DNA of 64,000 nucleotides from Trichosphaerium sp. ATCC 40318 (lineage: Eukaryota > Protista > Tubulinea): the NCBI GenBank assembly GCA_038496445.1, contig JALMLS010000479.1:1-64000 (forward strand). The letters run 5' to 3'. The translations under genes and the position numbers were made by a program. Below the pieces are notes generated by a model, which did no database searches, was not told the origin of the DNA, and saw only the letters and a list, made by a program, of their open reading frames with translations. Every line of letters starts with the position of its first letter. Within the stretch, counting starts at the first letter, position 1. Below, in pieces: positions 1 through 64,000 of this stretch.

Positions 1-445
1 CCAGAAAATACACTTTATTTAATACACAGTTTGTGAGTTACAAGTTTTGGACAATGTCCACTACAGTTACATTACTATGGGCGTCTGGAAAATTCGTCCA
101 TCTCCATGAGCTTGCTGTACCTACTGTAAAAAACATGCTGCGCACCTAATGAAAGTGGTCCCACCTGAATCCATCAATTACTAAGGCCTACGGAGGTCGG
201 TTAATGTATATCAAACGAAAATAAAATAAAACTTTGTTTGGTACCCACGAACGTCTGTATAATACCAAATATAGTTTCCTTAATGTTGGTACTGGAATCA
301 GGTCCTGCGGTTCGAATGAGCTTGGTTTGGTTAGATTCTATGATATACTAAGGTCCCTACGCACCGTTCAATGTATGACGTCCATGATCATTCAACAAGA
401 AAACCCATTACCAAAAAGCTCCTTAATGACCTTCTTGAAGCACCA

Positions 446-697
446 TAAAAGTGGTATATACCAATAAAAATAAAATATACCACATACCATAAAAAAGTGG
501 TATATACCACTTTATATACCATTTTAGAAGGTCTCATTATGTGAATGAAAAGTGGTATATACCACTTCTATATACCACTTTTTTATTCACTTAATTTTTA
601 AAAAAAGTGGTATTTCAAAATGGTATATACCAGTTCATATACCATTTTGTTGAAAAAAGTGGTATATACCATAAAAAAACTGGTATATACCACTTTA
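446..697. repeat. Array of the palindrome (AAA)GTGGTATATACCAC(TTT) and half-sites
   Basis: About 6 full or near-full copies plus half-sites at irregular spacing. The array ends are inverted relative to each other (taaaagtggtatatacca ... tggtatataccacttta). Confidence 0.9.
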
Positions 698-876
698 ATT
701 TTTAGACCTGTCTTGGCTCTCAGGCAACAGAGTGCCAACAATTACTCCAGCATAGGAGTCATAGTCAGTGCCACCAACACAAATCCATCCAGTCTTAGTG
801 GGCACTAGATAAAACAAAGAAAGGATTAAAATTGGAGTGGGGAAACCAAAAAAGTTGACAAAGAGAACCCTGTAAA

Positions 877-1203
877 GCAAGTCGCGAGCTCGCAACCTAC
901 GTGCGACAATAAAAACTCTGTCGATGTGGTCGTGAGCTCGCGACTTGCGTACAACAAAAAATAATTTGTGTTGACGAGGTCGCGAGCTCACGACTTGCGT
1001 ACAACATAAGAATTATTGCGTCGAGCCGGTTTTGAACTTGCGCAAAAAAAAAAAAAAAAAAATGCTAAAGTTACTTTAAATTGCAATGCTGTAATTTAAA
1101 CGCGACAATGAAACGTTTGTGTAACGCAAGTCGCGAGCTCGCGACCTCGACACGACAGAAAAAAATTATGTGTCGAACGGATCGCAAGATCGCGACTTGC
1201 GCA
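877..1203. repeat. Array of GC-rich palindromes GTCGCGAGCTCGCGAC forming paired hairpin units
   Basis: Perfect 16-bp palindrome at 1130-1145, with variants near 881, 929, 979 and 1180. Copies are flanked by GCAA/TTGC and arranged head-to-head as ~75-bp inverted units and as ~50-bp tandem units. Confidence 0.9.
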
Positions 1204-1325
1204 AGGTTTAAAAAACTTTGTAAAACAATTTAGGAGCAGACCCAAGTTTGAGAAATACAAAGGAAAATTTTCATTGAAGAGAATTTCAAAATTAAGGGTC
1301 TTTGAAAAATACTCTCAAAAGCAAA

Positions 1326-1379
1326 AAAACCCCTTCTATTAGTCTTAATTAATTAAAAAAGACTAATAGAAGGGGTTTT
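1326..1379. repeat. Perfect 21-bp inverted repeat with 12-nt AT loop
   Basis: aaaaccccttctattagtctt (1326-1346) / aagactaatagaaggggtttt (1359-1379). Confidence 0.95.
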
Positions 1380-1919
1380 AGAAAAAAGAAAGGAGTTGTA
1401 CCTTGTGTGCCTCTAGACCTTAGAAGATTCTCCTCTGGCTCCTTTGAGGCCTTTTTCTTCTTGCCTTTCTTCTGTTTTGATGTTTTAGGGCTGCTTATCT
1501 TGATTTATAAAAGTCAAACTTATACAATTCCGCCGATTTTTAGGTCGACGGGAGTTTGCAAGGAGTATGCTTGTGTTACCATATGCTATTTGAATAGATG
1601 CATTTCCAAAGAATATTGTTTGTGTAACTACCGAGATGTGAAAAGGGTAAAAAAAGAGGAGAAAGTAGGAAAAAAACAAGAAAGCCATCTTCACAAAGGA
1701 CATAAAAAAAACACTTGCAAAATACATTTACAAAAAATGGTTGCCTGTGAAACAGCAAAGTGATTTTTTTCTGATTTTGTAAAGTATCAGGGTTTTGACC
1801 TAGAACAATAAATGACAAGTCAACATTAGTGTTAATAATACCTGCACTGGTGCAAAAAAATTTCGAAAATAGATAACACAAGTCAGAACATGTGAAATGA
1901 AAAAAAAAAATTACATACT

Positions 1920-1940
1920 CCTAAACCCTAAACCCTAAAC
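1920..1940. repeat. Short telomere-like repeat (CCCTAAA)x~3
   Basis: cctaaaccctaaaccctaaac. Confidence 0.6.
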
Positions 1941-2843
1941 ATATAAATTAAATAATAACTATGCATGATGAATAGGTATGACAAAATAGATGAATGCATT
2001 GGATTCCTTGAGCAAAATGGCATACATATATATGCATAAGTGAATTATAGGTGTTCATGTAACTGCGGCCTCCAAGCAAAGATGTGTTCAATTTTTAAAA
2101 AAATCCCATTGGAAAAATCAAAAAAAATCCAAAAATCAAAGAACAGCTCACCAAATCGACGTATACTGCTATAAAATCCTACAAACCACCAGCAATCGGG
2201 TAATTTATGCCAATGTATAAGGTACAAAAAACGAAATTGGCTTAAGCGATATGATAAGGTATGTGGTAATGCATGGTTCAAATTAAATCCCTAAGATTAT
2301 TTTATATCTCATAAGCATGAATAGATATGCAAATAAATAATATCTCATTATGTTGCCATGTATGTATAAATATGAATTTAGTTTACAGTTTAGTTACACA
2401 TGATATACTAAAAACGTTGTGTATATGAGAAGTGTGCATACATATTTTTATTGTAAAAAAAAAGCCAATTACAAACTCAAAATTGCTTAAATCTATATAA
2501 CTCATCACTATGAATACCTACAAATCAATTATTGCTTGCATCATGTTTATATGGCTTAATAACATATATGTACATAAAGTGCTTAAAAATACATTTGTAA
2601 ATGCAGTCTTCAAACACAACTGCATGGCAAAAAAATCTCAAAATTTACAAAAAAAAAAATCTTGCTCACAGGCCATGTAGTGCATGAATATCATTTTTGA
2701 TGTTGCACATTATAATAATACATGCTTGTGCCTAGTGGCACAGTCATGAAAGTAGCAAAATCTAATAAAATCAAAAAAGTAGAGGTTTAGGTAACTTTAA
2801 CTCTAATAAAATCAAAAAAATAGGCTTTTAGCCCTAGTATCAA

Positions 2844-2996
2844 TTAGGGTTAGGGCACGAACCCTAATATGTAAGGGTTAGGTTTACAACCCTATGTTGT
2901 TTTAAAGATAGCAAATATGTAATGCTATTAGAATTTACAAGATAACTTTTAGTTTAGTGTTATTGTGATTTATTGTTAGGGCTAGGGTTAGGGCTA
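2844..2996. repeat. Degenerate TTAGGG-like repeats
   Basis: ttagggttaggg (2844), aaccctaa (~2860), taagggttaggttt (~2872), ttagggctagggttagggct (~2976). Confidence 0.55.
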
Positions 2997-3420
2997 TGTA
3001 AGCATTACTTATCATACATTAGGGCATAGAACTTTAGCCTCAGTTATAGTTAAGGTTATCTTGTTTACCAGGGTTAATGCTCCTTTATCAATCTTTTGTT
3101 ACACTGACTATTATCTTTGTTGGTACCACATCTATCTTATTTGTAGTTTAAATGGTGTACTACTTAACAGCAAATTCCAAGTCATTATTAACTTTATTTT
3201 TATGTTTACATTATATTTTGATTATGTTTTTATACAACACACTGTGTAAAATAGATTTGTTAGGATAGTAAACAAGTTTGTGCCCACATTACTTCCAGAA
3301 ATTTTTCTGTCTACATAAAGGTTTAGCATAACAACAAAGGAGAGTATTAAGTCAAAATGCCAAATGTCACTAAAAATTGTCCAGCAAACAATACGTTTTG
3401 TTATTGAGTGCATCACTATG

Positions 3421-3504
3421 CTAATAAAAGTGGTACAACAAGCGACACGCAAAGTAGGGCAACTAATAAAAGTGGTACAACAAGCGACACGCAAAGTAGG
3501 GCAA
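3421..3504. repeat. Perfect 42-bp tandem duplication
   Basis: ctaataaaagtggtacaacaagcgacacgcaaagtagggcaa x2. It contains AAAAGTGGTA, shared with the 446-697 palindrome family. Confidence 0.95.
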
Positions 3505-3669
3505 ATTTTTCTTGTGAAAACCTACAAAAAAACAAAAGGTTCTATAACGCATACCTTGGACCACCGCTCCTTCGAAACAGTTGTTCGTACGACAACGGAC
3601 CAAATTTATCAGGAATAAGCTGGTAGGTTGGCAAATGTCTGATAATTCAATTAGTACGCGCTAACATTG

Positions 3670-3981
3670 CTATAGCGACCAAAATACGCACTCGTTACGA
3701 TCATTCTCAATAGCTTGAGCCAAATTACCGATGTAACGCTGCCAAGTGACCTTGTGACGCAGGGTCTTCCAATGGAAGGCCAATCTGTTGGGTTTGTCGT
3801 ACCGCGGCTTCACAAAAGCCTCGTGTTCCTTAAAAACCTGCGCGCACTCTTTCGTTATTAGACTGAGTCCGTTAGCCCACTTAGAACCGCCAGGATAAAT
3901 ATTCTGGGCGCCTTGAAACCTTTGCTCCCTTTTGACCAAGTCGGCCCGACTCTTGTACATACCAGCCCTATGTGCGCACAT
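3670..3981 (-). CDS. Small basic hypothetical protein (~103 aa, MCAHRAGMYKSRADLV...)
   Basis: GC-richer, stop-free frame with an ATG after an A-rich leader. No recognised motif. Confidence 0.4.
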   Translation of the reverse strand: MCAHRAGMYKSRADLVKREQRFQGAQNIYPGGSKWANGLSLITKECAQVFKEHEAFVKPRYDKPNRLAFHWKTLRHKVTWQRYIGNLAQAIENDRNECVFWSL

Positions 3982-4382
3982 GGTGTTAGCGCTGGTGGGT
4001 TTACTTTGTGCGTGAAATAAGTTGTTGAATTGTTGGGACTCGGTAAAGTAAAAATAATGAAAAAAAAAAAAGAGTCGTTGGAGACTCAACTTTTTCTTGG
4101 TCCAAACGTCAAAAGGCGACATCATACTGTGATTTGGCAAAATCATTTGTAACGAAATAAACTGTCGAGAAGAACATGAGGTTAAAATGAATCAAGAGCA
4201 AGTAATAACGTAATTAGCGCGTTTATGGTTATTGGGGTTTTTTTTTTTTACAAGGCCGATGCTTCAATAGTATACTTTTCGAGGCGCTTGTTGCGCTGTT
4301 AAAAAGTAATAAAACAAAACATGGAATCCAAAGGCGCAAAAACACCAGTACATACGCCTTTTAAAGGTGCAGTACAATCGTT

Positions 4383-5009
4383 CTATTGTCCAATCTTCGC
4401 AAATTCCCATGGAGTACTGCACAAAGGACAAATTGTTCTGTAAAAACAGGTCAGAGGAATGAATTTAAAAGAAAAACCAAAGCAACAATTTTTAAACGAA
4501 AAAAATATGTACCTCGTTTTCAACCAACGAGAAATGCAACAAAAGTGAAACGCATGGGAGCACACACCCCAAGCAACATTGCACGCTAACACCGGTCAGC
4601 AAAAATGATTAAACAAAGAGATTAAAAAAAAAAACTTTCAGCGACAGATAACGCTGTAGCTAAAATATTGGCACGTCAAAGAACCAAAGTAAATTTTCCA
4701 CGCACATTCGCCACAAGCGGTGGATTTGCCAAGGTTAGCTTGTGCCTCGATACAGAGGTCCATTAAGTGATTACGGCAAATAGCGCAGTTATCAACGCAA
4801 ATATCTAGAGCGTAGCTGGATAAGCAAAAACGAAAATGAAAAAAACAACCAAACAAACAAAAAGCTTCAAAAAAACCACTGTTGGGCGTAAACACAATTC
4901 AAAAAATTAACTACCACGTACCCCAAACCCACATAGCGACAGCATTCCACTTTTTAATCTGGAATCTTTTTTTGCCGGCGTCCTTCTTCTCTGTTTTTGT
5001 ATCAGACAT
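4383..5009 (-). CDS. RBX1: RING-box protein RBX1/ROC1/Hrt1 family (divergent zinc ligands), 4 exons
   Basis: Spliced: [29 protein letters not shown]|[33 protein letters not shown]|[25 protein letters not shown]|[17 protein letters not shown], with canonical GT-AG introns. Confidence 0.93.
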
Positions 5010-5516
5010 TATAATTTAACTGCTGGATGGTTGGGGAGAAATCCTTAGCAATTGTTAGTGCTAACGGCCTTTAACAGAAACCAGAACAGTGAAATATAAG
5101 CAAAACAAACAGCGTAAGCACTAACGTAGGCGCAGAACCAACGAGAGCGCGTAAAGGAAGCTGCGCTAACGCTTTTTGAAGATGTGGTTTTTTAGAATCA
5201 AAAAATAGCTTCCGCGACTGTTTTTATTGTAAAAGGCGCGAAATTATTCAAAGGTCTTGCTTTGACGTACCGAAAGTTTATGAACAGTTATTTTTGAGAG
5301 TCTTTGTTGAGTTTGCTTGACTGAATTTTTCTCTTTTTTTTTTTTGTCTGCGACTTTTTTGCGACAACATAACGGTTTTGTTCACGTAACGTAATCAACC
5401 TCATTGAGTAGTCGAATGGGGTGCTTCAAAAAAATAACAAACAAAAGTAAGTCTTTTAGAATAGAACAAGACGATTATTTGGTGAAAACGTTTGCATTTA
5501 TTAGGGTGCTTTTTGA

Positions 5517-6304
5517 TTAAGTGCAAGTGACTTCTTCAGAGCGGTGGTGGTCTCTGTGTGTCTCTGTGTGACAAGTACCAAGACCTTCGTGTACTACTTG
5601 CATGACTGGGGTACCGCAAGTGGTGTCATCACGTGCGTAGCGAGCGTGGACAGCCTAGAAAAAATCGCAGTTAGAACCAGTTCGGAAACAACGTATTAAC
5701 AAGCATACCGTGGCACCGCTGCATCCGACCTTGCTGTAGTCTCCGAATTTTTCCTTGGTGCAGGTGTTCGTTTTGAGGTGTTCAGCGTGTGTTGGTGTAC
5801 CAGTACATGTTGTGGCGTTTTCAAACTCTTCAAAGTTGATTTCAGAGCCAGTTGAAGGGAGTGGGGTAAATTCTACATACCACAGTCTTAGCAAAAGAAG
5901 TACCCAAAAAAAAAAAGGTGCAAAGTGGTGACGTTAGAGCGTACCAGCGGCGCATTTAAACATGACCCATTCGTCGCGATCGCGGTGGCAATGGCCGATA
6001 GGGAAGGTTTCCTTGTGTGCTGTACCGGTGCAAGACAAGTTGGCGTAGACGGTTCTGTAGATGTTGGTCTAAAACACGTGTCAGCTGTAGGGCCTAGTTT
6101 TTTGTGTAGAAAAGCAGACGCAAAACAAAAAAAAAAAAACCGTACGGCATCGCAGCTCCATTCCATGTGGCCATCGCATTGAGTACCAATCTCTTCGTGA
6201 TGGTGGAACGCTGTTTTGCAGTCAGCGTCGTCAAAGTTCTGACGAACGATAACAGATGAAAGAACAAGGGCGAGACAAAGGGTTGAGAGTAGGAAGAGCT
6301 TCAT
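5517..6304 (-). CDS. Secreted cysteine-rich protein with two internal repeats, multi-exon
   Basis: Signal peptide MKLFLLSTLCLALVLSS; related halves (VIVRQNFDDADCK..HHHEEIGTQC / INFEEFENATTCTG..HAEHLKTNTC); ends EEVTCT*. Confidence 0.75.
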
Positions 6305-6858
6305 TGTTGTTGGGATAGCTTGTAAAATGTCTCTAAAGAAATTTCCAAAACCAAAAAGTGTGTACTACCACGCTGTTTTGCTGAAATGTGCTTGCCGCTG
6401 TTGTTCCCGAAGCGCACAGGCAGAAGTGCCCTGCAAGACAACGAAAACTTACAGACCTTTTACCGGTCAAAAATTCGCAGTTTTTTCGTGTGACGTGGAA
6501 GAACGAAAAGTACCCTGACAAGTAATATGTCAAAGGAAAAAAATAAATACGCTATAGCCAGCACATAGCATTTAAATCTATAACGAAAAAGTGTCAGTCG
6601 GAAAATTCCTACTCTTCACGAGCGCCGACAGTTGCGGCCCTAGCGCACAGGTCTTAATGTTCGTTAAAATAGTACACAATACTTTTCATGCCAGTAACCA
6701 CTTGTCTTAAGGATTGCCCCAAACAACGCATGCTACAATCCGTTTAACAAAAAGAAAGCGACAATTCAGTTTATTGTTGTTTTGGCTTGTGCCATAGTTT
6801 ACACTGATCTTTTGTTTCTGTAAATTAATAGTTATTTTCCATGTTTTTTTTTGGTTAT

Positions 6859-8108
6859 TCACGCCATCAAATCATCCAGTACGAAGTCATCTGGCAACTC
6901 AATCTTTTCGCCTTCTTTAAAAGCTGGTAATCCCTTGTAAGGACATCCACTACAGCGGTATGCATCACCCTAGATAATAATTAGCGATATTTTAAGCATG
7001 CGGAAAAAAGGAATATTACAAGGAAAAAAAAAAACCGTACCAAAGAACAATTACCGCAAGATGAATCAACACCAGGGTTTTCAAGCATATCAAGAGTGAG
7101 ACGTTGCTTTGGTGCTGCTTCACCAGCAGCTTCAGCTTCAGCACGCCCACATGAACAGTTTTTGCAAGCTTTTTTTGTAAGGTTAGTCTCACAATCGTCC
7201 TGAGATGCTAAAAAAAAATTGTCAGTGAAGAGTAGGCCACAAAAGAAAAACCCGATATGTGTTTTCTTAATGGTGTATAGCGCACGTTTTGTAGGTTTTT
7301 TTAAATCATCAGCGTTAACAAGATCATCCTCGCCAACTACGTCGTCGGTGTCATCTATTGTCCATGCACCTTTGGCGGCACTTTTCTTTTTTAGCTTGAG
7401 GCCATCCGAAGCGCCAACAGACCAGTCTGGTTTGGTAGAGTGTACTTGGACGTATGATGATACACTTGAAACATTTGTATCCATCAGACCTGCCAACAAC
7501 AAGTTGCCATTTAGTGCCTCTACAAACAACGGGTTAACTGAGAATCATGAGCGAATGGCAAAGAAAATAAAAGAGTAGAATCAGATTAACGCTGTCGTGA
7601 AGAAGTGTTCAGGCGGTTTCAGGGCTTAAGCCACAGCCCAGAAAGGCAACCACAAAAGAGCGTGAAAATTAATCAATAACCTAAATTCTTTTTCTTTCGT
7701 CGTGTAAGGTCGTAGCCGCAAAGTACCTTGTGTTTCAAAAGTTCTCTTATCACTTGGCTCCAAAACAATTAGTGATCCACCAGGAACTAGTGCGTTGAAA
7801 CCAGCTGTGAGGAGTGCTGGTACGTGAAACGCAGGAGCGCCACGCAAAATTACAGCATTCAAGTTCTGTAATTCTTTGAGGCCGTCTACAGAATTGTAAG
7901 TAAGCGCTCGTAGGTTTGAACGCGTCTAAGAATCGATATATACGAATTCGCGTTTGTAATGCGACTATATTGTACAATACGTACCTGTGTACTTTAAGAC
8001 GCGTACTGAACCTGTATCTGTTACTTTTTCTTTCAGAGTGACGGTAAACGCCGCATCCTCTTTCTCTGATACGTACGCCACCTTAAATCCAGCTTTGAGT
8101 GTATCCAT
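6859..8108 (-). CDS. DRE2: Anamorsin / Dre2 (CIAPIN1) Fe-S cluster assembly protein, multi-exon
   Basis: N-terminal methyltransferase-like part ([23 protein letters not shown]) and both Fe-S motifs: [14 protein letters not shown] and [30 protein letters not shown]. Confidence 0.95.
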
Positions 8109-8250
8109 TGTTACGACGGAGTAAGTTGTGGAAATAACTAATTCGTTGATTTGGGGTAAACTTAACCCAAAAAAAAAAAGAAAACTGTAAAGTGTCGTAT
8201 ATTGTACAATTGTGATGGCGTGCAACGTTATTTGTTACAGTGAGCTAGTT

Positions 8251-8940
8251 CTATGCATTTGGAAGACATGCAGATGTACCCAGGCTGCGAACGCCTTGTA
8301 ATCTATCCACGCCTCTACGCGTTACTCCAGTCTTTGTTAAATCCAATGTGTGGGCGCCTGCAATAGCTTCAAGGGTAACATCTGTAACTTGCGTAGAACG
8401 AAGAAGTAGAGTGTGAGCACCACCCAACTTGGTAACAGATGCATCTGTAATCTGTTTGCAATAGGTAAGATCAATGAATTTTACCCCGACAAGCGCCGAC
8501 ACTGCCTCATCGGTAATTTGCCCGCAATATCCCAAATTGACTACAACTGCGCCAGAGAGCTTCTTTACGACATCATCTGATACTGCTCGCAGTCCTCTTA
8601 GGTTTACGTTTCGTGCACGCTGTATGGCCAAAAGCGCATTGGTACTAAGTAGTGTACAGCCTCGGAGGTCCAAATTGCGTGCAGACGCAAGCAGGTTTAT
8701 AAAGGTTGCATCGCGAATTGACTTGTATACGTGTATCACCGTATTGTTCATCACCCCTCTGTATTTAAAGGCTGTTTCAGCGTCTTTAGCGTCGCGCAAG
8801 AAGACTTCTTTAAACCCAACGCAGTCACGTACAACACTAACAAAGAATTTGCAGCATTGAATGGCTTCCATCAGGGATTTCTGATCGAGAAAAGTGAAAA
8901 TTTCGCCTACCATCTCTATTGGTATTGCCAGAAGGTCCAT
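8251..8940 (-). CDS. F-box / leucine-rich-repeat (AMN1/FBXL-type) protein, intronless
   Basis: F-box LLAIPIEMVGEIFTFLDQKSL..CCKFF; cysteine-containing LRRs (NLGYCGQITDEAVSAL, IDLTYCKQITDASVTKL). Confidence 0.9.
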   Translation of the reverse strand: MDLLAIPIEMVGEIFTFLDQKSLMEAIQCCKFFVSVVRDCVGFKEVFLRDAKDAETAFKYRGVMNNTVIHVYKSIRDATFINLLASARNLDLRGCTLLSTNALLAIQRARNVNLRGLRAVSDDVVKKLSGAVVVNLGYCGQITDEAVSALVGVKFIDLTYCKQITDASVTKLGGAHTLLLRSTQVTDVTLEAIAGAHTLDLTKTGVTRRGVDRLQGVRSLGTSACLPNA

Positions 8941-9573
8941 GATCTTTCTTTCCTCAATCGTTGATCACCTTTACCTTTTCTATAGACTATTGCTACTGTG
9001 ATGGTTTAATGGAGTTTTTGGATTTTACTGCAATGCTACTTTTTTAATGAGGCACAAACTAATTTTTCCCACGTGCTGCCCATCGAAACGGCGTGAGGTA
9101 GTAACATAAATCAATCGATAGTGCCGCTGTAAATGGAATGAATTTTAAGTATAAAACCCAATTTAAAAGCAATTGTAATTTTATACGCCAGCACTACGCA
9201 TGCGTATACGAAGAGTGGTTGTGTTGGCTTATTTGGGAAAAATCGTGCCATACTTTTGTTAAACTGCTGTATTTCTCCATCTTCTACCCTAATAATAACG
9301 CTTGCCTCCCTTCCAACGAAATCAAGTATATGGGAGGAAGTATCAGAAAAAAACTTCTAATTTGGACCAACAAGAAAAATGTAAATGACGCTAGGTAGAC
9401 GCGCATATTAATCGCTTTTACTGTTTGTACATATTAAAAAAAGATCTTCAAAACGTGTGTACAAAACGTAGTCAACGCATTGATTTGCAGCAGTAAACCC
9501 AATAGAGTGGTTGTTGTTGTAAATAATATTTATTCTTTTTTTTTGTTACCTCGACATTCGAAGCTTCAATTTT

Positions 9574-12500
9574 TTATTTTTCTTCGGATGTTTCTCCTTT
9601 ATCCTTGTCTTCTTCTTCATCTTCTGCCTTGTCCTCCTCATCTTTTTTATCTTTTTCAACATCAATATTAGGTTTGCCAAAAGAGAACACAAGCGGTGTG
9701 TTTGATGGAGCAAACGATTTGGTTGTTGTGTCGGTTTTACTTCCACCAAAAGTAAATGCCTTTGGTGTTTCATTGGACTCTTTTGTGACACTCTCAGTGT
9801 TAGCCTTGCTGCTCCCTCCACCAAACACGAACAAAGATTCTTTTGGTGCTGTAGTAGCAGGTTTCGAAAACGAGAACGCCGCGCTTGCTTTGGGCGTCTG
9901 TAAAAAAAACCCAAGTTAGTAACAACATTGCAATCAAAAAAACCATGATGAGTCACTTACATCTTTAGATCCTGTCGTTTCTGGAAGAGCACTCTTTACA
10001 GCTGAGAAATCAAATGTCTTTGGTTCGTTAGATTTATCTGGCTTCCACGAGAAAGGACTTGGAGCACTAAATGTGCGACTTTTTTCCAAGTGCTTCAACA
10101 CACCGTCTTTGTCCTTAGGTTTGTCCATTAGCATACGTTCTTTTGTGATCATGAACGTACAGATAGGAGCGCTTTTAGTTTGGCACTGGTTTGTTGCTTC
10201 AAGCCTAGTGCTCTTGGTGATACACCTCCATTATTAGGTTTATCTATCAACTCCTCTTTACCGTATTTTTGAACGAGTTTGACACATACATCATAAGGTG
10301 CATCATTTCTTGAATTGATATAGAAGACATAGTGAAAGATATTATTTCCAACCTTGTCAGTCACATCAATGTTTAGATCCTTCTTGCAAGATGGGCCCGT
10401 GATTATACCAAGAAGTGTAGGTGCACCGAGAATACCACCGAGTTGTAAGAAAGTCATGAACGCAGATTGATCTGAGAGGCAGTGCGTTAGAAAACAGAAA
10501 AAAAATTTGTATATTTGGTGTACTGTGGTGGTTGACGGTATTGACATCAATGTTGGCTTGTGTTAGCTTGGTAATCAACCATGCAATATTGTAGTACATG
10601 TTTGGAGGTGTGCGGTTAGCAACTAAAGCACGGAATAACACATGGAACAGCTGAGCGTGTAGAGTTGCATCAAAACCTTGGGAGGCAGTTAATTATAAAA
10701 ACAAGTTAGGCTAAAAGAATCACCTTCATGGCCAAGCATCATCTCTATCGTCTTTTCTAGGACGCTTCTGGTATCTGTTTGTGCGCCCAACAAATAACCA
10801 GGTAATGTGCGTGTCATTCCCATACCAATAGCCAACGTGATGGGCGTTTCACCCTGACACATCGGGCGTAAGAATCAAATAAAAAAATATGCGTATACTG
10901 TACCTTTGTATTCTTTGCATTGACGTCAGCGCCAGCTTCTAGGACCTTTTTGAGGAGTTCGAGAGGTCTATCTACTTTGAGAACTGATGGTATAGGCGCA
11001 TCTGTAGGTAAGGAAGTTCCAATGGCTCTAATAAGGACGTGGAGAGGTGTATCGCCTGCATGGTTTTTATCGTTGATTTTGGACTTGTATTTTTCTAGCA
11101 TCTCAATGACATGTTCCCAAATTGATTTCTGCTCTTGTTGTTGTCCATAATAGAGCATACTGCATCTAATAAGATCTACAGCAACATGTAGGAAGTTATT
11201 TCCGTTGTTATAGTAAACAAGCTTTGTAGGGACCTATAGGAAACCGGTTTAGATAATCAATAATAAATCAGAGCAAAAGAAAGTACAGCAAAACATCAGT
11301 ATAAAGGGTTACCTTGTCAATGATTGTTTCGAGTTGTTGGACATGTTGGAAAGAGATATTTGTTGTACCAAGGAATTCCCAAACCAAGAAAAAGACTAGG
11401 ATTGATATTAAGACCAAGAGTTAAATACAAATCAGTATTATGGTACCCTTTGCTGAGACGGTTCCACACGTCTTGACCCAGTATTTAAAGCAATCAATAT
11501 GCTTGTATAACTCAACGCACATTTCTTGCAAGTTAAACATCAATTCCCTAACAAACCAAACAGTCAAAACAACGAGAAAAAAAGCCAAACACCAAAACAG
11601 CAAAAAAAACCAAGTTGACAACATAAAAAAGTGCATACTTTGATAACTTTGGTTTAACCTTTGTCATTAGTATTTCAAGCTCAGGGAGTGCAGCGTGTCT
11701 AATGAGCAAGTAAATAAAGGTAAGCATATGCACTCGTACTCCGTTAGCACTGATACCCAATTCTCACCCAAATACTTTGGTGTTAGCAAGCCTGCTTCCT
11801 CGAAATAAGTCACAAATTCTTCCAGTTTGCCCTTTGCAATACTAAATGATGGTTTTTCCGTGATGAGAGCGCATAAAGGCGAAACCCCATCATTATCATA
11901 AACATCGAGCTTTGCACCAGCATCAACAAGAGGTTTTATCTAAGTATACATTAAATTTTAAGAAAAGGCTAGTAGATAAAGAAACAAGGCATAAAAGCTG
12001 CCCAACAGAATGACAAGTGTGTTACTACTTACAAGAGTATCCAGACGGTTAGGGTATCGCACGTTCAAGCACGCGAAATGAAGAGGTGTTCTACCTTCAG
12101 GATTTGCTACATTAGGAGATACACCGTGTTTCAAAAGAAGAACAGCAACCTATCAGAACGTCAACAAAAAAACAATCAAAGCGGAATTGAGATCTTTGAT
12201 GTTAAACTATCCATACGTCAGGTTGGCGTCGTGTACCGACAATAATTAAGTCTCTGTGACCTTCTATAGGGAGACTAGGATCTGCACCATGTTCCAGTAG
12301 TTGACGAGCCTACAAACATTAGTACTAACTCAGCAGCAGATGTGAAAAAAACAAATAGTTCGAACTCGTACAATCTCAACATGAGGAATAAAGATAGCAT
12401 GATGTAAAGCATTCCATCCCATTCGATCTAGTGTGTTGATACCTAAATCAACGGTCTAACATTTAAGTGTTAAAATGATGTGTTGTCCCATTCGAGTTAC

Positions 12501-15306
12501 AAATGTACCCCTTCCTTAGCTTTGCCTGAGAGCTCCGCCAACAGTTTGCCAGTAAGTTTCGAGTTACCTAATCAAAATTATGAATATGTGCGTTTGTGGT
12601 AGGATAGCGTACCTAGTTGAGCAAGCAAGTTGATAACAGTTCTTCCCCGAGTATCTTTCAATGCGATATTACCACCTTTGTTCACTAACACCCAGAATAG
12701 ATCTTCAAACTTCTTGATAGCAGGATCTACAGCGCCTGGCGCAAGCTGTGGAAAATTAAAAAACAAAAGTGATAATTGTCTGAAGTTTTTTTAAAGAGAA
12801 ATATGAAGAAGTAGAACAAGTTTTCGTACTTGTGCCTTGCTTGTTGGATTCTGCATCCTTCGTTTTACAACAGTATGCATTGGGCCATCAGTACCATCTA
12901 CATATCCACCAGTGAGCGATTGGGTATGGTTTATTGCAGGATATTGAAAAAAAAAAGTGCAATGTAAAGTTAATTAATCGGTAGTGCAAACAGAAAGCAA
13001 AGTAGCAGCGTACCAGGGAAGTTGACAGGGAGTGAAGCCTCTAAAAGTTGTAACAAACATACGTCTTGTCCAGGTATTTCCAGCAACAAAGGTGCCAAGA
13101 AATGTGGTGCATTACCCGCCTTGGACCTAACAGAGTGAACATTGTGTAAAAAATAATAACAGCACATTCATAACTTTTGAAAACGTACAGGATAGTCCAT
13201 TTGGCACCAGCCTTCACAAGAACATTTATGGTCTTGAGAATAGATTTAGGGTGCCCTGAGGCGTGATGTCTCGCACAAGTTAGGCTCTGACAGAGCATGT
13301 GTAGTGGTGTTCGTCCCAAATCGTCTTGAGCATTGACATCAGCACCTTTAGAAAGCAACAGCTCCACTAATTCAGCGCGCATTTCGTCAGAGAATATAGG
13401 CGAAGCGATCAAATGAAGAGCACTATTGAGTGTTAGCAAATATAAGTAAAAAACTGACAACATCTTTAAGAACTAAAGCGTACGTTAGTCCACCAACACA
13501 AGGGAATTGGGAGTTAAATATGGCAATGAGTGGTTTGTAAGGCTTAGCAAACGTTTGTGGTAAAGTAGCAGGGTAAGGAGGTCGCCAAGGTTCCCATGGT
13601 TGAAGTGACACATCCTTCAAATCTAACGCGATCCTAACAATCTCAAAGGGTTAGTAATGGTAAAATTTAATATGAGAGAGAAATACGCACGCTTGATGGA
13701 TGTTCATACCAGTGGCATCAACAATATTTTTCAACCAATCAAGTCTCTCGCCGTCAGATGTCGATAGTGACGCAGGTGTCAATTTAGCAATGTTTAAGAG
13801 CATAGCTCCGAAAAGAGTTAAGGCTAATCGTCCTTGTGATAGGCCATTGTATACGTAAAATTTGTTTGGTGTTATTTCAGACGTAACAGGTGAGTCGTAA
13901 ACCCAAAAGTTTGCACTACCAATCCTTTTAGTACAACAAGCATAACTTTCTGATACTAGAAATGCTTTCAAAAGACGTACTGTGACCTATACTTGCCAGA
14001 ATGTTTTTTATCTGTAAAAACCTTCTTTAGGGAAGGCATAGAAACACTCTCAAGTGGTGGTGCTGTAGCTCCCTATTTGAAGTTAACACCAACCAAAAAA
14101 AACTTTGAAAAAAAAACAAGCCAATGTTACCCTCGTGGACCCGCGTATCGATACACATTGTAGTGTGGCAGCGTTGTTCTTCATGAGCATGTGCTCGTAT
14201 TTGTGTTCTACGGCTTCCAAAATGAGAGTTTCCAAACTTGTGCAGGTGGATAGAGGCCTCATGTCCAAAGGGTGTTGTGCACGATACATTCCAGTGCCAT
14301 TTTGTATGTTAAGCACTTTAAGGTTCTTAAGGGTGCCCACAGGTCGTGCTTGAGATGCAGGAACAGGGCGACAAACCACATTTATGATTGCCAATTGTTG
14401 CAATTTTGGAAGGGTGGACAGAGAATAAAGAAGAGTAGTTGTGAACTTGCTGCAAGAAAAAAAAAAAAGATTAGTGACATTTGCGCCAATAACTCATTTT
14501 GCGAACCCAGAGATTCCAGAAAGTGCTAGAGAGCGAATGTATGTGCTTACACCTTTCTTTTGTATAAGCAGTTGGAAGGATCCGCTAGTTGATTGGGTTA
14601 GACGGTCACAACAAAGAGAGCAAAAAAAAAAAAAAAAAAAAAAAGAAAGGTTAGAATTCTCAATAGCGATTTAAAAAGGGGAGCGTACTAGTCTGGTATG
14701 TTGCGGACGTGTACTTCTTCCCAGATCTGTGCGTCTACAAGAAACGCGTCGAACTTTTTCGATACCTACAAGCAAAAGGTTAATAAAATGCGCTTGGCTA
14801 TGGTGGCTATAGCAAACAAACGGAGACTACACTGCTAAAAAGCCAAAATAAAACGGTCAAGTGTCAAATCGCTTGTGGTTCTATTTAATGTGTATCGCGC
14901 TTAATTAGGCGAGATGCAGTTCAATAGCTTGGTTTTAGCTTGGTTTTATCTTTTCTTTGTGAAATAGCGAGTTTCGTATTTCGATATTAACGATGACGTT
15001 CGCAGCGTAGGCAGTAAGTTAACGTACCAGCCTGTACGTCAGTAAGTCAGCAAGTGATTTCCTCGTTGATATAAACGTGCATACGTGTAACAATAACTAT
15101 GGGCGATGTAAGTACGGCATTGTACTGCAAAGGAAAAACGAAAAAAAAAAAAACAGAGGACAAATTCCAAAGCGAGGCGTAAATACATCGTCTACGCATT
15201 ACATAGTAAGTTTTCAGACCAAATGACGTTTTCAGTTATAAAACAATTTAAACCGCGTAAAAAAATAGCGCACTTCATTCGGTAAGTCATCTAGAGACAG
15301 CTCCAT
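9574..15306 (-). CDS. Large multi-exon protein: F-box + LRR-like + ankyrin repeats + FxFG-repeat/acidic tail
   Basis: MELSLDDLPNE...LADLLTYRL|VSKKFDAFLVDAQIWEEV (F-box); LKNLKVLNI and LSTCTSLETLIL (LRR-like); many ankyrin repeats (GADVNAQDDLGRTPLHML, GDTPLHVL..AGADVNAKN); C-terminal FDFS/FSFS/FVFG/FTFG/FSFG then D/E/K-rich end. Exons are joined by canonical introns, but not every junction was checked. Confidence 0.75.
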
Positions 15307-16121
15307 AGCAGCTACGGTTTTAATGTGGAACAACCGTTGACTTTGATGCCAGGTCCAACTGTTTTCGAAAAATTGGTGACAGTAGGATTGTCTGTGACCT
15401 TTTTCTCGTGTTGCAAAACTACTGGCAACGTGCTTGACTGGTATCACAACACCACCATACTCAAAACAAAATCAAAAGGGTTACCAAACTAGGGGTACCG
15501 CTGTGTAAGAGCGTAAAAAGGATTGTAGTAAATCTTTGATGCGTTTTCAGCGCGACAATATTGAACGGGTGCTTTAATATGTTATGTGCTGTTTTTTTGG
15601 TTACTTGTTCACCCGATACGCATACGCTCGCGTCTTATTCTGCGCAAAAGACGGTATCATCACGTGTAAAGGCCGCACTGAATTTTTTTTACTTTTTTCG
15701 CCGAGATTGAAGTAACAACGTATTATAAGAAGACGTAACTTATCTCACACATCACGTAACGAGATGAGCCGTGAAATCAAAGCGCCTTTATGAGAACAGC
15801 TCACTTTCTTCCAGAACAAAGGCTTTTTACATCAAAAAAACCTCTACACCAAAACTGTCGTCTATGTAGTCCAAAATATAAAATCTACGGTCTCCCCAAC
15901 GAGATTCACAATCAGATTAAGATTATTGAAATCTCGCCTTTGGTTTTAGCGCTCCAATCAAAGAAAATAGGTTGCGCTACACTACCGCTACGTGAGGGAG
16001 ACAATTACGTGCTTACAAATTGAAGTACACGTTCTCATTTTCAATTACATTAAATCTCGCTTCCCAGGCCATTTACTTCAAGGTTGGATAACTATCACAG
16101 CACGTCTCGCTTGTAACAATC

Positions 16122-17710
16122 ATGAACTCCACCCTAAGTATCTTGGTCCTTCTGGCTGTTGTTGGTACGAAGTCTTTAACCACAACGAAGAGACATGAGA
16201 AAAAAAAATAACCAAAAAAAAAAAGCGAAGAGACATACGCGACGGCTTTCTACCCCCACGTGTAGAGACTTTTTGTTTTTTTTTTGTTCTTTGGTTTTCA
16301 CTAGTTTTTTTGCGCTTAGCTTGGAACTAACGTGTTCGCCTATAGCTACTGTAATAACCCAAGCCCCAACGAATAGCTGTACTGAGTGCAGTCAATGTCC
16401 TAGCCCTACCCGTTGTCGCATTGCTTCTATATGCTCAACTATGTTAGCAATAGGACCTTGCCCAATTTATTCAATCGTCCCAGGAGTTGATCGTACGTGC
16501 CGGCTTTGTTTGTTGGATTTTTGATTTTGCCTTGTTTTTTGCGTAAGATTTTTTCTAATGTGCTCGCAGCTTTATCGTTTTCTGGCTGTGCCCAAATCGC
16601 CAATAATTCAACCATAAGAGGCGTCACTGGAAGCGGAGGCCGTGATTGTCTCTTTATAGGAGATGGAGTCACAATCGATGGTCCTATCGATCTACAAGGT
16701 GGCGATGACTACATTGTATTTGGCGAGAGTAACATAGTAAAAGCAGTTAGCACAGGTACACCACTTTAAGATTTTTTTTGATATTTTTTTTTTTTTTGAA
16801 TTTTTTTAGACTAGCGGCCTTCCTATACCCGATAGCTTTCTTGTCTGATTACTCAACTTCTCACTCCAATTTAGGCGCTGGTAGAGATTGTATATCCGCT
16901 GGAAAATACTTCCGCTCTGAGGGTATTGACCTTGGAAGTGGTGACGATCAACTCACTATAACTGATGTTAACACGTGCGCAGCAACTTGTTTGCCCCCCT
17001 TCTAGCCGAGAAAATAACAAAATCCACTAGTCAGCTTGATACAGCAGGCATGAGAGGTGCAATAGAAGGTGGTGCTGGTGATGACTGTATTGTCGTTGGA
17101 AGTCGTACTGCTAAGAGAAGTACGCCAGAGGATTCTTTTGGTGATAGAAAAACTTATACATTATTAGGTATCCAGGAGTCTGACGCGATATTTAAGTCTT
17201 TCGATCAAGGACCAAGCAAACGTTCTCTTGCTGTAAGCTCGAGCTTCATGGCTGATGTTTTGGGCCAAGGAGGCAGAGATTGTATTAAATTGTACTGCTC
17301 TGAATTCAATATAGCCGATGGTAAGTACACACTTTAAGGCGGTTTTTTTTTTGTCAAGAAATTTCACACTTTTTGTTCTCCTTTCTTATGTTATTGTAGG
17401 TGGTGCAGATAACGACTGCATTGATGTACAAGCCAGTAGATTCCACCGTATGTACGGTAGGGCTGGTAACGATCTCATGCGTGTCGAAGACTTCGATGCA
17501 GTCATTGCTCTTGGACTACCTGGCGGTGTTTTTGGTGGCGCTGACAATGATATTTTGCAAGCCTCCGATTCTCGCACTACCCCAGCTGCTATCCTCGATG
17601 GAGGCTTTTCTCTACTAGGACAAGTCAACAGATGCTGCACTGCACCAGGACCAATCCTATCACGTCGTTGCGAGCAATTCTTGGACTTCGAATGTGTCTC
17701 AGTACCATAA
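16122..17710 (+). CDS. Secreted protein with RTX/hemolysin-type Ca-binding GGxGxD repeats, multi-exon
   Basis: Signal peptide MNSTLSILVLLAVV; repeats GSGGRDC, QGGDDY, GAGRDC, GSGDD, GGAGDDC, GQGGRDC, GGADNDC, GRAGND, GGADND; Cys-rich ends. Confidence 0.8.
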
Positions 17711-18709
17711 AGTGGCCACACCTTCCAAACATTACGTTTAGCCCTTTTTTTTGGGATACACAAAAAAAAAAAATTGATCTCCCAAAAACCTTAGCAATTA
17801 TTGCAAATATAATTTTTGTGGGTCGTTTTTAAATAAATTAAGTGCACTTTAAACAACGTCTATAATGCTTTGCGTCATGTCTCTTTTGTTTCAATTAACT
17901 GTTGTGTACAGTATTCACGTGTCTTCATGATGCTATGATTAGTATTTCTTCTTGCTTCAATGAGGTATCAAAGTGTCTCAAACAACACTGAGGTAAGGTT
18001 CTACGACTTGCCGCTCAACCAAATCTCTCGCGAGGTAATTTACATAACGAATGAGATTGTAAAGTGTGCTTGCGGTGAATTTCTATTTGCAGTATTATCT
18101 TGTTGCGGAGATACATAGGGAGATGTATTATTACTTCCTCTGATGACACTTAGGCTTGCAAGTCGGGCGTCAGTGGTTTGTCAGCAAGGGATACTCGGTG
18201 CTGTTTGATATAATTTATTACTGTACTGCACCTCCAATGTTGCAGCGAATAACTTGGGCATTTTTGTTGCCTACAATACCTTGAACAGTGTTACAAGTTT
18301 AAAATTATAACAACGAAATTCATCAGGTAGCATGCCGCTTGCAACAGAGCAGTTGGTTACTCGAGGTTCTTATCAAAGGTTGGCGTAGAGTGTTGAGCAA
18401 GATAAAGCGATCTCGGAGATCCCCTAGAAATAGTACGGATAGCAGATACATTTGTTGGAAAGTACGACGCCCTTTTTTACAGCCGCGGTGTAAAGTGACC
18501 TAAAAGAATGATGTGTAAATTAATACGCGTTTTTCTCTTATTCCTAACTTAGCCTGCCCTTATATGCCCTTACAACATAGGTTAGACGTATTATAAACAC
18601 GTTACATGTTCATATGAGCCTTTTAAGTGTACGATTTAAAGTTTCGGCAGAAACGTGTTCAATTCTTCCTATTTTAGTAATTTAATTTAACGTCGACAGC
18701 ACAGACAGC

Positions 18710-21700
18710 ATGAGAGCTAACTTGATCATTTTTCTGCTTGCGACATGCTTGTCACTATCGATGGCGCAACGAATGGAAATTACAGTTGGTACTATCACAA
18801 ACTAACATTAAACCAGTTACTGATACAGTATAAGGACTGTCTATGCCATTATCTGGTTTTTTTGGCTCAATTGGATCCTCATTCGCGTAAGTCAAACTTT
18901 CTGTTTTTACGCTTTCTCTGCTCACTACGCGCACGAGACCTGCATCTAGCGTACTACCGCTGAAGGTTTATATTCTGTACGCATAAACCCTCTTGCTAAT
19001 CACATGTAGCCAAGGATTTGAGTTCTTTCAAGAATGGATGACCCAAAACCCGCTCATTGTAAGTTTTTAAATTCACCGTACATTTTCATCCCAAAAAGCT
19101 TACAACTACGCGGTTTTTCGCTTTAACCCTGATACAGCCCTTGCGGCAAATTAAGTTTAAAGGAAACGGGAGAAACTGTACCAAAATAGCATTATATCGC
19201 TTTTTTAGTGACCATTACCATTTTTGTACTTCGGACTCATTTCTCCGTAGCTTAAAGACGGTGGCGAAGTATCTATCAGATTCGATATTGCAGATGACGC
19301 ATTTAACCCTGGCGCTATTATCCCAATCTACCTTGGTTAGCTCTTCAAACACCTTTTTCTTCACTTACAACTATCTCACACGCTTGTTCTAAGGTCTTGT
19401 GGCAAACGATTCTATAGATTTTATAATGTCTCCTTTTGGAGGCTTTGGAGTATTCCCTTTACCCTTCACACAAGGCGCTAGCAAACTACTACGTATGAAA
19501 GACTACCTCGCTCGAACTGTTTTTCCATTTTTTTTTAAAATGGCTATTGACTTTCCTATTTAGTCTCGGCGAACACCGCTGATGTAAGTTTCTACAGTGA
19601 CTCAAAAAATAACTTTGCATTATCTATGAATACACCTTTCCCTTTCATTTACAAGTACGTATTTCTACGAGTTCTAGTTTCTACGACCTCAGTCATTTGC
19701 TTTATCTAACTTTATTCTGTTCTACAGTGCTGCATGGGCACCACTACGTATTGCAGGTGCCAAGACCATTGCCATTATCTCTGATACTGCTTCACGTTCG
19801 GTACATAGAAAAAAAACACTTATAAATAGTTGAAGTTGACTAACGTTTTTTTAGTCTAACCAGTGCTATCATCCCCTTGTAAAAGAGGAAATGAGAAACA
19901 ACGGCTTTGATATACTTGGCGAATTTATAGTTAATGCGATACGTATGTGCCCACGTGTTTTAGAGATGAATCTATTTGATATACTTACATTCATCTAGCT
20001 CTCGAAGCTGGATTTGATGGTGTCAATGCTAACATTACCAGTTTCCCTGCAGACTATGCATCAAACCTAACACGGGTTGCTCAGGAAGTAATCGCACTTG
20101 ACCCTGATGTATGGATGTGTTGTATGGCCATCCCAAGAAGTTGTAACATAGTAATGAGCTATTTGGAAGAGGTCGATTATACGCCTCGTAGTTTCACTGA
20201 GGATTTGGATTTTGGACAACATACGCTCATACCAGAAGAGCAACACTTGTATGAATACAGAGCAGGCGTTGCATTTGTACGAACCAATGAACGTTGTTCA
20301 GTTTTTGACTATTTTCTTAGTTTGAGCCAGGCTTAAACTTTCCTAACGTGGATGCTTCTCAGTTCACTAACCTGACGACTTTCAATACTGAGTATGAAAG
20401 CAGATACAATAGTACACCAGCAGAGTTTCAATTACTACCTTCTATGGCTGGATTAGCTCTGAGAAACGCAATAGAGAGTCTTGACCTTAACGTATGATAC
20501 TGTTGTCAACGAATTACAACTAACATGTTTGCTAGTTTACTGAGTTACAACAATCCCTTAATGGCTCAGCTACAGGCTGTAACTGTGAGGTAAGCACATT
20601 AATCAGTTGGTAGTAAAATACAAATAACAAATGGTTTTAGGATATCCAGAGACAAGTTGCAAACTCTATTCTACAAACTAAGTTTGACAGTATTATTGGT
20701 CAGTTTTCATGGGGCGCTGATGGTGCACAACAACGTGAATACTTTTACACGCAAATTGTCAGCGCAGCGCGAATCCCTATAGCACCTACAAGTGTTCAGC
20801 AAAGAGAACTTGTTTACCCTATGCCAACATGGAAGGAACGCATCTTTGATCCAAAATTTGGTAAGAATAAACTACACCTCTTATTGGAATTGCTCTAATA
20901 GAACAACAAGGTCACTGGACAGAGATCTTTGTAGCTGTTGCAGCTATATTAATGACTATGGTCACTATATTCTGGGGAGTTTATATGATCTATTCGTTGC
21001 AACATCCAACAGCAACATCCAAAAATTGGCTGGTAAGTATTGTTGAACATAATTGTTTTCATTGCTTACACTGTCCAAAGGCTTCGTCACCTTTGTTTAT
21101 GCTTCTCACCCTTGGTGGAAGTGTGGTTCTATACACTAGCGTATTTACGTTCCTACCTAATGTTGTAACAGATGTTACATGTGCTCTTCAACCATGGTTT
21201 GTCACTATTGGATTTACTCTCCTCTTTGTGTACGAACTACAATCATTCAAATGTTATATCTTCCTAACCTTATTGAAATAGCCCTATTTTCGCTAAAACA
21301 TGGCGTATTCACCAACTGTGGAGAATAAAGAGCACAAAAGTTTATGGTATCTCTTCAGCCATGGTATCTTTGTGGGTGATTGCAGCTCTCTTTGTTCAGG
21401 TTGTTGAGCTCATCGTTCTGGTATGTTCTTGTTTGTTAGTTTAGCTTGCTGATGACTCTCTTTTTCAGACAGTTGTAAGCCCATCAAAGCGAGAACTTGT
21501 TGTTGTCTCAGAGTTTAGAGTATCCGAAAACTTTTATGTTTGCCGTGGAGACAATGCTCATAACATTATTCTGTACATTATTGTCTGTGGTAATGTACGC
21601 TGTCATATTACTTTTATAGTATGACTAATACATCTTTACAGGGTGTTGTACTATTATTAGGTACTATTGTAGCGTTTGGTGTACGTAGTATACCAATCAA

Positions 21701-22122
21701 GAGATTCAATGAATCAAAGATTATCTTCTTTGCTATGTACAATATTGCTTTCTTTGCTATTATTGCATTTTCTTTGAGCCTAAGCAATGTACAAGAATCG
21801 AATAGATTTACTCATTTCATACTGTTTTCAATGTGCCTACTTCTCGGTGCAGGTAACAACCACAGTACCAACCAAGCGATTAATCTAACATTTTGTATTG
21901 TAGGTGTTACTGTGAATACTATTTTTGGACACAAGATGATCGGTGTGGACGCTAACTGGAGTGAGTTTATCAGTATGGGTATGTCTTTTTTGAGTCCATT
22001 GAGTACTCCTTCTATGGTGCTCACATAATTTTCTAGAAACAAAGAAAAGCTCTGGTGGTTCAACTACTGTGACTACTAAGGGAAATTCGCTTGTTACAGT
22101 TGATACAGAAGACGAGGATTAA
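18710..22122 (+). CDS. Family C (GABA-B/Grl-like) GPCR with periplasmic-binding-protein-like ectodomain, many exons
   Basis: Signal peptide MRANLIIFLLATCLSLSMA; 7tm_3 motifs SSPLFMLLTLGG, CALQPWFVTIGFTLLF, IFAKTWRIH, FNESKIIFFAMYN; ends VDTEDED*. Confidence 0.9.
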
Positions 22123-22533
22123 CTAATGCAATAAGACAAAAAAAAAATTGACGTTCACGTGGGGAGTTAACGAATGATTTCTCAATAAGAATGTATATCA
22201 GGTTATAAACTGCAGTATTGTAATGAAAGTATCAGTAAAGTAAATAAATCATTTGATGTATTCCACAGTGTACCGTTTTACTACAATGTTAAAACTACAG
22301 AAGGGATACCAAGAACAAATTGAAGAAGTTGAAACAAGTTGAGCAATAAATTAGCTCCAGCAAAAGAGGAAAGCTACATAGTAACCGCAATGTTAAAGAA
22401 AAGAAGTGCGAGGAATTAAAGGTACATAACATAACAACAAGCAAGCAAACAAGTGAGAAGAAAAGTCACTTTCGTGATAAATATTTATTAGAGCTTGGTA
22501 AAAACCAATGTAATTTAATTTAATATTCTTTGT

Positions 22534-24318
22534 TTAGTGCTGAAAGCACCATTGTTCTTCTAACTTTCCGTTCCTGTTCCACTCTTTGTATACACTATGA
22601 AGCTTTCCATAGGCATAGTAGCATTCTTTTTGTAACTTTCCATTATTGTGACACTACTTGTACTTTTTATTCAAAACACCATTTTCATAACAGCATTTTA
22701 GCTTTATATGCCCTGTATCATACCATTCTTTGTATTTCTTGTCCATCTTCCCGTTTAAACAGAACCCGTGTTTCTTCATCTTACCATTGGCATACCATTC
22801 CTTGTACTCTCCGTCAACAATACCCATGTTACAAAAGTAATGTTTGTGTTTCTGGCCTTTCGGATACCATTCTTTGTACTCACCATTCAACTCACCTTTG
22901 ACATAGAAACAATGTTTTAGTAAGTCCCCACGCCAGTTCCATCGTTTATACTCTTTATCCAACTTATCATCAACATAAGAACATTGAATCATCAATTTAC
23001 CATCCCAATGCCACTTATTGTAATCTCCATGTAACTTGTCATTGACATAAAAGCAAAGAGTACGTATATTCCCATCTTTGATCCACTCCTTATACTGTCC
23101 TTGGCGCTTGCCATTACTGTAAGTACATTCCGTCCAAAATCGGCCTTTGGCATTTACTTCCTTGTATTTTCCATCAAGCTTGCCATCAACATAAAAACAG
23201 TGCTTGTATATTTGACCATTGACATGCCACTCCTTGTACTCTCCTTCCAACTGACCTTTGACGTAAACATAAAGTGCTTCCAATTTACCACTTTTAAACC
23301 ACTTCTTGTACACTCCTTTCAACAGACCTTTATCATAAAAACAGCTAACCTTCAACTGTCCGTTCGAATGCCACTTCAAAAACTCGCCATTTTTTTTACC
23401 ATCTGAGTACATGCAATGTAGACATAAACGTCCGTACCACCACTCTTCATATTCATTATTTAACTTACCATTAACATAAAAGCAATCTTTATACAGCTCT
23501 CCATCTTGATTAAACTCCTTGTACTCATAATTCAAGACTCCCTTTTTGTAAAAACAATTTGTCTTTAAATGGCCATTTCTATGGAAATCTTGATAACTCC
23601 CGTTCAACTTATTGTTCTCATAGAAGCTATGTATTTGTAATCTACTTTTATCATACCACTTCTTGTATTCGCCATGAAGCTGGCCTTTAACGTAAATACA
23701 TTGCAAAAGTAAGTCACCCCCGACATCCCACAGTTGGTGCTCTCCATGTAATTTGCCACCAACATAACCACTTTGTATTTTTAGGTGACCATTTCTGTAC
23801 CACTCTGTATATTTACCGTCCAATTCACCTCTTTCGTATACAAGCAATGCTTCAAAGGCACTCCATTGGTATGCCACTCTTTATAGTCGCCTCTCAACTT
23901 TCCATTGTTATAAAAACACTTTTTCTTCACGTGGCCTGCTTTGAAAAATGTTGTTTGCTCTCCGTGTCGTCTACCGCGCTTCCAAGAACCATTTCCTACA
24001 AAAACGTGGGTTTATAATATCACCTTTTAAAGTTCTTACCTCGTAACCAGACTTTGCTGCTATTACTTTTTGATGACACGTATTTTTTCCATTTTCCATG
24101 TTTTCTCAGTTTAGAATCATACCTTGAGCTAGTTGCTGCGTATTTTGACAATATTGGCCATTTACAATAAGCTGTGTTATCAAAATCAATAATACAAAGA
24201 TGTATCTCAACTGGTAGATGTAAAAGGGAGTCACATTGGCCGTAAGAGGTGTTTTTCTGGAGTTGTTATTACCAATACGTGAACTCATAAACAGAGGTAC
24301 CTCTAGTCTTGATGTCAT
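22534..24318 (-). pseudogene. F-box-like + MORN-variant repeat protein, disrupted copy
   Basis: MTSRLE|(44-nt intron)KNTSYGQCDSLLHLPVEIHLCIIDFDNTAYCKWPILSK...KHGKW, a second intron, then many G-x-YKEW-x-x-NG repeats. Frameshift at ~23838 (ttgTAtacgaa). Premature TAG at 22654-22656, after which the repeats continue in frame to 22534. Confidence 0.85.
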
Positions 24319-24499
24319 TGGAAGGTTGTTCCACCTTTTTATACAATGTCAAATATTAATAGCGTGGTGCCGTTGTTTATATAATGTGTAACATAAAACT
24401 GTAAGTTTATTGGTAAACGTTGTTTAACTTGTTATTTGAATATTAAGAGTTTTCAGCTGAATTCAATGTTTAACAGTTTTTTGAATTTTGTCCCTTGCA

Positions 24500-26010
24500 G
24501 TGGACCTTCCATAGAGCATGAGGAAGTATTAGGAAATGATTGATGCGCATTAAAGGTAGCTCTAATCAAAAAAGTAATCGGTTCGGTAATACACGTGAAG
24601 AAAATCAATCAGCGAACGGGTAAGTCAAATTTGAACTTAGTGGTTTTTTCCCTGGTTTCAAGTTACAACAATGATCGTAAGCATAGTTCAATAATGAGGC
24701 TCCTCACCCGATAAACAGACTCTTGTATACCAGATTACAATATGGTACTATGCCTCAGTCATTGTGTAAAAGTAACAACTGTACAATACTAAAGTGAAAA
24801 CGTTTAACTTAATCTAGTAAATACAACGTCTCCATAAAGGCCATCAAGAGTGAATGTCATTACACCTTGTTGATTCTCTTTAAAATTTACCCATTGTTCA
24901 TTACATCATAGCTAGCTTTGCTAGATAGTTGGCTGAGCTGTACATTTGTCCAGCAGGTCTAGACCACGCTATGTCAAACGGTAAGCAAGTTCGGCAACAT
25001 GTCTATGCAAAAAATCGCACCCAAGTCGAACAGTTTCACAGGGTCTCCGTTTGGATAGTATCTAAAACGATGAGTACGCATGATAACTACTTCTTGTTTA
25101 CCCCTTTGCCATACGTGCTCTTACACTTGGTGTGAAGTCATTCCCTGTATCGCGCATGGCAAGTTTGCTTGAAATGTTTTCAGACACCATTGTTTCAAAA
25201 GCTGTGTTGTATACTTTCTCCGCTATCAGGTTACCAACAAGGCTGAACCCAAATCTTAGGCACAAAGAGTTAACTCATTTACGTTACTAAAAGGGGGAGC
25301 GTACTCGAGTATGAAGGTCTGTGCCATTGAGGAGAAATAACTCTTCTTTCAGCAAGGCGTTGTAGGATGACGTCTGTTGGTCCATCGCAGTGTTTGAAGC
25401 TGCATGTGCCTCTCTTGGTAACCCAGACATCTAAGAAGCCAACGCACGCCAGGTTAGAGCTGGCGAAGCTCCGAAGGGATCTTGGATTTTGAAAGGTACT
25501 TGCTTTGCCACAGGAGCATCCAATGACAACTGGTACAAAGAACTCAGTTAGTTGGAGTAGCCTTTTAACCGAAGAATAAAAATCACGTGCACGTCAATGT
25601 TTGGATAGTTGGAAATATCTTCGTAACAATCCTAGCAGTGGTGAGCGGAGGTGTTGAGGGTTTCCCTTGTCGCCTTACTTAAAGAGAGTGTCAACATCTG
25701 GTGGCAACTTTGTTGTCGTGTCCTTCTCCTAAGTTGAACGTCCAAATGATTTTATCTTTGTAAACTGCTGTAGGTGCCAGGATTGGAGTATTTAAAAATT
25801 GAAAAAAGTGCGATTGTAAGCTGAAACAGATCATCTAATGAAGTACTGAAAGTCAAATGATTATTTCTGTCTGCTCTCTTTTAGCGACTAAAGAACTGGT
25901 GTTATTCTCTGCAAGTTCATAGTGTTGATACATCTGTCTCAGGAGCGATGCTATGTCTTGAACAACAGGTGTGGAATAACAGACGTTAGTATTACTAGCA
26001 ATGTTCCAAA
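24500..26010 (-). pseudogene. Serine beta-lactamase / class C (LACTBL1-like) family pseudogene
   Basis: Motifs PPDVDTLFK|IVTKIF (SxxK region lacking Gly-Ser), TWRALAS*MSGLPRE (TAG at 25431-25433), RPSYS..GFSLVGNLIAEKV and PAGQMYSSANYLAK, with frameshifts. Ends approximate. Confidence 0.8.
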
Positions 26011-26410
26011 CGGATAGATTGCAAAATATCTGAAAATCGAATCGGCATAGAGTCGACTATTTCCAACTTTTCACGTTTTGGCGATAGATTCGGTACATCG
26101 CTAAGTATGACATGACACATGAATAGTCTTCTTGTTTAGAACGTTCAAGTACAAGTTTAAAGCACGTGGTAGGAATTGAGTCATTGCTTTGACGTTAACT
26201 AAAAACCTGCTGACAAAGATGAATCAATAAAAAGGTAAGTGAATTGGTTAGAAAGTTATCATCACTGAATAATTGAGGGCATGTTCAATTACAAAAAACC
26301 AAGTATGCATAGATAACAAGGTCACTTATTATCTTTTAACAAAAAAAAGCCATGGCACTTAGACTCATTCTTTATTAAACATTTGTGGTCTTATTTGTTC
26401 TTTTATCTAT

Positions 26411-28617
26411 TTACAACAAGACACCTTTCCTAGGTGTTTGTGCCGTTTTGGTTTTTTTCTTATCAAAATCTTTTGTACTCTCAGCAACAAACGCTACAGC
26501 TTCCCTCAAGTGACCAAGACGTTGTACATCCTCTTCAGTAGGTTGCACCTTCATTTGTATACGTGTTACAGGTTCAACACCTTCTACATCTAAAAAAGTA
26601 CAAACATGAGTTTGTTAAAAAGAAAGAAGTGTAACCAAAATCTTTGAGCACCTGTGTAGAGTTTGTGGTAAACCTTCAAGTTTAGTGGGAACAAGTGATC
26701 TACAGTCATAGTAGATAAACTTAAAAACCTGTGAAGTAGCTGAGCACCATCCTTTTGGGTATTGTAGTGTGCACATAACCCAGCTATAAAACATTACAAT
26801 AATGAAAAGTTTAACAAAGAGAAAATGCAAAAAAGTGATACCATAGAGTTTAGGAAAGAAGCATGCAGCGTTTCCAATATACCTTGAAAATAGTCAGGTC
26901 AGAAAGAAAGGAAACCAAACTTCTTATAAAAAAACGAACCCATGAGCGCCAAGTTTGAGTCCATCCAAAAGAGCAGTAGTGTTACCAATAAAGTAATGTG
27001 TTCCTGGGTACATAGCTAACCATATATTAGATGAGCTACTAACAAGCAACATGCACTCATTAATAATATAATATATACATACCAAGGTTTGCCATACGAT
27101 TAGCTATATGAGATACTTTGCCACTGCCATCAACGAACATAACAAACTTTCCAAGAGTCAACAAGTAAACGAACATTTCTAAATTATTTAGCATTTTGTG
27201 CGTTTTGTTACAAAGCACGTGGATTTAAAATAATCTAAAAATGTGGGTACCATCTGATATACTAAATTTTGAAGGTAGTGGGGCTTCATAGAAACCAAGT
27301 GGGATATCTCCTGTCAACGCAAGCAACTCTGATAAATTATTTCGTAAGGTAACAACACTGTGTGTGGTTGTAGACTTCATCTGTACGAGGATGTAAGTAA
27401 TTAACAACATAAACTATATTGCGACATACAAGTGCGACTGGAGTAAGAAGAACTGCAGAAACTCCTACATCATAGAGCTTCTAGGAGGTTGTCAAAAAAC
27501 AAGTGAAAAGGTTTACTAAAAGTACCTTTATGAAGTCTGCATGGTTTTGTGTTGACATTGATTCGCTTACTGTGCCCACTGCTATTACAGGTAAAGCTCC
27601 CTATTTATTGTTTTAGTTGAATAACAACTGCGTAACTTGATAGACTCCAGCCTTGTAAAAATTACAGGAACTGAGAGGAACTCAACAAAAAAAAAAAGAA
27701 ACGTACGTTTACTCTATCAACAACTCGCTTGACGAGCTGAATGCGTTCCTCAGGGGATAATCTATGCATTTCTGAAGCATGTGATAAAGCTACAATGCCT
27801 GAGCAACCCTGGTTAATAAACCAATCGGTAATAGAATCAACCCTAGCAACAATAAATGACGCAGAAACTTTAAAAACAACTTACACATCCCAAAGAATGC
27901 CATTAGGTTTTTGAGTGTTGTAAGGAACAAACATCATAGCCCATGCCCCACGTCTTATCTTTTTTCCCATAATACCTACACGAACCTAAAATGACAGTCA
28001 GTGTGGCGCTGGGAAGGTCTGATGAAATAGGGAGAGGTTTATAATTAAAATGTCGCCAATTCAGCTAATAGAGGAAATAGAATGATGCGGTTCGCCTAAT
28101 CAATAGCTAGTGGTAGTATACCTGTTGGGCACCATTTTTTAACTGCTGATTCTCAGGCTCAACTTTCAAACCAGCTTCGTATGCTTTGGCAGCTTCATCA
28201 AAGTCTCTAGATAGCGCCAAAGCCATTCCTTTGCGTAAATATCCCTTTTAGAGAAATTAGTTTACAAAAACGTTAAAGATCTGTGTGGCACCTTTGACCA
28301 ATCTGGTTTAAGCTCTATGGCTTTTCTGGCATCGTTTAGAGCGGATGGAAAATTACCCATTCTCGCATGAGCTGCAGACCGATTACTGTACAGTATGTGA
28401 CTCTCTTGAACTTTCATAGCGTCCGTGTAGAGTTTAGCAGCCTCTGAGTACTTCCCAGCTTTAAATAAAGCGTTACCTTCATCTTTTAACTTTTGAGCCT
28501 ATTAAACGCGTTAAGAGCGCATTTGGGCACTTTTAATCAGCTGGTACAATGCGTCCGTTACAAAACGCAACAAAAAATGCTTTCGTAGTGTCTCACCTGT
28601 ACCGTAGCGTCAGTCAT
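26411..28617 (-). CDS. TPR (STI1/HOP-like, 3 repeats) fused to a DHDPS/DapA-like TIM barrel lacking the catalytic Lys, multi-exon
   Basis: TPR: AQKLKDEGNALFKAGKYSEAAKLYT..LYSNRSAAH..KPDWSKGYLRKG. DHDPS-like: GAWAMMFVPY, DWFINQGCSGIVALSHASEMHRLSPEERIQLVKRVV, LPVIAVG, IPLGFYEAPLP, GKFVMFVDGSG. Confidence 0.82.
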
Positions 28618-28862
28618 CCTATCAAGCTTGTTTTTCGGGGTTTTTTGGTGTAAGTCAATAAAACTTGAACTAAAACGCGTCTTTGAAACAGACGGGAATA
28701 ATGATAATACTAGTTTGCCCTGGCAGTGTCTTAGCCTTAATTGAGAAGCCTGGTACTCTCGGCGACTCACTGCTGACTTTTTAAATTGCAAATTAAACAA
28801 GGCGGCGATTTTTTTTTTTTGGTCCAAGTTTTTTTTTTAATTGCCAGTAGATTCTGTTAGTA

Positions 28863-31049
<2,187 letters not shown>

Positions 31050-31916
31050 GAGGGATGTACCTGATAGGCATTGGTTTTTTCTACGGCTTTTTTTTCGAGT
31101 GGTGGTTCTTGGTTTGTATGGACTGCCACGAGGATTGGAGGTCGTCTTAGAAAGGCGGAGTTTGCTTTTTCGACTTTGACGCAAGGCTGACAGGTTTTTC
31201 TTGACCTTTTTGTATATTGTTGCTGTATCCAAACACAACACCCCCAAGAAACCATAAAATAAATAATTCAAAAAAAAAGAAAAAAAGAAGAAAAAAAAAC
31301 AAAAAAAAAAAGACACATGACAAACAAGTACCAATGACTCTTTTTGGACATACGTTGAATGTAATTAACAATAAATATTGTGGGAAAAAGATGGGCTTAT
31401 AATAACGTAATAACTGCGCAGAAATACCAAAAATAAGCACTTACACAATAAGCTTGTTAGTGCACGGTTTCTTTGTTGCGATGCAGAGATTTGCGTTTAT
31501 TTCAACTTTTGATCATTGTCTTTGAAAACAGAGTATAGGCCATTTTAGGCTGTTATTTTTTTGTAACGCACGTGTCATTGGTCACCGATGACAGTTACAG
31601 AATGTGCGCGAAAAACAACTTAAACGATTTTTGGTCTTATCTGGTGAGAGGTACTACTGACTCAGAATGCCAGTTATGTGGTTTACAGATAATAATGTAT
31701 AAATGAGTTTATGTAGGCAAGGTGGAGGAATTTAACCTCGAATGTTTCCATTGTGACACATTGGTAAAATAACTTTTATCGCTATGTTCTCAAAGACTGA
31801 ACAGATGAAGGATTGCCATAGAATGATAAACTAAAGAGGCTAATCTTTTTCCCGTAAGGGATTTGTGTTTGTTGGAAAAAAGTTTGTTTACATAATTTGT
31901 GTGTAACAAGGTGAAT

Positions 31917-33933
31917 CTAAAAAGAGAATTCATCACTGTCTGTAGAAACGCCTGACATTTCATCATCAAGAGGCTCTAATTCTGATACTGATCTTCTTTG
32001 TGGTGTAGTTGTACTTTAGGGATTCATGTTAATTCAAGCAAGCAAAAGTAGTGGACTAATAAATACGTACAATACTGGTGCAAATCCTTTTCTCTTTTGT
32101 ATTTTCTTTCTACTGAACAGCTTCCTCAGTACAACAAAGAACACCACACAAAGTGCCATGAGTATTAAAAACGTTATGGTAATTGATATAATAGCCCACA
32201 AAGGGATTTTGGTTCCCTTGTCGTTGTCATCGTCAACCTTAAAAAGAAATTAGACCCAAATGTATGAGGAATGTTGTGTACATGAGAAGTGTTGGTATGA
32301 GGTTTTGGTGTCACCACGTTTATAGTTCGAGCCCAGATTTCAATTCCAAAGTAGTACTGTGTGACACCCTTCGATTTACCTGTCCAAACGACTACTACGT
32401 CTTCTGGTGATGAAGCTATCGTGAGGCTAGAGTAAAAGCTTGAAACATTGTGATGTTGACAAGTTATGTTGTTCTTTTCTCCTGTAGAATTTCCTCTAAA
32501 GACAAACAATCAACTCTCAATGGCAAAATAGTTGGAGGTTATCGGTGAGAGAATGGTCACGTGATTTTTGATTTTTGGGTTATGGCGTACGATGCACTGA
32601 ACTCCTTGCTATGTATCTCAGTGTCAACAGTTGTCGGGTTTACCAAAGTAGATGTATCCCACACAAGTAAGTATTTGTCGTCACCTTCGAAATAAGCAAC
32701 TTGTGGTCTCTCTACGTTACTAGGTTGCTCTTCCATGATAAATGGCTCATCTTGGATACAAGAGTTAAAAATAACGAAGTTAACATCAGCCCTGTATCTA
32801 ATCAAAAGTACCTGAAAGCTTATTTCCCTCCTTGTCCAAGAATTGACCGTAAATGTGCTTGTGAAACCAAACTATCAAATACTCTGATTCGACCTTGTTG
32901 AATGCTATTGAAGTGGGCATTGCCCAAGCTGGCGTTTCGTTGGTAGGAGATACGATGAAAGGTCCGCCAATGAGTAAACCAAGGTTAGAAACTAAATGAC
33001 CGCGCCTACAAACCTCAAGGATTAAAAAAAGAAAGCTACAAAAAAAAAAGCAAAATATCATATCGTACGCAATGAAGTCACTCCCTGTCCACACGACGCA
33101 GTAGTTATTATCAACAGTGTTATGAGCTACTACTGGGTGATCAGCATACGCAGTATCTGTTCCAGTATTGCTTATTTGAACAGGTAATGATGTGAGTGTG
33201 CCATGAGGAGATACTAATTTTCCAAAGATTTCTATTGTTTTGGTATCGAATCGTTTAGTCTCATAAACAACAAAATATCGGTTATTTACAGGATTGTATA
33301 CACCAACAGGTTGAGCAGAACCATACTGCTGATCTTCAGGATGGCCGCTATTGGTTAGACGCCAGTGATTACCTCCAGGAGAGCCATCAGTGTTTATATT
33401 CAACATGTATATTTCTTCGTTTACTGCATCGGCAGGTATTCCTTCAAAGAACACCATATACCCATCTCTTCCTGGATCGTGAGCTACATGTGGATGCTTC
33501 GTACTTCCGTGTTTTACAACGTGGGAACCAGCACTTTCTATAATTTCGTGTATAGCGCCCATGTCGCCGTTTCCGTAGAGGACTCTTGAAAACAAACGAT
33601 AAGAGAAGCCTTCGTCTAACATCCAAACAGCAAGATATTCATTTCTATCAGCGTTGTAACTAATAGACGCTGCTGTCGCTTCAGTATGATTCAATCCTCC
33701 TGATATTTGCGAACATTGACACTTGACGTTGCGCGCGTGATACGAGAGTATGAGCAATACGACGGAGAGTAGAAAGGTCCGTGTTTGTGTCTAATAAAAA
33801 TGTTTTTTTAGCGGGTGTGTTTAAATTAACAAAGAAGGCTTGAGTCACGTGATAGATATCAAGAAAAACAATTTATGGCGTTATCACATTGTTATGTTCG
33901 TAAAGTACGTACTGTAACGTTGCCACTACGCAT
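31917..33933 (-). CDS. Type I membrane protein with repeated beta-propeller-like ectodomain blades
   Basis: Hydrophobic N-terminus (TFLLSVVLLILSY); repeats ISYNADRNEYLAVW, VAHDPGRDGYMVFF, VYNPVNNRYFVVY, VAHNTVDNNYCVVW, IAFNKVESEYLIVW, VAYFEGDDKYLLVW; TM segment followed by a basic stretch near 32100-32210; acidic tail. First exon (ATG 33933) inferred. Confidence 0.75.
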
Positions 33934-34686
33934 TAGGTACATCAACAAGTGAGAAAATCTCGATGAGGCTTTGACGGGAGAACAGAAAAACTTAACACTT
34001 GGTAACGTAGAATTCTTGTGGGAAAAAAAAAGTCACGTGTACCAAATTGACCTTTGTAAACTTTTCATTGGTGTTAGCTATGACAAAAGAAGTATTGGAG
34101 ATGCTTGAGAGCGTGTACACCAACCGCATTGCCACAAAATGTCAAAACATAGACAACGCGGTCTGTTAATCCTAGTAAACGCATGGTGGGTCTAGCGCGT
34201 TTGTCTGCGACGTCGCGGCTAAGAAATCACAATAGTGTGACTTGACACGGCCGTAGTGTCATGCAGAGAGTAATCAACGCAGAGTTTAATGGATATTGGC
34301 TATAATTACGCCAAGAGTTTCGCTTTCAGTGGAATCCCAACCAACAATCACAAATCAACTACTTGATACACAAAACGAACCTACACAACACTTTGACGTA
34401 CTACCGCATGTTGGATACTACAGTAGTGGAGAAAAACGTAACAATTGTTTATAAGCGCACCGAGAGAATTATTGCGACGTACGTACAACTCACACGCGAA
34501 GTGGTAAACCTATTTACATGTTTGAATGAAGCAAAGGCTCGCGTTGATAGAAATTGCAGTCAATTTTCAGTCAATCTAAAAAGCGCGCTCAGAATTATTT
34601 AGAAAATAACTATGGTTGTTACCACTACACGTAGTTTATAAACAAAATCGCATTAGGAGAAATACGACGAGCAAATTGTTTTAAAA

Positions 34687-37600
34687 ATGACCGAAAGCGC
34701 CAAAAAAGTTTCCTTGGTCGACGTAGATAGGTAAAACAACTCAAAATTATGTTATAAATGGTATTTTAAAAAAACCTATTTTACAGATACGAGAAAGCAC
34801 GCCGTTTGCTCACATTAATGTACTATTACAAAGGACAAATGGACCGTATCGAGAAGCGAAAGGGTACAGTCTATTTCAAGACAATTACATCGTTTTTTCT
34901 TTTTCAATCAAAACAAATCATCAAACAAACAACGCCAGCGCATTGCTGATTTAACACCTACACTGACTAGCATATAAAGGTAAACCAAAAACAGCACCAA
35001 AGCCTAAAAAGAGAACAATTGCTAGGGTATCAAACGTTTCAACACAACCAGCTGCAAAGAAGCAAAAGACAATATTTATACCACCTTCAAATGTAATAGT
35101 ACAAGAGAAAAAATCACCAGCGTATAATCTTCCACCAACTTTCCCTGACTTCGAGTGGAAGCAAGAGAACCTTCTATTCAGACAGACATTCCCTAAAGCA
35201 AGGCTTGCATCAGACGAGGTACAAATACAACAAAACCAAGCCTCTAACGCCTCAAAACACTTGACAAATTTACAATCAAAATAACCTTACCAAATGGTTC
35301 TATTTGAAAGTTGACGTCTTCAGTACTTGTCTGAGGTCATCAACTTTTTTTTTTCTTTGGATTTTTTTTTTGATTGTTTGTTTGCTCTTCCTTCTCCTTC
35401 TTCTTTCTCTCTTTTTGTCTGTTGTTTAACTTTTTTCTTTAGCAAGATAAAGTACAACAATTAGCTATGATGGATGCAGTAGAACTTGAACTATTATTGA
35501 TTCTACAGAGCTTTGAAGGAAAATCACAACTTACTATTGATGTAAAAGATTTCTTTAGACAGTTCCGTGGAATACCTGATTACAAGGTTACATTCTCTCG
35601 TATGCATCCAGCTATCAAACAAGCATTAAGTGGATGTAAAACGAAGCTATCTAAAGAATTTTTCCAATTCTTCACACGTGAGGGTATCTCTGTTATCAAG
35701 CCTTATCTAACGCCTGACCTTATTCAACGATACAATGCCATGAAGGTAAACATAAAACTTTTTTTTTTTCTTCAATGTTTTTTTTTCTTGTTTTTTCGTT
35801 GTTGTTTGATTAATCCATGTGTTGATGATAGGGTGATTATATTTATGATTTGATACCAGGAGATGTTATTCATTATGCGTTTTCACCTGCTGAAATGGAT
35901 ATAATCAATAAGTGTATGCCAGTAACAAAGAATAACATTACAATAGTAGCGAGGTATGTTTTGGGTCACACGAATTTGTTTTTTTGGTTTGTTTAGTAAT
36001 GGGTTTTGTAGTAAACTTCCAGGGAGAACAGAACGTGATATTATCAGATTTTTACATCATAGAGATACAGCGCCACCTGAAAAACCGCTTAAACAAAATC
36101 CTTTTATTATAAGGGAGCCAATATGCAACCCAAGTGAGTTACTTTGTATTTAATCTACTTCACATACTTCAAAAGCGGATATCAAGTCTTACCTTTTTCT
36201 CCCTTTCTTTAGTACAAAAGAAACGTAAGTCAACTACAACACATAAAATGCTACAACTCAAGGAGTATGGCTCAAAGGCGTCCAAGATATGGAATGTATG
36301 TTATGGGTCAAATTTTTTTTTGATGCAGGTCATCGTATCAAGTTAATCTTCTATTTAGAATAAGCGGTCTGTGCACTACAATATGTTAAGTAAATTGACA
36401 AAGATGAGAATATCTAATAAACCATCTGATGGTATTGTAGACGTAAAACTCAATCGAACATGGTAACAGCACTCTCTAGATGAAAAATGTTTTCAGTTTC
36501 TTTTTTTTTTTTTTGACATTTTGTATTTAGTACAAAGTTGTTATGTGGTACTGCCAGAAAGGATGCAGAGCGAGATAACATATCACTTCTTTATGATCTA
36601 GAAAAAGGAACTGTAAGAGTTTTAAAGGAGCATATGGATACTGTATCTAGAAGTCTGTTTTCCAATGATGACAAGCACATTGTCACATCATCGTACGTTT
36701 ATCAATGTTTGTTTGACGACATTGATTGACTCTGCTTGTAGATATGATGGTACTATTATAGTACGTCCTGTAGATACTTGTATTCCAGAGACTATAATAC
36801 GTATGGAAAACAATGGAGGGTTAGCTAACAAGATTCTTGATATTCGTTTGCATCCAAGAGAAAACGATCTTATAGCATCCATGACTGAGAAAGAGTACAC
36901 TTTTAACTCTCTTCCGTTATACTTTCGATAAACTAACTGTCTATTACAGAATTCACCTTTGGAAGTTTGGTCAAGAGACTCCTGTGCGAACTGTTGTGCC
37001 TCCTCAAGAAGGGTAAGGAAGAACTGAACAAACACAGAGTGCAAGCGACTTATTTTTACCTTAGGACATTGATTGATCTTGAGTTTGCGGGTGCTGGTGA
37101 CTTTGAACATATATTGGTTTGTGCAGAGATGTATCAAGATACTGGACAGGGTTGTGTTCATCTATATAATGTGAACAAGACTCAAATGCTTTATCATATT
37201 CTTGAGAATACTATGGTTAATGCTATTGGTGTTGATAATGAACATAGATATATGTATGCAACAAAGGATGTTGTAAAGATGTATGATATGAGACAGCTTT
37301 CAAAAAAACCAATCAAAAAGTTCAGGACAGGTCAAACTGATACAAACTCTATTTCTTTCAGCCCTTGTCAGCGGTTTGTTCAAATCAGTGGTACAAACAA
37401 CTGTTGTGTTATTTGCGATGTTAGATTTGGTAGAAGGCCTTTATACTATCTACAACATACACCAGTTCCAGTTACAGCAAATACAGGCATTATAGGTATA
37501 ACAGGAGCTAACTGGTACGTTTCCCAACATTATCCTTGATTATTTATTGCGTATATTTTGAGCGAAACTTTTCCTGAGAATTTCATACATCTTTTCCTTT

Positions 37601-38557
37601 AAGCACGTGATTTCTTTTACTGTTTGTTTTTTTTTCAAAAGATCTTTTGATACATGTTCCTTTTGCTTGCAATTTGTTTTGCATGTGATAAAAAGAGTTG
37701 TACCATGGTAGGACTAACTTTTCTTTTTTTTACTTCAAGGTACACGAGCAGTTTTATTGTTACTGGAGGAGAAGATAAAAATGTGAGGGTTTGGGATTTA
37801 TCACGTGCGAATCCACAAATTGCAAAGTATGAAGGTTCAGCGCATATAAGTGCTTTGGATGTATCGCGTCATGGAGATATGATTGTTGCTGGTGATGAAG
37901 CTACTTCAGTGTTTTTATGGACTTTGGAAGATGGTACTTTAAACAAAAAAGCAATTTTTTTTGTAATGTTGTTTCGTACTGATGTATTTATTATAGATGT
38001 CCGTTATCTTCTTCAAGATAATAATAGTGTGATAGAAGCTGGTGGTGTCATGCAAGTTGAAGAACCTCAAGATATGGAGAATGTGGAGGTTGATATTGAA
38101 GTGCTAAATAGAGCTTTACGAGAACGAAGAGCTCAAATGGCTGACTATCAAGCTGCAGCTATCAATGGTGCTAATAATAACCAAATACCTATTCAACCAG
38201 TAGATGCTCCAGTATTAATTGAACCAATGGACCTTGATATGGTTAACGATGACGAAGACGAAGATAGTGGTCCTGAACTAGAAATGAATTTTAGTGGCAC
38301 GTTTTTTTTGCTTTTGCAATGTTTGTTTTGTTTATTTATTGCTTATGGCCTTAATAGATGGTTCTGGTGATGAAGCACATATGGGTGATATAGTTGTAAA
38401 GGCCGTATCTTCAACAAGTAACGTTGTGGTCGCTAATGTTGTTGATGATGACGATACTGCTATTGTTCCCAATGATGCTGCCAAATCCGACAGTGAGCAT
38501 CGCTTGCTATTTGACTCATCTGATTCTGAAGTATGCATTGTACTGACTGAGTCGTAA
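34687..38557 (+). CDS. WD40-repeat protein with Myb/SANT-like motif and DxR (DCAF-type) boxes, multi-exon
   Basis: KLPGRTERDIIRF (Myb-like); WD repeats LKEHMDTVSRSLFSNDDKHIVTSS, IVTGGEDKNVRVWDL; YDMR and CDVR motifs; acidic tail. The 5' end is uncertain. Confidence 0.8.
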
Positions 38558-38868
38558 AAAAAAAAGGAAGACAGGAAGAATCTCACAGTTGTACAGCAAA
38601 TTTTTAAAGAGTTGTCTTTCACAATAAACAAATAGAGTTTAAATGAATACCCGTTGGTTTTGAGTGGTAACAGTTCCCAACGGAAAGTAAGTTGAAGCGA
38701 CAATATAAAAATGTACTGCTGTATTTGACACATGCTATCGATAATCTACAAGGCCTTCAAACTGAAATTAGCCGAAGATTTATGTCGTTTTTACTTTTCG
38801 GTTCATATTTCCACGTCATTTGACAACGCAACACCTCTCTTATATCTACTGAATTAGACAATTAACAC

Positions 38869-39576
38869 ATGAAAGAATTAGCGGCTTTAATTTGGATAGC
38901 TTTATTTGTTGTTGTTTCAGGCCACGGCCGTCTTACTGTGCCGACAACACGTGATATGCAGGCTGGTAAACCGATTTATCAAATGCATGCTCCAGTGCTT
39001 CCAGTAGGCGGACAATTTACTTCATAACACCGCTGCAGAGATATCCCTTTCCATGGAGTTACTACAACATGGATTGCGGGCGAAACGTACAAAACGGAAT
39101 GGTTTTTCGAGTCAGCTCATCCAGGAGACTGCTTTTTCTATCTTTCCTTTGATGATGAAAAAACGTGGATGAAGATAGCCCAGATAAGAGATTGCCACCT
39201 CATAACTTCTTATGATCTTCTTATACCTGAATGGGTACCTAACGGCGATAAAGTAGTATTAAGATGGGAATGGTACACTCTACAACAAGTAGTAAACATA
39301 GAGTTTTATCTTCAGTGTGCTGATGTCAAGATTGTTGGCGGTCAACCCGGACAAGTAAGGTGGGATCCAGTTGTTACTATCCCAGGAAACCTACCACTAG
39401 ACACCAGCAAATACAGAAAGGTTTACGAACCTAATGCTCCATTTTTCTTCACTGGTCCGGCAATGGCTCGTCCTATTAGTCTCAAACAAGTCAACGAAAA
39501 TATTGGAGAAATTAAGTCGATAGACGTGGGAAGTCTTGAAAACAGCCTCATGGAAGGAAAGATGCTTCTATTCTAA
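38869..39576 (+). pseudogene. Lytic polysaccharide monooxygenase (His-brace LPMO) with one in-frame TAA, running into a MORN module
   Basis: Signal peptide MKELAALIWIALFVVVSG then His1 (HGRLTVPTTR), second His (SAHPGDCFFYLS), VLRWEWY, EFYLQCADVKI, FTGP. TAA at 39025-39027 is in the same frame as the 39169 ORF. Confidence 0.85.
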
Positions 39577-40009
39577 TGATAAACAACATGGAGAATACAG
39601 GTTTTGGTATTCAGATGGAAGCAATTGCCTGGTCAGTCATTTTGTCCATGGTAGCAGAGAAGGGGAATACAAGCAATGGTACAAAACTGGTACTTTGAAC
39701 TTGGAGTATCACTATGTCAATGATAAACCGGAAGGAGTATTTAAGAATATGTATCCAAATGGACAATGCTGGAAACTATATAATTGTGTGAATGGTAACC
39801 TTGAGGGTAAGTTCGAGGAATGGCACTTCAATGGTCAATTGAAGAAACAGACTAACTATGTTGAGGATGATCTTGAAGGTGAGTATAAAGAATGGCACGA
39901 GAACGGTCAACTGATGAAGCAAGGCACTTATGTCAAAGGTAAAGAAACCGGACAATACAAGGAGTGGAATGACGCTGGAGAACTGAAAGTACACCGCAAC
40001 CTTGTATAA
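39536..40009 (+). pseudogene. MORN-variant repeat array, frameshifted continuation of the LPMO frame
   Basis: Repeats HGEYRFWYSDG, EGEYKQWYKTG, EGKFEEWHFNGQLKK, EGEYKEWHENGQLMKQGTY. No F-box N-terminus of its own; overlaps the end of the LPMO frame. Confidence 0.75.
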
Positions 40010-40532
40010 TTGCTTAGTTGTATAAAATAAATTGTGGATTGATTTTGTTGTTATTTACTTTAGGATGTTAACCTTTGTTGCTTTGTGACCAGGCTTGTTT
40101 AAATCAATCAAATTGAAACATAACCTTGGAAGCGTTGCTTTGTTGTTACGCTTAGTAAGCGAATTGCAACTGTGCTGACATTTGAAGGGATAAATCAGCA
40201 AACTAAATAAGGAAAGCTTAACGTTGAACTTACACCCTTTTCCTTATGCATAATATTTATGTTAAGACTTTAGTAATTTCAATGGAGTGTTTCTGGTTTG
40301 TAAGAGTATAGTAGACCACAGATTTTCTTCAATAGACTTCGCGTGACTTCATGAAACTTAAACAGTGTCAAAAATGTCAAGTTGTTAACAAGTGAACCCC
40401 AATATGTGGTAGTCTTCACGAACAATCACGAAACCAATAACTGAATGTAGGAAACACGGAAAGACCGTGGAGTATTCATTGAGCCAAAGAGCGTACATTG
40501 TATTTAACAAATTTAAGTAATTACGCAAAGCA

Positions 40533-40760
40533 TTGCAACATCTCTCGTACAACATGCAAGACTGTTGGTTTAACGTATTTAAATACATGGATTTGGATTC
40601 TAAACATGCGTCATGGTATGTCTCGCATTTATTCGCTTATTACTCGAAAAGAGAGCCAGATGTAGTTAAAAGAGATATGGATGATGTCTTTGGATGCATT
40701 CAATCATACATGATAACAGGAAATTGCCTATTGGTAATGAGTTGTAACCGTGGCTATTAA
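40533..40760 (+). pseudogene. Degenerate F-box-like fragment
   Basis: LQHLSYNMQDCWFNVFKYMDLDSKHASWYVSHLFAYY follows the F-box pattern; the frame ends soon after. Confidence 0.4.
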
Positions 40761-41251
40761 AACATCCGTTTAAACTTGTATTGCCTTGTAGTTATCACTT
40801 GGACGAAGTGCATCTTGTTTTTAAATAAATGCAGATTAAAGGAAAAGTTGTATGGCATTTATCGTACTCAACACCTCTTAAGGCTCATGTTCCTATGGAC
40901 ATCTTACTATGTATAATTGTTTAACTGAGTGATATAACAGTATTTTAAAGACTTGCTTTTGGTGGAGGCGCGTTAAAAAGCGTTATACTTGCTACGGAAT
41001 AACATCCTTGAACCACTATCATTGAGGGAAGGCGTACAGAGAGAGGGTTTTGATAAAACACTTTATTACGTTGCTAAGGGAACAAGCCAAAAACTGTCAT
41101 TAGGTTCTCTTTACATCTTTGGCGCTAGTACCGCAAAGTTTCATATTGGCTGTAGCAGGTTTATCAACAGCAATATCTTTTTCATTCATTCGCACATAAG
41201 TGTCCTAGAAAAAAATAAGAATTGAAACTTTTCTTGTACAAACAAATGCTA

Positions 41252-42509
41252 TTAACGTACATAGAATCGACTATCGCGATCACAACTATATACTGCCTGA
41301 GGGATTGGTTTTCCATGTGAATTCTTGAAGTTAGACGCAGGATTTATACAATTGCTTGTGAATTCAAGCAGTAATTCTGATAACTTCTCGTTATTATTGA
41401 TTTGGGACATACTCCATGCCAAGTGATTGCCATCTCTGTTACAAGCAGAAATTACCATCGTACCACCAACAGTGGTTAGGTAGTCAGCTATAAATTAAGA
41501 AAAAAGTGAGAACGTAAGGTGCTTAAACACGTGATTTTTAAACTCTTTTTTTACTTACCTACTAGCTCAACGAATGCTTCAGATTCAGTTTTCTGGCTTT
41601 TGTAAGCCTTTGATACAAGATCTGTCAAGATCTTGAAGTCTGCTGTCTTGTTACCCTTTAATAAACCTGGTAGTTTTTTCACCTCCCAGAACTTTCTTGC
41701 GTAAGCACTAATACCTATAAAGAATAAGTTACGTGTCTATTTACAGGTGTTAATACACTCAAGGCTGTACCTGTTTTTAACCTAATTTTATCAGTTGCAG
41801 CTGATAAAATTTTAGCTGTTACAAATGTACGCCATTCTACCTCAGGAACTTCGTTTTTACCACCTTCTTTTGTAGCAAGTTGGAATGTATCACCAACAAT
41901 AGAAAGAGTTGTTGCAATAGGAGATCCAATATCAGGTATGAGCGATATAAGTGATTTGAAAATACCAAAAATAAATAGAGCTGTATTATCTTGTGATTGT
42001 TTCGGAGGAGCAGGATCTTTTTGAGAGAAAACCGACTGGAACTTATCCAAATTAGACGCATCACGTTCATAAGCATACACAAAAGGTTCTAAAAGGTAGT
42101 CATATAAATCAGCAGAATTGATGCCTTTAGTCCCTGCATCTGTTGCCATACGATGAGTTAACTCAACGAGTGCGTCGTCTAGTGCCTTTCTTTCTTTGTT
42201 TGCATAAGCGGAAGCACGTGGGCACATTTTTTTAGAAAACGGGTATGTATTCGCGTGGCCGATAGGAGGAGCTGGGCAGAAGCATCTTTGTCGTAATGAA
42301 CATGTTCCTTGGCAACGACCGTTTTTTATATCCTGCGAGCAGCAAAGCTTCTTTTCAGGTGAAGAATTCCATGTGATACCGCAAGAAGCGCATTTGGTGT
42401 AGCATTGAGCTTCTGGCTCTGGTACGCTCTGCAAAGGGTGCAAATGATTTATGCACACCACGGATGCTATTAGTAGGAGTAATAGAGGAGCTGTGGCGTT
42501 GTAGAACAT
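41252..42509 (-). CDS. Secreted protein: Cys-rich N-terminal module plus helical domain, multi-exon; 3' end uncertain
   Basis: Signal peptide; Cys-rich module (CYTKCASC..CC..C..C..CFC); amphipathic stretch ALFIFGIFKSLISLIPDIGSPIATTLSIVGDTFQL; further exons at ~41560-41714 and ~41252-41489. Confidence 0.65.
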
Positions 42510-42949
42510 CGTTTAGCTTAAAACTAGTAAATGGGCTTAAGAAAATTCATGTGCACTTTATTGCGCTTCAAAAGCACATAGTTGTTACAGTCACGTGTTT
42601 GGAAGGGACTTTTTTAAGTCTAGAAAATACCTTCCTATCAATATAGGAACAGTGCATCAACGTACGTTGGTGGGACAGGGCGCCACAACAGTGGATACTA
42701 CTCTCAACAAAGCTGTTTTAATTTTCGATTCAATTAAATCTTCCTTTTAATACAGGAAGAGAAGTACCATACAACAGCTGAGTAAGATACCCTGAGAACT
42801 AGCACGCTAATGAAACTGCCTGGGCCATACATATGGATCTCGCAAGTACTTTGAGAAAGCGCAAGGTCAAAACCACAATAACCTTGCAGATTTTTAAGTA
42901 AGTGAAAAAATCAAGAGCAAAATATGCAAACTGCTATTTCGTTCAAGAA

Positions 42950-43095
42950 AGGTAAGAACTACCAGAACTGTAAGATCTGTCACGTTTGAGTGAGCTTTTA
43001 CCCGTCAAAAGCCTCAGTTCTGACAGTTCTGTCACAAGTTGGACAAGCTTGAAGATTGGTAAAATCTGTCAAATCTCAAGCTGTACCTGCAGATA
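42950..43095 (-). pseudogene. Possible LRR remnant
   Basis: Fragments LTDFTNLQAC, VTELSELRLLTG and SNVTDLTVLVVL in shifting frames. Confidence 0.3.
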
Positions 43096-43256
43096 TGTAC
43101 ATTCTTGGTTTTCTCCGCAAACTTGCTTGCGACGGACAATAAACTAGTATTGCGGCTTATATAAAACATATGGAGTAGCATTGACGCTCTAAGAATGTAT
43201 CAGATGCTTTAACTAGAGCCATAACAAGTACACAGTAGAATGGATAGAATTTTATA

Positions 43257-43865
43257 TTAAAGTACTTCTGTCTTTACATGCATTCTAACTAATCCATCCA
43301 AGAGACCTTCATTCAGGAAATCTTCAAAACAACAAGTAACAGGCTCATTTGAGTCAGAAAAAGCACCAACAGTGCTTTCAACAGCCTCGTATCTTACAAG
43401 GCAAGGTGGATGAAATAGCTTGAATCTTTGGCGTGAAATGTCTTGATTGGCATAAACATACTCCACAATAACATCATTTGCTATTCTAGATGGATTTGAA
43501 TAAAGGACAAGGTCATTAGGACTCGATATAACGTTGCGTATGGTGGCATAGTCGTTTTGATCAGAAGAAAAACCCCATTTGATGGGTGCGTTTTCTCCAT
43601 CATTCATTAAAGATCTAATAGCCTTCAATGTAATGTTACATCCTACTACAACAAAGTGCGGTCCTTGTCTTGAATCACAACGGGAAGCAATAAGCGTACA
43701 TCCATCACCAAACTTCGATGCAACGCGATTGCAATGCGAATAGCTGATATTTGGCTGAAAACCAACGTAAAAGAAAGTTTCGGCGTCTAGAGCTAATGTA
43801 GCGGTAGTACTAGCACATAGAAGTGAGAATATAGCAATCAGGATAAGTTGCGTGTGTTTTGACAT
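43257..43865 (-). CDS. Secreted hypothetical protein, 202 aa, intronless
   Basis: Signal peptide MSKHTQLILIAIFSLLCASTTA; several Cys; no recognised family. Confidence 0.7.
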   Translation of the reverse strand: MSKHTQLILIAIFSLLCASTTATLALDAETFFYVGFQPNISYSHCNRVASKFGDGCTLIASRCDSRQGPHFVVVGCNITLKAIRSLMNDGENAPIKWGFSSDQNDYATIRNVISSPNDLVLYSNPSRIANDVIVEYVYANQDISRQRFKLFHPPCLVRYEAVESTVGAFSDSNEPVTCCFEDFLNEGLLDGLVRMHVKTEVL

Positions 43866-44332
43866 GATTTAATCCTTTAGCTAAGGTCGCATTCCAAAAA
43901 TAGACTTTGCACGAATTCGTGTTTAAAGAAGGTCTTTCTACTTTTGTAAATTTAATGCAACAAAGTTCAATCTGCTTTCTGGTAGGATATGTTATCGATT
44001 TAAAGTGTATACAGCTGAACAATAGGAGCACCTTTTATTAACTTTAGATCTAGTGCTGTTTCTTGTATTTTTATAAGTCACCCTGTAGTACATGGCTGCG
44101 TCTCAACGTTCATAATGTACATTTAAACTGTAGTGCTCTAGTGAGCCAAAAGACTTTATAGGTCTTCCAAAAAGGAATATCGTTGTGTTAAAAGAAAATA
44201 GAGTTGGGCCTTACAGCTTTCTTCGCGAAACGTGTTCTCTGAATGTACCCAAATAAAACGTAAAACTACAACAGTGGTCGCTTATCTTTACTTTAAGGTT
44301 TTTGAACCTTTGTTACGTTTCAGACACTTGTA

Positions 44333-44344
44333 TATCACGTGATA
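44333..44344. promoter_or_regulatory. Palindromic E-box TATCACGTGATA upstream of an F-box-MORN gene (also at 54488-54499)
   Basis: The same 12-bp palindrome lies ~55 nt before the MKH start codon in both paralogs, while nearby upstream sequence diverges. Confidence 0.45.
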
Positions 44345-44398
44345 ACGTGGTACTTTATCTTTAAAATCGGTTATAACCACTTATCGTTGTTTAGGGAA

Positions 44399-45390
44399 AT
44401 GAAGCATTGTTTTCTTTTTAGCCTCCCAGTGGAGCTTCACCTTTGTATTATCGATATTGACAACGAACTTTATGTTAAATGGCCAATATTGTCAAAACAT
44501 ACGGCAATAACAACGAGATTTGATGGTGAGTTGAATAAACACGGAAAATGGATAAAACACGTGCCACAAAGCAAAATCAAAAAAAAGGACGACAACGAAG
44601 CCATATATTCGCCTGCACGACATTTTACACTCGGTGAGCGTAATCGAGAGCATAGTGAGCGTCAGGAAAAGGATAAAAATTTCGAAAAGTGGTTTAAGAG
44701 CACCAAAAAGGACGATTACGAAGCTAAACAGTTGGCTGTACAACATTGGATACACGGTGAGCGTCATGGTAAGTTCGAAGAGTGGTTTAAAAACGGCAGG
44801 CTAAAAATACGGTGTACTTATCACAATGACAAGTTTGAAGGAAAGTATGAGGAGTGGCACTACGAAGGTACAATGGTAAAAAATTGTTGTTATGTTTTGG
44901 GTGATTTACACGGAAAGTACTTTGAAAGGAGGAAAAAAAATCCAAATTGGGTGACGCACTGTACTTACGTTAAAGGCAAGAAAGAAGGGCAATATAAGGA
45001 GTATTACAAAGAAGAGTTGCTCAAAGAATGTCATTATACTGGTGGTGACTTGAACGGAGAATACAAAGAGTGGCATACCAATTCTAGGCAATTGGCAGTA
45101 CATTGCTTTTATGTCAATGGTCTTTTAAATAAAGAGTATGAAGAGTGGAGTCGTTCTGGCCAGATAGTCAAGCGCCATGTTTACGTCAATGGAAAGTAAA
45201 CGGAACAAGGTGAATTAAAAGTATATTGCGGTTGATATTTTGTGTGGAGAGTACAAAGAGTGGCATCGCACCAGTGAATGTAGCAAACATTGGTTGTGTT
45301 AATGATAAGTTACACGGAAAATACAAGAAATGGACCAATTTGGAGGTTTGCATATACATGACGTTTATGATAACGGTACTCTAATATCTG
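44399..45390 (+). pseudogene. F-box-like + MORN-variant repeat protein, truncated paralog of 54507
   Basis: N-terminus nearly identical to the 54507 gene (MKHCFLFSLPVELHLCIIDIDNELYVKWPILSK). Degenerate internal duplication at ~44580-44790. AAA>TAA at 45197-45199, then deleted and frameshifted repeats to ~45390. Confidence 0.85.
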
Positions 45391-45999
45391 GCATCACCAA
45401 GCAACATACAAAAATAAAAATAATCTGTTTGAGAACAAAGTACAGCGGTTTTCCTACAGAATTGTCAGATCCAGTAGTACCAAATCTGCTTTTCTTTTGT
45501 TGCAAGGGCACTTGTTGCCACTATTTTCAGTAATTTTATTATCAAACACTACAACAGGTGGCAACTGGGATTATTGAATATGATCCACGTTTACTTGATG
45601 TTGAAGGTACTAAGAAAACATTTTACCTGTTTGTGATTTAGTGCAACGTTCACGTTGACACATGAACTTTTGAGCTGGAAAACCAGTTGTCAAATACATT
45701 AAGCCGTTTCTACACAAATTTAATATTAATGCTGTGTGGATGGTGGCGTATGTACATACCGGAATATTTCTTGCATGAAATTATAATTGGGCTTGCTGTC
45801 AGACTTCAACTTGCGTAAGAAAAGTACTCTTCGAAAGCCTCTGTGTTTTTGTAAGTATGACCATAAGGACTACAAAAGCAAGGGCGTACTCGGAAAACCT
45901 TTCGTTATGGCTTCGACAGTCGTGTTTCTCTTTATCCTCACAGCTTTTAAACCTCGCAACATATTGATAACAACCCAACAAAGACTACAGAACACAACC

Positions 46000-46110
46000 A
46001 TGAACAGAACAAAGCGCACGACACAGAACTGCACGCAATACAAACCTCACAATATCGAGCTTCTAGACATTCCTACAGAGATAATCGCTAAAAAGCGCAG
46101 GCATGCATAG
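46000..46110 (+). pseudogene. F-box start fragment
   Basis: MNRTKR...IELLDIPTEII resembles MDLLAIPIEMV of the 8940 gene, then stops. Confidence 0.35.
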
Positions 46111-47019
46111 CTGTAGGGTGAAGGTAGTTAAAACGTTTTAGTCTTGTTTCTCATTATTTTCTTGTTCAATTAACTAAGAATCTACACCTCCATCTTAGAT
46201 ACTTTTTGACTTAAGCGAATTAAGTGGGTATGATTTGTAAGAAATCACGTGATAATTAATTTCCATACACACGCGATTAATGGTGTTAAAGACTACAGCA
46301 ACCAGGCTCATTTTCGTTTGCTTTTGTTGACAATTAAAAGAAAAAAAGAAAATAGAAAAACACGGAGTGTGACTTTGATGTGTCTTTAGTTCCCTCCTAC
46401 GTGGTGTTAATACCTTCTTCCGTTGCAAAGGTTCTTCGTCCAAATAAAATGTCCTAGCTTTAACTGAAATACAACACCACATGACGTTATAAACAGATCA
46501 ATAACTGTTCAAAGAATATTTCCCCGACTCACAAAAGGGTAATTTATCATATACCATGAAGTTTGCTTCAACTGCACTTTGTTTATGTTTAGGTGGGTAT
46601 ACTTACCTCGTTATAACTGACTAATACGCCCACCCAGCTATTTTCAACCTTACATTCGTTGAAGGACAGCTAACGGTGGAGTACTTTTGGACAGGAAACG
46701 TTCGTAGTTCATTTTGCTTGGTTGGTGGTTTGTAATTAAACTTAGGCAATCGATGACCGTTTCGGCTGTGCTGGAAACTGGTACGTGGATATTACAAATT
46801 ACAATTTTGCTCCTGTGTTTGGATAGGTGCTTTTTTTCGTGAAGGAAAATCTGGAAGTACTTGCTGGTAGTTTTTCTCATCATTCGTTGAAAATTTCCTA
46901 TAGGACATATTCCATGTCCAGCAACTCAATTCGTTGGGAGAAAAAGAATTTCCAAAATACTTCCAGATTTCTTCCAGATTTTCCCTTTTTGCGTTGTAAA
47001 GAGCTTTTCATCGAAATAA

Positions 47020-49576
47020 GAGGTTGAGAAGCAAGACAACTCTGGGTTTATCACTTTGCTTGTTTTGAAGCTCAGTAATAATATTAACAACTATTCTAGG
47101 GAATGTACACCACCAGGTTGTAGCCCTCCGCCAACCTCTAATTTTGGCGTACGTACAACTCTAAATAGGGAGAAAAAAAACGCCAAATAAACAAAAAGCT
47201 GATGTATGTTTCTTGCTTTAGGTTGCAATCTTTAGGCTATCTGAAACCTCCTCTGTGAGTATTCGCGGAACTTTCACCGTAGCGCCGCTATTTCGGGAAC
47301 CTTCAGCAGGTACACGATGGCTACAATCTCAACCTGTTTACAACGAACCTCAAAATCTTTCTTACCTTTATTCTATGTAGGTGATGTAAACATTGAATTA
47401 ACAGCCGCCACAGAAGTACAACTTTATTTTAGAGAAAAAACTAAACTAGTTTTGTTTGTAGGTCACCTTAGCTTCCTTCCTTGGAGCGCCTATGGTTGGA
47501 TTTAACTTCTTCTATGTTGGTTCACAGACATGCACCCTTAGATTTTCAGGTTCTGTATTCAATCCAGACTCTTTATCTTTAGAAAGAGGTACACTTCTAT
47601 CTATATACTACGTTGTACAATTGTGCTAACAAAAAACCTCAAGGTACAAGCGGTACTTTGCGATTCCACTCTACGGGTGGAGTCAATCTTGATTTTTTGG
47701 CTGGACCTTACATGGTTCCTATGATGTTCAATCACATTCAGGTGCCTGGATTCGAGCCTGTGTACATCTTAAAGTACCTTTTTTTTACTCATTATTTTGT
47801 GCTAATTTTTTTCCAAGGCGAACAGTCATTGACGATAGTATTGTTGTACTTGGCACTGGTCTTGAAAAGAGGCAAATCATATTTCGATCGGAATCAACAG
47901 GCCTTGTATCAGCGTTTTTCGATTTTCGTATGACTGAAAGCTTGGACAAAACAGGAATCTATCCAACTGAAGTGTATGCAGAAAAGGATACAGATTTGCT
48001 CTCTTTCACTTCAGAGTCTGGTTTTGTTGCCACTGTGGATGGCAGTCCTTTTATTATCAAACAGTCAAGAGAATCTGTGATTGGCGGAAACTGGATGTTT
48101 ACATCAGAAGGATCACTTCAACTACTTGGTCAAGGTGTAAGTACTTTCTTTACTTTATTTTATTCGTACCTGTTCTTACAACTCTTTAGAGCTGTAGTTT
48201 TGAAGGTATATTTATCGGAGCCTCCTCTACAAAACGGTCTTCAGGTGCTCAAGGACAACTTGTTGTATCATCGCCCATTGTCACATTCACCGCTTCATCA
48301 CAACTACAAAACATGGAAGGTATTGTAAAAGTCAGTGTATCTATTTATTAATAATTGCGAAACTAGTTGTTGTGATGCATGATAGAGTTGATGATGAAAC
48401 TCGTCTTTCTTTTGAAACAAACAACATCAATGGCTTGTCAATAGATGCAAGAAGCCAAACTCGTATTTTATCTTCACTTGATCTAAGCTTTGTACGTTAA
48501 CAAATAATACACTTTGTGACTTACACATTTGAAGGCATGCTTAAATGCACCTGATTCCAGCGATCTTACTCTGGATAATGTCGATGTCATAACAGGTATC
48601 GCTGAAGGAAATAGCATTGTACTTGATGGATCCAAAGTGCGTATAAATAGCCGTTTTCATTGTTCGCTAATGTTTAACAGCTCACGATTACAAATACAAA
48701 TGAAAACCTGAATGGCATTACTTTTAATACAATCCAAAGTGAGTTGATAGTTGACACTTCAACCACTCAAACATACAGTAATATGGGGTACGCACACTAC
48801 TCAACACGCTTGTATATAGTTGACTGTTACACAGAGTAAATATGATGGGACCAGGTATTCTCCGTATTCGTCAAGGAAATCATCAAGTTTCCAACCTTGA
48901 GGCTGGTTCTAGAGTTGTGATTGAAGCGGGTCAGATAACGATTGATCAGTCAATTCTATCAAACAACATAATGATTACCAGTACATCAACTGCTCCAATG
49001 AGGAAGGTTGAGGCGATGTTACCACTAACTGGGCCGTTAAATCTGGACGTAGAGTCTGATCTTGATTTCTCGGGCGACGTTACATTTAGGCATGTGTCAG
49101 TAGTAGTTTTTGCTTGCTACGTCGTTTCTCACATCCTTTTTAGTGGTGATACTAACATACGCTTGTATTTTGAAATGGGAGTGTTGCAAGGAATTGTAAA
49201 TGTTGTTGGTGTATGTGAGTACTTAGATGGAAAACGTTAATGTGATGTTTAGGTATGGAACCTTGAAGTACCTATCAATGTTGAAATAGTACTCTCTGAT
49301 GGTATAGTGCCCTCAGGACGGGTAGCCATTGCAACAAATAAAATGGGACAATTTATGGGCGTGCCAGGAAATGTGGTATGTCCATCATGTCCAATGACAC
49401 CATCTATTACTGTTTGTACAGCATCAATTGCTATAAATTTCGGTACACATCAAACTTATTTGCTGTCAGCTTACGATCCAGTAGGACCGACTAGAACAAC
49501 AATGTGTACTGAAAAGAGAGCCCAAAGGAACCAACGAATGTGGCTTGCAATACGTGAAACACGTGCGAAACGTTAG
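47020..49576 (+). CDS. Large beta-rich, probably secreted/surface protein, many exons; 5' end uncertain
   Basis: Continuous spliceable exons (CTPPGCSPPP.., GTLRFHSTGG.., MMGPGILRIRQGNHQV.., CPSCPMTPSITVC..) ending CTEKRAQRNQRMWLAIRETRAKR*. Close paralog at 62727-64000. Confidence 0.7.
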
Positions 49577-51180
49577 TGATTTTACAAACATCAGCCTTTG
49601 AAAAAACACAAATTAACATTGGCTGTAACTTTCCTAAGTAAAAAGAATGAAAGTTTACAAACAATAAGTTTATTGTATAAAGTTTTATATTATAATTATG
49701 TTGTCATAGTTGAAATTGCAGTAGTTGGCATTCACGTTCTACTTGATGTTGAAGCTACAAAGTTAATAACATGTTAAGCCATGAAAATGTAATACTATCA
49801 AAGTATAAATCTATGTTGCTGCAAAATACAAAGTGTTTGACTTGCCTGATTTCCAAATAGCTGGCAGTACCTATTAGTAAGCCTGTATTGCTAGTTTACA
49901 AGTCAAACTGAATTAATTGGTAGCAGTACATGCCTGGTCAAGCGTGGCAGGTAAAAGAGCCTCATGACTTGATTCATCATTGCTTCTATATTAACTACTG
50001 GACGTGATTGTCTTTGTAACATGGTACAACTCAAGTACAAAGTGTTTATGAATTTCCCACGCCCAGCCAAAACGCTCTACTGGCATCTGTATGACCCCAG
50101 TATTGAAAGTAACCTTACAAGGTACCCTGCTACACATGTCACTGAAGCGCCTTCAAACCGCTTTCTTTTCTAAACTCCGTTGCAGATCTGGCCCATACTG
50201 CTCACATTAAAATGCTCATATAGCACGCGTCAGATCACTGGAATATGAATATTATTCTGGACTGGCTGATACTACGTGCCAACACACCAGCTACAAGTAC
50301 GAGCCAAAAACTTTGCACTAGCCCTGTTCCCAGATGCCACTAAAGTAGGTTCCTTGTACTGATGCGCATGGTATGGCTGGAGTACAACAACATATGTCAT
50401 TGAGGCTGAAGCCTTATTTCCCAGTACAAACATGAGAGCCTTACGATCAAATTTACCAAAAACTGTATTCGAACTTTGTTGGCTTTTATAGCCTAACCAC
50501 ACGATTAACGCTAGCAGTGCAACTCCAGTATGCCCTTGATGGGCAAGGAGTGCAAATAATAAAAGTAAAGTGTTGCTTCTATATTTCACGTTCCTCATCG
50601 AAGCCTTATTTACAAAAATAAATAAAGACTACAAAAGGATTATACAGTGGAGGTGGTTGATTGTACAGCGCTGGAGGGTTCGGTGGCTACATTTGGCATT
50701 GGTGCGCTACTTTTACAGCACCGTCAACGGTGTACTAAATAACCAAGACCCATGATAGGACGCCTAGTCATGAGTTCCAACCAGGACTAAGTTTATTGAC
50801 ATCCGGCAAACCAGCCGGAATTGGTGCAATGGATGGCCGGTCGAGAATAATAGCCAGCAAAAGAGCCGGAAAAACAACATCTCAGTGATAGGAAAAAAAA
50901 ATTATCGAAACAAAAGTTTATCGCTAATCTGAGTCAATTCCAGCAACTACTTGGTCTGTAGTCGTTGATCAACGTAAGACACAACTAGACGGACTGAAAG
51001 TGCTTCGGAACGGTAGGTACAATGTTTTTATTGTTTGAAAACAAAGATACAAAGTTTCGTTGAAACATGATAGTGCAATCCTATAAATAGCAGCAAGTCA
51101 TTAAGTTATAAATCCAAGTACCAAAAAGTGTCTGTTTGCACATCCTTCGCATCAACAACTGTTCACGCATAAGACTACGT

Positions 51181-52237
51181 ATGGAAGCCATTAAAACAAG
51201 TTTTTCGTCTCTATCTTTGAAAACAACGCTACTAGACGTTACAGACGATGGTATACTATCAATCCTATCGTATTTAACATTCGAAGAGCTTGGAAGCGTT
51301 CAAATAGTTTCAATACGCTTCAATGCACTTGTAAGAGTCGAAAAACAGCGGTACCCGTCACTACCAAACGAATTAAGCATACAGAGGGAAGGTAGCATTG
51401 GTGACCAAAACCTTCGCATTAAAATGTCCTACGACAGAACAACAACTTACACACTTCACATAAGCCGTCTATCCATCGAACATGAAGAAAGCTATTATAA
51501 TTACTTTGGAACGTTTAAAAAAAACCCACGTGATATCGTTTTATCTCGTGACAAATGCGATGAAGAAAAAGAAGGTGTTTGTACATTCGTTGTTCCTGTT
51601 ACAATCTTTCAAGGCTATGTAATGTTTACTCTCAAAGTCTACATTGTTTGCGAAAAGAATGGAAAGAAGCTATTAACCAAAACATGTCAAATAGAATTGC
51701 TATATGAAGGGTTTTACCCAGGCTGTTTCGATGGAAATGCAAGAATAAAAATGTCAAAAGACGGTGAAATGAAGAGAGCTAAAGATATTTGTGTTGGTGA
51801 CAAAGTGCTGTCTTCATCAGGAACCATGCAAACTGTTATTCATGTTGAAGCTATTCGGACAAAAGTGAAGAAACGTATGGTTAAGCTTGGTAGTTTTTGG
51901 ATAACGAGAGGACATCCTGTACTCATCAAAGGAAACTGGTATGTTCTTAAGCAAAGATCACTTTAAACAACAATTACTAAACAAAACAAATAGGTACAGG
52001 CCTGATGAATTGAAGGACGCTGTTGTTCGAGTATCTGATGGTTTGTATAACTTTGTTTTGGATGGTGAACACACAATACTTGTTGGCGAAGGAGAATCAT
52101 ACACGTGTTGTACTTTAGGCAAGTATTGTGGTGAAAGGCTTGAACGTTTGCATCCTAAACAAAACGAGCGGTATGGCGTCAACATTCTCAAAGTAAATTA
52201 CGAGCATGAAAAGCGTAGTGGAAGGATTGAAAACTAA
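51181..52237 (+). CDS. F-box-like + beta-rich domain + Hint (Vint-type) autoprocessing domain; 2 exons (intron 51939-51993), ~333 aa
   Basis: F-box LLDVTDDGILSILSYLTFEELGSVQIVSIRFNALV; Hint block A G|CFDGNARIKM..KRAKDICVGDKVL (Cys codon 51724); block B ITRGHP; block F LYNFVLDGEHTILVG; Vint-type ending CCTLG. A 55-nt GT-AG intron restores the frame (W|YRP). Confidence 0.88.
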
Positions 52238-53149
52238 TAAACGTTCAGTACACTTTCAAAACATGTTTTTTTTCTCGTGCAAACTGCATATTGGTCAAGG
52301 AGACTGTGCTGGAAACCTGAAGAATATGTACAAAACTTACATAGAAATAACACAGTTACAACTGTAACTACTAAAATACCATGAGCGCCTATCGGCACGA
52401 ACAGTGTAGAATATGTTAGAAGTACTTCCGCATGTAACATTTTATCAAAAACAACGCAACTACCTTAATCATCAGTTGTAGAACCCGAAGATAGCAGTTG
52501 AGGGCCCTTAGGAAGCAAAGCTCCTAGAGGCCAAGTCCAATGGCAGCCAAAGCTTGATCTTCTACATCAAAGCCTTGAACCAATATTCGATGGCAGCCCA
52601 CCTCAATGAGAACGGATACATAGGATACACTGTGCACTAGACCTTGTAACCCAACTCTTACATCAAGTCACGATGTGTTGGAAGATAAAATTGCCTTCTT
52701 GTGTGTACTCTATTATATCACTCATTGTACAGCCGTTGTTTTTTTTATGAAAGAAACCTCGATCTCTTTCACACTATATGGATAATCCAACAATACTTTT
52801 ATGCACAACATATTATCCAAAAAAAAAATTGTGGGATAGAGTTCATTGAAATATCCAATCAAACTACTCAAATATGGATAATGCACATTTTAAAATGCTC
52901 ATAAAGCCTTCGTGACCTGTTAACGCGTGTGAGAACTGTTTCGGCGATGTTTTGTTTCGCCAAACGTGCAACTAAACGATTATTCCTTTTTTACGCTTTA
53001 ATGTGCACTAAAAAGTTGATCGTAGTGTAGTACGGCTATTATGGTGTGTAATTACTCGTTTCAACACTTTTTCACGTTGTAGTGTAATACGAATAATCAC
53101 CGTATAGATGAAAAAACTCGCTTCTTGGATTAAACATCGACATACAACT

Positions 53150-53255
53150 AATGAATTCAGTCCAATTTTATGTGAACAACACTGAACAAACGTTGATATG
53201 CCAATGGTCACATTTTAGAGCAAGGCCAGTATGTGAATGGTGAGCGGGAAGGAAT
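53150..53255 (+). pseudogene. MORN-variant repeat remnant
   Basis: *YANGHILEQGQYVNGEREG, with TGA (53194-53196) where the repeat has Trp. Confidence 0.55.
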
Positions 53256-53399
53256 AAATGGCAGTACAACATTTTTATTGCACAGCCACGTGGAATTCAC
53301 CTAGACAGTTGGAGTGTTGCCTGCTATTTTTGGAGCATTTGTCTGTTCATATTTTAAAGGTTTTGTGCTTGCAGTTAAATGAGTATTACGGTTTAAATG

Positions 53400-54110
53400 T
53401 CTGCTATTATCGGAGGTCTAGGTTTGTCAATTACTAAGTTTATTGTCTGACTATAGTTGTCTAGATAGTACCAAGGTTTTGAAAGACTTCAACGTCCAAA
53501 ACCTTCATGTCCTAATTAGTAAGCAGTGATTCTCCAAAAACGGCAAAAGTAACTCCAACAAGAGGTTTAAAACATTCATCAATTACTAATGCGAAACTGA
53601 GGTTAATAGTTTGAGCTTCAGCAAGTACTTTGTTACCTTCATCAGTTACTGAAGTGTCATGAAAGTCAATAGTACGAAATCCAACGCGCATTGCACTTGG
53701 TAGGTAATGCCATATGAGTAACATGTTTTGGCACTAGGACCGATATTGCATTAAATCCATCTGTAAAATAAATCATATGAACGTCCTTATCTTAAATGTC
53801 TACATTTTGCAACAGTGGCGAATGGAGCTTTTTTGTAGGCGCACCAGAGGCTGTATTTCAAATAAATAATGGCAACTTAACTCAAATTCAGCTATATTGC
53901 TCTTAAGTATGGCAGTGCAACACAGGTTCAGTCCAGAGGAGGAGGAATATTGACGCAAATCCACAACAGTTTACTGCCAACTTGTAAAATGATGAATATA
54001 GCTAAAAGGGTTTGAAGTAGTAGATGTGCGAGCAGCTGTTCAGAACTGAAACTTAAAGCCTTTTATCTGTACCTGTAATAAACTGACAGTATCGAAGCCC
54101 TGAAGCGTCA
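53400..54110 (-). pseudogene. Decayed LRR gene related to the 8251-8940 F-box/LRR type
   Basis: RTIDFHDTSVTDEGNKVLAEAQTINLSFALVIDECFKPLVGV and GLRYCQFIT resemble the repeats of the 8251 gene; stops and frameshifts. Confidence 0.55.
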
Positions 54111-54506
54111 ATAGTGATGAAAATGCACTCAAGAAAAAGATTAGCAAATCAAACAGCCAAAAACAATAAACATGCTGTCGTTGGTATGTATTGTTCTTTC
54201 TTTATCTTGTTTCTGGTGTAATGTGAACCCCTTTTAACAAGAACAAGTTGAACTGTAACCATATACCATTAATATGTGATAGAAAACACGTGAAAACGCC
54301 CACAACCGGTATTGACAGTCAAGTTAGTTCTTAGCTGGTTTTTCGACTGTTTACGTGAAATTACCAGAAGAGCCGCTTTTGACTGCTTACGACCGGTCCG
54401 GACTGGTATTTCTGCTATCTCTATTGAGAATACGCACTAAATAGGAAGAAAGGTTAAATAACTTTCTTGTTTCGACATTGAACACTATATCACGTGATAG
54501 CCTGTA

Positions 54507-55958
54507 ATGTATCTTAAAAATGGATATAACCAACACTTATCGTTGTTTAGGGAAATGAAGCATTGTTTTCTTTTTAACCTCCCAGTGGAGCTTCACCTTT
54601 GTATTATCGATATTGACAACGAACTTTATGTTAAATGGCCAATACTGTCAAAACATACGGCAATAACAACGAGATTTGATGGTGAGTTGAATAAACACGG
54701 AAAATGGATAAAACACGTGCCACAAAGCAAAATCAAAAAAAAGAACGACTACGAAGACAAATACTTGGCTGTACAACATTGGAAGCATGGTAAGCGTCAT
54801 GGAAAGTTAGCAGAGTGGTTTGAGAACGGCAGGCTAAAAATACGGTGTTCTTATAACAAAGACGTACTCAAGGGAAAATACAAGGAGTGGAACAACGAAG
54901 GTACAATAGTGAAGAGTTGCTACTATGTCTTGGGTGCTTTACACGGAAAGTACCTTGAAAGGAGGAAAATAACTACAAGCTGGGTGACGCACTGTAAATA
55001 CGTTAACGGCAAAAAAGATGGAAAGTACAAGGAGCATTACTTCGGGGAATTATTTAAAAAATGTTATTATACTGATGGTGACTTGAACGGAGAATACAAA
55101 GAGTGGCATACCAATTCTAGGCAATTGGCAGTACATTGCTTTTATGTCAATGGTCTTTTAAATAAGGAGTATAAAGAGTGGAGTCGTTCTGGCCAGATAC
55201 TTAAGCACCATGTTTATGTCAATGGAAAGAAAAATGGAGAGTACAAGGAGTGGCATGACGGTGAATTAAAAGTACATTGCTTTTACGTTGATGATGTTTT
55301 GGATGGAGAGTATAAGAAGTGGTATAATTCTAGTATATCGCAAGATCGCGTACTACAATTTCATTGTGTTTATGCTAATGGTTGTTTGCATGGAGATTAC
55401 AAAAAGTTCAATCGCTCTGGCCAAATACTTAAACACCGTAGTTATGCCAACGGTAAGCTAAATGGAGAGTACAAGGATTGGCTTCGTAATGGTGACTTAA
55501 AACTACATTGCTTTTACGTTGATGATGTTTTGAATGGAGAATATAAGGAGTGGTATTATTCTAAAAAATCGCCATATTTTGTACACCAATTACATTGTGT
55601 TTATGCTAATGGTTGTTTGCATGGAGATTACATAGAGTTCAATAGGTCTGGCCAAAAACTTAAGCGCTGTAGTTATGTCAACGGTAAGCTGGATGGGGAA
55701 CGCAATGAGTGGTTTTGTAATGGTGACTTAAAACTAAGTTGCTCTTTTACCGATGGCACTTTGAATGGAGAGTGCATAGACTGGTATCGTTACCGTACCG
55801 ATATAGTTCGCAGATATTGCACTTATGCCAATGGAAAGAAACATGGAGAATTCAAGGCATGGACTGAGACAGGTGTTTTGTATGTACATGATTTTTATAT
55901 TAATGGTACCCGAATAGCAAATCTTCTGAAGTTGGCAAGAAAAAAAAACAAAAGATAG
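54507..55958 (+). CDS. F-box-like + MORN-variant repeat protein, intact copy (483 aa ORF; alternative start 54555)
   Basis: LFNLPVELHLCIIDID F-box-like start, followed by a long array of NG-x-L-x-G-E-Y-K-E-W repeats. Confidence 0.88.
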   Translation: MYLKNGYNQHLSLFREMKHCFLFNLPVELHLCIIDIDNELYVKWPILSKHTAITTRFDGELNKHGKWIKHVPQSKIKKKNDYEDKYLAVQHWKHGKRHGKLAEWFENGRLKIRCSYNKDVLKGKYKEWNNEGTIVKSCYYVLGALHGKYLERRKITTSWVTHCKYVNGKKDGKYKEHYFGELFKKCYYTDGDLNGEYKEWHTNSRQLAVHCFYVNGLLNKEYKEWSRSGQILKHHVYVNGKKNGEYKEWHDGELKVHCFYVDDVLDGEYKKWYNSSISQDRVLQFHCVYANGCLHGDYKKFNRSGQILKHRSYANGKLNGEYKDWLRNGDLKLHCFYVDDVLNGEYKEWYYSKKSPYFVHQLHCVYANGCLHGDYIEFNRSGQKLKRCSYVNGKLDGERNEWFCNGDLKLSCSFTDGTLNGECIDWYRYRTDIVRRYCTYANGKKHGEFKAWTETGVLYVHDFYINGTRIANLLKLARKKNKR

Positions 55959-56322
55959 TGGCTGTACACGTGTTTTACTCCGTTACAGACGTTTGGGTAA
56001 ACTTGAGTTGACTTCGTATAAATCAACAACAACAACCGACAAAGCTTAAACAACATGGCGAGCAGCAATCACCCACAAAAGTCAACTGAGAGTGTTAGAA
56101 CTCTAATTCATACAAACATACAATTCTGTATAATCATAAAATAAATCACGTGTTCCCAGCTGAGAACATGGTTAATGTATGGCTTTTGTTTTGGGACGTA
56201 ACAACAATTTTTCTGTACAAGGAATCTTTTTTTTTTAAAGTGCTAGTGGTACAATATATACAAGCTTTTTTTACCATTGTTTAGGATTTTTCTTTCTTTT
56301 GTTTTCTATCCTCCTTTAAATG

Positions 56323-57883
56323 TCACGTGCTATCAGCAGTATGTATGAATCTTGTTAATACATCAGCTTCTACTATACGTAGAATACCTTCAACTTGTGA
56401 TACAGATCTTTTTATATTTGCTGTATTTACTAAACTCTGAGGTACTTTTCCTTTAACATCCGTCAAGTTCATTTGAATATATCGAGTATGTCCATTATTA
56501 TCACAGGGTTGAATATAACGTGCTTGAAAAACTACTTTACCACGCTCAAATCCAGGAATAGGACCTACTTTTCTATAAAAGAAACATAAGCGCTAAGCGT
56601 ACAAGCAACTGTCAAACTTGGAGTAACATGAAAAAAAAAAAAAAACTTCAAATGTTGCTCATGGTAACACAACACCTTTTGTTTGTACTTTATAAACCTG
56701 TATGTACGTACCCATGTTCTATAGACTTATCTATAACCAAAATAGAACCATTATCATACTTATGTATCCGTTGTACAATCAAAAAATCGCGATTTGAGAT
56801 AGGTGGTTTAAGTGCAAATTTCCAATGATAAATAGCTACTTCTGGAGTAACTTGTTTAACTTTATAACCATCCAAGTAATTTTCATTCCAATCTGAAAGA
56901 ATATTAATTAAACATTTTCTCACCTCGTTTTTGGAAAAATGTTCCGAACACCATACCTTCATAACGTGAAATCAGGTTATCAGTGATTACGGTTAAAAAT
57001 TGCTCCGGACGAGCTGTAGTTGTCACATCAATCTTTACAGCACGTAAATCCCACCCTGGTATCTTCTAAACAACGATTAAACGTCAAAGGAGTAAATACG
57101 CCAAAAACGAAACTAAGAAAATAAAAACCGCCAAACGCTAAAAACAAAATCTGCAGCTAACTACCGATGCTTCTAACGCCTGGCATTGATGCGGAAAAAT
57201 TATTTCAAAAAAAAGGTTGCAATCGTCATACCTTCGAATAAACATTTCCCTTCGTTAGTTCTTGTTCTAACCTCCATGATTTAGTGTTTAATCCAGCTAT
57301 ATCCATCAGAGAAACGATAAAATCAATCCACTCATCGCATACCTGTTTATTAGATGTTAGTATAAGTACTGAGCGTAAGAACAGAGCGTGTGAGAATGTG
57401 ACGCATTTTTAAGCAAATTAGTAAGTTCTGAACAAAAAAAGACAGGTTGCTACGGAAAGTTGCCTAATATGTTATGTGTATGTTATTTACCTCTGTGAGT
57501 ATCTCTTCGTTTGTGGGAACGTGATGAAAGCGGTAAAATAGGTCTCTGTCCGAAAATTTCTTGTCTGCATTGTAAACATGTCTAAAGTAGCCCTCTGTGC
57601 GTAATACTTCGCCAACTGACACCGCTTCTGCTCGTTTAACACCAAGAATTTGCGAAAGCAAAGTCACAGCTTCTGTACCTGTTTTATTGTTAAATAAAAT
57701 TGTATAACAGCGAATGGAGCAATGTACCGATAAAACACCGCCGATAAATTGTAAACCGATACCCACGGTCTTTAATTGTTAATTGACCTTTAATACGTTA
57801 TAAATTGAACGCTTTCTTGCGAATCGCGTACTCTGTAACTGCTTTGATAGCTTCTGCATCTCATCATCTGTCATGTCCGTCAT
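56323..57883 (-). CDS. DEP domain + START (lipid-binding) domain protein, multi-exon
   Basis: DEP: LTIKDRGYRFTIYRRCFIGTEAVTLL..RAEAVSVGEVLRTEGYFRHV..KFSDRDLFYRF. START: DWNENYL, KPPISNRDFL, IDKSIEH, PGFERG, TDVKGKVPQSLVN. Confidence 0.85.
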
Positions 57884-58078
57884 AGTGACTGTAAAGTCAC
57901 TAATTACACGAAATTGCCTTGACAGGTTGCTGTTTCTGTGATAAAACCAAAAACTGCGCAATTTTCTACAAAAATAAATGTGCACAAACGTGAAAAAAAA
58001 CCAATATACAAAGTCCCATGAAGTCAACCTGAAATTGAGAAAATAGTGTTATCTGCCATTTTTCTAACGCCTACGCTC

Positions 58079-61000
58079 ATGTCTCGCAAAGGAAGAAGCA
58101 AGACGAAAAAGAATAAAAAGCGTAGCCGTAAACCGTCTATTGACGACTTTATTGGCATAGACCTTGCTAATTATGAGCCTGTATACGACGAAGATGACTC
58201 TATTAGCTCAGATGATGATGTATTCGACGAGGACGATTGGGAAGCCTTTGGTGGCATGAGGTACGCATAAAATAATTAATACGCTCTGTTTTAGACGTAC
58301 TGAACGTTTTTTTTCCGTAGTTTCTTTAAAAAACCACACATTGAAGAAACTGAAGTAGAAGACCACGCCTCTATTGCATACGTTGGTAAGCACCTCGCAG
58401 ACGAGCAATTATCGAAAGAAGCAGCAAACCGAGCAAATAAATCACAACGTTTTGTAAAACCATCAAAAACAGCCCGTACATCAGACTACAACGAAGAAGA
58501 TACCGAAATAATCGCTTTTCTAAATGACACTTTGGCGGACACCACTTCCACAGTACGTACTTTGAACACCATAATTAAAGCTTAAACGAACACACAATCT
58601 AACTGTGACACTGTAGGAGAAAGCTAAAGCCGCAATCTTGGCAAGAAGGACGAAGAAACGGTCAAAACCAAGATTAGTTGAACAAGCAGAAAACAAGCCA
58701 GAAGATGTCGATCATGTGTCACTTATGTCAGAGACTATAACTCAAGATGGTGCTAAGCGTAATAAATTGAGACTCTCTCAGTTGCTTGAAACAATGGATG
58801 AGGATGCTGGTATGGCAGAACTAAGAGATACATTGACAGCTTTCGAATCAAAAAAAGAAGAAATTAAGTATGAACCAACCTTCTTTTTCTGACTTGTTTT
58901 TGGCTGTTGTAACCTTTGTATAGAACGTCAGTACCTCTTTCAAAACCAGTAAGAGACAGAGCTTTAAGAAAAGAGCAGTACTCTCAGACTAGTCGTGCTG
59001 CGAGTCAGTGGCAGGGTAATCTTTTTTTGTTAAATTGTTTTATTTTTGTGTGTTGATTGTTTCATTTTTTAGAGACTGTCAATGTTATGGAAGATGCTCA
59101 GTTTATGAAATTCCCATTGCAACCACGAAAAACAAAACAAGATACAAATTCCCAGCTCATAAAGAACTTTAAGTAAGTAGTATAGTTAAAAACGTGCATG
59201 ACAACGAAGTTATTGATGTTTTTTTAAAGGCCTGAAACAGATTTGGATAAAGAGATTGAGAATGCTTTGGAAGAATCAGGTCTTGGCGCTAAAGAAGAAG
59301 AGTGGTATGATCATTTGGAAACTAGAAGAAAAGATGCATCTGAAGTACGTCAGAAGTTGGCAAAGAAGAAAAAAACCTCCAACCGAAAAACAAGAAAAAA
59401 AAACCTTTACATTGACTATCTGTGCATTTGATGTACTATGATTTTTATGTGTATGTATTAGGTACGTGCTAGAATGGCACATTTAGCAAAGATGCAACTT
59501 GTACTTTCTTCAAAAGCGGTTCAAAACAGATGGAAAAAGAAAATCAAATCAAAAGGATACCGTCGCATTCAGCGCAGACTCAGAACAAAACGTGAACTTA
59601 CCCTTGACGAACTAAGAGAGGTAAATTAATTTAATCAAACGTATTGTTTACTAATACATGCTACAGGTTGATCCTATGGAGGCTATTAAACTAGAAACAA
59701 AGATGGAACGCCTAAGAGGTAACGAAACTTTTTTTTTTTGTTTTATTTTTTTCTGCTTCTTTCTCGATCTTTGTGGGTACTAAAGAATCTTTTATAGCTA
59801 AGGAGAGACTTACATTAAAGCACAGAAATGGTTCAGCATGGTCTAGAAGGATCGCAAGGTTTGCAAAGGATCCATACTTCCAAAAAGTAAGCAGTTTGTT
59901 GTAATCTACCAAAAAGTAGGTCTCTATGGTTTGACACTTTATTTTTAGGTTATGGAAGAACATGTGCGTAGAGGAAAGGATCTTAGAAAGAAGATAAGAG
60001 GTGATGAAAACGAGGAAGATGAGGTTATGTCTGATTTCTTGGAGCATTTGGCTCAAGTTGATCCTTCACAAGTCCCTAAAAAATCAGGTTTGTGCATACG
60101 AACAATCACATTAAAATTACCACCCAAAACTCTCACTTATTCACTCTTTTTTTTTTTTTTTGATCACGTGTTGTGATGAAGCAAGCGGTGTGTACTGACC
60201 GAGTTTTATAACAGATGATCTTGGTGATTTGGGATTATCTGATGTTCTTGATTCAATAAACAAGACACCTCTTGATATGTACGTACTGCAACTGTACAAC
60301 AACGTACAATAATATGTTGACATGATTTTGTTTAGGGAAGTAAAATACCCAAAGAAGGGCCTATTTTCTATGAAGTTCATGAAAAAGGGAAACGAAACAA
60401 GGGTAAGACTTTTTTTTTCTGCTTTTGATTTGAGATTCCTAATGTCTTGTTTTAGAGAAAGACTAAGCGTGAGATGAGATTTGATATGGCAAAAGAGCGT
60501 GCTGAGCAATCAGAAAAGCTTATTAAGGGTATGAAGAAAGCAGCAGGAGAGGCAGAACCAGAAAAGAAAGAGACCAAACAAGAAAAGAAATCAAAACAAA
60601 AACCAACACAAGATAAAGGTCGTAAGACCTTTACAGCTGCTAAACATATCAAAAGACCACAAATGTACGATATACAAACATTCCCTAATAGAACCAAGTA
60701 CTAACCAGTTAACTAGTGGGTTCAACGATGAAAAACAGCTCATGGGAAATTCGTACCAGACAAAAAATGTTGGTTTATCTTCCGGAAGAAAAATCCGTAT
60801 ACCAGGTCAACAAGATGTTGATGAATCACTGTTATTTGATGTACCTACTTTTGATAATCCTCAAGGTAAGCTCTTTTGGTATTATCAGTAAGAGAGAGCT
60901 AATAATTGTTTAGATATGGTGGATGCACTTAGTGAAGTGCAAGAAAGAAAAATGCTTAGAGGTAAAACAAAAAAAGAGAAACAAGAAGATGCTATGGAAG

Positions 61001-62594
61001 TTTCTCAAGGTACATCTTTGTCAATGTAACCTACAACAACATTGTTGTCATATATCTATAAATACAACAGCTAACTGATGTGTAGAGTATGATCTTGTAA
61101 AGGTGATCAAAGCCAAGGCCAATGATGAGATCAAAGCAGCGCTAGAAGAAGCCAAAGACTTGGTTAATCCTTTCCGTAAGGTTGAAGAAGAAGAAAGGGA
61201 GATGAAGCAAGCGACTAAGAAAAGAACTTCATCATCGTCATCTTCTAATAATAAGAATAAAAGAACGTCTTCGTCTGACGGAAGACGTAAATCACGTGAT
61301 GCAGATGATAATGTTGAGAATACAGGAGAATCTGATTTTCTTAATGATTTCTTTGATGGTGCTAAAGACACTCAAGATCTTCGTGTATCAAGTACGTCTA
61401 ATACTCTTTTTCTTGCTGAGCTCTAGCATTCTTCCATCTTTGTTACTAACTTGGTTGTACTAGGGAAGGATGAGAAAGCTAAGCGCCAAGCAGCTAAACG
61501 TAAAGCAGAGAGAAAAGCAGAGCAAGCACAAAAACGAAGAAAAGCATCACAACATAATCCATGGCTAGCTCAGGATAATGACGGAAGGTAACTCTTATAT
61601 AAAAGTCATAAAAACTACTTACACATACACTTCCTCAGAAACAATTCATCTGTCCCTTCTTCCAAGGAGCCTGCTGGTATTTCAACTCGTCTCAAAGTCA
61701 ATGTTTTGGATGATTCAAAGTTGAGTGATGCAAAAGATGATCCTAAAGCACCTACTGAGGGTAAAGGAAAGGATGGTGGATTTTTATTCGCTTCACAAGC
61801 TACTAAAGAGCAGCTTGAACTAAGGCGTCTTGCTTTTGGTGCAGAGGAGATGGAAGAAGATTTCCAAAAAGAAAAACTAGAAGCAGCTGAATCAGAAGCA
61901 AAAGCTGAACCAAGCAAGTTGCGTGTTCTTCCTGGATGGGTATGTCATCTTTTTTTACTCTAATACACCCTTTGATATTTTGTGGATATGCGTATTAACT
62001 TTCTTTATTCCTTAGGGTCAATGGGGAGGTGCTGGAAGCAAGAGAGATCGAAGGTTTGAAAACGCAATGGAAGCTAGAGAAAGAAAACGACAGAAAAAAC
62101 TTGAGGATGCTGTTAAAGATCGTTTTGATGCAAAACTTAGTGCAGTTATAATTAATCAAGAAGCTCTTACACCGGTACGCCTTGTAGATTTCGATTTTTT
62201 TGATAAAAGGACTCAGCTGAGAATCCAAACTTTTTTTTTTTTTTTGCACGTGGACGTTTTTTTTGACCTTTTTATAGAAAGCCAAGTATAATGTTCCAGA
62301 GAAACCATATATGTATGATAATAAGGAAGCATATGAATTAAGCTTATTGCATCCTATTGGTAAAGAATGGAATGCAGTTGGTGCTTATAAAAAACGAATC
62401 AGGCCAAGGGTATGTTATTCTTTTTGCTTGATTTTAATCATCTTCGTGCTTTGTGTTGTGCTTATATACGCTTATAGATTGTCAAAAGACGTGGTGTTGC
62501 TATCAATCCATTATCACAAAAATATGAGAGGGATTTGGCAGAGAAAGATACGAAGAAACAACGTAGAAACTTGTTCTCAAACATCGTTATGTAA
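58079..62594 (+). CDS. UTP14: U3 snoRNP-associated protein 14 (SSU processome), many exons
   Basis: KKIKSKGYRRI, ERLTLKHRNGSAW, KGLFSMKFMKK, LPGWGQWGG, HPIGKEWNAVGAYKKRIRP..GVAINP. Confidence 0.92.
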
Positions 62595-62726
62595 AAAGGA
62601 AAAAAAAAACCAGAAAAAAAAAAATATCCAAAGAAAAAAATAAATGTACTATATTTCCACACAAACTTGTTTTGTTGTGAAGCTTCTAAAGATATTGTAA
62701 AAGAAGCAACTTAAGTTTATATTTAT

Positions 62727-64000
62727 TTATGGTTGTCCAAATCTTGCATTCCACATTCGTTGGTTCCGTTCTGTTCTCCTTTCGGTGCAGGTTGTTGTTA
62801 TACTTGGTGCTTCTGTAGTTGGCGGTTCTGTAGACATTGGTGGTCCTGTAGTTGGCGGTTCTGTTGACATTGGTGGTTCTGTTGACATTGGTCCTAGGTT
62901 TTGATATCAGCATGCTGATGCTAAGTAGTCTGTTGTTTAGTTACCGAAATCAATGATAATTGATGCTGGATCAACAGTAATAGATGCTGTCATTGGACAT
63001 GATGGACACATCACATTTCCTGGTACGTCTACAAACTGTCCCATTGTCATTGTATTTGTTGCAATAGTTACCTGTCCTGAGGGCATTATACCATCAGAGA
63101 GTACTATTTCAACATTGATAGTCCCAGCAAGATTCCATGCCTAAACATAACATTACTCATTGTTTCTATTGTTAGAGTGACACATACACCAACAACATTC
63201 AAAACACCTTGTATCATTCCCATTTCAAAGTGTAGTTGTATTGTACTAACACCACTAAACGAGTTGGTGAGATATAAGAATACAACAGTACAATAAAATA
63301 CTATTGTCACGTGCCTAAATGTAACGTCTCCATTGAAATCAAGATCAGACTCTAATGATAAATTCAAAGGTCCTGTTACTGGTGACGTTGTCTCTACAGT
63401 CCGTGTTGGAGCACTTGAAGTACTTGTAATCATAATCACGTTTGATAGAACCGTTTGGTCAATTGTTATCTGTCCTGCTTCAATAACAACTCTTGAACCA
63501 GTATCAAGGTTGGAAACTTGATGATTTCCTTGACGAATACGGAGAATACCTGGTCCCATCATATTTACTCTGTGTAACAGTCAACTATACAAGCGTGTTG
63601 AGTATTCACGTGCCCCATATTACCGTATGTTTGAGCGGTTGGAGTGTCGACTATCAGCTCATTTTGGTTTGTTGTAAAGGTAAGGCTAATCAGATTTTCA
63701 TTTGTGGTTGTAATTGTCAGCTATTAAACAGTTAGGAGGATACATAAAAACATATTACATACCTTGGAAGAACCATCAAGTACGAAGTTGTCGCCTTCAG
63801 CGGTACCTGTTGTAACATCAACATCTTCTACAGCAAGGTCCCCAGTTACTGGTCCTTTTAAGCTCACCTGTAATATGTATAAGTTGACATAGGATACGGC
63901 AACACACCAAGGTAAGAGCAAAAGTCGATAAAATGCGAGTTGGACTCTGTGCATCTATTGACAAGCCACTAATGTCATTTGTTTCGAAAGAAAGACGAGT
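62727..64000 (-). CDS. Paralog of the 47020-49576 gene (3' part only; runs off the window) with a Pro/Thr-rich insertion
   Basis: Near-identical exons (MMGPGILRIRQGNHQVSNL..). After splicing, the last exon reads GPMSTEPPMSTEPPTTGPPMSTEPPTTEAPSITTTCTERRTERNQRMWNARFGQP*. Confidence 0.8.
62790..62893 (-). repeat. Coding minisatellite (MSTEPP/TTxPP units)
   Basis: Repeated ccaatgtc(a/t)acagaacc and gccaactacag units. Confidence 0.85.

Follow-up and report, generated by a model that had tools for sequence, protein, structure and literature searches.

A Trichosphaerium gene for a likely F-box, a predicted beta-sandwich and a Vint domain: a candidate self-cleaving SCF adaptor

The window analysed here is the whole 64,000-nt stretch of Trichosphaerium sp. 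ATCC 40318 DNA. Judged from its sequence, the locus at 51181-52237 is a real two-exon gene, predicted to encode a 333-aa protein in which a likely F-box, a beta-sandwich and a Vint domain follow one another. The features of the locus are listed below.

51082-51089, + strand: TATAAATA, a TATA-box-like element found by direct reading, ~99 nt 5′ of the start codon
51181-51938, + strand: exon 1 (codons 1-252 plus 2 nt of Trp253), starting at the first in-frame ATG of the ORF
51229-51351, + strand: likely F-box, residues ~17-57 (LLDVTDDGILSILSYLTFEELGSVQIVSIRFNALV...), placed by sub-cutoff Pfam matches in register, AF2 helices, VIA and the family profile
51358-51705, + strand: predicted Ig/FN3-like beta-sandwich, residues ~60-175, placed by seven AF2 strands and VIA matches
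51721-51726, + strand: Gly181|Cys182, the predicted scissile bond and Hint Cys1, from the translation, with the Cys conserved in family alignments
51724-51938, + strand: N-terminal half of Vint, with motif A, and with motif B T242-R-G-H245 at 51904-51915, from the PF14623 match
51939-51993, + strand: intron of 55 nt, GTATGT...AATAG, placed by frame restoration and by homologues that bridge it as W|YRPDEL
51994-52237, + strand: exon 2, from a second ORF in another frame, with the TAA stop at 52235-52237
51994-52120, + strand: C-terminal half of Vint as far as the CCTLG strand (52106-52120), from Vint profile positions 73-124 and the 8r2c alignment
52121-52237, + strand: C-terminal tail of Vint (KYCGERLERLHPKQNERYG...) with the TAA stop, from family conservation and the 8r2c alignment
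52236-52241, + strand: AATAAA, a possible polyadenylation signal found by direct reading, overlapping the stop codon

Read without splicing, the exon 1 ORF opens with the ATG at 51181 and meets its stop at 51966. Excision of the GT..AG intron at 51939-51993 leaves an open CDS of 1002 nt, encoding 333 aa, in which the Trp253 codon is split by the splice junction and the joined protein reads ..LIKGNW-YRPDELKD.. All full-length relatives, including those derived from transcripts, have an uninterrupted ..G.W[YFW]RPDE.. at the position of the junction. When relatives were compared with the window by tblastn, they matched in two segments in different frames, the first ending at 51939-51942 and the second restarting at 51989-51998. 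The intron is supported because these segments switch frame there and transcripts cross the junction. The two exons proposed in the initial annotation are thus supported: the frame is restored, the splice sites are canonical and homologues bridge the junction. Direct reading found no ATG between the TATAAATA element and 51181.

The RNA evidence consists of a single identical contig of 151 nt (51673-51823), from one run of uncertain RNA status, and contains no joint across the intron. Since this lone contig lies within exon 1, expression is weakly indicated and the splice rests on homology. Such coverage would be expected of a silent or decaying, unexpressed paralogue, or of a wrong gene model, and the protein is also missing from an index of 5.8 billion proteins, a word-indexed search of which gave no match with exon 1 as query. 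We nevertheless regard this explanation as highly improbable: both exons are intact and in frame between canonical splice sites, every residue invariant in the family is present, the TATA-like and AATAAA elements are properly placed, and no transposon-like repeats were found in the flanks. Neither a second copy of the gene nor an Rfam family was found within the 64-kb window.

Several other ORFs in the window gave domain matches. The one at 8251-8940 (- strand, 229 aa) is an ordinary F-box-LRR gene; its F-box scores 21.1 bits, which exceeds the cutoff, and LRR_6 repeats come after it. MORN_2 repeat variants are unusually dense: three ORFs scattered about the F-box-Vint gene are rich in them, at 22654-23877 (- strand, E 6e-22), 44339-45199 (+ strand, E 2.7e-4, below the Pfam cutoff) and 54507-55958 (+ strand, E 3.6e-9). 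Adjacent ORFs at 36967-37539 and 37654-38370 (+ strand) gave WD40 and weak CDC20-Fizzy-like beta-propeller matches and are probably exons of one gene; no relatives of the second were found in the word-indexed protein search. A partial protein-kinase domain is encoded at 30003-30641 (+ strand; Pkinase, E 2.5e-11).

In order to identify the Hint-type domain, the two exons were searched separately with Pfam models. With exon 1 alone, the Vint model PF14623 scored 31.2 bits against a cutoff of 27 (E 2.2e-7), residues 181-251 corresponding to profile positions 1-68; with the piece 51724-51938 by itself it scored 33.7 bits (E 4e-8). In exon 2 the same profile continues at positions 73-124 (E 0.036). 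The HMM search therefore bears out the Vint/Hint identity that had been proposed from motifs. Models for Hedgehog Hint, Hom_end_hint, PT-HINT and Hint_2 gave weaker matches from the same start, all below cutoff; Pfam Hint/Hog (PF01079), at 21.3 bits versus a cutoff of 29.7, matched the first 40 residues only. The motifs are GCFDG (residues 181-185, split as G181|C182-FDG), ITRGHP (241-246), WYRPDE (253-258), LYNFVL (270-275), HTILVG (279-284) and CCTLG (291-295); all but WYRPDE had been placed at these same residues in the initial annotation. As it had also stated, Cys1 and TxxH are intact (C182 and T242-R-G-H245) and the intein His-Asn end is absent; there is no C-extein either.

Two AF2 models were used to examine the fold, one of exon 1 of the window protein, which contains the first half of Vint, and one of the full-length homologue P0009, whose identity with exon 2 of the window protein is 60%. 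In P0009 the Vint domain (pLDDT 79-95) is followed by two helices, the tail being helical at residues 302-323. The top PDB match of this model is 8r2c, the solved Vint domain of Tetrahymena (E 9.2e-8, TM 0.63, rmsd 2.6 Å, 28% identity), followed by mini-inteins, Tetrahymena BIL2 and the Hedgehog 17-kDa fragment 1at0, and searches of AlphaFold DB and ESM Atlas likewise returned Vint/Hint proteins. The Hint fold claimed for the window protein is thus predicted in its homologue, closest to the Vint structure. In the exon 1 model, residues 176-180, just before Gly181|Cys182, have pLDDT <50, and this linker is predicted to be flexible, as at Hint junctions.

The sequence comparison with 8r2c was extended to the C-terminus. 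The family profile matched this structure at E 5.7e-15, and exon 2 alone matched its residues 81-133 at E 8.8e-4, with CCTLG aligned to CICLG and ERLERLHP to QERVA-YHP. Because the ~40-aa tail aligns with 8r2c, it is the conserved C-terminal part of Vint and not a special appendage. The initial annotation had placed the tail where the sterol-recognition region of Hedgehog lies; the position does match, but by this alignment the tail is an ordinary Vint C-terminus, and no similarity to the sterol-recognition region was found in it. The paper behind 8r2c reportedly proposes ligand-regulated cleavage and an ‘adduct recognition region’. No signal peptide, N-terminal hydrophobic segment or convincing transmembrane segment was found in the 333-aa protein, which is probably cytosolic judging from its sequence.

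Conservation was examined in an alignment of 14 sequences with a mean identity of ~25%. Fully invariant are C182, G206-D207, T242, G244, H245 and P246, and nearly so are W, P and E of WYRPDE, N of LYNF and a C-terminal G, C, R and P. The pattern C..LG.YC..R....P in the C-terminal tail is kept across the family. The residue preceding Cys1 varies among relatives (G, C, F, Y, K or S), and the environmental P0010 relative L002 (130-1164, + strand) carries Tyr instead of Cys1 (..FKGYFDG..), so that it is naturally inactive unless the Tyr reflects an error in sequencing. To our knowledge, autoprocessing has been demonstrated for hardly any Vint protein and for no member of this family. These last points would fit a Vint domain that does not cleave, its Hint fold acting as a binding or regulatory module, for substrate recognition or ligand sensing, in a full-length SCF adaptor. 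This seems unlikely, since the invariance of Cys1 and of the motif B Thr and His across such diverged sequences is hard to explain without catalysis, and the linker before Cys1 has the flexibility predicted at Hint junctions.

The N-terminus likely has an F-box fold, as judged from models and profiles. The matches to Pfam F-box-like (PF12937; 18.0 bits against a cutoff of 24.3, E 0.0024) and F-box (PF00646; 15.4 bits against 20.5, E 0.018) are below cutoff but in register, over residues 18-52. The Leu-Pro motif that starts helix 1 of the F-box is Val20-Thr21 in the window protein and L/M-P in several relatives; the Pfam F-box cutoff is passed in P0002, P0009 and P0035. In the exon 1 model three helices are predicted at residues 22-29, 34-40 and 45-57 (pLDDT 83-88), and an exhaustive structural scan with VIA matched model residues 12-58 to 47/48 residues of the Fbw7 F-box chain 5ibk_E (Z 6.8). 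A profile made from ten family N-termini, that of the window protein included, matched almost only solved F-box proteins: Cdc4 (1.4e-5), FBXL5 (7e-5) and KDM2A (1.4e-4), then KDM2B, TIR1, FBXO3, FBXO44, Skp2, FBXL2, FBXO4 and FBXW8. The segment ILSYLTFEEL...VS..FN.L of the window protein aligns with IFNYLQFEDI...VS..WN.I of Cdc4 with no gap. Language-model neighbours of the N-terminus were F-box clusters, with low scores.

Other searches with the N-terminus were less informative. By phmmer, the N-terminus alone matched no solved F-box in the PDB, only LRR noise. Its hhalign comparison with the family N-termini was weak (probability 8.6%), and Foldseek with the whole exon 1 model returned from the PDB only composites of helices and Ig domains (Brr2, KirBac). 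The F-box of the initial annotation thus stands in that register, fold and family profile agree, but its scores are sub-cutoff and it is weaker than had been implied. Helices that resemble an F-box in shape and do not bind Skp1 would make the protein a precursor of another kind, in which Vint releases a helical and Ig-like fragment with an unrelated role. The sub-cutoff Pfam scores, the change of Leu-Pro to Val-Thr, the LRR noise and the low hhalign probability are all compatible with this; we consider it doubtful given the near-exclusive matching of the family profile to solved F-box proteins, the ungapped alignment with the Cdc4 F-box segment and the span of the Fbw7 match.

Between the likely F-box and Vint, the exon 1 model has seven strands (residues 64-173, pLDDT ~66-78). 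VIA paired them, at Z 7-8.2, with a large number of Ig-like and FN3 domains, of which no single one was specific. The ~120-aa beta-rich domain noticed initially is therefore, in the model, a generic Ig/FN3-like sandwich of seven strands. No sequence relatives of the sandwich were found beyond the family, the phmmer matches all running through the Hint region. In the Arcella-type subfamily the sandwich has an FN3-like signature, Y.F.V.A.N..G, and FN3+Hint two-domain proteins were among the AlphaFold DB matches. We presume that the sandwich is a candidate substrate-binding domain. FBXO3 (ApaG) and FBXO2/44 (FBA) likewise consist of an F-box followed by a single beta-sandwich domain, and ApaG-type sandwiches are weak structural matches of the window sandwich (1xvs and 6zlx, Z 6.7-6.9). 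In contrast to the window protein, they have no self-cleaving C-terminal domain, and the window sandwich has no specific family assignment.

We also determined how widely this architecture occurs. When 1.84 billion representatives were searched with phmmer, 34 proteins matched at E ≤ 1e-3, in every case through residues ~149-252; the complete spliced Vint of 152 aa, used as query, aligns with these relatives from position 1 to ~137. The family alignment found five proteins in the word-indexed protein search and three loci among metagenome contigs. The same layout in 318-361 aa, with an F-box match, occurs in P0002, P0004, P0009, P0033 and P0040. P0010, P0017 and P0027 have this layout with no F-box match at E 0.1; the first two look truncated at the N-terminus, and P0027 comes from Arcella intermedia transcripts (EukProt). 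P0041, also from EukProt, has the same layout and was left out of the F-box scan. P0026, Pelomyxa schiedti KAH3723301.1, has the same Vint type, and Pfam finds only Vint in it. The remaining relatives are short JGI or Logan contigs. A unique architecture, as might have been supposed at first, is refuted by the relatives of the same layout in Arcella and in environmental transcripts and by the Vint of the same type in Pelomyxa. Among the large clusters of ESM Atlas, none has an F-box together with Vint.

On one metagenome contig of 1.07 kb (L003), a clear F-box ORF at 15-347 (LPYEIFPYILKYLDLEDI..) and an FN3-like + Vint ORF at 76-1041 lie in different frames of the + strand; the split could stem from a frameshift, from an intron left unspliced or from faulty assembly.

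In a tree of 25 Vint domains, the window protein falls within a clade of 19 members (support 96/88), separate from the classic U-box-VWA-Vwaint-Vint proteins and with the signature TRGHP / W[YFW]RPDE / C[CSA][ST]LG[KG]YC. By these sequence criteria the family is a distinct Vint clade from amoebozoan-type protists, a cassette found mostly behind an F-box and a beta-sandwich. Other N-termini also occur within the clade: a SAM-methyltransferase precedes Vint in P0034 (688 aa), a LIM zinc finger is added to F-box, sandwich and Vint in P0035 (376 aa, from the cluster of P0009), and helical N-termini are found with an F-box in P0002 and without one in P0021 and P0042. With such varied N-termini on one clade, Vint behaves as a portable C-terminal processing cassette.

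A literature search for an F-box with a Vint or Hint domain found no description of such a fusion, as the initial annotation had supposed, and the F-box-Vint family is apparently undescribed. Vint was defined as the Hint type that stands behind VWA and Vwaint, in proteins that were judged intracellular and four of which contain a U-box (Burglin 2008, PMC2362128). The features that these VWA-Vwaint-Vint proteins share with the window protein are Cys1 of motif A, T..H of motif B, the segment W..P.E, a Cys-containing strand C.CLG at the end, a conserved C-terminal extension, the absence of a C-extein and a probable intracellular location. Some classic members, such as P0028, carry a U-box, so that a link between Vint and E3 ligases was already known. 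Pfam found neither VWA nor Vwaint in the window protein, both being clear in P0028; the Hint domain thus lies outside the classic VWA context, as had been claimed. The window Vint is also shorter than the classic one, covering profile positions 1-124 of 166, and belongs to a well-supported clade of its own.

Hint domains mature secreted signals (Hedgehog), splice proteins (inteins) and release bacterial toxins. With inteins the window protein shares the Hint fold, Cys1 and TxxH. It lacks the C-terminal His-Asn, a C-extein nucleophile and a homing endonuclease, and splicing is therefore impossible; the fold ends in CCTLG and the stop follows 38 residues later. Like Hedgehog Hog, it has a G|CF junction, a Hint fold and, beyond this fold, an extension at the position of the sterol-recognition region, and from Cys1 and TxxH an N-to-S acyl shift would be expected here too. 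Unlike Hedgehog, it has a sub-cutoff match to the Hog model, no signal peptide and no sterol-recognition similarity.

In Hedgehog a thioester of the same kind is resolved by cholesterol. By analogy, a lipid or sterol could attack the Gly181 thioester of the window protein, as could a metabolite or the Lys of a target protein, leaving the F-box-sandwich fragment covalently anchored to a membrane or a substrate, where it would recruit an SCF. The GCF at the junction, which in the alignment is the cleavage tripeptide of Hedgehog, and the conserved tail at the place of the sterol-recognition region are in keeping with this idea. A second precedent comes from Tetrahymena, where the Hint thioester of BUBL/BIL2 is resolved by Lys to give an isopeptide bond with no ATP, and BIL2 conjugates a ubiquitin-like domain to other proteins (PMC8616854). 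BUBL/BIL2 (PDB 6y75, 6tmm) is a protist Hint wired into the ubiquitin system and is structurally related to the Vint model. BIL2, however, is a BIL-type Hint that lies between ubiquitin-like domains and splices or conjugates, whereas the window Hint is terminal and follows an F-box. BIL2/BUBL is thus a precedent for tagging, but nothing in the window protein points to it specifically. We consider covalent tagging quite unlikely here: the tail is unlike the Hedgehog region and is an ordinary Vint C-terminus, Pfam Hint/Hog stays below its cutoff (21.3 versus 29.7 bits), and the same Vint clade stands behind unrelated N-termini such as the methyltransferase, which argues for a generic release function over tagging.

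The reading towards which we lean is a self-cleaving SCF adaptor composed of an F-box (residues ~17-57), a sandwich (~60-175), a linker to Gly181, Vint (Cys182 to ~Gly295) and a helical tail (296-333). Real processing is favoured by the catalytic residues, which are strictly conserved, by the flexible linker in front of Cys1 and by the cassette-like distribution. Cys182, helped by Thr242 and His245, would turn the Gly181-Cys182 peptide bond into a thioester by an N-to-S acyl shift, and water or a small molecule positioned by the C-terminal tail would resolve it. The products would be an F-box-sandwich fragment of 20.8 kDa, which would serve an SCF ubiquitin ligase as substrate receptor, and a Vint fragment of 17.3 kDa. 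Vint would then be a self-removing pro-domain or a switch on an SCF adaptor. From sequence and models we infer the cleavage, the binding of Skp1, the nucleophile and the biological role alike.

An F-box adaptor with its own self-cleaving domain would add a post-translational, possibly ligand- or redox-gated, step of maturation to SCF receptors. After the U-box-VWA-Vint proteins, it would be another case, independent of the first, in which Vint is coupled to E3 ligases, and this pair of cases would hint at a role of Vint in the ubiquitin system. With few members, which are compact (~330 aa) and easy to express, the family makes Vint cleavage and the resolution of the thioester directly testable. 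A bolder and very unlikely variant is that Vint is a self-installing ligase, independent of E1 and E2, that uses its Gly181 thioester to move the F-box-sandwich fragment to a Lys of a target protein, to a metabolite or to a lipid. If so, the resulting module, covalently anchored and recruiting Skp1, would amount either to an SCF tethered to a membrane or to a covalent degron tag, and paralogues with other sandwich domains would have other specificities.

An origin of the family in giant viruses was also considered and is disfavoured: no family relative was found among viral contigs, although Vint-only clusters occur in Nucleocytoviricota (ESM Atlas). Two of the proteins retrieved are of a different build. 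P0008 (4119 aa) has at least five tandem Hint domains, with a TEEH motif B that repeats about every 147 residues, and P0014 (1757 aa) also has at least five, with Hom_end_hint and AXH repeats. Both resemble the phage AXH/Hint clusters of ESM Atlas.
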